From Basidiobolus meristosporus CBS 931.73 (Eukaryota; Fungi; Basidiobolomycota), in contig MCFE01000019.1 of the NCBI GenBank assembly GCA_002104905.1, forward strand, positions 124,001 through 188,000: a stretch of 64,000 nucleotides of DNA, read 5' to 3'. Shown piece by piece: positions 1 through 64,000 of the stretch. Both the position numbers and the translations under genes were made by a program. Below the pieces are notes generated by a model that was given only the letters and a program-made list of their open reading frames with translations, ran no database searches and was not told the DNA's origin. The first letter of the stretch is position 1. Each line of letters begins with the position of its first letter.

Positions 1-1438
1 CAATTGGATGCAGATGGGTCTTCAAGACAAAATACAAGGCTGATGGTACAATTGAAAGATACAAAGCAAGACTTGTAGCCAAAGGATACTCTCAAACAAA
101 AGGACTTGACTATACTGAGACCTTTGCACTGGTAGCCAAGTTTAATTCCATCAGATTAATATTGGCTATTACAGCCAAATATAAGTTTTTTATTCATCAA
201 ATGGATGTAAAAGCTGCCTTTTTGAATGAGGAACTTGATGAGAACATGTATATGGACCAGCCTGATAGGTTTGTTGACCAAGATAACCCCCATTTGGTCT
301 GCAAGCTTAAAAAGTCACTATATGGTCTCAAACAATCATCAAGAGCCTGGAATTGCAAGATAGATTCTTATTTGGAATCCCTGAGTTTCAAAAGGAGTAA
401 TGCTGACTATAGTATATATTATAAGCCAGATAGAGCAAATCCAGTTCTATTAGCTCTATATGTGGATGATCTTATTATAGCTACCAATAACCTAGCAACA
501 TTGGAAGAGACTAAATCCAGCCTATCTAAAGAGTTTAAGATGTCTGATCTAGGAGAACTCAGTTACTACTTAGGGATTGTGTTCTCCATAGACAGAAGTA
601 CCCAGACTATCACCCTAAGCCAATCCAAGTATATTCACAATATACTAAAGAAGTACCAAATGGAAGACTGTAAACCAGCAGCTACCCCAATGGAGACAAA
701 CCTTAACTTGATCAAAACTCAACCAAATCAAGAGAGCTTGGTGCCATCTGAATGCCCTGACTTTCCTTATCAATCTATGATGGCAGTCTGATGTATATTA
801 TGCTTGGAACATGTCCAGATATCTCATATTCAGTGGGAGTTGTCAGCCAACATAATCAGAACTATGGATCTGATCATATTGCAGCAGTTAAGTGGATTTT
901 TAGATACCTAAAAGGAACTGCTGATATTGACTTAAGATACACTTATAATGATTCAGAACAGGATCTTGTGGGATACTCTGATGCTGATTGGGGACAAAAT
1001 TTGGAAGACAGAAGATCCACCACAGTATACACCTTTCTTTACTATAAAGGAGCAATTTCATGGAACTCAAGAAAGCAACCAACTGTAGCACTTTCTACCA
1101 CAGAGGCAGAGTACATGGCAGCCTGTGAAGCTACAAAAGAAGCAATGTGGCTAAGAAAGCTCTTTACAGATTTAGGCCTATGTCAAAAAATGCTCATTAA
1201 TTTATTTCAAGATAATCAAGGATGCATACAATTAGGTAGAAATCCAACCTTTCATGCTAGAACCAAGCACATAGATATTAGACATCATTTCATATGTGAA
1301 GCTATAGAGAATAACTTAGTTAGCTTAGTTTACTGTCCTACAGATGAAATGATTGCAGACATATTTACCAAACCATTAGCTAGAGACAAGTTTGAATATT
1401 TTAGGTCAAAATTAGGACTAGTAAGTATGAGCATTTAG
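1..1438 (+). mobile_element. Ty1/copia LTR retrotransposon pol remnant (reverse transcriptase + RNase H), frameshifted, 5' part outside window
   Basis: Frame from base 3 reads IGCRWVFKTK...ERYKARLVAKGYSQ, HQMDVKAAFLN, LKKSLYGLKQ, LYVDDL (RT), then GYSDADW, STTEAEY, RTKHIDIRHHF, ADIFTKPL (copia RNase H). A 1-bp loss near 780 (caa tct atg atg gca gtc tga instead of YQSMIGSLMY) splits it into ORFs 162-791 and 791-1438. Confidence 0.96.
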
Positions 1439-1440
1439 CT

Positions 1441-1449
1441 GAGTGGGAG
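1441..1449 (+). other. Polypurine tract of the plus-strand copia element
   Basis: GAGTGGGAG lies between the pol stop (1438) and the TGTTG start of the 3' LTR. Confidence 0.8.
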
Positions 1450-1798
1450 TGTTGTAAAAGTTTGTATTCCTACCTAAATATGCACCTAACTTAGTCACTT
1501 AGATCATCACCTTCAAATCCTAGAGAATACTGACCAAATTCCTTGTAAGGATTTACTTGGAATATTTTCACCAAAATACCAGGTACCCAGAGCATGAAAA
1601 TTCTCAGAGTTGTCCAAACAGCCCCAATCTTTGCACACATGCTCTTGGGACCTTCCTTAACCTATTCTATGTGTTTGTAATGCCAAGACCATGTAAAAGT
1701 ATAAATACTACTTTTACATTCAATAAATCATTAAGTGAAAACCACATAATCTACTTGTTCTCCCAATCACTTCCAATATCTCCAAGACTCTTACAACA
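1450..1798 (+). repeat. 3' LTR (349 bp) of the plus-strand copia element
   Basis: Starts TGTTGTAA and ends TTACAACA (8-bp terminal inverted repeat). Aligns end to end with the reverse complement of 2262-2610. Confidence 0.9.
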
Positions 1799-2257
1799 GT
1801 TGGTATGCCTACATATTGCATCCCATCCACCAGCAGGGTAATTCTGTTAATTAGATTTTCACTTATTCTCCTGACAGCATCTTTGTAGTGAAGAGTTTTT
1901 GTATAAGATACATTCACTTAGCTGCTGACATGGCTGAGAGGTGTCTTCTGATGCCTTCCAGGCATTCTTTACTGTTTTAGCTCTTGAGCATTGAATTAGC
2001 AATTTGTCTTTGACATTAAGGCAAATGTGGTTAAAGGAACTTTGTTCTTTCTTCTAGTACTTTAAGGCTTCCTCTCCCATGTATTTAGGAGGGCATTCTT
2101 CTCCCATGACAATATCCCAAAGGCCTCTTTCTTGTAGCAGTATCTTCATCTTCACCTTTGACACTTGGAAATTAGATCCATCCAACTTTTCAGCAGAGGG
2201 AGAAGTTCCAGTAATAGCGGTGGTAGACAATGCAGAGAGTGACAGCTTGGGGCTCAT
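1799..2257 (-). mobile_element. Copia gag N-terminal remnant of a second, minus-strand element, truncated at 1799 by the plus-strand element
   Basis: ATG at 2257 gives MSPKLSL...EKLDGSNFQVSKVKMKILLQERGLWDIV (copia gag N-terminus). After stops/frameshifts it continues KTVKECLEGIRRH and ISENLINRITLLVDGMQYVGIP (gag UBN2-like), ending exactly at the LTR terminus at 1798. Confidence 0.85.
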
Positions 2258-2261
2258 AACC
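2250..2261 (-). other. Primer-binding site of the minus-strand copia element
   Basis: GGTTATGAGCCC immediately follows the LTR end. This is the PBS type known from Drosophila copia and fungal copia elements (internal fragment of initiator tRNA-Met). Confidence 0.85.
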
Positions 2262-2610
2262 TGTTGTAAGAGTCTTGAAGATATTGGAAGTGATTGGGAG
2301 AACAAGTAGATTATGTGGTTTTCACTTAATGATTTGCTGAATGAAAAAGTAGTATTTATACTTGTACATGGCCTTGACATAGCAAACACATAGAACAGGC
2401 TTAGGAGGGTCCCAAGAGCATGTGTGCAGAGCTTGGGTCTGTTTGAATAACTTAATTAATTTCATATTCTGAGTACCGGATATTTTGGTGAAAATATTCC
2501 AAGTATATTGCAACAAGGAATCTGGATCAGTATTCTCTAGGATTTGAAGGTAATGATTTAAGTGACTAAGTTAGGTAAATATTTAGGTGGAATTACAAAT
2601 TTTTATGACA
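2262..2610 (-). repeat. 5' LTR (349 bp) of the minus-strand copia element
   Basis: Reverse complement runs TGTCATAAAA...GACTCTTACAACA. Same length as, and clearly homologous to, 1450-1798. Followed directly by PBS and gag. Confidence 0.9.
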
Positions 2611-2642
2611 TGGTCTGGCATCCAGAATTGTCACAAACACCA

Positions 2643-2839
2643 TATTCTTTATATTTATTTGGCCAAGATCATGTAAAAGGATAAATACTACTTTTACATT
2701 CAGCAAATCATTGAGTGAAAACCACATAATCTACTTGTTCTCCCAATCACTTCCAATATTTCCAAGACTCTTACAACAAAAACCGCATAATGTACCTGTT
2801 CTCCCAATCACCTCCAATACCCCCTAAGCGCTTACAACA
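2643..2839 (+). repeat. Two tandem 3'-terminal LTR fragments (ending 2778 and 2839)
   Basis: 2661-2778 matches LTR 1681-1798 (CCAAGA.CATGTAAAAG...GACTCTTACAACA). 2779-2839 is a more diverged second copy of the last ~60 bp (AAAACCGCATAAT...GCGCTTACAACA). Confidence 0.8.
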
Positions 2840-3013
2840 TGGCCAACATTGAGATTTTTCATATTCAGGATACCTGGTATTTTGGTAAAATACTCCAAGT
2901 AAATCATAACAAGAGATTAGAGTAGAACACTCCAAGCCTTGTAGGCTATGATCAAATTAACTAAGCCAAGTTAAAATTTAGGTGTAATTACAAAACTCAC
3001 AACACTCCCGCTC
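2840..3013 (-). repeat. Truncated related LTR (2840-3004) with its PPT (3005-3013)
   Basis: Minus strand reads TAG TT GAGCGGGAG TGTTGTGAG..., paralleling TAG CT GAGTGGGAG TGTTGTAAA at 1436-1458. TTCATATTC...TATTTTGGT.AAATA.TCCAAGTA is shared with 2461-2505. Confidence 0.75.
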
Positions 3014-3874
3014 AACTAATAAAATAATTTGTTTTTTGTCTATAATTTCAATAGAAGTAATCTGTTGGGTGGTAAAGTGTAAAATTACACGTCACAGATG
3101 TTCAAAAGTTTTTCTAAATCCGTGATGGTACAATGGGAACGGTAGATGTGGGATATTATTTACAATGGTATTGGTGCATATATTATGTTATTGAGATCGG
3201 TCCCAAGTAGAAAAAGATCATCAAATCTTATGTTATGCGTATTATGGAACAATTTTGTTCTATATTGTTATGATTTATTTGAACGGATGGATTAATTTAG
3301 ATACCTGTCAAAGGTAAGTGTAAGTGAGGAATAAACACTGGCAAGAAGCCATCAAGCCCAACCTGAGTATGATTACTACAATGCTTCACTGTGAAACAAA
3401 TTTCACATCAAAATATTGCTTGATAAAGATGTCACAATGCTATATAGCAAGAGTAAAGTTGACAAGCTATTGTAGTGGATGTTTTGCCTTGAAGAGGGCG
3501 TGAGCACCACTATATGCCATGGGAATTGCTTTTTATAGCTCAGCACCAAGCAAGTCGATGTTGACGGGGCTCATTCAACGCTGGATTCCACAAGCTTGAT
3601 GAATGGCATTTGAATCGACGGTAGAGCTGGGAAATTTCTCCAATGGGTCAACTAATCTGTGCTTACTACGGAAGCCATTTGAATTGCACCCTACCCCAAT
3701 ATCGATCCCCCCCCCCCCGATAGTGGCTGCAATCAGGTGGGGTGGAATTGCCATTCTAGCATCTCGCACATGTTTAAAAAATTTGTATATATCACATCTG
3801 CACGCCTGACGTTTCTCCGAACAATTAAGCTAAGCCAGCTCTTCCTTTCCTATCCTACCCAAGTGTCCCAAGAC

Positions 3875-4886
3875 ATGCTTCTCAACTCGGTAGGACGTAG
3901 GCTCTTGTTATCCACAAGGAGACCTTTTCAGCCCAGTGCCACCTTCACTTCTACCTTTTCAGTTGCTGCCAAGCGCTTCCAGCTGCAGCAAAGTTCAAGC
4001 TATGTTACGGCCGTAAGTTCCAAGAAATCCAACCCTTTGAAGACCGGCTTTATGATCATGCTCCCGATCACTTGTTTCTTCCTGGGTACTTGGCAAGTGC
4101 AGCGTTTACGCTGGAAGGTGGATTTGATTGAGGAGATGGAATCCCGGTTGAGCAAGGATCCCGTACCATTACCGAAGAAAATGAGGTAAGGAAGGAGTGG
4201 TGTGCTTTTTACTGGGGCCCAGTGGGTAATGTGATTTTGTTGCAAGGGAGGAAACGTACAACAGGCTTGAATACTGTCAGGTTTTGGTTTATGGCCACTA
4301 CCTACACGATCAAGAAATGTTAGTTGGGCCGAGAACTCGCGGAGATGGAGTTCCGGGGTATTTCATCGTGACCCCGTTCGTCCGTGAAAACGGCCAAAAG
4401 ATCTTGGTAAAACGTGGCTGGGTCAGCAAGGATATGAAAGAGCTGCGAAACCGACCCGAGTCCAAAGTATATACTCCCTTACTAGTTGAACAATAGGTCA
4501 CTGTCTCTAATCAGGGACTCCCGCTTTTGTAGGTCGAAGGGGACATTGCGATTCGGGGCTGGGTCCGTAAGAGTGAACGCCCTAACACCTTCACCCCAGA
4601 CAACCATCCGGAGCGTGGGGAATGGTACGTTGCTGATGTGGAGAAGATGTCAGAAATTAGCGGAGCTGAACCCATCCTTGTGGAGTTGCTTGACGACTCG
4701 CCGGTTCATCAACAAGCCAGTTTGATCGACAAAGGCATACCCGTTGGAAGGCAGCCTACCATCGATCTACGAAACAACCATATGCAATACATCATTACCT
4801 GGTATTCTCTTGGCGTCGCCACTACCATTATGCTCTACACCCTGTTGCGCAAGCCACCCAAGATGAAGGTCAAAAGATTTGCTTAG
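3875..4886 (+). CDS. SHY1: SURF1/Shy1 cytochrome c oxidase assembly factor (at least 2 introns)
   Basis: Mitochondrial-type leader, then FFLGTWQVQRLRWK, GPRTR, YFIVTPF, ILVKRGWV and C-terminal NNHMQYIITWYSL, all SURF1 hallmarks. Confidence 0.92.
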
Positions 4887-5199
4887 AGCCTTGGATTCCC
4901 CTATCAAACACGCTTCCAATCTGGCCTGTGTCCAAGCATCTTCTGGTGCTTAGCCTCAACTAGTCTTTACATCAAGCCACACGAATATCTTGTAATTAAG
5001 TCACCAACGCTTCAATGAACTTCATTTTGCCACCAGTCTTATAGGAAAAAATCACCAAGTTTACAAATGATTAGAAAGCCCCTGTGAATAGAACATGAGG
5101 GCAAAGGAAATGACGGGTGCCTAATAAATGGAAATTCATGATGGGAATCATCGTTAAGTCATCAACGCCAAGTCAATCCAAGTCCGCCTCCCATCCTCT

Positions 5200-7766
5200 C
5201 TAGTACGGGGAGTTTACTATACCGGACCTGGACTGAAGCTTGCGGGTAGGCGTTTGCAGAGCCCTCACCGGCGACTTCAATGTCTTCTTCTTCACCATCG
5301 TCACGTCTTGTGGGAGTGCGACTACAATATTGCGGTCTTCGCCGAACTTGAAATTGTCGGCAACGACTGTGTCGGTGTAGCGCTTGATCTGATAATCGTC
5401 CAGTCTGCCCTGCTTTACTCTACGGAAATTCCAGGTAATAACATACGGTCCAGTACTGGTAACTATAGTTCGCTCATCCTCGGCTTCACTGGTGTTGAAC
5501 TTGGCCGGGGTGAACGCGACAGGCTCATTCATGTAGGCTACGTGCTCGGGCTTAAGTTGCAGCCGCTTGGGAGCGGGCTTTTCATTTTTTTGGAAGCTTT
5601 TGTCGAAGCCGGTGGTGGGCGTGGCTGCTGACTTGATCATGGTATCGATCAGTAAGAGGTAGGTTTTACATGTGGCGACAATGAATCGCCCGCTAGCAGT
5701 TACATCGATTCCAAGGATAGGATCCCCGAGTGGCGGAAGTGCAGTTTTTGCGTTGATGCCTAGCTTGTTGAACAACCGTATATCTCCCTTGTTGCTAGCA
5801 ACCGCAATCTGACCGTTTTCAGTGGTGGCGGCGCAGCTGAAGTCATTCTTTGTAACGTACTGCTTCAGCTGCGTATCAACAATCTTGTAATGTGGCAGGC
5901 GTGGGTCCACTCTGTAAACCGCATTGTGACTCATACCAACCAAGGTCTTATGCGGCGTCAGTTGGGCGAATTTGGTATCGGGCATAAAGTTACTGCATTC
6001 GATGTACTCGTGGACTGGCCACTCTTCCACCACCTTGCCATACTCCAGGTCCATCTTGTAAAGAGAATGACTGTCCTTTGGGTTCAATAAAACCATGGAA
6101 GAGTCTTCTTCGTGCAGCATCACCTTCGAGGGGGCAAACATCTTTCCGTTTGGTGTAGAAACATTGTTGATAGTGGTCGAGAACTCGAGTTGATCGTCAC
6201 CAGTGTGCTTGAAAACCCCGATTTTGTTGCCTCGAACAACAAAAGAGCGGTCATGCTTGCAGCCAACGGCAAGCTGGCTATTGGATTCAGCGGATTTGTT
6301 AGATGGAACAAATTTAACTGCTGACTCTTCCTCCTCCTCGTCGTCGTCGTCGCCATCGTCCTCAGAACGATCGCTCTCTTGCTCCGATTCAGAAAAAGCA
6401 TCGACCATCTCGGTATCTTCTTGGTACGCTTCGGTGATGTATTTTTGATCATCACTTTTAACTCTGCTGAAACTTTGGCGGTTTAAGGTTTCGTACATGC
6501 ATCTACTGAAGGACTCAATAAATGTCTGCTCCTCGTGTGTGTCGATGAATTTCAACGACCAGGAGTACACCGAACCATTGTTGTCGGTGAAGCACCATAT
6601 GAAAGAGTGATGTTCATTGCTGAAAACGGGATTCATGTCTGATCCGACTGGCTGAGAGATGTAAGGTCTTCCATCGCTTTGAATACTAAGCCAGTCTAAT
6701 GGATATATGTTATGATACTAACAACTTGATGGGCACTTCACGTCAGTCACTTACACTCATACTGATTGACCTCTATCAGATTAACAAACGCCTCGGAAGC
6801 TTCCAGGAGAAAGGTGTTGTGGCTGATGCTGAACAGATACAAATCACCTTTTACCAGAGCGATGCTATTTCCCTCGGGTGTTGATACCTGCGTAGGCACT
6901 TTCGTCTGGCTAATTTGACGCACTGGAGTGGATGGTGCAGACGTCTCCTGTGGAGAGGGAGATAGATCGGCCGTCACGCTTGCCTCGGGGCTGGAGCCAT
7001 TTTGAAGTGCGTGAGTATAAACAAGAAATCCCGCTACCTTGCATGCTACCATGCTCACTTACTCATAAATAAATTCTTTCAAGTCCTCATCCCTAGCGTC
7101 GGTGTGGGGCTTTCTGTATTTACGCTCATACATGCACTGGAGCATGGTCAGCTGGAAAGCCTCCAAGTCATCCGGATCCGTGCCAACCTCGGCAACAAAC
7201 TCGAAGTACTGATTCTCCTAGAGAACCGTGCGCCAATGAGATTGAGATCAGGGCCACAAAATTCAACACCAACTTACATCTTCCAAATTTGACCACCAAA
7301 ATGAAGGCGAGCCCTCATATTCTGTGTGGAAAAAATGCAGCTGTTGGTCTATCAGAAAAACAAACTCCTCCTCGTCTAAATCCATCACATAAGAACCGGA
7401 CGAGACGGATTACTTAATATAGGCAAGATAACAGAAGCAACCTGTAAATGGAAGGTTTACCTAAGTTCCCTTCCTCAAGCTCCTCTTCACCTTCCTCGTA
7501 GACTCGAGAAATTACCAGCTGGTACTGAAACTCCGCCCCAGCACGCCGAATTGCAGCCTGTGAATCTTTGAAACTGGTAACCAAGCAGAGACGTTAGCAA
7601 ATCGGTGGCAACAGGTACAAGGAAGGTTAGAAAGTTACAGGCACTCCCGAGGACTTTTACGTGAATTCGGCCGAAGCCAATATAATTGCCCAGATGGAAG
7701 AATGCCCAAGTCCGAGCTGCTGGAGTTCTTTGAAAGCATCTTGCCAAGTGAGTTGAAGAGGAACAT
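5200..7766 (-). CDS. VID27: Vid27 family protein (PH-like domains + C-terminal beta-propeller), multi-exon
   Basis: Exons read MFLFNSLGKM...LPSGQLYWLRP, FKDSQAAIRRAGAEFQYQLVISRVYEEGEEEL, QCMYERKY, then ORF 5200-6636 with SQLAVGCKHDRSFVVRGNKIGVFK and KTALPPLGDPILGIDVT. Confidence 0.88.
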
Positions 7767-8398
7767 TTCCAGCCTGTTACGTAGGAACTACCAATTTTTG
7801 ACCACACAACTGTTGAAATGTGTTAAGGGCCCTCCCTCACGTGATAGTGGCATGTTTATTTTCTATGATCCATGTAGAATTGACCCCACCATGTATGAGG
7901 CTACGAGTATTCAATATCCGAAACGGCATTTATGCACATCATCCACGTCCATCATTGCAGTACGTGTTCAAGAAAGTTACGTTGACTCCACATACTCGCA
8001 ACTTCGTTCACCAGCCAACCACAACCTAGGCCCACTACCCACACAACAGACCAATAATTTACGAACCATTTAATGTAGCGTACAAGTACAAAGTAGCCCA
8101 TTCACAAAAACCAAGCTCACTGATGATTTGGGATTTGATGGCGACTGATCAGCTATGGCAGATACATCGCACTGAAATGGAATCGTGGAAATGATATGGT
8201 TTGGTACATACAATGAGCAAGGCTCAAGCTAGAAACAAAAGAATAGACAGTGTTAATAGTAGCAATGGTCGGTCATGAAATTATCGTACAACATTGAAAT
8301 GTCTGAATGTAGAAGGGGATTAGACATCTCGGTCCAGAATACTAGGCTCTGGTGATTAAAGGTATTAACAAGGGTAAAGGTACAGTACAATAGCTCGA

Positions 8399-8949
8399 TT
8401 AAATTAAGTACAATTCGGATTTGTGCTGTTCCAAAAAGGACTGGATTTCCTGGTCATTCACCCAAACCCTATAGTCCAGCAACTTCAGAAACTCCTCCTC
8501 CATTCTGCCGACCTCAGTTGGGCTGAACACCCCGGATGCCTCGGCCATGGCCTTGTTCTTTAATCCCTCTGGGCCATAGAGGTATTTGGATGCGACGAGA
8601 ATGCTGGCTAGAAATATCCTGTGGGATGTTCCATACTCGCCTTGGGCTTTGGCCGGGAGTCTTGCTTTCAGTCGATACAAATAAATCAGAGCGATTACTC
8701 CCGTACATGCGCTGATGCGTGAACGTTCGGCCACGCGAGTGACAAAAAGCAAGAGCTCTGGCATTTGGGTTTGACGGAGAGGTCGCTGCTTGCAATTCAA
8801 AATTCCGCATAAGAACTCTGTGGTAAAATCTGGGATTTCATTAGAACGGGCTCTTGCGCGGCATCAAAGGGTTTCAACTTACTTATGAGTGGATCAGGAA
8901 GAGGCTCATATTCGGCAATTTGTTGGGAAGAGAGGACTGTGCAAGACAT
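8399..8949 (-). CDS. Pho85-type (Pcl1/2-like) cyclin, one intron (~8834-8882)
   Basis: Cyclin box: ALIYLYRLKARLP...HRIFLASILVASKY...VGRMEEEFLKLLDYR. An upstream exon MSCTVLSSQQ...PLI joins in frame via a GTAAGT donor. Confidence 0.85.
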
Positions 8950-10968
8950 ACCGAATGCAGGGTTGGGCAACGACGTAGGACGAGTCTCGAAGAAGGGATA
9001 TCAATCGCTGGAATGGGGAGGGACGGCCTTCTTCAAGATCCGCTGAGGTGAAGACGTGAACGGGTTTTTGGTGCTGGGCGGGCCCTAACAGGTATTTTAT
9101 AACTGCTGGGAGGAATCACGAGGCCCGCGTTTTTTTTCATGTTTTTATTTTAATAATGAGGCACAAAGCTGGTAAGTACAGTCTCCGTTCTATCTATTTT
9201 GATGATCTGCTGACCAATTTTGGTATCATATGAGGACTAGATTAGTTTAAGATGTTGGGATTAGAAATTGGGGAGTGGCCTTAATTTCCATGCCGCCTTG
9301 ATTCCATTATTTATTTGAACCGGCTGGCTATTGTAGCCGATTCAAGTGTGGAACAGGTTTATATGTGGAAGTGGCAATTATTGGGATTTGGCACACATCA
9401 CCACCCCTTGTTTCCAAGTTGGCTTGAATATACAGTATCATTAGTGAGCTATCACGTAGATATATCCATCCAATTCGGATCAACTGTATTGATCTCCGCG
9501 CACTTAACTCCGACGTATACCCAAGTGTTTCTTAAGGTATTAAGAATAGGACATTAGAATTCTTTCGGCATATGAGACTACCCAGTAAAGAAGCAGCATT
9601 ACAAAGCCATATTCATCCGATTTATCACACGATCCAAGTGCCGTGATTCGTCGATAATCATCATGTTTATCAGGTATTCGCTGATAACCCTATAGATGGC
9701 ATCCATTGACTCTGATTGTTGTCAATGACCGATGAGTTGGGATGCCACTTACTCTCAAGGTGAATAATTCACGTGGAAATGGAACTCAGGTAGTTCCATT
9801 TCGTCGAAGCTTTCCCTGGGAGTTACTATTTTTACCACGCCTAACTCTACAGGTCGTACGAAGACCACCTGTGACGTGTGATCTGGCCATAGTTGTAACT
9901 TGTGCACAATAGCTGCAGGTGGGAGGAATTCGAGTCCCAACCAAGGAAAATTACTCGAGATAGGAAAGGTTGACCCGTACATTGGTTCATGTATATGTGT
10001 GCAAATGGAGTGAGATCGTAGGTATGGTAATCCACTAGCACCTGGGGCTACGCAGGTTTTTCACGACTGCGTAGATGTGTTGAGTGCTAGCACCCTTGGA
10101 TTAGTTTCGTAGCAACTCCGCTAAAAATAGATTTCTCCTAGGGCATTGGATGGGTCACGCGGAATACGGCCTATTTTAACGCATTCCAGTAGCGCTTCTC
10201 ACAATCGTTTAATGAAAACAGATACGAATGTATCCGAGGAATCGTTGGGCTTCATATGGGGTTAGGGTCAAGCGCATTGTGGATCATTTAAAATAACTAT
10301 CTGCTGAACAATTGGTGAGTCGACCCATCCACTGCAGCTAAGGTGATAATTCGCGTGATCCTGGTTTCTGTATTACTGATGCGGCTGAACAATTCGGATG
10401 AATCTGGTTTGTACATCATTTACCGGAGGCCGCTGACTCTCACCGTCAGCCAAGCCGTGTCCCTTGAATCCCAGTTCAGTGCGGTTTAAGGCTACATCGA
10501 AGCAATTAATCATGTTTTGACAAGGGCATCAAGTTTCCTCTGATAAAGATCTATGCTAGTGTGATTGTGATCCATCTTCAGCCTGGGTTCGAAATTAGGA
10601 TTGTATGGCCAAGTAGCTCGTTTTCAAGTCAGCTGCATCGCTATACAATACACAAACACCATTCAAGAAGTCTAGCCCAGAATTGTGTACCACCTCAAGG
10701 GAGCCTACAGCCACTAGAAGGAGCCGCGGTGCTTCCTTATCTGGATCCGGTGTCCTGTACTGGAATTCCTGGTGGTACAAGCTCTCTATTTACATTGGAC
10801 GCTCGGAGATTAACTTGAAACCAACTTTTTCGTGGAAGTGCAATACAAAACTTTAAAATTAGGTTTGTGAAAATTGATATATAAAATTCATATTCGCCTC
10901 GGCTGGCGAGTTTGGCCCCAACCTCTTCGAGCATAGCAAGCTGCTGAGGGATATCGATTTGTTTTCAG

Positions 10969-13383
10969 ATGAGCACCTATCGCCAACCCTACTCTGACCA
11001 TCCGTTAGCTCATGACAGCCATGGGTATTCCCCGGAGAACCCATTTAACGATCCTCAAGGAAATGAGCATATAGAGGAGCTCTATAATGCAAACATAGCC
11101 CCTCCTCCAGGCTCCAGGCGGTATAGACAATACATTGAAGATCGCCGTAAGAGTATCCGGCACATTGAGCTAATTTCCGGTAATTTGGTGATCGAATGTC
11201 CCATTGCAGATAAAATCCTTGAGAGAGCGCCTAGCAAGGGAGAAGAGTTTGAAACAATGCGATACACCGCGGCAACTTGTGACCCAAATGATTTTCTGCA
11301 TAACAGATATACCTTGCGTCCAGCAATGTTTGGTCGCAGTACAGAGCTTTTTATCGTGATGACCATGTACAACGAGGATGAGCAACTTTTCGTCAAGACT
11401 TTTACCGGAGTCATAAAGAACATCCGGCACCTCTGTAACCGCTCCAAGTCGAAGGTGTGGGGTAATGAGGGGTGGAAGAAATGCGTTGTCTGCGTTGTGG
11501 CTGATGGTCGAACCAAAGTTCATCCAAGAGTTTTGAAGGTTTTAGGCGCCATGGGTGTTTATCAAGATGGCATTGCGCAGAGTACGGTCAATGGAAAGAA
11601 TGTTACTGCACATATCTATGAATATACCTCTCAGCTTTACCTTGACGGTGATATGAGGGTGCATTCCATCGCTGAGCAGGACTTCGTACCTATACAAATG
11701 GTCTTTTGCTTGAAGGAAAAAAACGCCAAGAAACTGAACTCGCATCGTTGGTTTTTCAACGCTTTTGCCCCACTTCTCAACCCCAACGTGTGTATTCTGC
11801 TAGATGTTGGAACCCGTCCTAGTGGTACTTCGATCTATCACCTGTGGAAAGCATTCGACAGGAATCCGAATGTAGGGGGCGCCTGCGGTGAAATCTGTGT
11901 TGAGTTGGGCTCTGGCTGCTCAAATCTTTGGAACCCTTTGGTTGCGGCCCAAAACTTCGAATACAAGATGAGCAATATTTTGGATAAACCATTGGAGAGT
12001 GTTTTTGGATACATCAGCGTGTTACCTGGAGCGTTCTCAGCCTATCGCTACGCTGCATTGAAAAACACCTCCCCTGGCGTTGGTCCACTTGCCTCATACT
12101 TTAAAGGGGAATCCATGCACGGCGCTGATGCCACAGGTGGTATCTTTGAAGCTAACATGTATCTCGCTGAGGATCGTATTCTCTGCTTTGAGCTGTGTGC
12201 CAAGAAAAACTGCAAATGGGTTCTCAAATACGTAAAATCAGCCAAGGCGGAGACTGACGTTCCAGATAATTGGCCCGAGTTTATTTCACAGAGACGGCGC
12301 TGGTTGAACGGATCTCAATTTGCTGCATTCTTTGCCACGGCACATTGGTTCCAGATCTGGAAAACAAACCACAGTCTCTACCGTAAAGCATTGTTCATGA
12401 TTCAATTCATCTATAATGTTGTCAACTTGTTCTTCTCGTGGTTCGCCCTTGGTAATTTCTACCTCACCTTTTATTTCATTGGCCAGGAGACGTCTTCCGA
12501 TGACCACGAAGGAGGCCCAGATCCCTTCTTTCACAAATCAAAATACGTCTACTCCATAGTGCGTGAGATTTTCCTACTGGGCATCATAGTGCAGTTCGTA
12601 CTATCGTTGGGAAATCGCCCGCAGGGGTCCAAGATCATCTACCTTCTCTGTGTATATTTGTTTGCCTTCGTAATGGCCATTATGCTATACACTATTGGCT
12701 TCAACCTAACAGTCTATTTCAGCGATCCCGATGTCTACAACAACCTATTGAAGCAGCCATTCACCAAAGAGACAGTCAACATTTTCATTGCTGTGGCCTC
12801 CACCTACGGACTATACTTTGTATCCTCGTTTCTTTACTTCGAGCCATGGCACATGTTCACCTCCTTTGTCCAGTACATGTTCATCTTCCCATCATATGTG
12901 TGCATCCTCATGGTGTACGCATTCTGTAATACACATGATGTATCTTGGGGCACCAAAGGTGACAACAATGCCTCCGCCAACCTTGGAACCGTTACATCCC
13001 TCACGAATAAGAAGGGTGTCGAGGTGGTCGCTGTGGAAGTCCCCACTGAAAAGCAAGACGTCAACGCATTGTATGCTGACCTATTATCCGATCTCCAGAT
13101 GAAGCCCGAGCCGGAGAAACAACAAACAGATGCTGCTACAAAACGGGAAGATTACTACCGGCTATTCCGTACACATACGGTGCTTATCTGGATGTTTAGC
13201 AACGTTGTTCTGATTTTGGCATTTCAATCCGATGTTGTCAACGGTTGGATCCGCAGCGTTGCTGGGGGCTATGTCAGCTCTAGGCCCTATCTGGATTTCA
13301 TCTTTTGGTCAATGGCTGGATTGTCAGCATTCAAATTTCTGGGCTGCGTGATATATTTGTACTTGAGGATCATGTTTGGTTGA
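10969..13383 (+). CDS. Chitin synthase, division 1 (class I/II-like), intronless
   Basis: 804-aa ORF with [57 protein letters not shown] and QRRRW motifs plus C-terminal TM helices. Confidence 0.97.
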
Positions 13384-13915
13384 TATTGCTCCAGAGCTTT
13401 GTAATTAATGCAATGTCTAGGACTCACACATGCCTGATTGATTTGGCGTATCTTGTTACTCGCAGGACAACTTCGTTTGCTGGATTCATCAAGTTGGATA
13501 AAATACAGGGATTGCCTATAGGATAAAGATAGCTTACGATTGGCTATCGTGAAATCTACCAACCATAACCACAACATTCTCAAGAGAAATCAATTTAAAC
13601 ACTGACAAGGATCTCTAAACGTCAGTGAACTCCCTTAGAGCGGGGCATTTTTGACGTGTAAATTTGATTACCAGTCCAGCAATGGATGTTGATCCGATTT
13701 TTGACGGGAAGTTTCACTAGCTCTCCACACCAAAAAATTCCACTTCCCAAGGGATTTATTTCAAAGAAAAAAGGCCTGAAAGGAGATGTAACTGGGATGC
13801 TCCGAAAAAGAAAAGCACCGTGATTCTTTAAAGATGCAAATGGTCGGTTCAATTCGAAAAAAGAACGCAGAAACGTTGGTTGGTGAATGGTATAAATGGT
13901 TCGGACGTAAACCGC

Positions 13916-14238
13916 TTAGTGGGACAGATATTTGCGTCCCTTGAGCTTTCTCCGGTTGAGGATCCTACGTCCGGACTTGGTGCGGATTCTTGCCAAGAAA
14001 CCGTGGCGTCTTTTGCGAACTAGATTACTGGGCTGGTACTCGTTACCATAAGTGACGCATCGAACCTGCTCCATTCCGTTAAGACGGAGTCCCAAAGGAA
14101 TGCTAAAATGAGACATACGATTTAGCATATGAACCCAGGGTGCAGGTAGGTAGGCCACGATTTGACTTACTTGAGGGCATTGGAAGGTCCAGCAAAACGA
14201 CTATTTTGTAAGAGGGAAGGTTTAGTTATGCGTGGCAT
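13916..14238 (-). CDS. MRPL34: Mitochondrial ribosomal protein bL34m, one intron
   Basis: C-terminal [44 protein letters not shown] is the L34 signature. Leader exon [10 protein letters not shown]... is joined by a GTAAGT...TTTAG intron. Confidence 0.9.
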
Positions 14239-15298
14239 GTGTTTGATAGAAAGTTCATGAGTATTGTGACTAAAATTACCTGGCGAAATGGCCAGCTAAC
14301 GACTGAACCCCAGTGACATTTCTCAACGTAGGTTGACGAATGCTAGTCAACAAGCTGAAAGGTCTGGTAAGTAATTGAAACATGCTGGAGCGCCAAGAAG
14401 TTTGTTAATGCAGACTATTCAAGCTCAAGTTAAAGGCCCTTTTCGTCCTACAAAACCAGCAAGATTTTTGAATTTCAACTCTGGGGTCGGTCATCAAACA
14501 TACAAATTTTCATTTCCCAAAATGATCAATTCTGGTTGGTTTGAGGGTGAATATAATTAATCAAGATATGCTCGAATAAACAAATAAATGAGGCAACTGG
14601 TTTACCTTGGAGACAGTGGAGATAAGTGCCATCCAAAATGCCAACTTACAAATGCATTCACGTAAGATGTTTGTATCGTTTTGGCATCTCATCTGGTGAT
14701 GGGTGGGTGAGTGTTCGCGAGGAGGAAAACCAATTTCTACGGAGTCTCTATGGGTGTGATTTACATTGGCCTAATTATCAAATCGAGATATGCATTGTAT
14801 TCTTCTAGAAATATCGCACCAGGATCGTATTTGCATTGAGCATAAGCAGTGTATGGTTTGAAGATCATTTTTCCAATTTACATATAGGGCTCTATTCTAC
14901 CCTCGTGGTAAAGGACTCGACTTGTGCTTATCGATAAGGTACTTTGGGAAAGGTGCCCAAGTCAATTGGCTTTCGCCCGACCAATGGAGCTCGAACCTTG
15001 TCCAATTTCTGCCGTCGCCAGTAGGCCCCCATACTCTTCTCCCAAATACAGTTAACCAGGTAAGATGGCAGAAGGCCGTGCATGCTTTGCTACTTCGATT
15101 GGTTGTGCGCGGCTACAACCTGCTGGTATGAAGACCAAAAGATACATGGCCACAAGGTGAAGGAATATTAATAATTAACTTTTACTTGACAATAAATATA
15201 TTAACAGTGAAGGGAGGGAAAGAATACAATAGAATAGATGCTTTGAGTTGATTGATGAATACAGTAGATGAAGAGGGAAATGCAACCTGGCTCCCTTG

Positions 15299-16159
15299 CT
15301 AATATAGTCTCTGCAGAGGCCAAACATCATTCTTCGAATTGATTGCTCCAACCAATATCGGAAAATCGTAGATGGATGAGCAATTGCCCAGCTTCCATGA
15401 GTCTATTCGGAGGCGGGTGGGATATTGCTTGCTGGTATGACAGATATTTCTGTCCACGGATTTTAACTTGCCAGTAGGTCGTCCATGGCCCTTCCCTTTA
15501 CTCTGCGGTACGGTCAAGGCTCTCTGGACTTCGGTCAACAGCTCTGCGCACCAAAACTCGTACTGTTCTTTTGACACGTGAAGTCTATATTGGATACAGC
15601 ATAGAAACTCCAATTCCAAATCATTTACTTGTGACAGAGTGGAGTTCGTGTAACGAGCCCAATCCATATTCAATGCGCTGATCTCCTGGTGATATTTAGC
15701 GGCAACTATCAACGCACCCAGAAACGTGTTTTTGGCGAAGTACAAGCGGTCGCTGGAATCGGTCTCCAATGTGGCCAGTTCGTCGAATCTCTCCTCACCA
15801 AATAGCGGAGCGGCTAACCCCATTTCTACTAGACAGTCATCACCATGGAGCTCGTGTTGTCGACCGAAAACATTATTCTCGATAATTCTACGTATTCTGT
15901 ACAGGTAGTAGAGAGAAATCATCACTGTAGAATGAAGCACCCGGGAGGTTTTCACTATCTCTCGGACGAATCCTCGAAATATCAGTCTTTTCGTCCGGGA
16001 AACAGCACCGAACGGGTGCCATACTCTATCGATCACGTATTCAACGGTGTCTATGTAGGGTTATTTCAATTATCTCGAAATACGATAGAAGCTGGGCAGG
16101 AAGGCTCACTTACCAACAAGAGATTCTAGTTCTCCATCGGCCACGCCAATGTAATGCAT
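15299..16159 (-). CDS. Pho80/Pcl5/Clg1-like cyclin, one intron near the 5' end
   Basis: FVREIVKTSRV..STVMISLYYLYRIR, FLGALIVAAKY, QVNDLELEFLCCIQYRLHV form a cyclin N fold. Upstream exon MHYIGVADGELESLV joins in frame via GTAAGT...CATAG. Confidence 0.8.
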
Positions 16160-17735
16160 ATCAGAGAGGGGCGTTATAACAGTGAAGGGATATGGGAGGT
16201 AACAAGAAAAATGTATTTGTGAAGTGTTGGTGCTCAGCGGTCGAGACGGTTGGGCCAGTTTTATAGCTTATCGATACGTCGGAGGGTAGGCAAGCTGTAT
16301 AAATAAAGGTAAGACTTGCAAAATGCAATTCAGATAGCTTTCTCAAAAAGTCCAGCGCTGACCGGTTTTAATTTAAATCGACTCAAGGTGATCGAACCTA
16401 GTTAGTAGAGGGCTGACCATGTGACACGATTTCAAACATTTCAAGTATAATTCGTGGCCCAGATCGGTGCATCGAGCCGTTTCCAATCCAACAATCTGAC
16501 CAATTTTACTGCCAGGAATTTCCATTTCAATATTACATTCGCCTTCAACCGATCGCTCCTATTCCTTACGATTTATAGACAATATCGACAAGATGGAATT
16601 GTACGAGTTGAGGGATAGGCTTAGCCGAACAATCCCACGGCCCATTGCCGCTCGTCACTTTGCCGGGATTTGTGTTTCGTAGTGATTACACAGCGGTTTT
16701 CATGAAACGAACGTTTCAGCAGTCAATGGTGCCCTGAATTCATCATAAACCCATTAGTCGGCAACAATGTTGCCACGTAAGTCCATGCATACTTTGACGT
16801 AGCGATCATGACAGTAGCCGGGATGTTTAAGTACATACCCAGGTGAAGTGGAGACGGCATAGTGAGATCCTCTCAGTCAGACAATCGCATACTAGGCCTC
16901 AGTATCCGATGTCCAGCAAAGCTGAGTCCATACCTCAGTCCAAGAAGTTTCTATGGGGGAAGCCTCTTGCCAAGTGAACTGCCGCCAACTGAGGCAGAAT
17001 ATTAATGTATTATATATATAAATATGTTAATGTAATATATACACAATTGATCCGCATTTGTATTTGAGTTTGGGATCTTGTATATAAGCATATATATATG
17101 TGTGTGTTTTACACCCAGTTCCCTTAATTGGAGTGGCTGAATACATCTGATATCACTTGGACGACTGCATTGCATTCGAAACAGATACCTCTCACCGCGC
17201 CATGCCATATTGTGGAAACAACTAAATTTAGTTGTCGAACGGATGATTACTGTTACTCGAAATGTTAACGAAAGACTTCGTACGCTACTAGATCCAACTG
17301 GCAAGCACTCATAACATGTGGTTGCAGCAAAGTCGGTGTTGGATTCTTGCATAGATGGGTGAAGCTGTGCTGCCAACTCTGGTTCAATGCTAAAGTCCCT
17401 AAGGATGCAATGGGTGGGGTTTAATGAATGGTCACTCGTTGGTTAATATGCAAGCTTGGTATCTCTTGTATGGGCATTAGTACTGGTCATTTGCACTGCC
17501 CGGCGTAGACTACGTGCTTAATGGGTACGGTTTCCCTGTCACAAGAGTCCAGAGGTTATTGTCCGGCTCCATCGTCGGAGCCCTGTATCAATGGGCTGAA
17601 TTCCAATTCCTAAATATATACTGGGGACTCGGAGCTCACTTTATATAGTTCAAGAATTTATTTCATAGACAGGGAAAATTTCGGCAACCTATAAAGACAG
17701 GATACACGAAAATAACTGAAATATCGCAGGAATAA

Positions 17736-18453
17736 TTAACGGTTGCCTAAGGGAGAAATCAGGTCAGCACATGTGTACACATAGAAAGTACGCTAGAAAC
17801 ACTTACTCTTGGCGACACGCTCCAATTCGTCCTTCTTCTTGATGGCGTAACTGTTAGAGGAGCCCTTAGCAGCGTTGATGAGCTCATCAGCCAAGCATTC
17901 AGCAATGGTCTTGACATTTCTGAAAGCAGATTCACGGGTACCAGTGGTCAAAAGGTGAATGGCTTGGTTGACTCTTCTCAAAGGAGAAACATCGACAGCC
18001 TGTCTACGGACAGTGCCGGAGCTACCGATACGGGTAGAGTCTTCACGGGGTCCGGAGTTGATGATGGCATCAATGAGGACTTGAAGAGGGTTTTGATCGG
18101 TAAGAAGGTTGATGATCTCAAAAGCGTGCTTGACGATACGGACAGCCATGAGCTTCTTTCCGTTGTTACGTCCGTGCATCATGAGGGAGTTGGTAAGACG
18201 TTCAACAATAGGGCACTACAGAGCACAAAAGGTTAGCAGACTGAACCCAGTGGAGGATATCCAGATCCCATACTTGAGCCTTTCTGAACTTCTTGGTGGC
18301 ATATCTACCAGCGGTGTGGGGCAAGTAGACGGGAGCTCTGATTTGGAGATAGTCGGTCAAGGAGATGTCCTTGATTTCGAGATCTTCATAAGACCACTTG
18401 TTGAAAAGCTGGATGCCTTGAGCCTCGGTGGTGATTTCAGCAGGAAGAGCCAT
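17736..18453 (-). CDS. RPS5: 40S ribosomal protein S5 (uS7), two coding introns
   Basis: [20 protein letters not shown]...[16 protein letters not shown] | [35 protein letters not shown]...DELERVAKS|NR*. Confidence 0.97.
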
Positions 18454-18934
18454 GTTCTGTTTCCCCTAAAAAGGTAAACACCCATTAGTGCATATTCGAG
18501 GATGGATGGAAGCGAGAGTGAGCGGATATCGCTACACAAGGCGACTAGCAATAACGCAACTGACCGTAGTACTGAAGGAATAACAACCGACAGAAAAGAC
18601 CGTTCACCTTTCGCCTGACAGTGAATTTTGTTCATTTCGAACGCACCTTACAACCAATCACATTGGATCAAATCAGCAGACAAATTCTCGAGGATCAACG
18701 GAGCCGAGTGCGGAAATGAGGATTGCCATATTTTTTCGTCGGAATCTGGTTGGGATATCTTCGTATAACGGGGACTACTATTTGTGAATTAGGAGAGGGT
18801 TGGTGATGAGGTTGAACCAAAGATATCGTTTGGTAATATATCGGATTGATTTCTTCAAGCACCCAACTTTCTAGTCCTTCTAATATCCAACTTCAAGTGG
18901 GCTCACATTTCACTGTACACATTCACTCATAGTG

Positions 18935-20226
18935 ATGGTAAGTTGATTCAGTATATTGCCAGAAAGAGTCAACCATACGGCAAGTTTCAAGTCTCATCTT
19001 TGGCGGCGTAGAATTTTACCAGAAGAGCGCAACTAAATGAGAAGATAAAAACCTTCGTTGGGTTCACTAGTGCAAGGTAATGCAAAGGTACACCTAGGCT
19101 CAAATCCTCTCCAACGTATTTATATTGCTTTGGGAAAATGGGTACTTGTAGTGAGAAGGTTGCCCGTGAAACTCTCGAAGCTTATAATTGGAATGTTCAA
19201 CATGCGGTCGACGGGTATTTCAACGACACAATGTCTGACCAAGATAATGGGGTTCATGCAATTCCTATCAATTATCAAGAGCTCAGCAGTATATTTGAAA
19301 ATTACAAAGGTGAGTTGCTTATCTGAGAAGAGACTAGAGGTTGCACAAACCAACACACTAACTTCCTGTGAACAATCATGATCCTAAAGATCCTGACGAG
19401 GACGCTATCTTAGTCGAAGGAACAGAAAGGCTATGTAATGATCTTGAGGTGGACCCCACTGACGTCGTCATGTTGGTAGTAGCTTGGCACCTAAATGCAG
19501 AACGGATGTGCGAATTTAAAAGAAAGGGGTTTGTTGACGGGTGGGCTGCTTTAGGGTAAGCATGGCTGTATCTCTTGGTGGTGGACATCGATTAATGCGC
19601 AATGATCTAGATGCGACAGTTTAGATAAGATGAAGGGTGTACTTCCTGCATTGCGTGAGGAATTGAACGATGAAAAGATGTTCAAGCAAATCTATCAGTT
19701 CACCTTTAAATTCAGTAGAAGTGAGAATCAGAAAAGCCTGCGTATGAACTGTATTTGATTGTGCCTAGATAAGCCTCAACTGTTCTAACGTTCAAGTGAT
19801 TTGCAGCTCTTGATATCGCTATACTGTTGTGGCAGCTTCTTCTCGAAGGCCGATACACCCATCTTGACGTATGGATCAAGTTTTTACAGGAAAAACATGG
19901 GAAAGCCATATCAAAGGACACATGGAATCTGGTTCGTATCAAGATCAGGCTATCTGACCTAAGAGCATACTAATAACACCAACGATTGTAGTTTTTGGAT
20001 TTCACTAAAAGCTGCCCGAACGACTTCAGCGGCCATGACACTGAAGGTTAGGATACCCTATAATCATGCAGCTCTTGTCTATACTAATGCTTCTGGTATG
20101 CAGGTGCCTGGCCAGTTCTTATCGATGAAGTAAGTCTAGTCTCGTTCAGCAGTGCAATCTATTCAGACTCTCATCTTCATCTTCATTCAGTTTGTGGAGT
20201 ATGCCATAGAGCAGCAAGGAGCATGA
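18935..20226 (+). CDS. DCN1: Dcn1 NEDD8 E3 / defective-in-cullin-neddylation protein (UBA-like + PONY domain), many introns
   Basis: Exons: LEAYNWNVQHAVDGYF; ILVEGTERLCNDLEVDPTDVVMLVVAWHLNAERMCEF; FKQIYQFTFKF; WIKFLQEKHGKAISKDTWNL; AWPVLIDE|FVEY. Confidence 0.92.
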
Positions 20227-20660
20227 GTTTCGTCGAGGATGAGGCTCGTGCATGAATCCGATCGGACATGGGGCATAATAAATTCGGATTCTCGTACATA
20301 TTGCAATCCACCGCCACCTGACGTGGACACAAGAAATTTGAGAAATAAAGGAATTCCGTTTATTTCTAAAGTGATTTTGGAATAACTAATAGAAAAGAAT
20401 CGATGGAAACTCGTAACGACCAAATGTGAATATATACAGGAAGAGGAAGGATCGCATGCCAACAATGCTCCATAATGTTAATATCTTACAATCTGGCTTT
20501 CCCTCACGACGTAATTCTCGGATGCACCGTACCACCAGGTCCGATTCGAAGGAGATATTTGCCATCAACCATGGTAGAATGTAACTGTACACCCCTTACG
20601 GATCCAGTCCGATTATGTTCCTGGGTAATGAAGATGGAATCTATGATGGGAGCGTTTGGT

Positions 20661-22854
20661 CTAGGACACATAGTCTGTATCTATTACGTCTATAAATAAA
20701 TGGCTTAGACACTGGCTCGGACAGGAATCCGTCAACAATGATTGGTTTACCTCCGAATACAGTGTCCATATTGAAAGGATCAGCAGGCCATTCGACATTT
20801 TCAGAGATAGCGCTCGGTAGCATTGAAAAGTCTGTCCGGGGATCTGTGAAGGAGAAAAATTGATTCGGATCTTCACTGTTGAAGTCGTAAAGACTTTGAG
20901 GATCTTCGCTATGGGGAATAGAAAAGTTGGGCGCACTGAATGCCGAAGGATACGTCAGCTGGGTGCCTGGTGACGAGACCGACGAAAACAACGTACCTGG
21001 CTATCACTGGGGTCTCGTACATTTGGTGGCTAGAGAGTGGATCGTCTGACTGAGGTATATCGGAAAATGGATCTGACATGAACTCGGTAGCCTGTGGAAA
21101 GTGGGTGAGCTCCAGGTAAGCTGCTGCTTAGAGGGTGTTCGCTTACCAAGGAGTTGAAGTTGTACATTGGATTGGCCTGGCTTACTCGGTTGTATACACT
21201 CTGAGGCTTGGAAATAAATTGCTATAATAACAATGCATTGTTGGTAATTGTAACCATCTATAATGACACCGTAACGAATACATACTCGGTAAGTGTCATC
21301 GTACTCTAGGCATGGCTCTGATATGAACCCATTAACATCACTGGACAGAACATCCGCGCCATCAAATGGCGGGACATCTGAAAATAGCATGTACATGTCG
21401 TCGTCATTCTCGAATAGAAGGGACTGCAACTGCCCGGTTCCTGGGTTTACAGAAGCACTGTCCGTATTATCAAATGCCGGCAGCTCACCATCCGAATCAA
21501 ACGGATCGGTGGCTAGTTCCCCGTGCGACGATTGGAGCGAGTCTTGGTATAAATCCTGGGGCTCCTCGTACGGAAGATCCTCGGTTGGTATGTCAGATGG
21601 AAGCAGGTACGGCGCAAATGTTGGCATGGATGCAGATTTCTTGGATATCTGATTGAGATTGGTAACGTTTTGGCCCTTTACTCCAGATGTACACTTGGGA
21701 CAGAAGTATTTCTCCGGTAAATCATCTTCAGCAATGCCTAGACAGCCAAGATGAAGCCAGTTGCGGCACAGGTCACAAAAGATCATGGTACCAATGTCGG
21801 AGCGGTCACGCCCGCAAATGCAGTCCACAATATCGTCGGTCTTTCGAGAACATCTGTGGTTTTTGTAACCGCGGGAGGTTTTGTACTTCTTCTGGCATTT
21901 TGAACAACTAAATGGAACGACCGATGCTTCCGAAGAGAATGATGCCCTACTCTTGTGATGCGACGCCCGGATTTTCTCATTATGTCTTCCCACCCGGAAC
22001 TTCGATATGCCGAACTGAGGAATATGCTGTCTTTCATTGAGTGAAAAGGTTTCACGAGCAGCAAAAGTGCTTGAGATCTTATGGAAATTCTCGCTACTCC
22101 CGATGACGAGCGAGCTGCGGGAAATTATCATGCGTGGAGAGCCGGCAACCGTGACCCTGCGGTGACTGAGAGGTGACCTTTTCGCCACCGGCTTATAACT
22201 TGTTTTGATTCTCTTGAATGCGTCCATTAGGGTAAACCGAAGCCCATTGATTGGGCTTAGCACCTTTGTTTTTTCACTATTTGGTGAGGGTGTCTGTGAG
22301 GGCACCGTGATGGGTGATGTTTCTGAAGACGGAATTCCCGAAGTCACATTTGCTGGACGTTGTGGGAGAATCTTGTTCATGGATACATGGGTTATGCTGC
22401 AATTCTGGTCCCGCATCTGCGTATTCTCACTCTCGGTAGCCAGAGCAAATTCAAGACTACTGGCAGAGCGATTCTTCTTCTCAGCAGGGAGGTCCTTGTA
22501 GCTCTGGGAGACCTGTCCATCATAAATCTGTCCTCTAGCGTCGGTAGTCAGCGAGCGCTTTCTGATGTTCCCTGGGGTAGGTATAGAAGGACATTTGGAA
22601 CCGCCATTCCCGGACAAAGCAGGCTTCAAAGGGGGCTTTGCTCTAGGGAGCGAAAAGGTGGATATTCTTTTGATGGTCTTGAACGGCGAGGTCACTGGAT
22701 CAACTTTGGGCATTTTTCTCTCCCTTGTGGCGGTGACTGGAAAAGTGTTCTGATAAAAGGTTTTCTCCCTCAGGTTTTCCTGATTTTCGACGCTGTTTGG
22801 TGAGAAGTCAATTCGATTAGTAACAGGCGACCGCGAGATGACGCAGATGAACAA
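20661..22854 (-). CDS. PHD-finger protein with a C2H2-like Zn motif and long disordered flanks; 5' end uncertain
   Basis: CSKCQKKYKTSRGYKNHRC followed by DCICGRDRSDIGTMIFCDLCRNWLHLGCLGIAEDDLPEKYFCPKC (C4HC3 PHD). Downstream exons end ...DVIDTDYVS* at 20661. Confidence 0.75.
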
Positions 22855-23599
22855 ACCTCAACGAGGAAAATGAGGAAAATGAGTAAGCATCAGTGAGCGG
22901 AGGCGTACTTGTGATGTCCATATATATTTGAAGCGACCCGACACAAGAGAAGAAATATCAAGGAATAACAAGCCAACTGCTAATACAAAATATGATAGAA
23001 AGGGTATAAAATGAACGAAACAGTGCCGAAATAAAATTTCACTGCTCAACTAGTTGTTGACAATGGAAGTTTGAGTAAACAAGAGAATGCCAACGTGGAT
23101 GTGACCGTTAGGACATCTGTTTTCCAATTTGTTTTTCTGATCTTGCATTCAGTTCTAATCCACAGCCTTCTGATTGGTGGGACCGATTATTTACATAACA
23201 AGTTGCCCCGGAATGATTCGATATCACACATACGTCAGGAATTGTGGATGAATTTCTACAAAAGCTATCCTGTCGATTAATCATGATGGTGACGAAATGG
23301 TGCTCCCACCAGCCAATCCTTGCATAAGGCATTCAAAATGGTCCAAATATTGTTTACATTTTATGAATCTGTTAGAATGCTGGTTACTTGGTTGTAAACG
23401 AGGTGGTTGAATTCTAAATAAGATCAAGGGAAGTAACAGACACAACATTATTGTCTCACTTTCAACTAAGCAATATATACAGAAAGCGATCAGATCATGT
23501 AAGGTCAGAAAGAAAATGAAATAAAGGTTTGCCCAGCGAAGGGGCATGTTAGGGAAATGTGAGTTCTCATAATCATGAATCACTGTAGTGTATAACTGT

Positions 23600-26500
23600 T
23601 TAGACCACTGAATACTTGCCGCTCGAGCCGAGAGAAGACCCTCCGAATCCACCACGAGACTCGGATTCGATGGCAGCAAGAGTCGCTTCGGTAAGAATTC
23701 GCTTGATTTCGTTTTTTGCCTTGTCTACCACAATCTCATTCTCACCTTCAATAAACAAGTAAAGTTTCCTCTCACCGGGCTTGGGGGTTTCTCCGGCCTT
23801 AATGTGTCTTCCACGATTGGTGATGGCGGCACCTGAAAGCTCAGAAATCCGTGAGATTTGTTCTTTGTTGGTAACCTTCCATCTAGCTTTTTGAGGATAG
23901 TCGTTGATCTCAATCTCGTAGGAGAAGGCTGGTGCAGCAGAAGCTGTGCCATCCGGAAGCGATTTCTGAGAGCTGATCGCCCCGTCCTTAAAGCGTGCAT
24001 TAATGTCAGCAATAATGTCTCTAGCGCGGGCAAGGCCAGAACCACCAGCAGCATTGCCATTTTCAGTGGCGTTCTGGGCATTTCTGAGGCCACCCCCTGC
24101 TCCTTTCTCCCCTGCAGCTTTCGCTTCGGCGCTCTTCTTAGATTCACCATCTTCACCTTCTTCCTCAGAAACATTATCGTCATCGTCGGCCCCATACGTC
24201 TTTCTTTGTACGCGTTTGACCATGTCACGCTCTTTATCCAGTCTTTCCAGGCCCTTGCCACCGAAGCCAGATCCTGAGTACTGTGCACTGCCAGCTTTGA
24301 CTTTTTCTTGGAATTCTTCAGCCAAGCTACGAAGATCGTCAGGAATTTCCAAACCGCTTAATTTCAGCGCCTTGAGAATGTCTACGGCATATCTGTCCTG
24401 CTCGGGAGTAATAAAGGTGTAAGCAGTTCCCTTGTTACCGGCTCTACCAGTTCTACCAACACGGTGAACGTAGTCTTCCATGTGGTTGGGGCATTCGTAG
24501 TTTACTACCAAATTTAACTTTTTAACATCTAAGCCACGGGCAGCAACAGAGGTTGCTATAAGAATATTGACTACCCCAGCTTTAAAATCGGCGATAGTTG
24601 TATCGCGATCGGATTGATCTTTACCGCCATGTAAAGACATGCAAGGGTAGCCCTTCCTTATCAAGTCACGTAGCAGGTTATCTGCCGCTTCCTGACGATC
24701 TACAAAAATAAGGCATCTGAGATCAGTGTCATCGCGGTAATACTGGCCCAGGATTTCGAGCAGTCTCAAGAATTTGGTGCTGTCTTCTCTGATCTCAACG
24801 ATCTGGGTTACATCCTCACAAACAACACTGCGCCCTCCAACGGTGATTTCGAGGGGCTTCTTGAGGATCTTTCGAGCCAAGGCCTCCATCTGGCGTGGGA
24901 AAGTGGCAGAAAACAGAACGGTCTGACGACTTGGTCTCACATTGTTGACAATCTTCATAACTTGAGGTTCGAAGCCCATGTCAAACATTCGATCAGCTTC
25001 GTCCAGAACAAGATAGGTCGCTCTCCGAAGGTTAGTAACTCGACCGGAGTTGGCTGATAGCAAATCGATCATACGGCCCGGCGTACACACTACTATCTCA
25101 GCACCGCGCTTCAGATCAGCGATCTGGTCCTTGATTGGCGATCCACCATAGGCACAGACTGCTCGCAAGTTTAGAGCTTTCAAAAAATGTTTACATTCTC
25201 GGTGAATCTGCACAGCCAATTCTCTTGTAGGTGTCATGATAACAGCAATGGGGCCTTCCATCGGCTCAAGGGGACGCTGATCTTTGATATGGCGGAACAT
25301 AGGAAGCAGAAACGCAATGGTTTTACCACTACCTGTCTTGGCCACTCCAATCACGTCACGACCACTCATAATAGCAGGCATCGCTTGAGCTTGGATGGGG
25401 GTTGGGGCTTCAAACTTCAGTTTTTTGATGATTTCGTGACAGCCCGATGGCAGACCACAGTGCGTCCACTTTTTAATCGGTTTGGGGCAATTGACGCCAC
25501 GGATTTTGATACCATCGAGCTCCACTCTGAGTATGTCTACCTGCTCAGGGGTCATGTCAGCTAGTTCAGGAGGCTCGATGTAAAAGTCTTTGCGGAATGG
25601 CTCGTAGTTCATCTGTGAGTGATCGACTGCGGCAATATCTTTCTTTTTCAATTTCTTGGCGGCGAGTGCAAGAATATCCTCTGGCTCTGAGTCGCTAGAC
25701 TCACTGTCGCTATTGTCATTGTTATTTTGACTAAAGAAGTCTGCTTTCTTCGACTGCTTAGAGTCGGCCATTTTTGCCTTTTTTTGATCCTCTTTACTTA
25801 GCTTCTGGACTTCTGCGGTGACATCCATCATGAATGCATCAAGCGGATCAATCTCATCCTCATCTTCATCCTCATCCTTTTTTGTTTCCTTTTCATTCTC
25901 AGCCTCTTTAGCTGCGGAACCAGGCTCGCTTTGCTTTGCTTCTTCGTCTAGACAGCAAGTATTTCGTTAGCATCAATGGCTATTTACAGAGTTTGATAGG
26001 TACTGATGATATGCTTACCTTGAGGATCCACATCCATTCCATTGGCTTTTTCAACTTCCTCATCTTCGTCTTCATCCTCGTCTTCCAAACTCCACTTCTT
26101 TGCTTCAGGCTGGTTTTCAAGGGGAGCAGAAGATTGATCGTCTCCTGTCTCTTCACTAGCCTTTTTCGCTTCACGTTCTTTTCTCCATTGCTCAACACGT
26201 TCTCTACGTTGGCGAACTTTCTCTTCTTGTTCTAACATCATTTGTTTGACCTCGTCAGATTGATCTGTACCTTTTTCCGCTTTCTCTTCAACAACAGTTG
26301 GGAGCTCGGTATGAGGCTTAGCTTCCGAAGTGGCGATGGAATGGGAATCAGAATTGGATTCACGGGATAAGGATCTTTCTTTACTTCTAGTGCGGCTCTT
26401 TTCGGAACGAGAATGGCGAGAACTTCTATGGCGTCTACTTCTACTTCCATCCGCGCTGCGATCTCTGCTCCTGTCCCTTTTCTCTTTATGGCTTCGTTCT

Positions 26501-26832
26501 CTACTCCTATCTGTACTTCTTTCTCTCCGGTCTCTATGGCTTCGATCTCTACTACGTTCTGTACTGCCATCTCTTCTATCCTTACGGCTGCGTTCTCTAC
26601 TACGTTCTGTACTGCCATCTCTTCTATCCTTACGGCTGCGTTCTCTGCTCTTATTTCTGCGATGCTTGTCTCTGCTCTTTCCTTTCTTACGATCTCTTTC
26701 CCGGCTGCGATCACGTTCTTTACTACGATCTCGATCACTTCTTCGTGATGAAGAACGATGAGAATGTCTACGCCTTTTACTTGAAGGGGAAGGAGAGCGT
26801 GAACGAGAACGAGAGCGATCGTTTCGACCCAT
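23600..26832 (-). CDS. PRP5: Prp5/DDX46 spliceosomal DEAD-box RNA helicase, one intron (~25949-26017)
   Basis: RS/RD-rich N-terminus, [49 protein letters not shown] and C-terminal [16 protein letters not shown]-like region. Confidence 0.96.
26547..26646. repeat. Perfect 48-bp tandem duplication inside the PRP5 RS/RD domain
   Basis: CTCTACTACGTTCTGTACTGCCATCTCTTCTATCCTTACGGCTGCGTT occurs identically at 26547 and 26595, encoding [16 protein letters not shown] twice. Confidence 0.95.
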
Positions 26833-27089
26833 GATTCAAACTAACTTGGTTTCCTTAGGGATAAAAAGCAATATTTATGGCCAAACGTTCTGCTTGCGGA
26901 AAAAGCACTACTTAATCATTGCGAATATTTTCAAATTTTATATAGTTTGGATTCCCCGTGATTAAATAGTAGCGCAATTCATTTCATCACTTGGCATGAT
27001 TGCATTTTGGCAAGTTATATATCAAGTATAAGTCATTATTCCATTGGAAAACCAAATTGGTTCTGATAGTGTTCCTCAACAGCAACGTG

Positions 27090-30000
27090 ATGGTAGAACT
27101 TGAAGAAGGTAAAAAAGTCAACCTCGAGCCGATGGTGAAGGAGTTATTCGTCAAGCACACTATTCCTGAACTTCGGGCCTTATTGAAGCGAACAAGGTAG
27201 ACTGGTTGCTGACGTGTATTCTACGTAGGGTGTTCATTAATCGCTTCCTTTGTTTGGCAGATATGACATCGAGGGTAAACGCCACGAATTGAGAACCGTC
27301 GTAGGGTACATACATTGCCCTGATTGCTCTCCCTCATTTTCTTACCATACAATTCCTTGCCATCTAGTGAGAGTTACAATTCCCTTCTTGAAGCTGCCGA
27401 TTCCATCATCTGCATGCGGACCGTTGGGCTTGAGCTCTCCGATTCGATCAAATGCATAGAAAAATATTCGAATTTAGAATATTTGAAGAAGGAAAGCACG
27501 AATATACACAAATCTTCTCCTCAAGAGACAGGTATTTTATGCCCGGATAGCTGTATTCCGCTTCAATTCACTGACTCTACGAAAAGAAAATCAGAAGCAA
27601 CAACTGTACAGTACTGCCGCCCAGATTAAGCTACTGGTAGATATTCCTGAGCAGGTATGACGTATGTCGAGCAACCCTTCCTATAAGAAGCTTTTGTATA
27701 ACCGCGTTATATTGTAGATATGGCATGGCTTAGAGACTTCAAAGTTTCTATCCGCGAGTCTTTTATACTTGATTGCCTGCCTTGTCTATGAAAGTCTTCA
27801 AAAAGGCGGGGATATAGAAAACATCAACGTTGAGGTAAATATGAAAAAGTCGATTGGCATCACGCAAGTGTCTAATAACGTGTTTGTAGACCATTTTCCC
27901 TGTTGTCCAAAAGCAGTGGAACGCCATAAACTACTTCAAGTCCAAAATCACTCGTCGAGCCAATACTTACATTCAGAGGTCCGATATTGGAGAAAAGGTC
28001 TTTCACCACCAACTACATCTTTACTAGACCTCAACTGACTGTTCATTTTAGGATGTAGCGGAAACTCTGCTGGCACTCTTGCTGCTGGATAATTCTTTGA
28101 CCGTCGATAACCTTTTCCAGAGCCTTTTGAATACAAGAAAGGAGGCCATCAATGAAGTTTTCAGGCAACAGCCTTCAAGCGACCAGGATGTCCAGGATAG
28201 ATTGCTTGATGTCCTCACAATAGTAAAGGAAACAGTTTTCCAAGCAACCAGCATCTTTTTTGACGACCAAAACTCCGAAAAGAAGCCTCTACTTTGCTCC
28301 TATATTCAGCATCTTGCTGACGGACATAGCTTCCAGGAAAGCGGCTCTCCTCTTCCAACGAAAGAGAATTCAACCCTTTCTAGCTTGGTCAAAGCAAAGC
28401 CCAACATGCATATTCTTATCAGACACCTTCCCTCCTCGCTTCAATCTTACCGACCCACTTTGAATCCTACCGACTATGAGTTAAACTCTTCCACACTCCA
28501 GACAACGCTCAAACAATGGCTAGATGAAGTCATCAATATTTGCGCAGAAAAGAGCGAGAGCCTTCTGGTCGATTTCGTTACTTCTGTCAAAAGCGCCGAA
28601 AGGATCCGAAGAGAGATCTGGGACACCATCGGAAAGGAAAAGGCACCAGGTGTGACATCATCGCTTGGATGGGACAAAGTAATCCATTGTGTTTATAATT
28701 AGCTTCCCTGACTAAAGGCCATCAGTTAACCAAGATTGTCCTTTAGATCTGTCAAGATATCGTTGGAGAAGAGATTCCCCTCTGGGACCGAGTTTTCAGG
28801 CAGGCCTTCAACGAGTTGTTCCATGAAATTGTAACGAGAAACTGTAGCACACTGGCCAACCAACCGGAATTTCTTATTAGCCATCTATTTGAAACGATGG
28901 AGAATGGTAATTTTAGTCCAATACCGGTTGACGATGACCCATAGTAACCATTGATCACTGCATTTAGAAACCAATATTGGGAAGTTCGTTTGGGAATCTA
29001 TTCAATTTGACATGCATCAGAATGAGATTGGATTGAAGAATATGATCCACCAAAGCTTGCATACATATACCCCAGTTGTGAACCGAGTGAAGAGTGCATT
29101 CGAGTACATTCTGAACGAGCTTCATGAGGATTTATGCGACACAATCTCTTGGGCATCTAAGTCAGAAGCCGACCAATTTTGTCAAGCAAGGTACGCATAG
29201 ATCCTTGAAATCTACATCGAATGCGTGGTAATCTAGGTTTTTACGACAGTGATGCCATCAAACTTTCAGAACATTTCGATCGTTCACTTATCGAAGCACT
29301 TGTTAAGTATCGGGAAGGGATGGCAAATCTCTTGACCAACTTTCTGGAAAGCACGTCGGGGACCAAATCTGGTAAATCAAACACAGTTCAACTCGACAAC
29401 TCAATGGGCACTAATAAATGGATGAGTTCAGAGGCCGCAGATCAATGTTTAGTAATTGGGAGAGTATCTCGTACCATTGCTCTCAGCTTCAAGGAGTACA
29501 TTCAGAGCCTTCCCCAAGAATTTTTTGCTACTGAGGAGCATCGCACACGTAAGTGATCGTAACGTATCAAATTAGATCATGCCAAGTTCTAAGCATTCTT
29601 TTGTACCAGAACTGAACGAGGAGGCTCTGAAGTTAGGTCAGGATGTATATAAGCGGGCATATGCTCCTTGGATCGACTGTGTCACTCAAAGCGTAGAAGA
29701 GATCGTTAAAAGCAAACTCACACTACCGGGCTGGATCGATAGCATCGAGCAACGGCATTGTTGGGAAGGTGGAATCTAACAACTTCATTGAATAATATAC
29801 AACAATAACTTATGAGAATGTCTAGTCGTTCAGCCTTCATCCGATTCACCATCGATTCCCCAGGCTCAAGCGCTAGTCCCAACACATGTTTCCTCATGGG
29901 TCGTTGAGATTTTATTCGACATGACCAAAGAGTTAACGCGAGTTGGGAATTTCATTACTGACAAGGTATGTTATCGGCAAACCACATGTCTTTGTCCTCG

Positions 30001-30631
30001 CCATATTAACGCTGATAGTAGAGTATGACACAGACGTTGATGGTCGAATTAGCACAAATCTTTTTCAATTCGTTCACCGGTTACTTCAAATCTGATGCCC
30101 AGCTCCCTGATAGCATAAAGCTTCAACTGCTCTTGGATATGTACTACTTAAACCACGTGTTCACCGATTCTCTCGAGGAAAGACACCAAAGCGATGATTC
30201 GGGCGCCCAAAATGTTGCCAACCAAGCCCTTGACCAAGTCGAATCAATGGTGAGAGTTGATGTTTCTTAGTGCACAAACTGGTGACTGACCAACCTTCCC
30301 AAATCGCGCCAGTTTGACCCTGACCTCTCTGCGTCAGTTAAGCTAGCTTTGAAAGCCAACGCGGATCAATATTTTGAGCAAACTGCTTTACTGCTCTCCT
30401 CATTACCATTCACCAAAGCCGCAAAGCCCCAATCTCCAACGAAGTAAGTACTAATATACAGATGCGCGAATCTATGTAAAGGTTCTTACTCTCTCTCTTA
30501 GTCGACGTGGAAGCATTGGCTCAGGTGATTACCAGTATCATCATATCCTTTCAATCAACTCGCCAGCATCCAGATTCACGCTTCTCCCCATTGGCCAGAA
30601 ACTAGGTAGAGTAAATAAACCTAGAGTATAA
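27090..30631 (+). CDS. COG1: Conserved oligomeric Golgi complex subunit 1 (Vps51/COG1 N-terminal domain), many introns
   Basis: ELFVKHTIPELRALLKRTR..DIEGKRHELRTVVG|ESYNSLLEAADSI matches the Vps51/COG1 N-terminus. Later exons KLQLLLDMYYL and C-terminal SRFTLLPI. Confidence 0.78.
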
Positions 30632-31594
30632 CCACCTGACTCCACTTGGATATATTGGATGCTGTAACTTGGCTTTGAAGTTCCAAATAAATTACAAATA
30701 ATTGGCTCTGTTTTAAATACCTCACAAAATTGATCCACATATGTTGGCGGCTTGACCGACGCTTAGATCTCCTAGGCTATGGAGGCACCGTATTCCCACG
30801 AAAGCCATGCATTTAGGTGATAGCCAACTATATGCATCCGTCTAGGCTATTGTCCAATGCCGCATTCTTCAGTAGCTTGCATGTTCGATGTGAACAGTGC
30901 AATCACTCCAAACGCTTGCATGATTAATGCCATGCATTGCTACAGCCCAGAATCCATTAAACCAGAGACCCAGATATCATCAAAGGAGGGAAGTGCTACT
31001 TAAGGCCTCCTGTGAAGGGAATAATCCCATGGGATTCTATGGCTGTCTATAAAGTTCCAGAGAGGATGCGCTCTATCTGGCAGCAAGTATTGCTTGGTGA
31101 TTTGTATGAGGTCGATGGCCTGTAAATATTTATATCTATTTTGTAGAACATTGCAGATAACATGGATACTCTCTAAGAATCGCCATTTATTTGATTGTTC
31201 TTCAGGCACCATATATCCTTCCTACGATCTGAGGGATGTGGGGGAAGATCAAATGAATAGGAATAGGGCAACTTTAATGCAGATACGGTTTCATATCGGC
31301 TATTTTTAGGGTTAGGTGAAGTCGTTGTAAAGATTTGATTAGACGTTCAACTCTAGGCTCATGAGGGCTTAGGTCCAGTTGTTATCAATGTGTAGGTATA
31401 AAACCTCGGATTTAATAGAAGTGTAGGCCAGGTTTTGATATCAACGATCTTGGTATAATTACCGTCCTATTTATGATATCTGGGCTGCCTAAGCCGTCTC
31501 AACCATCTTGCAGTTTCCCTTGTTGTCAATAGTATTTACCAAAATAGCTGGAAAAACTGTCCAACTTTAGCCTTCGAGTCTCTTGGGAAGTGGC

Positions 31595-34500
31595 ATGTCC
31601 TTGTTCAGTAAAATCAAAAATGTTATTCAAAAGGAACAGCATAAGCATACTGCTCCTTCCTTATCTTCTTCAATTTCCCCTAACTCTTTTGCATTGGCGG
31701 AGGTAAAGCGAAAGCTTTCTAGTCCTTGTTTCCTTGCCACATTCCTGAGCTGTTCTCTCCTTTGTTATTAGGTAACACAATATGGACTTCCAAGCATAGT
31801 CTCTACCTTGGCTTACGATCCGGTCCAAAGTCTTCTAGCCGTAGGTACGTTGTGGAGTTCTCCACTTGTGGAAAACTGAGTGACAGCCTTAACTGGGTTC
31901 TTATATTCAGGAACTTTTCAAGGAACTATCTCGATATTTGGGAAACCTGGAATTACAACGCATCTCTCCTTACCAGAACCTGCTGCTATTCTGTTTCTTG
32001 CTTTCAAAATTGGAGAGCCTCGACTAGTAGCCGTCGACAATCATAAAAATCTCGTTGTGTTCGATCTTGAAGCCACCGAGCCTACTTTTGTTCACAATCT
32101 CCCCTCACAAGCTAGCTGTATGCACTTATTATGTGATAGTGACTACTTGTTACTTGGGTTTAAGAGCGGACGAATAGAGATGTATAACATCAGTAGGGGT
32201 TTCAAGTCGGGATATGTGATTGAACCTAGCTCGGTACTGCTCGATAATAGTGATTCCATCGACCTGCGCGTCATAGTAATACAGACGCATCCAATCGACA
32301 GCAATCAACTGCTTATTGGCTACTCCTCAGGCTTAATTGCCCTTTGGGACTTGAAATCACATCGAATTATAAGGCGTTACCAATATCAAGGACCGGCCTC
32401 AGTGGTACCGAGATTTTGGAACTTTAACGAAAGTGATTCTACATATAACTACGATGGGCACCTTACGGCAGTTACATGGAGACCTGATGGAACCCATTTT
32501 TTGTCTGGTTATGACGATGGAACGCTCGTATTTTGGGATGCGAGGAACGAAACAAAACCGCTGCTTGCCCGTACCATTTCAGAGCCAGATCTAAGCGCGA
32601 ATCTTGGAAAGGGCGGAGAATCTACATCTGGAGCCACCTACAACAAGCGGGAACCGGTCTTTAAAGTATTGTGGTGCTCCATGTCTGGTTCAGATAACAC
32701 TTGTGTCATTATAGCTGGCGGTTCTCTAAGTCATAGTTTGAGAGGGGTCCGGATCTTCGATTACGACACCAAAGATTACAGAATACCCAATCGTTTACGA
32801 ATGCTACGAGTTTCAGAAGACCTAGCGGATATCTTTGTTTTGTCCAAGAATTCTCCGTGGCACAACGGAGTTTGTGACCCAGAAGCAATTGCAGTTATTG
32901 TTCCTAGCGGTGCTGTGAAATTATACGAGTTCAATGAAGGCTTTACACAATGTAATATACCTTCTGAACTCCAGTGGCTAGACCCACGGGTCACCGCAGT
33001 CAAACCAATCACAAGCTGTCCTGATTACTTGTATACGAACCTTGTCTTTGACTATGAGCTTCCCACGTCGTATGGTGTAATCAAAGGCGGTATCCAAGCG
33101 CATATTGGCTCGGGAGACCTGAAGAAGCTCATGTTAACTGTACACCAAGATGGATCACTTCGGATTTGGAAATGTACCAGTTCCAATCTGATTCTTCTAG
33201 AACATATCACATTTACACCTGGAAGTATTCATCCCGCCATATCAAGATCGCAAATATCTTTTGTGGACCCATGCTTCCAGAATGGCCAGATGGTAATTGG
33301 ATTCAATTCAGGGCATGTGCTTCAGTACTGGTTTAAGATGAATGAAGAAGATACAAGTAACTTCAACTACATGGGGGAGGATTCTCCAGATGTTTCCTTC
33401 TATCCACCGAATATGGCCTTCATTCCAGTAAATAAGCAATCAACGGAACAAACTCACACTCCCTTGAAGAAAGCAATGACGATCGCATCATATGGCTTTG
33501 GACATACGCCTATTAACAAAAACATCGCCAAAGTGACCTCTCAAAGATCCGCATCCCAACCTGCACTTGATAATTCAAGCGAGATGCGGCTAAAATCTCA
33601 GGGTGTACCATCACTCTCAGTAGGTACGCTTATCGATGGAACCGATGACTCAATGGGAAATACGTTTTCCGAAGACACAAAGTTGAACATCATGAAGGAT
33701 CGGCTACATTCGGAACCTCAAGAATGTGACGAGGTTCAGGAATATCTCCAAAGTCTTGCAAGCGATTCTCTTCATCCACTAGTGGCCGAAGCAGCACCGC
33801 ACAATTCTGGTGTCACCGAATCGAGAAGTACCCCTCAATCGACTCTATATCCCAGCCCTAAATATAGCCCAAAGTCACTCACGTCAGAAATTTCAAATAC
33901 CTATACTGATGGCAAATTAGAGGCTATAACCCCCAAATCATCCTCTAGGAAAAACAGTGGGACTACTTACACAATCCCCCTTAGAAATGAGAATGATCCT
34001 GTGCCAAGTCAAGCAGAGAGTATACGCAGTAACACCACACACTATCAGCAGCCGAATGACCTGTTCGAAAGTGGCTCGGCTGTAAGGCTTATTGATACGG
34101 ATGACTACTTATCTCAACAGGATCCAACGGACATCGTTAACGAGAGTAGCACAACGTCCCCTTTGCCATATACTCCATCGAGAAATAGTCTTAGCGACAG
34201 GTGTGAAGAACAGGAGTTTACTGGCCTACTGAAGCTTTCTCCAAATTATCTCAACACGGGATGTTTTCCCCTGGTCCCATCGCTATTGATCAGATGCCAC
34301 AAAGGAACTGTCAATGATGTTGTTTCTACAGAAACAGGACTGTGAGTTTATACTGCTTTTCAAAGACGCTGGAAGAAATTGCTAATAACGTAACAGACTT
34401 GCATTAAGCGACGAAGAAGGAACTTTGAGCATTGTGGACACTATCGGCCAGAGACTCGTCTTTTATCAGGATTACAGTGGTATATATCCAGAGCAGATTC

Positions 34501-36012
34501 CCAAGCGATGATTTAGTGTTAATCCTCGATACCCCGTTCACATCTATAGATCACATTCATCCAATCGAGGCTGAAGCGACTATGGAGATCTCCAAGGATA
34601 GTAATGAGCCAGTCGATAAGATTACAGCAATGATGTTTGTCGATTCATTCATTCGAGAAACAGGTAACCTGTGTTATAGCCGTTACTCAGGATAAAGGGA
34701 ATCTGACATTAGATTTCAGATCCATCGGGCATTAAGCTAGTTACTGGTTCATCCCAAGGTGTATTCCGCATCTTTAGTATCCAACTCCATAATGAGATAT
34801 ATATCGTATCTGAAGGTGGTACTTTCCTTTATACAATGGTAGAATTACTAGGGCTTGAACTTACGATGGATTGAAGATGTTACATTCAGGACTAGAGACA
34901 AGTCACCAGCAGTATATATCAATGTAGTTGACACAAACGGCTTACCACAGCGACCATTCAAGTACAACCTAAATGAGAAGACTTCCGAAGACCTGGAACA
35001 AGAACAAAGAAACCCATTGAATCAGAAGTCTAAACAGGAACCGCATTACTTGGTGTTTTGCACCGAGGAATCTATTAGAATTCATCTGAATTGCTCGGCA
35101 TCAAAACTCCATAAGAGTCAGATCCAGAAAGAAGATGGCAAGATTGTAAAGGCATCGATTTCACGATATCAAGGTATCTAACTGAGTGTATCCTTGTGGC
35201 GCACATGTATAGCTCAACTCTAACTCGTTGTCCTGTAGATCAAAGCTGTTTTGTTGCTCTTACTACTGCAGGGCAAATCAAGATCTTTACCTTACCTAAG
35301 CTTATTCATATTGTCGATATCCATATTCCGAACTATATTCCCGAAAGGTAAGCAGAATCAATCTGCCTTATTTATACTGCTATTCTAAAAATACTATGCT
35401 ACAGACTGGAGGAAAGTGTGATAACTGATGACGGGCGTATCTTTTTATCAACGGGGCAGTATCAATTCCGAGAGTACACTTTTTTCAAGGGAAGCTCATT
35501 GTAAGCGTATCATTTTTGTAAGTCGATGTGATTGAAATATGAGGGTTCTTACATCGAATGGAAGTATCAATTTAGTGTCAAAAATCCATCGTATATATGA
35601 TAATGCAAAGAGAGTACCGGAGAAACCAACGCGCAACTCTGCCTGGTGGTTTGGAAGTAGTGGATCTGCATCTACATCTGATATTAACGAGCTTCGTATG
35701 TCATATGTCACGCCAACTTATGTAATGCCAGGTTGCACGGCATCTAACAGAGGTTTGTTTTTAGTTGGCGAGGGCTTCGTAGATAGGAGAGCAAAGCAAT
35801 CTCAACAGTTTGAGAGTACTCAAGTCGAAGGCGAAGCACAGAGTACTGCCAGTGTCCTAGCCGATGCAGGCCGTATGTTAAACGAACGTGGGGAGAAGCT
35901 CTCTCAACTGCAAGACACCATTACTAGTATGGGAGCCTCTTCTGCTGGGTTCTTGGAAGATATTCGAGAGCACAATAAACGAATGGCGGCCAAAAAATGG
36001 TATCAACTTTGA
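31595..36012 (+). CDS. SRO7: Tomosyn / Sro7 / Lgl family WD40 protein with C-terminal R-SNARE-like coiled coil
   Basis: YGLPSIVSTLAYDPVQSLLAV, LYSGTFQGTISIFG, QLLIGYSSGLIALWD, LSGYDDGTLVFWD, REPVFKVLW; C-terminus ADAGRMLNERGEKLSQLQD...KKWYQL. Confidence 0.85.
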
Positions 36013-36544
36013 TATCCGGCCGAACATCCGTTATCATCAATCTCATCCTCCCTCCAGTACTCTAAGCTATCCTCGGCATCATTACGACGCCTCTGCTTCA
36101 CCATTAATATCTATACTAGAATGATAGTTGGTAGCATACAGGGAACGCATGGAATTTTCCTCAGCTTGAACAGTCATGTTTTTCCCAGTAAGTCCAACTT
36201 TTTGTGAACGAAGTGTTATATTTGAGTACATACAACTCATTCAAATGCTATCTATTGTATGAATAAATTGAGTTGACAGGCGCATTATGTAATCAACTCT
36301 TGATTTACTTCTCTACAATGATGCGAGTATTCCAAAGTCTTTGTTTAGTCATGAGCATCCATCTGGTTGGTCGAAACAATTCAAGTCGATTTAGTTCAAG
36401 TGATTACTTAGTATTCTGACAAATTGGATTCGATACAAGAACTTCTTGAATTCTCAATATCTATTGGTCATTTGATAGCATTAGTGAATTCTCAGCTTTC
36501 TTCAACTTCCACCACTTCATCCTCACCGTGCCTTATCATTTCCC

Positions 36545-37337
36545 ATGTCAAGAAATATTTCCAAGTGGACCCTAGACTTTTCGTCTCTAGATCAGTCAAG
36601 GTTCTAATCAAGAAAGACTGTCCTGAGAATATTTCTTTCTAACTCCTCTTCTGACTCTTAGAACTCGTAAAAACGAGCAGCTCGATCCTCCTGGCTTTGT
36701 GCTTGCCTCCACCGGCTCATCTAGAAATTCCAATGTTGATATCTTACACTAGACTATTTTTTCAACATCAGCTAACCATACACCACATACTAGAAAAATG
36801 TCAAGCAAGTTGACGCAGGAGCTTCGGCCAATTTGAAATTGAAGGTGAATCCCTGACTCAGCCGTTCAACACCCACTATTTTATTAAACTCCTCCCTCAC
36901 TATAGAAAGCCTGGGAGGCCTCTCTAGCCCCAGCCAAGAACATTCCCATGAACGCGTTCATGCTTTATATGTCTGGTAGTGGAGTTCAGATTTTCAGTAT
37001 TATCATCACTGGAATGTTGTTCTTCCAACCTTTCCAGGCTTTGATGAACCTGAATTCAGGTATGTTCCCCTTTACAAGTCAGCCAACTGGCCCTTTATTA
37101 ATCCCACGACTTCTGGTAGTGTTCGATCGTTTCGCAGGAAAAACTTCCAAAGGAAAGAACCATTCGGCCGACGAGAATGTTGACCTTACCCTTCCCAAAC
37201 TTGTCTATGTTGCTGTGCAAGTGGCCATCATGTGTATGGGTGTTTACAAGCTATCTTCTATGGGCTTGCTACCTACTGCCAGCTCCGATTGGTTAGCCTT
37301 TATGGATCCAAAGCAAATGTTGGAGCTCACGCCCTGA
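36545..37337 (+). CDS. EMC4: ER membrane protein complex subunit 4 (TMEM85), several introns
   Basis: KAWEASLAPAKNIPMNAFMLYMSGSGVQIFSIIITGMLFFQP and YKLSSMGLLPTASSDWLAF. Confidence 0.92.
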
Positions 37338-37501
37338 TGGTCTTGATATGAAGAGGATTCAATGGAACATTTACGTTTGTTACGTGATTAATGTTAAATA
37401 AATCAAAGCTCTTGAAAACCAATGATTCGAAATCTATCGACTGGATTTTATTGAAATGCTTCTAAACAAGTGTACAATGCCTTCGAGAGTCTATAAATGA
37501 G

Positions 37502-40500
37502 TTATACAGCAGATGCGACCATACCACCATACATGTCTTCAAGATCAAGCTTGGGATCTCCTATCAGTTTCAACCCGAACTTATCAGATAGAATCTTCAC
37601 CGCACTAGGTCTCAAGAAGGCAGGCAGTTGTGGACCGACTCTGATGTTCTGGATGCCGAGGGAAAGTAACGAAAGAAGGACAACCACAGCCTTCTGTTCA
37701 AACCAAGATAAAACGATGGACAATGGAAGATCATGGATGGTACAGTTCAACGCTTCTGCGAGTGCTGAGGCGATTTGAATTGCGGAGTAAGCGTCGTTAC
37801 ATTGGCCCATATCGAGCAATCTGGGAATGCCAGAGTCTCCAATGGTCTTCCATTCCAGCGAATTGATTCGGAATTTGCCACACCCAGAGGTAAGAACCAC
37901 TGCACTCTCTGGTAACATCTTGGCCAGGTCAGTATAATAGCTACGCTCTCCCTCGTAGCCATCACATCCTCCGATAACAAACACCCTGCTGATATCTCCG
38001 GTTTCAAGGGCCTTCAAGACTGTGGGAGCTACGTTCAAAACAGCTTCAGAGCTGAAACCAACTTGATAACTATCGGTAATCGGGGTGAAACTACTGGGGG
38101 GATATTCAAATTCCGGAGTGTCCTCATTGAAACCAGGTGAGTCCAAGGCTACTTTGATAACAGCGCTATAATCAAGGTCATCGCCGACATGTGGAATGTT
38201 TGGCCAGCCTACAACACCAACGGTAAACAGTCTGCCCTGATAATCATCTTTAGGTGGGGTCAGGCAATTAGTGGTCATGACAATGGCTCCGGGGAAGTGT
38301 GGGAATTCCACAGATTGTCTTTGCCATGCCACGCCATAGTGGCCTGCCAGGTGTTTGTATTGGCGAAGTTTAGGATAACCATGAGCTGGTAACATCTCAC
38401 CGTGAGTATAGATGTTGATACCTAATCCTTCGGTTTGACGAAGCAACGAGTCCAAGAACATGAAGTCGTGACCAGAAACCAAAATACATTTGCCAGGGCG
38501 TGGCTTGAGAGATACGGTATGTGGTGATTGAGCTCCAAAGGTTTTGTTGGCATTGTGCAAGACATCCATACAAATTAGATTGACTTGGCCGAGTTCCATC
38601 AAGCAAGCCAAGGTCTTGTCCATATCTTTGGAATCCTTAGTGGTCAGGAAGTAAAACGCCTTATGGAGGAATTCGTATATACGACGATCCTCGTGGGCTA
38701 GAACTAGGGCATGGTCAGCGTAGGCACTCAGACCCTTTAGTCCATACACGATCATTTCTTGTAATCCTACCAAGGCATCGTTCTTGGTGGCTCTCATACG
38801 GCTAAGAATACCCACTTCCTTGCCCTTAGAGACAAGCATATCCTCGATGTCACCAACGGCACCAGGTGCATTGTCAAGTACCTCGGAGATACTCTCTGGA
38901 ATTGGGCATTTTTTGGGGCGTATATTCAACCTTTTGCAAATGGCCTGGTACTGTACACTCAACCGCTTTGTGTAATCCCGGCAATCTTGATGGAATTGAA
39001 GGAACCTGTTGCTGTCGAAATTGACATTGGTCAGGGTGGAAAAGGTCGCTTTCAACGAGTAATGGTTCACTTCTGGAAATTCGACCTCAGATACTTCTAC
39101 TTTGTCCGAATGCTCGTTTTGCAATTGGCGTAAGTTATAAGCATACCAAGAGAGACGCTTCAAGCAGGTAATGAGAAGATCTTGAAGAGCCGCTACTTCA
39201 GGAGTCTTACCGCACACGCCAATAGTAGTGCATCCACGTCCTTGGTAAGTTTGCTCGCATTGATAGCAGAACATCTTTGCGTCTTCATATAATGTTGCAG
39301 TGGGTACTTCTTGTCCTTGGGCTTGGCCGCCTCTCTTAAGGATGATGCTTTTAAGCGCATTCTCCTCGTCAACGCTTTTTGCGTAGGCCTCTACCTCCCA
39401 GCGATTTTGCTTTCTCAAGTTGGCGATGATCTCCAAAGATTCCTCGTACGAGACTTGCTTATTGGCTTGCAGGCACTCGCCAATGGTAATCTCCATGGCA
39501 CCTGGGATCAGTCCTCCCAAACCGCAGTACAGGTACATACCATTGTTGTCTAAATAGTCGGTCACCTTTTCTGGGAAGTCCAGCATTCTAACGGCACAGT
39601 TCTTCTTGTGATCACGGGACGCAGCATCAATCACCTCTACCAGGCCCTTGCGAGTAAAGTTATCCAGTTCGTCCTTGAAGAGATATTCATGCTCATAATA
39701 TCTCATTCCGTAATAGAGTCTGATACGTGTCATCTCATGCCCTTGCTCAAGCAATACTTCTCGGTGTTGGAGAATGGAACGGAACACACCAATGCCGCTA
39801 CCAAGTGCTACACCCAAGATGGGGGTATCAAGGCGCTCAGGAAGGTGGACCAAACCGGCGTGGATCTTCAAGAAAACATAGGGATCGGCGACATCGGGGG
39901 ATTTCTTAGAAAGATAAGTCGAGGTTAAACCTTGGAACCTGCCGCCAGTTTCAGTTGCCCATTCTTCGACGAAGAAAACGATATCAATCTTGTCTTTGGA
40001 AACAAGTGGAGATGAGGCAATGGAGTAGTATCTACTGGAGATTTTAGGGATGTTGCTAATGAATTGCTCCAAGGAGATCTTGACGGATGGGTAACGCTCA
40101 AGTACATCCACTACACTGAATACTGTTGATGTTGAGAGTTTCATATACATGTTCCCGGCCAGCATGTCTGAGGCTAAACTTTCAAGTGCCTCTTGCTCAT
40201 TAATATCCGAGGCTAAACAGCTGAATCCTTCGACAAGAGCTCTACTGGGGATCGAGCTGATGTCCAAGTAATTCTTTAGTAACTGACGGATGGTCACTAT
40301 AGTTGGTAATGCCACTGAATCGTCCATGGGTTGAATCTCCACCACCATATCTAAATCAACATCCAGCCGTCTGGCAGCTCTCACCACCAATTCGTCGGGG
40401 TTTTCTGGGAACACCTGAACGTGACCGGCAACTTGATACTCCTGATTTGTTTGGCTGATATCGAATGTTACCATGCATCCGGTTCTTTCGTAATCGGGAG

Positions 40501-41095
40501 AGGTAAGTCGCTTATTGGACACAACAGGAACTTTGATGTAGCCTTCATGGTTCACCTCGGGTACTGTACGGTTGGATTGTTGAATTTGAACAGAAACCGG
40601 TAGAGTCATCTTCACATCCGAGCCGGTCAATTTCGTCCAAAAGGCTTTTAACCAGGGACGAAAAGCCGTTTCGTGACCATTTGGATCGTACTCATCGCCC
40701 ATTCCAACAGGCATGATGTTAAAACCGCCAAGTTCACTCATCCGTTGATCCAACAGCTTGGCAGCCTTGTTGAAATTCTCCTGTAATGTTCGGTTTCCCA
40801 GTCCGAAGACAGCATATCTAGTGTGGCGGAATAGATTGGGGGAATGGTCCTGGCGCTTCAGATAGGACCAGAGAGAAGCGGCAGAGTCGGGAAATTCACC
40901 GTTGTAGAATGTGCTTGACAAAAATACAATGAGAGGCTCCGTTGGAAGGCTCTCATGCGCAACTTCATCCATACGGGCTAATCTGACATCGAAGCTGCGA
41001 ATCTTGGCGAAAGTCTGAACAATCTTGGCATAGCTCTCGGTAGTTCCGGTCTGAGTACCGTAGAGAATTAGCATGCGCGGCTTTTCGGACAACAT
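37502..41095 (-). CDS. hcp: Flavodoxin-FAD/NAD(P)H reductase :: hybrid cluster protein (Hcp/prismane) fusion, 1197 aa, intronless
   Basis: aa ~8-155 flavodoxin (LYGTQTGTTE, STFYNGEFPD, YAVFGLGN). aa ~185-571 FAD/NAD(P)H module (RYYSIASSP, GLTSTYL, LGSGIGVFRS, LYYGMR, YCG). aa 608-1197 Hcp (MFCYQCEQTYQGRGCTTIGVCGK, SGHD, THGEMLPAH, TTNC, GGCDG, SGCGK, GQCND, SWFEQKA). One stop-free frame throughout. Confidence 0.95.
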   Translation of the reverse strand: MLSEKPRMLILYGTQTGTTESYAKIVQTFAKIRSFDVRLARMDEVAHESLPTEPLIVFLSSTFYNGEFPDSAASLWSYLKRQDHSPNLFRHTRYAVFGLGNRTLQENFNKAAKLLDQRMSELGGFNIMPVGMGDEYDPNGHETAFRPWLKAFWTKLTGSDVKMTLPVSVQIQQSNRTVPEVNHEGYIKVPVVSNKRLTSPDYERTGCMVTFDISQTNQEYQVAGHVQVFPENPDELVVRAARRLDVDLDMVVEIQPMDDSVALPTIVTIRQLLKNYLDISSIPSRALVEGFSCLASDINEQEALESLASDMLAGNMYMKLSTSTVFSVVDVLERYPSVKISLEQFISNIPKISSRYYSIASSPLVSKDKIDIVFFVEEWATETGGRFQGLTSTYLSKKSPDVADPYVFLKIHAGLVHLPERLDTPILGVALGSGIGVFRSILQHREVLLEQGHEMTRIRLYYGMRYYEHEYLFKDELDNFTRKGLVEVIDAASRDHKKNCAVRMLDFPEKVTDYLDNNGMYLYCGLGGLIPGAMEITIGECLQANKQVSYEESLEIIANLRKQNRWEVEAYAKSVDEENALKSIILKRGGQAQGQEVPTATLYEDAKMFCYQCEQTYQGRGCTTIGVCGKTPEVAALQDLLITCLKRLSWYAYNLRQLQNEHSDKVEVSEVEFPEVNHYSLKATFSTLTNVNFDSNRFLQFHQDCRDYTKRLSVQYQAICKRLNIRPKKCPIPESISEVLDNAPGAVGDIEDMLVSKGKEVGILSRMRATKNDALVGLQEMIVYGLKGLSAYADHALVLAHEDRRIYEFLHKAFYFLTTKDSKDMDKTLACLMELGQVNLICMDVLHNANKTFGAQSPHTVSLKPRPGKCILVSGHDFMFLDSLLRQTEGLGINIYTHGEMLPAHGYPKLRQYKHLAGHYGVAWQRQSVEFPHFPGAIVMTTNCLTPPKDDYQGRLFTVGVVGWPNIPHVGDDLDYSAVIKVALDSPGFNEDTPEFEYPPSSFTPITDSYQVGFSSEAVLNVAPTVLKALETGDISRVFVIGGCDGYEGERSYYTDLAKMLPESAVVLTSGCGKFRINSLEWKTIGDSGIPRLLDMGQCNDAYSAIQIASALAEALNCTIHDLPLSIVLSWFEQKAVVVLLSLLSLGIQNIRVGPQLPAFLRPSAVKILSDKFGLKLIGDPKLDLEDMYGGMVASAV

Positions 41096-42556
41096 TCTAG
41101 ATAGTTGAGCAACACTTCAAAAGGCTTGGTAATCACCTTGGTGAAAACCGAGGTATTTATTTCCCAAGCTACGCTAGTCTAGGCTGCTAATGGAACTCTT
41201 ACAATCGGCAAACATCTCAAGATTCCCATATGAGGTCAGTTTGTAATCTGCACCTAATACGATACAGATTTTATATTCATTCAATAAAGTTTACGATACA
41301 AATAGACAATTCAAATAATGATTTAGTAGTTCTTGATTTGTGATTTTGCTCTTTATAGATATTGATGCGCTTACAATATTACGAAAGTGACCAAAGCCAT
41401 GCTCTCCATTATTGCGGGGCCTAACTGGTAGAAAGGTATCAGCGAGAGATGGCGGAGCATTTGGAAAGCCTTCCAACAGGCACCTAGTGGACCAATCAGA
41501 ACTCAGGAGCAGACGCGCTCCAAAGATATGCACGTATTAATATAACCGCACCACCCTTCACGGAAACAAAACAAACTATTCTCCATCCATGAGGTTTAAG
41601 ACATTGCAAGATCAAACACGGGCAGTACTTTGGCAGGAACATCCATGATTTAATCGTCGATTGGAATCGTAACCACAAGAAATATTGGTTGGAGACAAAA
41701 TACAAATCCACACAAAAAGGTAAGCCTCACGGTTCAACAATTCCATCACAACATTCACTCATTTTAAGGGAGGTTCAGTGTAAAATCAACTCCTATTTAG
41801 CGTTGTCAACTTAAAGAAATGCCTGGAGTATCACGACTTGCTTGTCGCATTCAATGGGCCCGAGGACTGTTAGGCGCGTTTTTGTTGGTGGATCGACACT
41901 AGGGTTCGGGTAGCGTCCGCGGAGAATGGAATGATCCATATGAATGACTCGGAATGGGTTTGATGCATAATCAAATCAAATCCAGCCCACCCATGATCAT
42001 CAACTAGTGGGAATGGCGGTGATCGAAACTGCCTGGTCTAATGGTAAAAATAGTGTAAAACTAGTCAGCAGTACGTTTATATCGTATTGCTCAAGGATCT
42101 CAGAATTTCGGAAGAAGTTAGAGCAACACTGGCTGATTGTGTTCAAGTGTCCTGACAAAATACAAATGATCCGTTTGATCAGATGAATCCAAGTTTCACT
42201 CAACCTAGTTAAATTAAACTCACCTGTAGGAGCTCATATTTCTTTTAACGTAAACCGAGGCAACCATACCACATAATAGATTCGCGTGTCGATCAACACC
42301 GCATGGGAAACCTCAGAATTCATTAGGTAGTGATTCACAAGAGTAGACACATTGGAGGTTGAGAAACACCATTAGAAACACCCAAGTCAGAAAACCAGCT
42401 GCGCAATAGCTCTATACCTGTGTGCACTTTGCCTTAGCCAGATATTCAATCGAAAGGATGCGGATTGTGTATATAAGAAGGCTGGGAGGCTACCGTCTAC
42501 TCGCCAATACTCCACCAACAAAGCTCTAGGACCCATTTCATCCCAGAACTTCTTGA

Positions 42557-43763
42557 ATGATGAACATCAACCCGATGCCAGCACTCGGCAGTGTGAACAC
42601 CCAGATTCCCCAGCACAAGGAGGTCTCAGTATTTGTTCGCAAGCTGTATAGGTTGGTTGACTTACTTCTTCCGTGAACGATTCTGGACTGTCGCGAGCCC
42701 TTGGCTAACTCCTTGGCAATTCTTTAGAATGCTTGAAAACGACAAACACGCAGAACACATCCGTTGGAACTCCTCGGGCACCAGCTTTGTCATCCCTGAT
42801 GGCCCGTTACTCGCGGCCGTTGTGCTACCCCAATACTTCAAAGCCTCCACATTCTCTTCCTTTGTTCGCCAACTCAACGTAAGTGCCATGGAAGCGCAGC
42901 GACGATCTTCGATCTGCCCAGACACCAACCGCGTGTAACACTAGATTAATCACTCGTGAAATTTCTAGAATTACGAGTTCCGCCGTATCTCTGATGCTCG
43001 CAAAGCCAAAAATCCCACCAGCCAATTGGCCTCCGTATTTACCCACCGTAACTTCCAACGCGGGAAATACAATCAATTGCACCTGATCAAAAGATCTGTC
43101 AATCGGACCACAAGATTCAAGTCCAAGAGCCATTGTCAGGATGCAGACAGCGACGAGAAAGCGTTCATCCCACAGCTGATTAGCGGAGTAGACTGCAGCT
43201 CCAGCGAGAGTGAGGATTTGAGGGATGTGAAAGATCTAGGTAAGCAAGCAGAGAGGGGCCTATTGAATCCAATTACTCTTAGTAACATGGGAATTTCTAC
43301 TATAGCCGAGAGTCCGACACAGGCTTGTTCGGATTGTCAGAGCCTGCGCATGGAGGTACAGGTTTTAAGACAGAGATTACGTAGCTACGAAGACATATTT
43401 TCTGTCAATGCCGAGCAGCGTGCCTCCATCCAGCCATTGAACAACGATAAGCTCCCACTTGTCGCCCATCAACCAGAGCACCCGGTTATCAAAACCGAGG
43501 AATGGACATTAGACACATCTAGTCAAGAATTCGAGATCTTTTCCAGGTTGTCGTGGATGTACGACCTGGAGAGCCCAACGCAAACGTCCTCATTGCTCAC
43601 CTCTCTGTACGATGCGGACATTTCTCAGAACCATTCCTGGTGTGATAGCTCATATGATATTGGCCAACCAGCCAGCAACTGGGACATGGCACTGAGAATC
43701 GAAGATCGGAAGCGCCTCGACGCAGTCCAAATCACCAATAGCCTCCTGTTTCATGATGTATGA
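42557..43763 (+). CDS. HSF-type DNA-binding domain transcription factor (2 introns: ~42651-42727, 42879-42968)
   Basis: Spliced: FVRKLYR|MLENDKHAEHIRWNSSGTSFVI...VLPQYFKASTFSSFVRQLN|NYEFRRI...FTHRNFQRG...LHLIKR is an HSF DBD. A short coiled coil follows (LRMEVQVLRQRL); no receiver domain seen. Confidence 0.9.
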
Positions 43764-46631
43764 TCCTACTTTGTTCTTACACTTGATAATCTGTATATAT
43801 TCGCTGTTCATTTGTATAAAGCATGGTTTGTTCATACAAAGACCGATCGTACCAAGTGATTGTGTGGCAGGGGTGGACTGAAACGGGTTCTGAGATGAGA
43901 GATTAAGATGGTCCACCGAGCCTTTATTCCAATGCTCATTATTCTCTCCACAATGAACTTGCCAGCATCCGTGATTCAAGGACAAGGGATCTAACGCGGA
44001 TCTACGGGCCAGAGTGATCTCAGCCTGTAATTGCATCAACGTATCTTCGTGTCACCCTTTCGAACAATCGTTGAAATGAACAGCCCAATCCTCAAGAGCA
44101 AATCAGGCCAATCACAGAGAACCAGATGGACGAAGATCCAATGAGATTTATCACATTGATCGAGTTTCGTCGACTCTTTGTCGCCACTGAATAGGTAAAT
44201 GTCCAGAGCAGGTGGATTCAGTGGAAACGAGATATGAAGATTCACAGTACATTTGACTCGTGTCCCCGCCCTCACCCCGCCCCGCCCCGCTGCATCCAGT
44301 GAATCAATCTCCATGTCAATCGTCATATCACCGGTTTCAGTCGAATTCATGAAGCTCGCCTGGCACCGTCGAACTAGCATTCATTTCGAAGCCAGGTTCT
44401 TTGTAATACATCGCATGGATTAGCGGGAAAGCGGACACCAGTTGAAAATGCTTCCAAGAAGTCCAGGAAATTCAATTTACTCTCCCCGCCAACCTGATAA
44501 ATGACAGGATTCAAACCGGAGTTGACTGCAGCCTTCTAATAATCTGAGATGGTTGAAATCGGTGCCTACATCCTCACTGTTCAAGCACTTGATATGAGCG
44601 TCGGATATTCATTTGCTGCTGGGGGTGGCCTGATAGCCAAGACCACCTGCACTAAAGATGGAAAATCATCTGAGAATCAATCGCCGGGTAGTATCTTCTG
44701 GAGATCAATGACTGACGTGATCTAGGGAGACCTGTTTCCTGTATCGTTGAGTTTATTTGGGATTTATTTAAAGCCAAGTCGGCATTGGCTTCGCGTCATC
44801 CGAACCAAGACCATTGAACGGCTCGATGATTGGCTATAGTTGCATTCAGCAATTGTGCATGCATTTTTTATTTTCGTAATTTTCGGGTGCAAGTATAATT
44901 TAAACCTGGATCATTGTTAAGCAAGGGAACGCTCTCCCACTTCGGAGGCGCCAGCTATATGCGTGGCAAACAACCCTTCGCAGCCATAAATTTCGACGGG
45001 CATTTAAACATCTCAGGAGGAAGCCACAATACCCCATTTTCGCACCATCGGACCCTCGAATCCCGGACAACTTGCATTGGCCATCTCACTTGGGGCTACT
45101 GCCTCACCCTATAAGTTACCACCCGACATAATGCTATTATTAGTACCTGAGGTAGAGGCGACCTTGCGGATGAGAGCACGATCGAATTAGAGTGACCCCA
45201 GACTCGGATGAAACAATAGAATTATCCATGTGGTGGTAAACGGTCTCGAGTTAAAGCTACCGCTGTAAATCTACCTCAGCATACAGTGATCTCCGTGTAT
45301 ATCATTGAATACTCTCGAGACGGCGTAAAAAATGGGCAGCTTTCCTTTTGCTTGGTACTGATGCGGATAGATATGTTGCCCTTACTGATGCGCGCTCCTC
45401 CTGGATGTGAGAAAAGAGTATGCATATACACACTAATCAGGATCGTATTTTAGTTCAGAAAAAAACCCTGAATTCAATAACTTCATTCAAAAAACTAGCA
45501 CGCCACTAAAAAGTAGCGTTCTATGGCGGCCACCATGTTTATTAGATCCACATGTTTGTCATAGCATTTGGAATTCAGCTACCGTTGTTTCAAAAGATGT
45601 GAACATAGGTCTGATCGGGATTGAAGGCCTACTGGAGATACACCATTTGTATAACACCGAAATTATAAGACTATTCCGGCTTTCATGAAAACTGAGTACT
45701 CTAAGAGACAGCCGGTTTAAAGATTGGGACCATGTTATTATTATAATCTTTACATGAAATAGGAATGGAGCCACGATCATCATATCATGAAGAACAGGAT
45801 CAATCGAACCGTACTCCTGGTTATTTGTTTACTTCACAGATATGAATCTGTCCCATACTTAAGACACTCGACCTGAGGATTTCCCCAGTTACCATCAATT
45901 TGTTTCAAAAGGAAGTGTAAACATTGACCCGGCCTACTTTTAGAAACCGAAGCTCAGAGGCCACAGGGTCAGCATTAGTTGGTATTAACTGCAGGACATT
46001 TTGGTATCAGGTAATGTTGTTTGTCAACTTGATTTATACCACACCTGATGATTAATCACTGGTATTTTACCGATCGCCCCAAAATCTACAAAGATCAGTC
46101 AAGTAAGCAGCCATTACACCTGGCTGCATTCCAAAGCGAATAAACAGTGTACATTATGACTCGTAGCGTATACAAGCGGTGCCATATTTTGCCAGGACGA
46201 ACCAAATTTGGTAGTTCGAAGAACTAGTGACAGACATGTGTGTAGAGAAATCAACAAAATGATTTGATTTGGAAAGTTTGCGTACTCAACGCTTCCGATG
46301 ATACTGAGCCTAAAAACCTAAAGAAGAAAGGCTCAATGCTCACCCAATAGATCCCAGGCATCTTTCATCCCCGTATTACAAAAGAGCTCCAAATTGGGGC
46401 AACGAAGCCTATGTGAGAATAATATGCTGGAAAAATAACTGGAAAAAGAACTTCATGTAACATTATAGAGGCTTAACCCTTGAAATATGCTTATTATCAG
46501 GACTGCCAGTGTTCGAATTAACAAAATTCGATCCCCAGATAAAGATCCGAATGTTGAAGGATAGAAGGCATTCTTATATAAATTCAAATTTCATCAGAGA
46601 GAAATATCTCAATATTATCTCGCAAACAAAC

Positions 46632-47876
46632 ATGGCTCAAGGAAAGGTTTTACTAGCTTACTCTGGTGGTCTTGACACCTCATGTATCCTCGTCTGGCTC
46701 ATTGAACAGGGCTATGAAGTCCTCGCTTACCTTGCCAATGTCGGCCAAGAGGAAGATTTCGAAGCCGCTCGCGAGAAGGCACTCAAGATCGGTGCCTCCA
46801 AAGTATTCATCGAAGACTTGAGACGCGAGTTCGTCGAGGAACTCATTTATCCCGCCGTCCAAGCGAACACTATCTACGAAGGTGTCTACCTACTGGGTAC
46901 CTCACTTGCCCGTCCAGTCATTGCCCGTCGTCAGATCGAACTTGCCAAGCAAGAGGGCTGCACCCATGTGTCACACGGGTGTACCGGAAAGGGGAATGAC
47001 CAAGTCCGGTTCGAACTTGCTTACTATGCTCTCCAACCTGACATCAAGGTCATTGCTCCTTGGAGAATCCCCGAGTTCTTCACCCGATTCCCAGGCCGTG
47101 CCAGTCTACTGGATTATGCCGCCGAAAAGGGTATCCCGGTCGTCCAGACCGCCTCCAAGCCTTGGTCTACCGATGAGAACTTGTTCCACATCTCCTACGA
47201 AGCTGGCATCCTCGAAGATCCTAGCATCACTCCACCCAGGGATATGTGGAAGCTTACAGTCGATCCTGAGGATGCTCCCAATACTCCCGAGAGAATCTCC
47301 ATCAAGTTCGAGAAGGGTAAGCCAATCGAGGTGAAGAACCATAATGACAGCACAGTGGTCACCGATGCCCTTGAGCTCTTCACCTACCTCAATACACTTG
47401 GCCGCCGTAATGGCATCGGCCGTATTGACATTGTTGAGAATCGCTTCATTGGGATCAAGAGTCGTGGCTGCTACGAGACCCCTGGTGGCACCATTCTTCG
47501 CACAGCTCATGTGGACTTGGAGGGCCTGACCTTGGATCGTCAAGTCAGGGCCTTCCGCGACGAGAGCGTTACCCCAGCTCTCTCTAACCTTCTCTACAAT
47601 GGGATGTACTTCTCTCCTGAGAGTACATACCTTCTCTCTACGGTGGCTGCCTCCCAAGTGTCAGTCAATGGCGTTGTCAATCTCAAGCTCTACAAGGGCA
47701 GTGTGACTGTCGAGGGTCGGTATAGCGAGACTGAGAAACTGTATGATATGGAGGAAAGCTCAATGGATGTTCAAGGAGGATTCAGCCCCGAAGACTCGGA
47801 AGGCTTCATTAAGATCCAAAGCATCCGTCTCAAGAAGTTTGGTCAGTCAGTTGCCCGCAATGGTGGCAGATTTTAA
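46632..47876 (+). CDS. ARG1: Argininosuccinate synthase, intronless
   Basis: AYSGGLDTS, YLLGTSLARP, SHGCTGKGNDQVRFE, STDENLFHISYEAG, ENRFIGIKSRGCYETPG. Confidence 0.98.
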   Translation: MAQGKVLLAYSGGLDTSCILVWLIEQGYEVLAYLANVGQEEDFEAAREKALKIGASKVFIEDLRREFVEELIYPAVQANTIYEGVYLLGTSLARPVIARRQIELAKQEGCTHVSHGCTGKGNDQVRFELAYYALQPDIKVIAPWRIPEFFTRFPGRASLLDYAAEKGIPVVQTASKPWSTDENLFHISYEAGILEDPSITPPRDMWKLTVDPEDAPNTPERISIKFEKGKPIEVKNHNDSTVVTDALELFTYLNTLGRRNGIGRIDIVENRFIGIKSRGCYETPGGTILRTAHVDLEGLTLDRQVRAFRDESVTPALSNLLYNGMYFSPESTYLLSTVAASQVSVNGVVNLKLYKGSVTVEGRYSETEKLYDMEESSMDVQGGFSPEDSEGFIKIQSIRLKKFGQSVARNGGRF

Positions 47877-48749
47877 TGTGAATCCTACCAGAACATATTT
47901 GTAAATTGTATTATTTTCAGTTGGTACAAAGCAACATCACAGTAATGAATAAATCAGCATATCGCCAGTAGATAAGGGCTTGTTAACAAGTGTCTATCGG
48001 ATCGGAAACTCCATCTGCGTGCTCCGCTGCCAAAACTGATTACACATTGCACCATTCTACAGGTTGCTTCTTTGAGGTAGGGTCGAGTACTAGGATTGTC
48101 TAGAGCGTAAGAACTTGGCCCTCACAAGGACATTGCCAAGACTAGAATGTTCAGAGATATCTACCCATTTCCAATATTGGATGTTTGTTGCCGAATGTTT
48201 CTACGATATATCGACACATTGTTGCCGAGCGAAACATTCGGCTAGGATTCACGAGCTATTTCGATCTGCTCATGTCGGCTACTCAGATTAGGCAAATATT
48301 TTTCCTTTTTCCCTTTCTCAGGGTATCTCTGCGACCTGATGGATTATTCTAACATCGCCAGTGCAATGGTTGGGCCAATTCATTTTTGGCGATGACGAAA
48401 TATGCTTATTTAGGTACAAAATAAGGAAACAAAACTCTTGGAGATTCTTGTTGATTCGTTCTCGGCATCTGTCTATATGATCGGTTGTAGAGTGAGGTTT
48501 AGTTTATCTTTATATTTATTAATAGTTAAACATCTAAAAATATGCTAGAATCAATCAAGAACCACCTCTTGACATGACAACAGTCGTATAGAGAAGAGCC
48601 AAAGAGCCCAGGACTCCGCTATAGAAGGGATTATTACATATACAAAACCTTGACGTTATGGTTGTGTTGGGCTACTCGGAGAGCTAACGTCGAAGAAATC
48701 ACTTGTCATCGAGAATAAGGTGTGGTCAATCACGAAGAACGTCTATTCT

Positions 48750-48968
48750 CTAATTGTCAGTCTTTGGTGCGGCACTGGCAGCTCCACCTATTGAGCCAAA
48801 TAAAGTAGACCTTGGGTAAGGGCTACGCGGTAGCTTGCAGCTTTCTTTTAGCCAATTGACGTCTTTAGAAAAGGAGATGGACATGTTGGGTTTGGATGAG
48901 CTTTTGGAATCGGTAGAAGTAATGGAATTACTCCTTCCAAGCTCCATGGTTTGTGTGACTGTGGACAT
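48750..48968 (-). CDS. Possible 72-aa Ser/Thr-rich microprotein
   Basis: ATG-initiated ORF MSTVTQTMELGRSNSITSTDSK...LPRSPYPRSTLF in an otherwise gene-empty region. No recognised family. Confidence 0.3.
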   Translation of the reverse strand: MSTVTQTMELGRSNSITSTDSKSSSKPNMSISFSKDVNWLKESCKLPRSPYPRSTLFGSIGGAASAAPKTDN

Positions 48969-51900
48969 AATGACGAAGGAAGACTGATGTTAGAGTGGCA
49001 ATACAAGTATGTTGTATCAAGTAGCTTGGTTTAAAACCAGTCTCAGAAGTAAGATATGAAGGATGGCAAGTTATTTATTGCGTTACTTATATCCCTTACT
49101 GATCTCTTGTTGGCATCCTACAAGTCATGTGAGCCAAGGAATATATGAATTGCTGCCAATAAAGCAATACGAATTGGCCAAGGGAGAGATATTAAATCTC
49201 CGTGATTCGGATTCATATCGTGATTGAGAGCGGTTAACAATATATGCGTACATCAATCTGATGCAGAGAGTGCTACATGATATCATGTTGATGTCAAAAA
49301 CAGGCCCAACTGGCATTCGCTTATTTATTGGCCCATGTTAATCGCTTAAAATATCCATCGACCGCCTTGGAAGTTAAATTAAGTGGGTCAGTCCCATAAC
49401 CCTTAGAATCTTTTGATGGCAAACAAAAGTGCTCTGATTGCTAGTTACTTAGTTTGGTTTCAAGCACACATGTAGAACCCAGACATTCGTTACCCCATGT
49501 TGTCAGGGATTGGACCAGATGTGCAAGAATGGCAACTGCCTGGAGAAATGTTCTTCCGCCCGCGCGATTTATCTCCTTGTGATATTTCAGCGCGTAGTGC
49601 CGAACATATTTCCTAAATATATTTACATCCATTCAAAACATTCACCCGTTCTCGCGTTGTGTAATGAGAACCGTCTCGTGATGAGCCCGGCATTCTTATC
49701 AGGGTGCCAATGTACACGCATGTAATACAGATCAGTTCCTAATGGCGTGTATACCGATACAAATTCCATACGGAGTCTGGGTGGGAGCCATATTGATATT
49801 CAAGGATTCTCGACAGGTGAATCAATGCCTGCATGGTTGTTATTTGATTGCCAATGATGAAACAATGGTGGTAAACAAAATACCATGTTGCTTCATCACA
49901 GTATACAAACATCATTTACAGCATAACGTACAGTCAGGCACGGCTATTGGTAGACAGACAGAAATGGTTATTGCGCCTCTTGTGCCAAGGCTGTTTGTAG
50001 GTAAAAATATACACTCCGTATATGGTGTATAAAGACTAAAGCATACAAAGGTGAAATGGTGCAACTTTTTCAGCAGTGAGGCGTGCTTGTGAAGAGTTTT
50101 AGTAGTGTAGTGGGTTTGATATCGAGCTTGTGTTGCCCGTCAAGTGGGGGATATGTTGATATAGATAATACATACATAGGCCATCGAAGACCCAAGTGAG
50201 AGCGTATGAACGTGGGTTTCGATGGCTCAGCAAATTCGCGATGTACTGTGGTGGCTGAAAGCGAGAATATCCCTTTTTATTTCCAGGCCTGTCCCAAACG
50301 CGCTTCTAGTTGGAGAAGTGGTTAATCATAGCTAGTGCTCATTGTGGGTTTTCGGAGTTATTCATTAAGCCGAATGATTCACGAGTTAAATACATCATTG
50401 ATTAAATAGACTCGATACAATCTCAACACAAGTAGTTATGTTTGTCTATGAAAATAGCTGAAGGTCTTTGATTCGAACGACCGATCTTGGTTATGCTTTT
50501 TTTATACGCAATACTACATTCATGATTGTTCTTGGCATGCTATTCTTATTTTGAAAGAAAGTAAAGATATCCACTACACTAACGCTATCCACCGACCGGG
50601 CCGCTGTAGACTAGAGTGTTGACTTTCATTACAGAGGGTTGTCATCAATCAATATAATACTGCAGTCCTGATAGATGGTGAACGACAAGTTTATCAACAC
50701 GGTTCGCCACGGTCCGTGAAATGTGCTCAACAATGAGAACTAATGAAATATTCATGGATCAATTTCAGCACGTGTAAATCGCAATGTGAAAACTCCGGCA
50801 AAGGGAAACCATTGAAGATAAGAATCACACAATAATGAACCAGAACCTACATATTTCATCTCAACACTGGAATTCTATTTTTCTGTGGGTGCCAATCATG
50901 TGAAAATAGTCACAATGTAAAGGACCAACGGAGTTGTGGACTTTTACATAGAACACCAGACTTTAGTCGTTTCGAACTAACTGCTTTTCAAGAATATGTA
51001 CGGCACGTTCCCAAAACATGAAGGCATAAATAGCAACACCCATAATGTATAGTTGACTCTCTATTTTTTGTAAGTGAAATATCTATTATTTCTCAGTCAA
51101 GGCAATTTCCTTGACTATTAATTGAGAGGTCGGCAAGCTGAAGGATGATCAATCAGTGACTCAATAACACAATTTTGGTAGAGGTTACTAACATATGAAT
51201 ATAGCTCGGTAGGCTGTTAATGAAGAATACTCATCTAGGGCTGCGCAAGTTTAATATATAGAGCCGAGGTGCTTTCCCAAACTGTCCATAATATCTAGCA
51301 AGGTGACTGAGTGGTTCAACTATGCATTATTGGTAAGGTCAACAGTTGATAATGCCAGAGTATCAGATGCTAGGCTAAAATTATGTATCACCTTATCACT
51401 AAGTTTACTCTGGGCTTGGCAGCACAAATGAAACCATCTGAGTTCTCCCTCGAATGTTATTTGAAATATCGAGTTCATCCATCTGTGGCATATTTTGGTG
51501 TTTAGTTAGAAGCGCATTTGTTTAGCTGCTAGTTATCTAGCTCATGCCTCTGGCTATCAAGCTCTTACTATAGAGTGTCTATTTTGCAATCCATACGTCG
51601 CCATGCTATGCGTGCCCGCCTTATTCACGGAGTATGGCGTTCCAAAACATGTGGCTGTGGTAAACTATCCCATCCAGCTAAATTCCTGGAGTATGGCAGC
51701 ATCGACTCGTGGCCACTTGTGGCTAATCACTGTATTCTCGGAGGTGCATCTATGAAATAAGCAAGGATCCATGGGATCCATCGAAGACGACTTGGAGCGA
51801 ATTAAAATGTGGGAAAAGTGTCTTGAATCTTGTGGATAGTTGCCATCTTTGGAGTTGCTAAATGCCCCTCAGGTGGAGTGCTATGTGGTATTTTAATCAT

Positions 51901-52119
51901 GGACAGATCAATTGGCTGCCACAGGCTGCTGAATCAATACTAGTGGAGAAACCGTGATTTTAACCACCTCAATCACGAGCCTCTCGTACTACAACAGTGG
52001 GATCCGTGAATACCAAACGAGTTGCCGATTCCTTTAAATACCTTGATGGGGTCCATTAGCTGAATAAACTCCTTTACTCTGGAAAGGACCAGAACCATCA
52101 CCCCAACTTGTTGCTTCTG

Positions 52120-53598
52120 ATGACTGTGGAGATCCCTCGGAATGTCTCAGCTCTTGTGCTGGGTGCATTCATAGTGTTGATAGCTTTCCTCGTGGATAGA
52201 ACTCGAATTCCGCAAAATCTAAGCAAATTCCCCAAGATTCCGATAATTTATCTGTTTTCCAGACGAGACAGAAAGGCCGCTCGTGATTTGGCTCAGAAAG
52301 AGGGCATTTATATCGAACATCGGGATAAATGGATAGTAAATGTTTCAAAGGCCGAGTACGCGCAGACAATACTAGCGAACCCATTGAAGTATCCAAAGAT
52401 CCTCCCGACGCTGGAAAAACCAAGTTCGTTGATTACCAAGTTCCTCAGCACCAATGCAAGAATCTCGAATACCAGCAAGTGGGTGAAGTACAGAGAAGCA
52501 ACTGACTATGTTTTCGAGCGTTCTGATCGGGCAGAGATTGCCTTCAAATCAGTCGATAGTCACAGCGCGAGTTTGATAGAAGCCAACATGAGCGAGGTGG
52601 ATATTCTTCCATCCATGAGAGGGATCGTTCAGGAGATTTTGTGTCAACTAGTTTTCGATCAAGAGCCCGATTCAACGATTCATGATTTGATGAGGTACTT
52701 CACTGACATCGAGCAAGAGTTGGCTAGCCGCAGATATCTCTTGTTTCCTTTTTTGGAGTATATTCCACTCATCGGGCGCCCTGGGATGCATGAGCGTGTT
52801 GAAGACATGAACTCGGTCCTCTCCGGGATGATTCAAAGAAAGGCTCAAAGCATGAAGCATAGCACCCATGCGTCAGGGCAAGACTTGATATCATCGTTGC
52901 TTTTAAACACCAACTACGACCTACCCTTTACACATGTTGAGATCAGAGACTTAATTATTGGGTTCATTTGGGCGGGATACGAATCCATGCCGAGTATTCT
53001 AACGGCAGCCATTTACTATATGGCAGCAAACCCCGCGATTCAGCAGGAAGCCCGAGCTGAGGTGGTTAAATATCCCCAGACCCAACAAGCACCCACCCAC
53101 AATGAAAACAATTACCGTTACCTGACAGCCATCATCAAAGAAACTATGCGAATGCACCCAATCCCAACCACCTTTGATACCAGGATTACTAAGGAATCCG
53201 CTCAATTCGGCAACTATGTTGTTCCCCAAAACATGTCAATTACGATCGATACGCAGTCTCTGCACTATGACTCTAATATTTGGAAGGACCCATTTGATTT
53301 CAAGCCTCAACGATTCTTGAACAGCAATGAGAGTAATTCTTACGAATGGCTGGGCTTTGGTGGTGGCCTACGAAAATGTAAGCGATCCATTTAGTGTTTG
53401 TAACCTACGGGATCTAACTTTATAATAGGTCCTGCTGCTGAGTTCTCCATGCAGCAGATGAGGATTGTCCTTGCTACACTTCTGGCAAAATTCACGATCA
53501 CTCTACCAGACTTGCCACATGGTGGAGGATTAAAGCTAGATAGGGATATGAAGCCTACTAGCTTGAAGGTGACATTGACTGTCAGAGAAAAATCTTGA
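52120..53598 (+). CDS. Microsomal cytochrome P450, one intron splitting the heme-Cys codon
   Basis: N-terminal TM anchor, I-helix FIWAGYES, K-helix IIKETMRMHP (ExxR), FKPQRF, heme motif WLGFGGGLRK|CPA after removal of the GTAAGC...AATAG intron. Ends VREKS*. Confidence 0.9.
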
Positions 53599-53938
53599 GT
53601 AAATCACTTTGCTGATACCCATACGATATTTGTCATGTATATTAACAAAATCACGAAAGCGCAGTCTTCCGTGCTAATAAATACACAACCAATATGAACC
53701 GATCACCATCCACTCGAGGTTGCCTCGATGGCTACATTCTGGTGGGCTCGAGAGCTACTCAATATGATCGGTAGATATCATGGCTCAATTACACTCTGCA
53801 AATTTTATTACAACACGGGATGGATTACTTCCGGAATGGCGATCAAAGGTACATAAGAATATTAACACTGAATACTTTGTTGATGAAACCGTCATCAGGT
53901 AGCAGTATTTTAAGCCTCTTCCATCAGTTACACCGTGT

Positions 53939-54654
53939 TCATTGCTTACCACCACGACCTGAATAGTACGTGTTTTAAGTACTAATCAATCTAAATACAA
54001 TCTAAAAGGGCAACGTACCTCCTCTATTGCCACCGCGATTACCCCATCTACCCTGGCCTCTACCACCACGACCACCTCGTCCGCCACCGTTCTTTCTGCT
54101 ATCTTCTTTAACCATGTCTATAATCTACTCAGGTGAATAAAGTGATTAGCTTCTGATACATTATTGCTCGCTCGAAGAATAAACTAAAGACCTCATCAGG
54201 AATGCGAAGATACTTGATGGTGCTGCCCCTGATGTAACATTCTGGTAAACGCCAAAAGCGATCTCCTTCCTATATAAAGCGAAAAGGATTACCATCGGCT
54301 TGACGTTAAGAAGACCTTCCCCTGAAAGCGAGAAATACGAGGGGTTTTCTGGAGTTCCGGTGTACTTACTGGAGAGGTTTGAATGACTTCACGCAGGGTG
54401 AGGTTCATAAAATTATCACAGTTGACCAAGTGACCATTGTATGTTTCGCCGCTCTTAAGTTCCACCAGCTGAAGGTTGAACGATCGATGCCAAGAATTAA
54501 TTGCGATCTTGCATAATAAAATACAAAGAAACAAAGTACCATCGGGTGTCCTTGTGCGGTATTAAGTAATGAGAGAGGTAACTACAGAAACGCATGGATT
54601 TAAGTGTTAGTAGATCCCTATATGTGAACAAGAAAGTGCATGACACGTTACCAT
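53939..54654 (-). CDS. LSM4: U6 snRNA-associated Sm-like protein Lsm4, five introns
   Basis: Spliced M|[14 protein letters not shown]|[33 protein letters not shown]|[26 protein letters not shown]|IIDMVKE..RGG-rich tail|GRGGKQ*. Confidence 0.93.
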
Positions 54655-55116
54655 CGTGAGCGATAGAACAAAAACTCAGGTAACCGTTCTAGCCGTTATT
54701 AATTTTAAAAGTAGTAAACAAAGTAAAAACCAATATTACTCAAGCACTTGCATAGTTCCAGAGCAAAAAAATGATAAAAAACTGAAGTGTAGATTTAGTC
54801 TAGAATGCAACCAGGCATTGTAAAGAAATGAATTCGAAATCGTAACTTGGTTAAACTTAAACCTATCTTCAATCTCAACCGTGATTTTGCAGTGCTGATA
54901 ATTATGGATGCCAACCTAACCTCGCGATTGAGGAGGTAAAGGTGGCCATGATTTGGGGTGAATCGATGAGCAATAGGCAAAACTACCCCAAGATTGATCC
55001 TGATAACACCCCTGTTTTGCAGCTTGGGCCGGTCATTAATTAGTATACTCGGTCAAATCTTCAGTCCTTGGTACTTTAGCCTATCTGCTGACCCTTATCG
55101 TTCACAAACAGACAAT

Positions 55117-55677
55117 ATGTACGCTCTTGCCACCGCTTCTTTGAGAGTATGTTTGATAACTTTTCAAGCTATTGAGACCTAGACAAGTGTCGAGGTTTAA
55201 GCGTACCTGTGCTTATTGATTGCGGTTAATTCTTATAGACTCCTCTCGCTACTGCCACTTTCGCCCGTGGTTTCTCTTCCCAAGCCGTTCAGATGAAGGG
55301 TATATTTAGGCTCATTTTTTTCTTTTAATCGGCCACTTTATTTACAGTATATACATTTCGGTCTCTAGATGTTGTCCAAGAATTGTACCTGAAGAATTTG
55401 AAGAGCTACAAGCCTTCTCCTCAAGTAAGTATTTCTTCCAAGCCCTTGCAATGTTGTTGGTGTATTAAGTGTATTTGAATTGTAGGCAGCTGGCTCTGAA
55501 GCTGGTCAAGTAAAGGACCTCAAGCTTCCCGCTGCTCCCGAGGTAAAATTCAAATAATTCTATTCAATATATTGAGTCCGCAAATAACCCTAGATTTCTC
55601 TTTAGGTTCCCAAAATCAATGAAGACATCGCTGCTGAGCTTGCTGCTTATGATTCTGAAGTGCCCTCCCAAAACTAA
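55117..55677 (+). CDS. ATP14: Mitochondrial F1Fo ATP synthase subunit h, several introns
   Basis: Spliced MYALATASLR|TPLATATFARGFSSQAVQMK|DVVQELYLKNLKSYKPSPQ|AAGSEAGQVKDLKLPAAPE|VPKINEDIAAELAAYD; D(L/V)VQ.LYL..LK.YKP is typical of subunit h. Confidence 0.85.
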
Positions 55678-56243
55678 GCCAACCGTGTCTCTAGTTAACC
55701 GTCGCTTACATCTATTTCACCTACGAGCATGAAGACAAAGTATCAATCTTTATCTTCACTTAAAGCATACATTCTGTGATTTTCTCAAGAATAAATCAAT
55801 TCACAAAATTGCATCATAAATGGTTCATCTTGGTTATTCCGTTTGCCGTTCCTGAGCCTCTGTAGGGACGCGACGTTCGTATCCCAACTAAAGTTGGCAT
55901 ACACTCCAAACATTGTATTGTCATTTGGCAAGCTAAAGAACCGGTGTACCTGGATTCCTACCTTGTGGTGAAATTTGATTTTTTGCCTTTGTGGGATCCA
56001 GTTGGGTATCCATGACATTGATACTTGAAATTCAGTTTTCGACAATTCTTTCGTTCGCGTTTATATTGGGAGATACGAGATTTACCATATCCATTCGGAA
56101 TTCTCTCAAACTGCATCAATGGTCGAAAATCAGGACAAATTTTATGGTGTTGATTCTCGTTACCATTTTCACGAAATTCAATTTACGTTTGTGTATCGAT
56201 TTGATACTCTGCTAGTTCATTTCACCTCACGCACTTTCCAACC

Positions 56244-59200
56244 ATGTCCTCAGACATTCTCGAGATCCCTCTGAAAGGATCCGACAATGTGCTTGAAATA
56301 GATTGCAGTCAACTACCGGAAGAGGCTAAAGAACTCCTTGACATTCTGTTGCAAGAAGAGGCTCCACTCGACATCTACTTAGAGCTCGCGGTAAATGTTG
56401 AATTCGCCCTTTCTTAAAACCTAAACACGTTCTAAGTTGTTTGAAGCTTCAATATTATGATCGTAAAAGAATAGATGAGGTAGTGGTGGTTCTTGAACAG
56501 GGATTAGCTGCCGGTACACTTTCTATATTATTCAATGGGTCGACCTCAAGCACTTACATACATCAATCAATACAATCAGGTTACAATGCCGATCCTGCAG
56601 CTAGAATACCTCTGTTAAATTGTCTAGCATCTATATATTTGCTCAGGGCAAAGGCGGCTATAGGTACTAAGAAGAGTAGGTGCCTCGAAGATGCGGCCAA
56701 GTATTTCAATGAAGCAGATAGAATCAACCCCAGAGTGGAATTAACTTGGTTAGGAAAAGGTCAATATTCTCCTTGCATAGTTCGTTCCGATGCACATTCT
56801 CCTTAACCTATATGCACCTTGTAGGCCTGTTGTACATGGCTAGAAAGCAACCAGACGACGCGTTGCGTCAATTCCAGCTAGTGCTTGATCAAGAATCAGA
56901 TAATATACCAGCTCTTCTTGGAAAGGTGACGAGGATTATGGCCGTTGTACAATATAAAATACTAACCAACAATCCAGGCTAGAATCCAATATCATCGGAA
57001 GCAATTTAAGGCAGCACTTGCGACATATCAACAAATTCTAGTTCTGAACCCTAACGGAAAGCCAGATCCTCGCATTGGGATCGGTCTATGCTTCCACAAA
57101 CTCGGGATGCTAAATGAAGCCAAGGAGGCATTTGATAGAGCATTGGAAGTTGTCAGTATGTTGACTTCATGTGGTATGTAGAAGCTTGGCTAATTAGATT
57201 GAAATAGGACGCAAGTAATGCGGATGCGTTGTCTTTCTTGGCGATCATGAATTTCAATGAATTCAAAAGATGTTTGGCCTCAGGAAGCAATGACAAGCTG
57301 GAGTATTTGGAGATGGCGGTGAAGTGCCTAGAGGATGGCCATAAGATTAACGTTAAGCACGCTGTTATTTCCAATCATCTTGCAGAGCAGTTCTTCTTTC
57401 GCAGACAAATCAAGAAAGTAAGTCTGTACTGGAGGAACGATTTGAGCAGGATGTTTATTTACCAATTTGTAGGCCCTTGGCTTTGCTTCTATCGCCTCGA
57501 CTAACGCAGACACGCTAGCTATTCAGGCTGAATCGCATTTCCAACTTGGGAGAGCGTATCACCAAATGGTATATATTCTTCGAAAGATCGTTGTTTTCAA
57601 GTATTTACCGGTTTGTACTTTTCTAGAAAAAATATTCTGAAGCTACAAGCCATTATCATAAAGCCGCCAAACTTAACCCGGATCATGTGTTAGCTCAATT
57701 TGGTTTAGGGCAGATGCATATTTACCGAGGTTCGTTTTTCATCTACATGGCGCATTGACAAGTGGATTGCTTATTGGCCTCATACTCTTACCAGGGGAGC
57801 GTAGTTTAGCTATTGATCTATTTCAAAAGCTCCTGCTTAAGTTCCCTAAGAGCTCAGAAACTTTAGTGGTAACTTTCTGCTGCTATACTCCTTGCACTTA
57901 TGCCTGTCTAATCTGTGTCATTTTTTCTAGATTCTTGGTTCCTTGTACGCCTCGAGCTCAGATGAAAAACACCGTGCCGTCGAGTATTTTGATCGAGCTA
58001 CCAGAATTCTCGAGGATGAAAGTTCTGATGATTTAACTGATACCTCAATGTTTGTTCAAATGGGGCAAATGCTTGAAGATGTTGACTCGAAGAAAGCTCT
58101 CAAAGGTACAGTTGCGCAAGGATTCGTTTTTAAAAGCATCAAGCACTAATTGCAAACATAGCATACCAGAATGCCCTGAAGGCGAATGAGAAAAACAACC
58201 AGGCCAAAATTCCATTGGAACTTACTAGTAACATCGCCGTACTTCATCATATGGAGGGTAAAGTAGCAATCCGAATGTCATTTCCCACAATTCCCTCATA
58301 CTAATAATCATATAGGTGATTACGACTCTGCTAAGCGAATGTATGATCGTGCCATTCAGGATGCAACTGAATTAGCCAACAGCGGTGATGCAGATGCCGA
58401 ATATATCGCAACCACTGCAAAATATAACGTAGCCAGACTGCATGAGGATTGCTTCGAGGAAACCAAAGCCCAAGTACTGTACAAAGAGCTTATCGAGAAG
58501 CATCCAAACTACATCAATCCTTACCTTCGATTAGGACTAATGGATCAACATTCCGGAAGGTCCACTGAGGCTACCGATTGGTATAAGGATGTTTTAGGTG
58601 TAGACAATAATAATGCAGATGCCTGGACTATGTTAGGCTGTTTGCAGGCTTCGATGCATCAAACAAGGCCTAGTCGTAAAACGTTTGAGCGGATTCTGAC
58701 CGAAATAGACAAACACGATGTATACTCTCTGTGCTCCCTGGGAAATAACTATCTCGGTTTGGCCCGTAGCGAGAAAAAGAAGGATATCAAAGCCACGCTC
58801 TATAAAAAAGCATTGGAATTTTTCGATAAGGTGCTCAGACTGGATGACCATAACGTTTTTGCCGCAACCGGTGTAGCCACTGCCATTGCTGAGAGGGGCA
58901 ATCCAGCTGAAGCACGGGAGATGTTTGCTCAAATCCGTGATGCAGCACCACATATACCTGGGCTATGGCTCAACCTTGCCCATATTAATGTGGAGCTTGG
59001 CAATTATCGCAACGCATATACGCTATATGAGGGTTGTCTTAAGAAATTCCACTACAATAATGATCCGAATATTACACTTTGCATGGCCAGAACCCTGTTT
59101 CTAGCAGCCAAGGCTGAGAAGAGCCTCGAGTTAATGAAGCAAGCACGCCAATATGTCCAGAAAGCGCTCCATCTATCCCCCAAAGACAAGGCCGTACTGT

Positions 59201-60336
59201 ACGATCTTGCTTTGATTGAGCAATCTCTAGCGCAATTGGTTGGAGATATTCCTGAGGAACATCGCTCTGTAAAGGAGATGAATCAGGCCTTGGATGGTAT
59301 TGGAATTGCCAAAAACATCTTCAATGCATTGATTAGCGTTCCTCAGGAAGTCCATGTACCTTACGACAGGAATATCGCAGCTCAAAGAGAAAAACACGGA
59401 GAGTCACTGAGAAGTAGTCTTGCCAAAAAGATGGAGAAGCAAATGAAGGCCGAGCAAGAGCGTTCTTCTAGAATGGAGGAGGCGAGAAGGAAGCTCGAAG
59501 CAGAGCGAAGGAAGCACCAGGAGGTCGAGCAAGAGAAAGGCCGCAAAATGCTTGAAGAGCAGCGCAAAATCGAGGAGCAGCGCAAGCAATTGCTTGAGAA
59601 AATCCGGGAAGATAATGAGCGTGAACGCGATCTTGTTGATTCCGACGATGACGACCTGAAGGAGCGAAAGAAGCGCGAGCCTAAAGAGAAAAAGCCGCGC
59701 AAGAAGCACGATAGCGATGACGAGATGGATGAGGGCGGGCGGAGAAGAAAGCTACGCCAGAAAAAGTCGGAATACGACGATCCGGATACCCCGAGAAAGA
59801 AATTCAAATCCAAGGAATTCGTAGACGATGAAGACGAGGATGATAATGGCAGAGGTTATAGCCGAACTCCAAAGAGTGAAACAAAGTCACAGAGAAAGAG
59901 ACACCGTGCTGAAAATCATGACGAGAAAGCCACCCCCACCTCCAAATTCAAGTCGAGCGAGTTTGTCGATAGTGAAGATGACGAGGACAACTTGCCAGAT
60001 CACAATACGCCACATCTGAGTGACGGTGGCGATGAAGCTAACGGGGATGGCGGTCAAGCCTCAAGGCAGCAGGCCTCACTTCCTCTGAAGAAGAAGTTTA
60101 AAGCTCAACGAATTGTTGCTGATGAGGACTATGATGATGATGGTGCACAGAGGGAGTTGGTCCCGACCATGGAGGATGTCAACCAAATAGCTGAGCCATC
60201 GATGCAGACGCAGTCTGTTGATTCTGATCTCAATGCCCAAAGCGATATCCCAGTCAGCGACAATGGTCAGCATGAGATTCAGTCCAATGAACAGGTTGCC
60301 TCCAAAGCAGCAGGGAGTATGGATAATGTGGAGTGA
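56244..60336 (+). CDS. CTR9: Paf1 complex TPR subunit Ctr9, many introns
   Basis: ILEIPLKGSDNVLEIDCSQLPE, IPALLGK|ARI, PDPRIGIGLCF, TTAKYNVARL, DKHDVYSLCSLGN, LWLNLAHI, acidic/basic tail with KFKSKEFVD repeats. Confidence 0.92.
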
Positions 60337-60661
60337 TTTCCCAGCGATTGCTTAACTGATTGCCTATTCTTCATATGTACATTCTATCTTTCAAATGCTG
60401 ATCCAACCCCATCGATCCGTTTTCGCCTCAACACATTTTCCTATTTGTACCTTTCATTAGATGTAATTAAATGTGTTCTGCTTATCCCAAACATATATAT
60501 CTCACAGAGCCAAAAATCTGATGGTGTCCCTGGGTGAAAGTAGAAAAATTTCCATCAACCCTAACGACCAATCAACGGCAATAGGCCTTTCAGTGAGCAA
60601 AAGATAAGGAAAATATTCCCAACCTCCCCTTCTTCCGTTTACTTTACGATTTGCCCAACTG

Positions 60662-60762
60662 GTAAGTGGGAATCCATGAGACGCTGGTTGCATCCATCCA
60701 GCCCTGCGCTCGGGTGGGAGGATGGATTCTTCGCGACAGATAACTAATCCTCGTGTCTCTAG
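60662..60762 (+). other. Probable 5'-UTR intron of RPL2
   Basis: GTAAGT donor at 60662, CTAAT branch-like site and pyrimidine tract ending CTAG at 60762, 17 nt before the ATG. Confidence 0.65.
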
Positions 60763-60779
60763 GAAACCAATAGTCGAGA

Positions 60780-61547
60780 ATGGGTCGTGTAATTCGTGCT
60801 CAGAGAAAGGGTCCTGGAGGAATCTTCAAGTCTCACACTAGACTTAGAAAGGGTGCCGCCCAGCTCCGTCCTTTGGACTTTGCTGAACGTAACGGTTATA
60901 TCCGTGGTATTGTTAAGGAGATCATTCACGATCCTGGACGTGGCGCCCCTCTTGCCAAGGTTCAATTCCGTGACCCTTACAGATACAAGACCCACACCCA
61001 AACCTTCATCGCTACCGAAGGAATGTACACCGGCCAATTCGTCTACTGCGGTAAGAAGGCTGCCTTGACCATTGGTAACGTCCTCCCCCTTTCTGCCATG
61101 CCTGAGGGTACCATTATCTGCAACATCGAGGAGTCCGTTGGTGACCGCGGTGCTATTGCTCGTGCTTCCGGTAACTATGCTACCATCATCTCTCACAACC
61201 ACGATGATGGCAAGACCAGAGTCAAGCTTCCTTCCGGTTCCAAGAAGGTTATTCAATCGACTTGCCGTGCTACCATTGGTATCGTTGCTGGTGGTGGCCG
61301 TATCGACAAGCCTTTGCTCAAGGCTGGTCGTGCTTACCACAAGTACAGAGTCAAGCGTAACTGCTGGCCTAAGACTCGTGGTGTTGCTATGAACCCCGTT
61401 GACCATCCCCACGGTGGTGGTAACCATCAACACATTGGTCACGCCTCCACTGTCGCTCGCGACTCGTCTGCTGGTCAAAAGGTTGGTCTCATTGCTGCCC
61501 GCCGTACTGGTTTGCTTCGTGGTACCAAGAAGATTGCCGACAAATAA
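60780..61547 (+). CDS. RPL2: 60S ribosomal protein uL2 (yeast L2 / mammalian L8)
   Basis: [64 protein letters not shown]. Confidence 0.98.
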
Positions 61548-62104
61548 ACGTGATATTCAGGGTCTCGGTAACTATTTGGATTGTTGGTCACTTTGTATTG
61601 CGCGTATCTTGTACTCCAACCAAGATTTGGACTCAGTTTATGTTATTGATACATTGTCGTTGAAAAATTGCTATAAACCATCGTTTTCAAACTTATTGTC
61701 GTATCGTCCATACATATTTGAGGGATTTGATAAGATTGGGCGTCTACCCATTGACACATCAATCGGATGACCTGGTTTGTTGGTTAATTACACATGCGTG
61801 TACACAAAGGGACACCAGTAGGATTAGGGTACGTGATCAAATCAAATCTCGGCCTGTAACCAGATTCTGCATCCATTCTCTTCATCTCGATTGTGCCTAC
61901 AGCTCGAGTGTCAATCATCAAGGTCCATTCAGTGATGACCTAATGCCAACGACAATCAATAATCGTCACAAATGAAATCTTATCTAATCCAGATTAGTTG
62001 CGATTTCGGGGGTTATTGCATTCGAGCCAGTACAAGTATAAGCCAAATGTTTAGCGCTGGTGTTCAAACTTACATCAGTTCAGACTTACTTGGGTTCATT
62101 GACC

Positions 62105-64000
62105 ATGGACTGGTATGCATTTCAACCCCGATGTTAACGGTGTCGGATTATTTAGATACTCATGGAAACCGATCTCATTGTAGGCTAGAATATAATTTGC
62201 ACGAGCTCATTTTGGATGAGATTGCAGGGGTACTCACAACGGAAGATTACCCATCTTCTGAAGATGTCGGGAGATTCTTGAATCAATGCCCGGAAGAAAC
62301 GAGCTCTGCTATATTAGAAACGGAAAATGCCAAATATCCCGTGATGGTAAGGCTTCCATTCTAGGAAGTGTCAAGGTGTTTGTTAACGTTTCCCTTCCTT
62401 TCAGTCCATTAGAAACCAGAAAGCCATCAAAACTCTGGCGAAATTTTGTGCGGACACGAAGGATTATGACATCTCGAGCTTGGTGCAGCTACTGACCCGA
62501 TATATGGAGAACCTAACGTTCTACGACTACGAGGAATCTCACAGTTGGAAAGGTATTTCCAACCTTTTTTAAAGTGTAATATAGATGTACGGCCCCCTCA
62601 ACCTGGCTCATTTCGGTTCAAGTGCGCTCGCCCCAGGATGAGTTTGCCTTTGATCTGGTGTTTTGGCTACTAAAGACTGGCCTGATTCACGAGGAGTATC
62701 GGGATCTATTATCCGATGCTATTATTCGTAGCTTTACTTTATACGGGAAAATGCTGAGCATCGACAAAAGTAGCGTACTTCTAGCTTTCGATGGCGCGTT
62801 TCAATAGCGAACTAATCATTCAACCATTATAACAGGCGATCGAATTTGCACAGTAATTTTGCCGTTACTAAACGGATTCCTTCGAGCTATCGAAGAGAGC
62901 TCATTTGCTTGGAACTGTTCTTCTTTCGGGAAAGCCATGGATTTAGCAAAAACATTATTAGTAGACGATACATTAGACGCCATCAGGAATGCTGTTTCTC
63001 ATGTAAATGAAAACACGGAGCTTACTTATGCGAGGGGCTTTCTGCAGAAGTATTGGGAAAGTGAACCTCTGTCGAGCAACATGCTGATTTATCGATTCCT
63101 GGCTTGCATAAGGAACATTCTCATCCGTCAGCTCGAGTATACCGAGAAGCAAGACAAGTTGAATTTCAACGGGTTCAAACACCTTTGGCACGCGTTGTCT
63201 TCTGCGAATGTTGTCTCCAATTTACCCGAAACGGAGGCATCGAAGAAAGATCTCCGAGCGGCCTACGTAATGTCTCTGAAATACTTCAGCGATATTAAGC
63301 AGTATATGGATGAACTTGAATACCCCAGTAAGGATTTCGTATCAGAGCTGTACTGCACAAATATCTTGGTGTCCAGTTTGGTTTGTTGAGAATTCATCAT
63401 TGTTTAACACGAAGGCGACCTCTAACTCCCCCAATAGGAGGTTGCTACATTAAGCAGCCTTCACATGAACGAGATCGACGAAGGGATCCTTTCGAAAACC
63501 GAGGAATATCTCAATCGAGGATTTAGAAAAGGCTCATTGAGTAACGACATCGATGTTACAGTTTCATGCCTTGACGCCTGCTCTGTATTAGCCTTTCAGT
63601 CAGTGACCGAATAGTATTCTGGTTTTAATTGGGTTATCTTGTACTAAATCCGTGGGTTCTAGGTATCCCGAGCTAACCTTGCAAGTTATCCATATGATTA
63701 CCAAGTTTCTGAGCTCTCCTTCTCTGCTGTTGAGAAAAAATCGAAGCCACACGGAAGATACGGTGCTTGACTATGCCATAGCTAAACTTGGAAAGTGCCT
63801 CGAGGTATGTGTGAACTCTATATATGATGTCCCCTCACAGAAAATCAACATTTTGGTATTAGACATTAGATGGCGAGGAAACCACACTCTCCACCATCTA
63901 TTCCTTGCTTAATACGCTATACTCGATTGATAACGAATCCGCGAGGAAAGGAAGCATGTCTGAGGAAGATAAAGCTATCTGCGCCAACGTCATCACCGCG
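62105..64000 (+). CDS. STT4: Probable phosphatidylinositol 4-kinase alpha (Stt4) N-terminal region, runs off window
   Basis: Spliced start MDW|LEYNLHELILDEIAGVL...FLNQCP, later YPELTLQVIHMITKFLSSPS and YAIAKLGKCLE resemble the fungal Stt4 N-terminal solenoid. The kinase domain is not in the window. Confidence 0.65.

What the first reader, a model, noticed from the sequence alone, without database searches (positions are those of the whole stretch)
37502..41095. Diflavin reductase-hybrid cluster protein fusion: candidate self-sufficient NAD(P)H-dependent NO/hydroxylamine reductase in a fungus
Seen: one stop-free 1197-codon frame joining flavodoxin (FMN), an FAD/NAD(P)H module and, after a ~36-aa linker (39275-39382), a full Hcp from MFCYQC (39274). 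It keeps the four N-terminal [4Fe-4S] cysteines and all hybrid-cluster ligand motifs (SGHD His, THGE Glu, TTNC, GGCDG, SGCG, GQCND, WFEQK). There is no membrane anchor or obvious targeting peptide. Established: bacterial Hcp reduces NO to N2O and has hydroxylamine reductase activity, but needs a separate donor (Hcr in enterobacteria; ferredoxin/rubredoxin-type carriers in anaerobes); fungal NO defence is usually attributed to flavohemoglobin, GSNO reductase and P450nor. Inference: a one-polypeptide chain NAD(P)H>FAD>FMN>[4Fe-4S]>hybrid cluster for O2-independent nitrosative-stress detoxification or N2O production, analogous to P450BM3/NOS but with the reductase at the N-terminus. I know of no characterised protein with this architecture but could not search to confirm novelty.
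Basis: partly seen in the sequence, partly recalled or inferred. Interest (0 to 1): 0.93.

Follow-up and report, generated by a model that had tools for sequence, protein, structure and literature searches.

The report
Fungal diflavin reductase fused to Hcp
A Basidiobolus-type fungus carries an intact, intron-free gene that joins an NADPH-type two-flavin reductase to a complete hybrid cluster protein, one member of a widespread but apparently unstudied eukaryotic family that probably reduces nitric oxide or hydroxylamine without a separate electron carrier.

Summary
Window 37502-41095 on the minus strand is one 1197-codon ORF. It encodes Flavodoxin_1, FAD_binding_1, NAD_binding_1, a 36-residue linker and a full-length Hcp, with every cluster ligand present.

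- **Not an artefact.** The locus is identical in independent contigs of the source reads. It sits among spliced fungal housekeeping genes and is syntenic with a B. meristosporus contig.
- **Not unique.** More than 60 database proteins share the architecture at 38-52% identity. They come from chytrids, monoblepharids, oomycetes, ichthyosporeans, Chromera, an ochrophyte and many metagenomes. Their Hcp domains form one clade among eukaryotic Hcps.
- **No prokaryotic junction.** None of the best 80 of 595 prokaryotic matches covered it.
- **Constrained throughout.** The linker has a conserved D-x-E-N-x-L-K helix. Two Basidiobolus copies align without gaps, with saturated synonymous sites but pN about 0.08 in every module.
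- **Transcription.** A cDNA-like run holds a 3.2-kb contig of a paralogue that crosses the junction. This copy has only low-depth fragments in the Hcp half.
- **Literature.** I found no paper describing the fusion.

Verdict: a real, probably self-sufficient NAD(P)H-to-Hcp enzyme, and a new variant of a known kind. Substrate and activity remain inferred.

The parts
37502..41095 (-). Whole coding sequence: 1197 codons plus a stop at 37502-37504, with no intron.
   Evidence: ORF list and translation. The sequence is identical in 16-kb Logan contigs of the source DNA runs.
40652..41068 (-). FMN (flavodoxin) domain, residues 10-148. The phosphate loop is GTQTGTTE (13-20).
   Evidence: Pfam Flavodoxin_1 at 99 bits. 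It aligns to the rat CPR FMN domain. Loop residues are conserved in 44-47 of 48 relatives.
39914..40546 (-). FAD-binding domain with connecting subdomain, residues 184-394. It includes R355-Y-Y357-S358 and G389.
   Evidence: Pfam FAD_binding_1 at 160 bits. R355, Y357, S358 and G389 are invariant in 48 sequences.
39503..39811 (-). NAD(P)H-binding domain, residues 429-531. It carries G432-S-G434-I-G, S493-R494-D495 at the 2'-phosphate site, and C524-G.
   Evidence: Pfam NAD_binding_1 at 23.6 bits against a cut-off of 22. In the family, S493 is in 43 of 48 sequences, and position 494 is His in 34 and Arg in 5.
39383..39385 (-). Y571, the C-terminal aromatic residue of the reductase. It is the counterpart of the FAD-stacking Trp677 of rat CPR.
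   Evidence: Position 571 is F (29) or Y (19) in 48 of 48 sequences. The equivalence to CPR Trp677 is an inference from the R-W/Y-x-x-E-x-F/Y pattern.
39275..39382 (-). Linker, residues 572-607. It comprises a conserved D576-x-E578-N579-x-L-K helix, a flexible stretch of about 13 residues, and a P/T-L/I-A element.
   Evidence: Linker length is 29-38 aa in 46 of 48 relatives, and D576, E578 and N579 are at least 90% conserved. The AF2 model shows a helix at 575-588 and pLDDT below 50 at 583-595. pN is 0.059 against the B. meristosporus copy.
37505..39274 (-). Hybrid cluster protein module, residues 608-1197.
   Evidence: Pfam Prismane at 465 bits and NCBIfam hydroxylamine reductase at 649 bits. 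The best solved relative is 7de4, E. coli Hcp, at 463 bits. The model superposes on 7de4 and 1e1d with TM 0.93.
39212..39268 (-). N-terminal four-cysteine motif C610-X2-C613-X8-C622-X5-C628 for the [4Fe-4S] cubane (class-I spacing).
   Evidence: Translation. The spacing is 8 and 5 in 61 of 62 fused proteins. E. coli Hcp has the longer class-II spacing in the alignment.
37691..38470 (-). Hybrid [4Fe-2S-2O] cluster ligand set: H876, E900, C944, C1044, C1072, C1099 and E1133, plus K1135.
   Evidence: These residues align to the same motifs in E. coli and M. thermolithotrophicus Hcp. They are invariant or at least 90% conserved in 48 relatives. Ligand identities come from established D. vulgaris and E. 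coli Hcp structures (my own knowledge).
38060..38131 (-). Family-specific segment, residues 989-1012, with conserved F996 and Y998. I speculate that it is a docking surface for the FMN domain.
   Evidence: The segment is 21-22 aa in 60 of 62 fused proteins. The median is 11 aa in bacterial and other Hcps, and it ranges from 10 to 33 aa in standalone eukaryotic Hcps. The docking role is inference only.

Best explanation
This is a genuine nuclear gene of a Basidiobolus-type fungus. It encodes one cytosolic polypeptide in which a CPR-like diflavin reductase (FMN domain, FAD domain, NAD(P)H domain) is tethered by a short, conserved linker to the N-terminus of a complete hybrid cluster protein.

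The most likely mechanism is as follows:
1. NADPH gives a hydride to FAD. The Ser-Arg pair at the 2'-phosphate site points to NADPH.
2. FAD passes single electrons to FMN in the closed conformation.
3. The FMN domain swings out and reduces the Hcp [4Fe-4S] cubane. The cubane's four cysteines begin only 39 residues after the FAD-stacking aromatic residue.
4. The cubane feeds the [4Fe-2S-2O] hybrid cluster, which reduces a small N-O compound. That would be NO to N2O, or hydroxylamine to ammonium.

The fused reductase replaces the separate Hcr or ferredoxin partners of bacteria.

What is shown: the architecture, the ligand set, the folds, the family-wide conservation, the constraint on all modules, and a junction-spanning cDNA contig in a paralogue.

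What is inferred: the electron path, the nucleotide preference, the substrate and the physiological role. The likely role is nitrosative-stress defence or hydroxylamine detoxification in low-oxygen habitats such as animal guts.
For: - **Architecture.** A single stop-free ORF with four Pfam domains and NCBIfam Hcp equivalogs above their cut-offs.
- **Ligands.** All cubane and hybrid-cluster ligands are present and conserved.
- **Flavin and nucleotide motifs.** These are conserved.
- **Model.** AF2 gives mean pLDDT 84.7.
  - The Hcp half has TM 0.93 to E. coli and D. vulgaris Hcp.
  - The reductase half has TM 0.84 and rmsd 3.3 A to closed CPR.
  - No PDB chain covers both halves.
- **Family.**
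  - More than 60 proteins share the architecture across fungi, oomycetes, ichthyosporeans, alveolates and algae.
  - Their Hcp domains form one clade: FastTree 97-99 and IQ-TREE quick SH-aLRT 94.
  - The reductase half has no standalone relative above 28% identity.
- **Constraint.**
  - The linker length and its D-x-E-N motif are conserved.
  - The alignment to the B. meristosporus copy is gapless over 1197 residues, with pS about 0.80 and pN 0.06-0.10 in every module.
- **Transcription.** In cDNA-like run X3, the neighbour's introns are spliced out.
  - A 3210-nt contig of a roughly 82%-identical paralogue is colinear with 37523-40310, across the junction, at depth 174.
  - Exact low-depth contigs of this copy cover parts of the Hcp half.
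- **Genomic setting.**
  - The neighbours are EMC4, a WD40 protein and argininosuccinate synthase.
  - There is synteny with B. meristosporus.
  - A chytrid orthologue carries introns.
Against: - No activity, cofactor or expression data exist for this protein.
- For this copy, the cDNA-like run shows contigs only in the Hcp half (37658-38982), at depth 10-13. Nothing covers the reductase half, so a full-length transcript of this copy is not demonstrated.
- pTM is 0.57, so the relative placement of the reductase and Hcp modules is not reliably predicted. No FMN-to-cubane distance could be measured.
- Most family members have His rather than Arg at position 494. NADPH versus NADH is therefore uncertain across the family.
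- The aromatic residue corresponding to CPR Tyr178 on the FMN is not conserved here.
- The Met at the Hcp start is conserved, which leaves an internal-start isoform possible.
- The physiological substrate of Hcp is debated even in bacteria (my own knowledge).
Confidence: 0.72

Rival explanations
1. The locus yields an Hcp-only product, or an Hcp-only isoform alongside the fusion. This would arise from an internal promoter or from translation starting at the conserved Met608. Hcp would then still work with a separate carrier.
For: In run X3, the exact-match contigs of this copy lie only in the Hcp half (37658-38034, 38080-38385, 38768-38982), and none lies upstream of 39134. Met608 is M in 62 of 63 fused proteins.
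Against: - Low depth (10-13) combined with 3' bias explains the missing 5' half equally well.
- The paralogue's 3210-nt contig runs through the junction.
- Met is just as conserved in Hcps with unrelated N-terminal extensions (43 of 46), so it is probably structural.
- The reductase half and linker are under the same purifying selection as Hcp.
- The reductase clade exists only in fused form.
Confidence: 0.1
2. The fusion is self-sufficient, but its real job is not NO or hydroxylamine detoxification. Alternatives are NADPH peroxidase activity, protein S-nitrosylation or transnitrosylation control, or a step in nitrogen assimilation that salvages hydroxylamine or nitrite-derived intermediates.
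For: Bacterial Hcp has been credited with hydroxylamine reductase, peroxidase, NO reductase and S-nitrosylase roles (my own knowledge). The Acanthamoeba paper PMC13632651 still lists the eukaryotic function as open. Diatom hcp is co-discussed with nitrite reductase in nitrogen metabolism in PMC2945787.
Against: Nothing in the sequence separates these activities. No nitrogen-assimilation genes flank the locus; the neighbours are EMC4, a WD40 protein and argininosuccinate synthase. High-affinity NO reduction is the best-supported bacterial role (Wang et al. 2016, as cited).
Confidence: 0.15
3. The ORF is a contaminant, a mis-assembly or a very recent bacterial transfer, and not a working fungal gene.
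For: - The 3.6-kb gene has no intron, although its neighbour has three introns within 600 bp.
- Basidiobolus is known for bacterial gene acquisitions (PMC7466969, listed).
- Hcp as such is of prokaryotic type.
Against: - The whole 36600-42000 stretch is one contig in two read sets, without differences.
- A second strain or species holds a copy about 90% identical that is colinear with the EMC4 neighbour.
- There is synteny with B. meristosporus.
- GC content is like the rest of the window.
- The nearest relatives are eukaryotic and have the same architecture.
- A chytrid orthologue has introns.
- None of the best 80 of 595 prokaryotic matches covers the reductase-linker part of the junction query.
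Confidence: 0.02

Closest known systems
Hybrid cluster protein with its separate reductase (E. coli Hcp-Hcr, PDB 7de4; D. vulgaris Hcp, 1e1d/1e2u)
   Same: - The Hcp module is full length and 42% identical to E. coli Hcp. The model superposes with TM 0.93.
- All seven hybrid-cluster ligands and the four N-terminal cysteines are present.
- The overall logic is shared: pyridine nucleotide > flavin > Fe-S entry cluster > hybrid cluster.
   Different: - Electron supply is built in, and it is a two-flavin CPR-type reductase. Hcr is instead an FNR-like FAD/[2Fe-2S] protein.
- The cysteine spacing is class I (CX2CX8CX5C), although the body of the protein scores best against the class-II E. coli enzyme.
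- There is an extra conserved segment of about 11 residues at 989-1012.
- The gene is eukaryotic and nuclear, and the protein has no targeting peptide.
Self-sufficient diflavin-reductase fusions: P450 BM3 (CYP102A1), nitric oxide synthase, and the sulfite reductase CysJ/CysI system
   Same: The FMN-FAD-NADPH module is the same. PDB hits are CPR at 190 bits, BM3 at 182, NOS at 178 and CysJ at 91. The principle of a swinging FMN domain that serves a covalently attached or tightly bound metallo-catalyst is also shared.
   Different: - The reductase is N-terminal and the catalyst C-terminal, the reverse of BM3 and NOS.
- The acceptor is an Fe-S cubane rather than a haem or sirohaem.
- The reductase is only 25-28% identical to any standalone diflavin reductase.
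- It falls far below the CysJ equivalog cut-off, at 188 against 668 bits.
Standalone eukaryotic Hcps (Chlamydomonas and other green algae, Mastigamoeba, Paratrimastix, Acanthamoeba, Alphamonas)
   Same: They belong to the same eukaryote-dominated Hcp clade in the tree. Alphamonas and the green-algal and amoebal Hcps are the nearest non-fused relatives. They are linked to anaerobic or hypoxic physiology (PMC13632651).
   Different: Those proteins are about 550-700 aa. They often have organelle-targeting extensions, and Acanthamoeba HCP is mitochondrial. They depend on separate donors. The protein here carries its own reductase and is predicted to be cytosolic.
Database orthologues with the same architecture (for example Basidiobolus meristosporus 'hybrid cluster protein', Polychytrium 'Prismane-like protein', and Aphanomyces, Saprolegnia and Sphaeroforma 'hydroxylamine reductase')
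   Same: The domain order, length (about 1160-1270 aa), linker motif and ligand set are the same, at 38-87% identity.
   Different: These carry only automatic annotation. I found no paper that discusses the fusion. Gonapodya copies carry an N-terminal extension that this protein lacks.

Membership tests
Hybrid cluster protein (Hcp; Pfam Prismane PF03063, NCBIfam hydroxylamine reductase NF003658/TIGR01703) | The profile score exceeds the curated cut-off over the full profile length. | tested here: met
   Prismane scores 465 bits against a cut-off of 27, covering profile positions 1-512 of 513. NF003658 scores 649 bits against 367, and TIGR01703 scores 616 against 361.
Hybrid cluster protein (Hcp; Pfam Prismane PF03063, NCBIfam hydroxylamine reductase NF003658/TIGR01703) | N-terminal four-cysteine motif that binds the electron-entry Fe-S cluster. 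| tested here: met
   C610, C613, C622 and C628 align with the cysteines of 7de4 and 8cnr. Each is conserved in 47 of 48 relatives.
Hybrid cluster protein (Hcp; Pfam Prismane PF03063, NCBIfam hydroxylamine reductase NF003658/TIGR01703) | Hybrid-cluster ligands: one His, two Glu and four Cys, including the persulfide Cys. | tested here: met
   H876, E900, C944, C1044, C1072, C1099 and E1133 sit in the conserved motifs. The assignment of ligand roles comes from published Hcp structures (my own knowledge).
Hybrid cluster protein (Hcp; Pfam Prismane PF03063, NCBIfam hydroxylamine reductase NF003658/TIGR01703) | Three-domain Hcp fold. | tested here: met
   The AF2 model against 7de4 gives TM 0.93 and rmsd 2.9 A, and against 1e1d gives TM 0.93.
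Hybrid cluster protein (Hcp; Pfam Prismane PF03063, NCBIfam hydroxylamine reductase NF003658/TIGR01703) | Presence of the [4Fe-2S-2O] cluster and NO or hydroxylamine reductase activity. | not testable with these tools
   This needs purified protein, EPR and enzyme assays.
Diflavin reductase family (CPR / CysJ / BM3 / NOS reductase type) | Flavodoxin_1, FAD_binding_1 and NAD_binding_1 in that order on one chain. | tested here: met
   Pfam domains lie at 10-148, 184-394 and 429-531. The whole half aligns to BM3 and NOS reductase in one stretch.
Diflavin reductase family (CPR / CysJ / BM3 / NOS reductase type) | Cofactor motifs: the FMN phosphate loop, R-x-Y-S for FAD, a Gly-rich NADPH loop, the catalytic Cys-Gly, and a C-terminal aromatic residue. 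| tested here: met
   The motifs are G13-x-Q-T-G-T, R355/Y357/S358, G432-x-G434, C524-G525 and F/Y571. All are at least 85% conserved in 48 relatives.
Diflavin reductase family (CPR / CysJ / BM3 / NOS reductase type) | NADPH (not NADH) specificity through the Ser-Arg 2'-phosphate site. | tested here: inconclusive
   S493-R494 is present in the three Basidiobolus proteins. Position 494 is His in 34 of 48 relatives.
Microsomal NADPH-cytochrome P450 reductase proper | N-terminal membrane anchor, and orthology to CPR. | tested here: not met
   The protein starts 7 residues before the first flavodoxin strand, with an upstream in-frame stop. It is only 25-28% identical to CPRs.
Sulfite reductase flavoprotein CysJ (TIGR01931) | The equivalog score exceeds the curated cut-off. 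| tested here: not met
   188 bits against a cut-off of 668.
Class II Hcp-Hcr two-component system (enterobacterial type) | An Hcr-type partner (FNR-like FAD plus [2Fe-2S]) and the long CX2CX11CX6C cysteine spacing. | tested here: not met
   The partner is a fused diflavin reductase. The spacing is CX2CX8CX5C.

The most novel reading that the evidence does not exclude
The diflavin reductase-Hcp fusion arose once within eukaryotes and then spread, partly by eukaryote-to-eukaryote transfer. Carriers include zoosporic and zygomycete fungi, oomycetes, ichthyosporeans, chromerids and marine algae. It would be a self-sufficient, cytosolic NADPH:NO (or hydroxylamine) oxidoreductase. That would be a previously unrecognised eukaryotic route of NO detoxification and N2O formation, independent of P450nor, flavohaemoglobin and flavodiiron proteins.
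Probability: 0.45. Interest if true: 0.72.

Novelty: new variant of a known kind. Interest (0 to 1): 0.58.

Why it matters
Hcp is a widespread enzyme whose physiological role and electron supply are still debated. In eukaryotes it has hardly been studied.

A natural single-chain version would be an experimentally convenient enzyme. It needs no partner protein, and its stoichiometry is fixed. It could help settle what Hcp reduces and how electrons enter the cubane.

If it makes N2O from NO, it adds an unaccounted source of this greenhouse gas in fungi, oomycetes and marine protists. It would also be a new nitrosative-stress defence in gut-associated and pathogenic lineages such as Basidiobolus, Aphanomyces and Saprolegnia.

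The family also shows repeated domain fusion around Hcp. Cytochrome b5/b5-reductase and rubredoxin/flavin-reductase versions also turned up. Finally, its patchy distribution suggests gene transfer between eukaryotes.

Tried and rejected
- **RNA runs.** A search for RNA-labelled runs holding the gene listed none. The 'any' search gave runs labelled 'DNA?'. One of them, X3, turned out to be cDNA-like because it skips three GT..AG introns of the neighbour. It did not cover the reductase half of this copy.
- **Identity of the X3 paralogue.** I tested whether the X3 paralogue contig is the B. meristosporus gene L002. Its loose-end sequences are absent from L002, so it is another copy.
- **Literature.** Nine full-text searches found no description of the fusion. 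They covered Hcp together with fusion, CPR, flavodoxin, diflavin, oomycete, chytrid, Basidiobolus and reductase domain. The Hcp papers by van Lis 2020 and Hagen 2022 are not held.
- **Prokaryotic fusion.** A junction-spanning alignment was scanned against one genome per prokaryotic species.
  - All top hits match only the Hcp part.
  - The one hit with longer coverage, L039, has a separate HD-domain gene upstream and a ferredoxin downstream.
- **dN/dS.** This could not be computed because synonymous sites are saturated (pS about 0.8). pN and pS are given instead.
- **Met608 as an internal start.** The residue is equally conserved in Hcps with unrelated N-terminal extensions, so it does not discriminate.
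- **Fungal monophyly.** The base of the opisthokont/oomycete subclade is a polytomy. Vertical descent and transfer into Basidiobolus cannot be separated.
- **Careful IQ-TREE run.** The run on the Hcp-domain subset did not finish. The quick tree is reported instead.
- **FMN-to-cubane distance.** This was not measurable. The tool returns no coordinates, and pTM is 0.57.

Full report
**Observation**

The ORF list places a 1197-aa ATG-initiated ORF at 37502-41095 on the minus strand. The plus strand is full of stops. The minus-strand translation is uninterrupted.

Pfam finds four domains:

| Domain | Residues | Bits |
|---|---|---|
| Flavodoxin_1 | 10-148 | 99 |
| FAD_binding_1 | 184-394 | 160 |
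| NAD_binding_1 | 429-531 | 23.6 (just above the cut-off of 22) |
| Prismane | 608-1185 | 465 |

The two NCBIfam 'hydroxylamine reductase' equivalogs score 649 and 616 bits, well above their cut-offs. The CysJ equivalog is far below its cut-off, at 188 against 668 bits.

An in-frame TGA lies eight codons upstream of the ATG, and the first flavodoxin strand begins at residue 7. There is therefore no anchor or presequence. The two named Basidiobolus homologues start identically.

**Cofactor sites**

Against solved structures, the Hcp half is closest to E. coli Hcp 7de4 (463 bits). Next come the M. thermolithotrophicus and Desulfovibrio enzymes. In those alignments the SGHD, THGE, TTNC, GGCDG, SGCG, GQCND and WFEQK motifs coincide.

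In an alignment of 48 full-length relatives, the corresponding H876, E900, C944, C1044, C1072, C1099, E1133 and K1135 are invariant or at least 90% conserved. So are the four N-terminal cysteines. The cysteine spacing is CX2CX8CX5C in 61 of 62 fused proteins. That is the class-I [4Fe-4S] pattern, even though the body of the protein scores best against the class-II E. coli enzyme.

The reductase half matches CPR (190 bits), P450 BM3 (182), NOS (178) and CysJ (91). The conserved features are:
- the FMN phosphate loop
- R355-x-Y357-S358
- G432-x-G434
- C524-G525
- the C-terminal aromatic residue at 571

The Basidiobolus proteins carry Ser493-Arg494 at the position of the CPR and CysJ 2'-phosphate site, which suggests NADPH. 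Most relatives have His there, so specificity across the family is open.

**Structure model**

AlphaFold2 with the 48-sequence alignment gives mean pLDDT 84.7 and pTM 0.57. Foldseek gives these superpositions:
- The Hcp half superposes on 7de4 and 1e1d at TM 0.93.
- The reductase half superposes on closed rat and human CPR at TM 0.84 and rmsd about 3.3 A.
- Open CPR and BM3 forms fit badly.
- No PDB chain covers both halves.

The linker models as a helix (575-588), followed by a low-confidence stretch (583-595) and a short helix (599-602). The relative position of the two halves is not trustworthy at this pTM, and no coordinates are returned. The FMN-to-cubane distance therefore could not be measured.

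**Is the locus real and fungal?**

- Logan contigs of the two source DNA runs hold 36600-42000 in one piece without differences.
- Neighbours are EMC4 (36660-37337), a WD40 protein and argininosuccinate synthase.
- Run X3, from the same study, has a 521-nt contig identical to EMC4 but lacking three GT..AG introns of 59-61 nt. X3 is therefore cDNA of the same strain.
- A different strain or species (X4-X6) holds a copy about 90% identical that is colinear with EMC4, plus a second copy about 82% identical.
- The B. meristosporus contig carrying P0002 shares the hcp fusion, ribosomal protein S7, a 281-aa gene and chitin synthase with the window.
- GC content is unremarkable.

Contamination and mis-assembly are excluded.

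**Transcription**

No RNA-labelled run was listed. In X3, this copy has three exact contigs at depth 10-13. All lie in the Hcp half, which is the 3' part of the gene.

At relaxed stringency, X3 also shows a 3210-nt contig at depth 174. It is about 82% identical and colinear with 37523-40310. The junction region is bridged by a diverged stretch of equal length. Its ends do not match the B. meristosporus gene.

An earlier first-stage note records a second such gene elsewhere in this genome (s1-199480). A fused transcript is thus shown for a paralogue, but not for the reductase half of the window copy.

**Constraint**

The window gene and the B. meristosporus gene are both intron-free 3594-nt ORFs. 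They align without a single gap. Synonymous sites are saturated (pS 0.78-0.93). Non-synonymous differences are 0.096 (FMN), 0.090 (FAD/NAD), 0.059 (linker) and 0.073 (Hcp). The whole chain, linker included, is under purifying selection.

**The family**

A whole-length search returned more than 60 proteins of about 1160-1280 aa with the same Pfam set:

| Source | Identity |
|---|---|
| B. meristosporus, B. ranarum | 86-87% |
| Chytrids (Polychytrium, Podochytrium, Siphonaria) | 49-52% |
| Ichthyosporeans (Creolimax, Sphaeroforma) | 49% |
| Oomycetes (Aphanomyces, Thraustotheca, Achlya, Saprolegnia) | 43-50% |
| Monoblepharids (Gonapodya x3, Hyaloraphidium) | 42-45% |
| Chromera, Chrysophaeum | 40-41% |
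| EukProt and MMETSP transcriptomes, metagenomes | about 37-51% |

Further points about the family:
- The Polychytrium gene spans 4439 nt for 1195 aa, so it has introns.
- An exhaustive HMMER search with the Hcp domain alone ranks fused proteins first. The nearest standalone proteins are Alphamonas, a Phycisphaerae bacterium, Mastigamoeba, Lentomonas, Paratrimastix and Photobacterium.
- In the Hcp-domain tree, all diflavin-fused proteins fall in one clade together with five short or partial entries. Support is FastTree 97-99 on 164 rows and IQ-TREE quick with the mixture model at SH-aLRT 94 on 72 rows.
- That clade lies inside a largely eukaryotic Hcp group with green algae and amoebae.
- A careful full-length tree splits the family into an opisthokont-plus-oomycete clade and a chromerid, algal and metagenomic clade, each at 100/100.
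- Oomycetes nest beside chytrids and ichthyosporeans at 100/100, which points to transfer between eukaryotes. The position of Basidiobolus is unresolved.
- The reductase half has no standalone relative above 28% identity. Only truncated family members score higher.
- A junction-spanning profile scanned over one genome per prokaryotic species gave hits to the Hcp part only. The single longer hit has a separate HD-domain gene upstream.

**Family-specific features**

- The linker is 29-38 aa in 46 of 48 members, with D576, E578 and N579 at least 90% conserved.
- Segment 989-1012 is 21-22 aa in 60 of 62 fused proteins, against a median of 11 in bacterial Hcps. F996 and Y998 in it are conserved.

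These are candidate inter-module contacts. That is inference only.

**Mechanism**

The best reading is NAD(P)H > FAD > FMN > [4Fe-4S] > hybrid cluster within one cytosolic chain. The FMN domain would shuttle between FAD and the cubane. The cubane's ligands start 39 residues after the FAD-stacking aromatic residue.

The architecture, motifs and constraint are shown. The electron path, the nucleotide and the substrate are inferred from the CPR and Hcp literature. The likely acceptors are NO (giving N2O) or hydroxylamine (giving ammonium). Peroxide reduction or nitrosylation roles cannot be excluded.

**Comparison with what is known**

The protein works like the bacterial Hcp-Hcr pair and like BM3 or NOS. 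It differs in three respects:
- the partner type (diflavin rather than FNR/[2Fe-2S])
- the domain order (reductase first)
- the acceptor (Fe-S rather than haem)

It meets every testable criterion for Hcp and for the diflavin reductase family. It fails those for CPR proper, CysJ and class-II Hcp-Hcr.

**Novelty**

Nine literature searches and several targeted reads found nothing on this fusion. A 2026 Cell paper still treats eukaryotic HCP function as open and mentions only standalone, mitochondrial forms. Two specialist Hcp papers could not be read.

The architecture is, however, already visible in public protein databases under automatic names. I therefore rate it a new, uncharacterised variant of a known kind, and not a categorically new system. 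It is one of several natural Hcp-reductase fusions.

Noticed in passing
window 36660-37337 (+): This is an EMC4 (ER membrane complex subunit 4) gene with three GT..AG introns of 59-61 nt: 36735-36793, 36843-36903 and 37058-37117. All three are spliced out in a 521-nt contig at depth 247 of run X3. That result shows that the run labelled 'DNA?' is in fact cDNA of the same strain.
   Followed up: partly
window 37502-41095 (-) and L002 10001-13594: Both Basidiobolus fusion genes are completely intron-free over 3.6 kb. The genome's neighbouring genes are intron-dense, and the Polychytrium orthologue (L003 5001-9439) has about 850 nt of introns. Intron loss, retro-copying and acquisition from elsewhere cannot be distinguished.
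   Followed up: partly
It is about 82% identical at the DNA level, ends in ...EVVAAAV, and has about 15 times the contig depth of the window copy in the cDNA-like run. A related strain (X4-X6) also has two copies.
   Followed up: partly
P0234, P0230, P0107, P0072 (database proteins): Other natural Hcp-partner fusions exist: Prismane + cytochrome b5 + FAD_binding_6 + NAD_binding_1 (902 aa); cytochrome b5 + Prismane (773 aa); rubredoxin + flavin reductase + Prismane (719 aa); and flavodoxin + Prismane without the FAD and NAD domains (756 aa). The last one nests inside the diflavin-fused clade.
   Followed up: partly
L001 2611-6333 and 6841-8727: On a 14.5-kb metagenome contig, the fused gene is followed on the same strand by a standalone Prismane gene of 628 aa. 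In the tree, a standalone Hcp (P0197) is sister to the Hcp domain of that fused protein, which suggests local duplication with loss or gain of the reductase.
   Followed up: no
P0026, P0029 (Gonapodya prolifera): The Gonapodya copies are 1258-1272 aa and carry an N-terminal extension (MLSKPSAATTPLIHLAALSAASPRAF...). It looks like an organelle-targeting peptide, unlike the Basidiobolus, chytrid and oomycete proteins.
   Followed up: no
window 11923-18467 vs L002 16455-23593: Ribosomal protein S7, a 281-aa gene and chitin synthase are colinear between the window and the B. meristosporus contig. The distance from the fusion gene to S7 is about 19 kb in the window and about 3 kb in B. meristosporus.
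   Followed up: no
full-length tree of the family: Oomycete proteins nest with chytrid and ichthyosporean proteins at 100/100 support, apart from the other stramenopile and alveolate sequences. This pattern suggests gene transfer between opisthokonts and oomycetes.
   Followed up: partly
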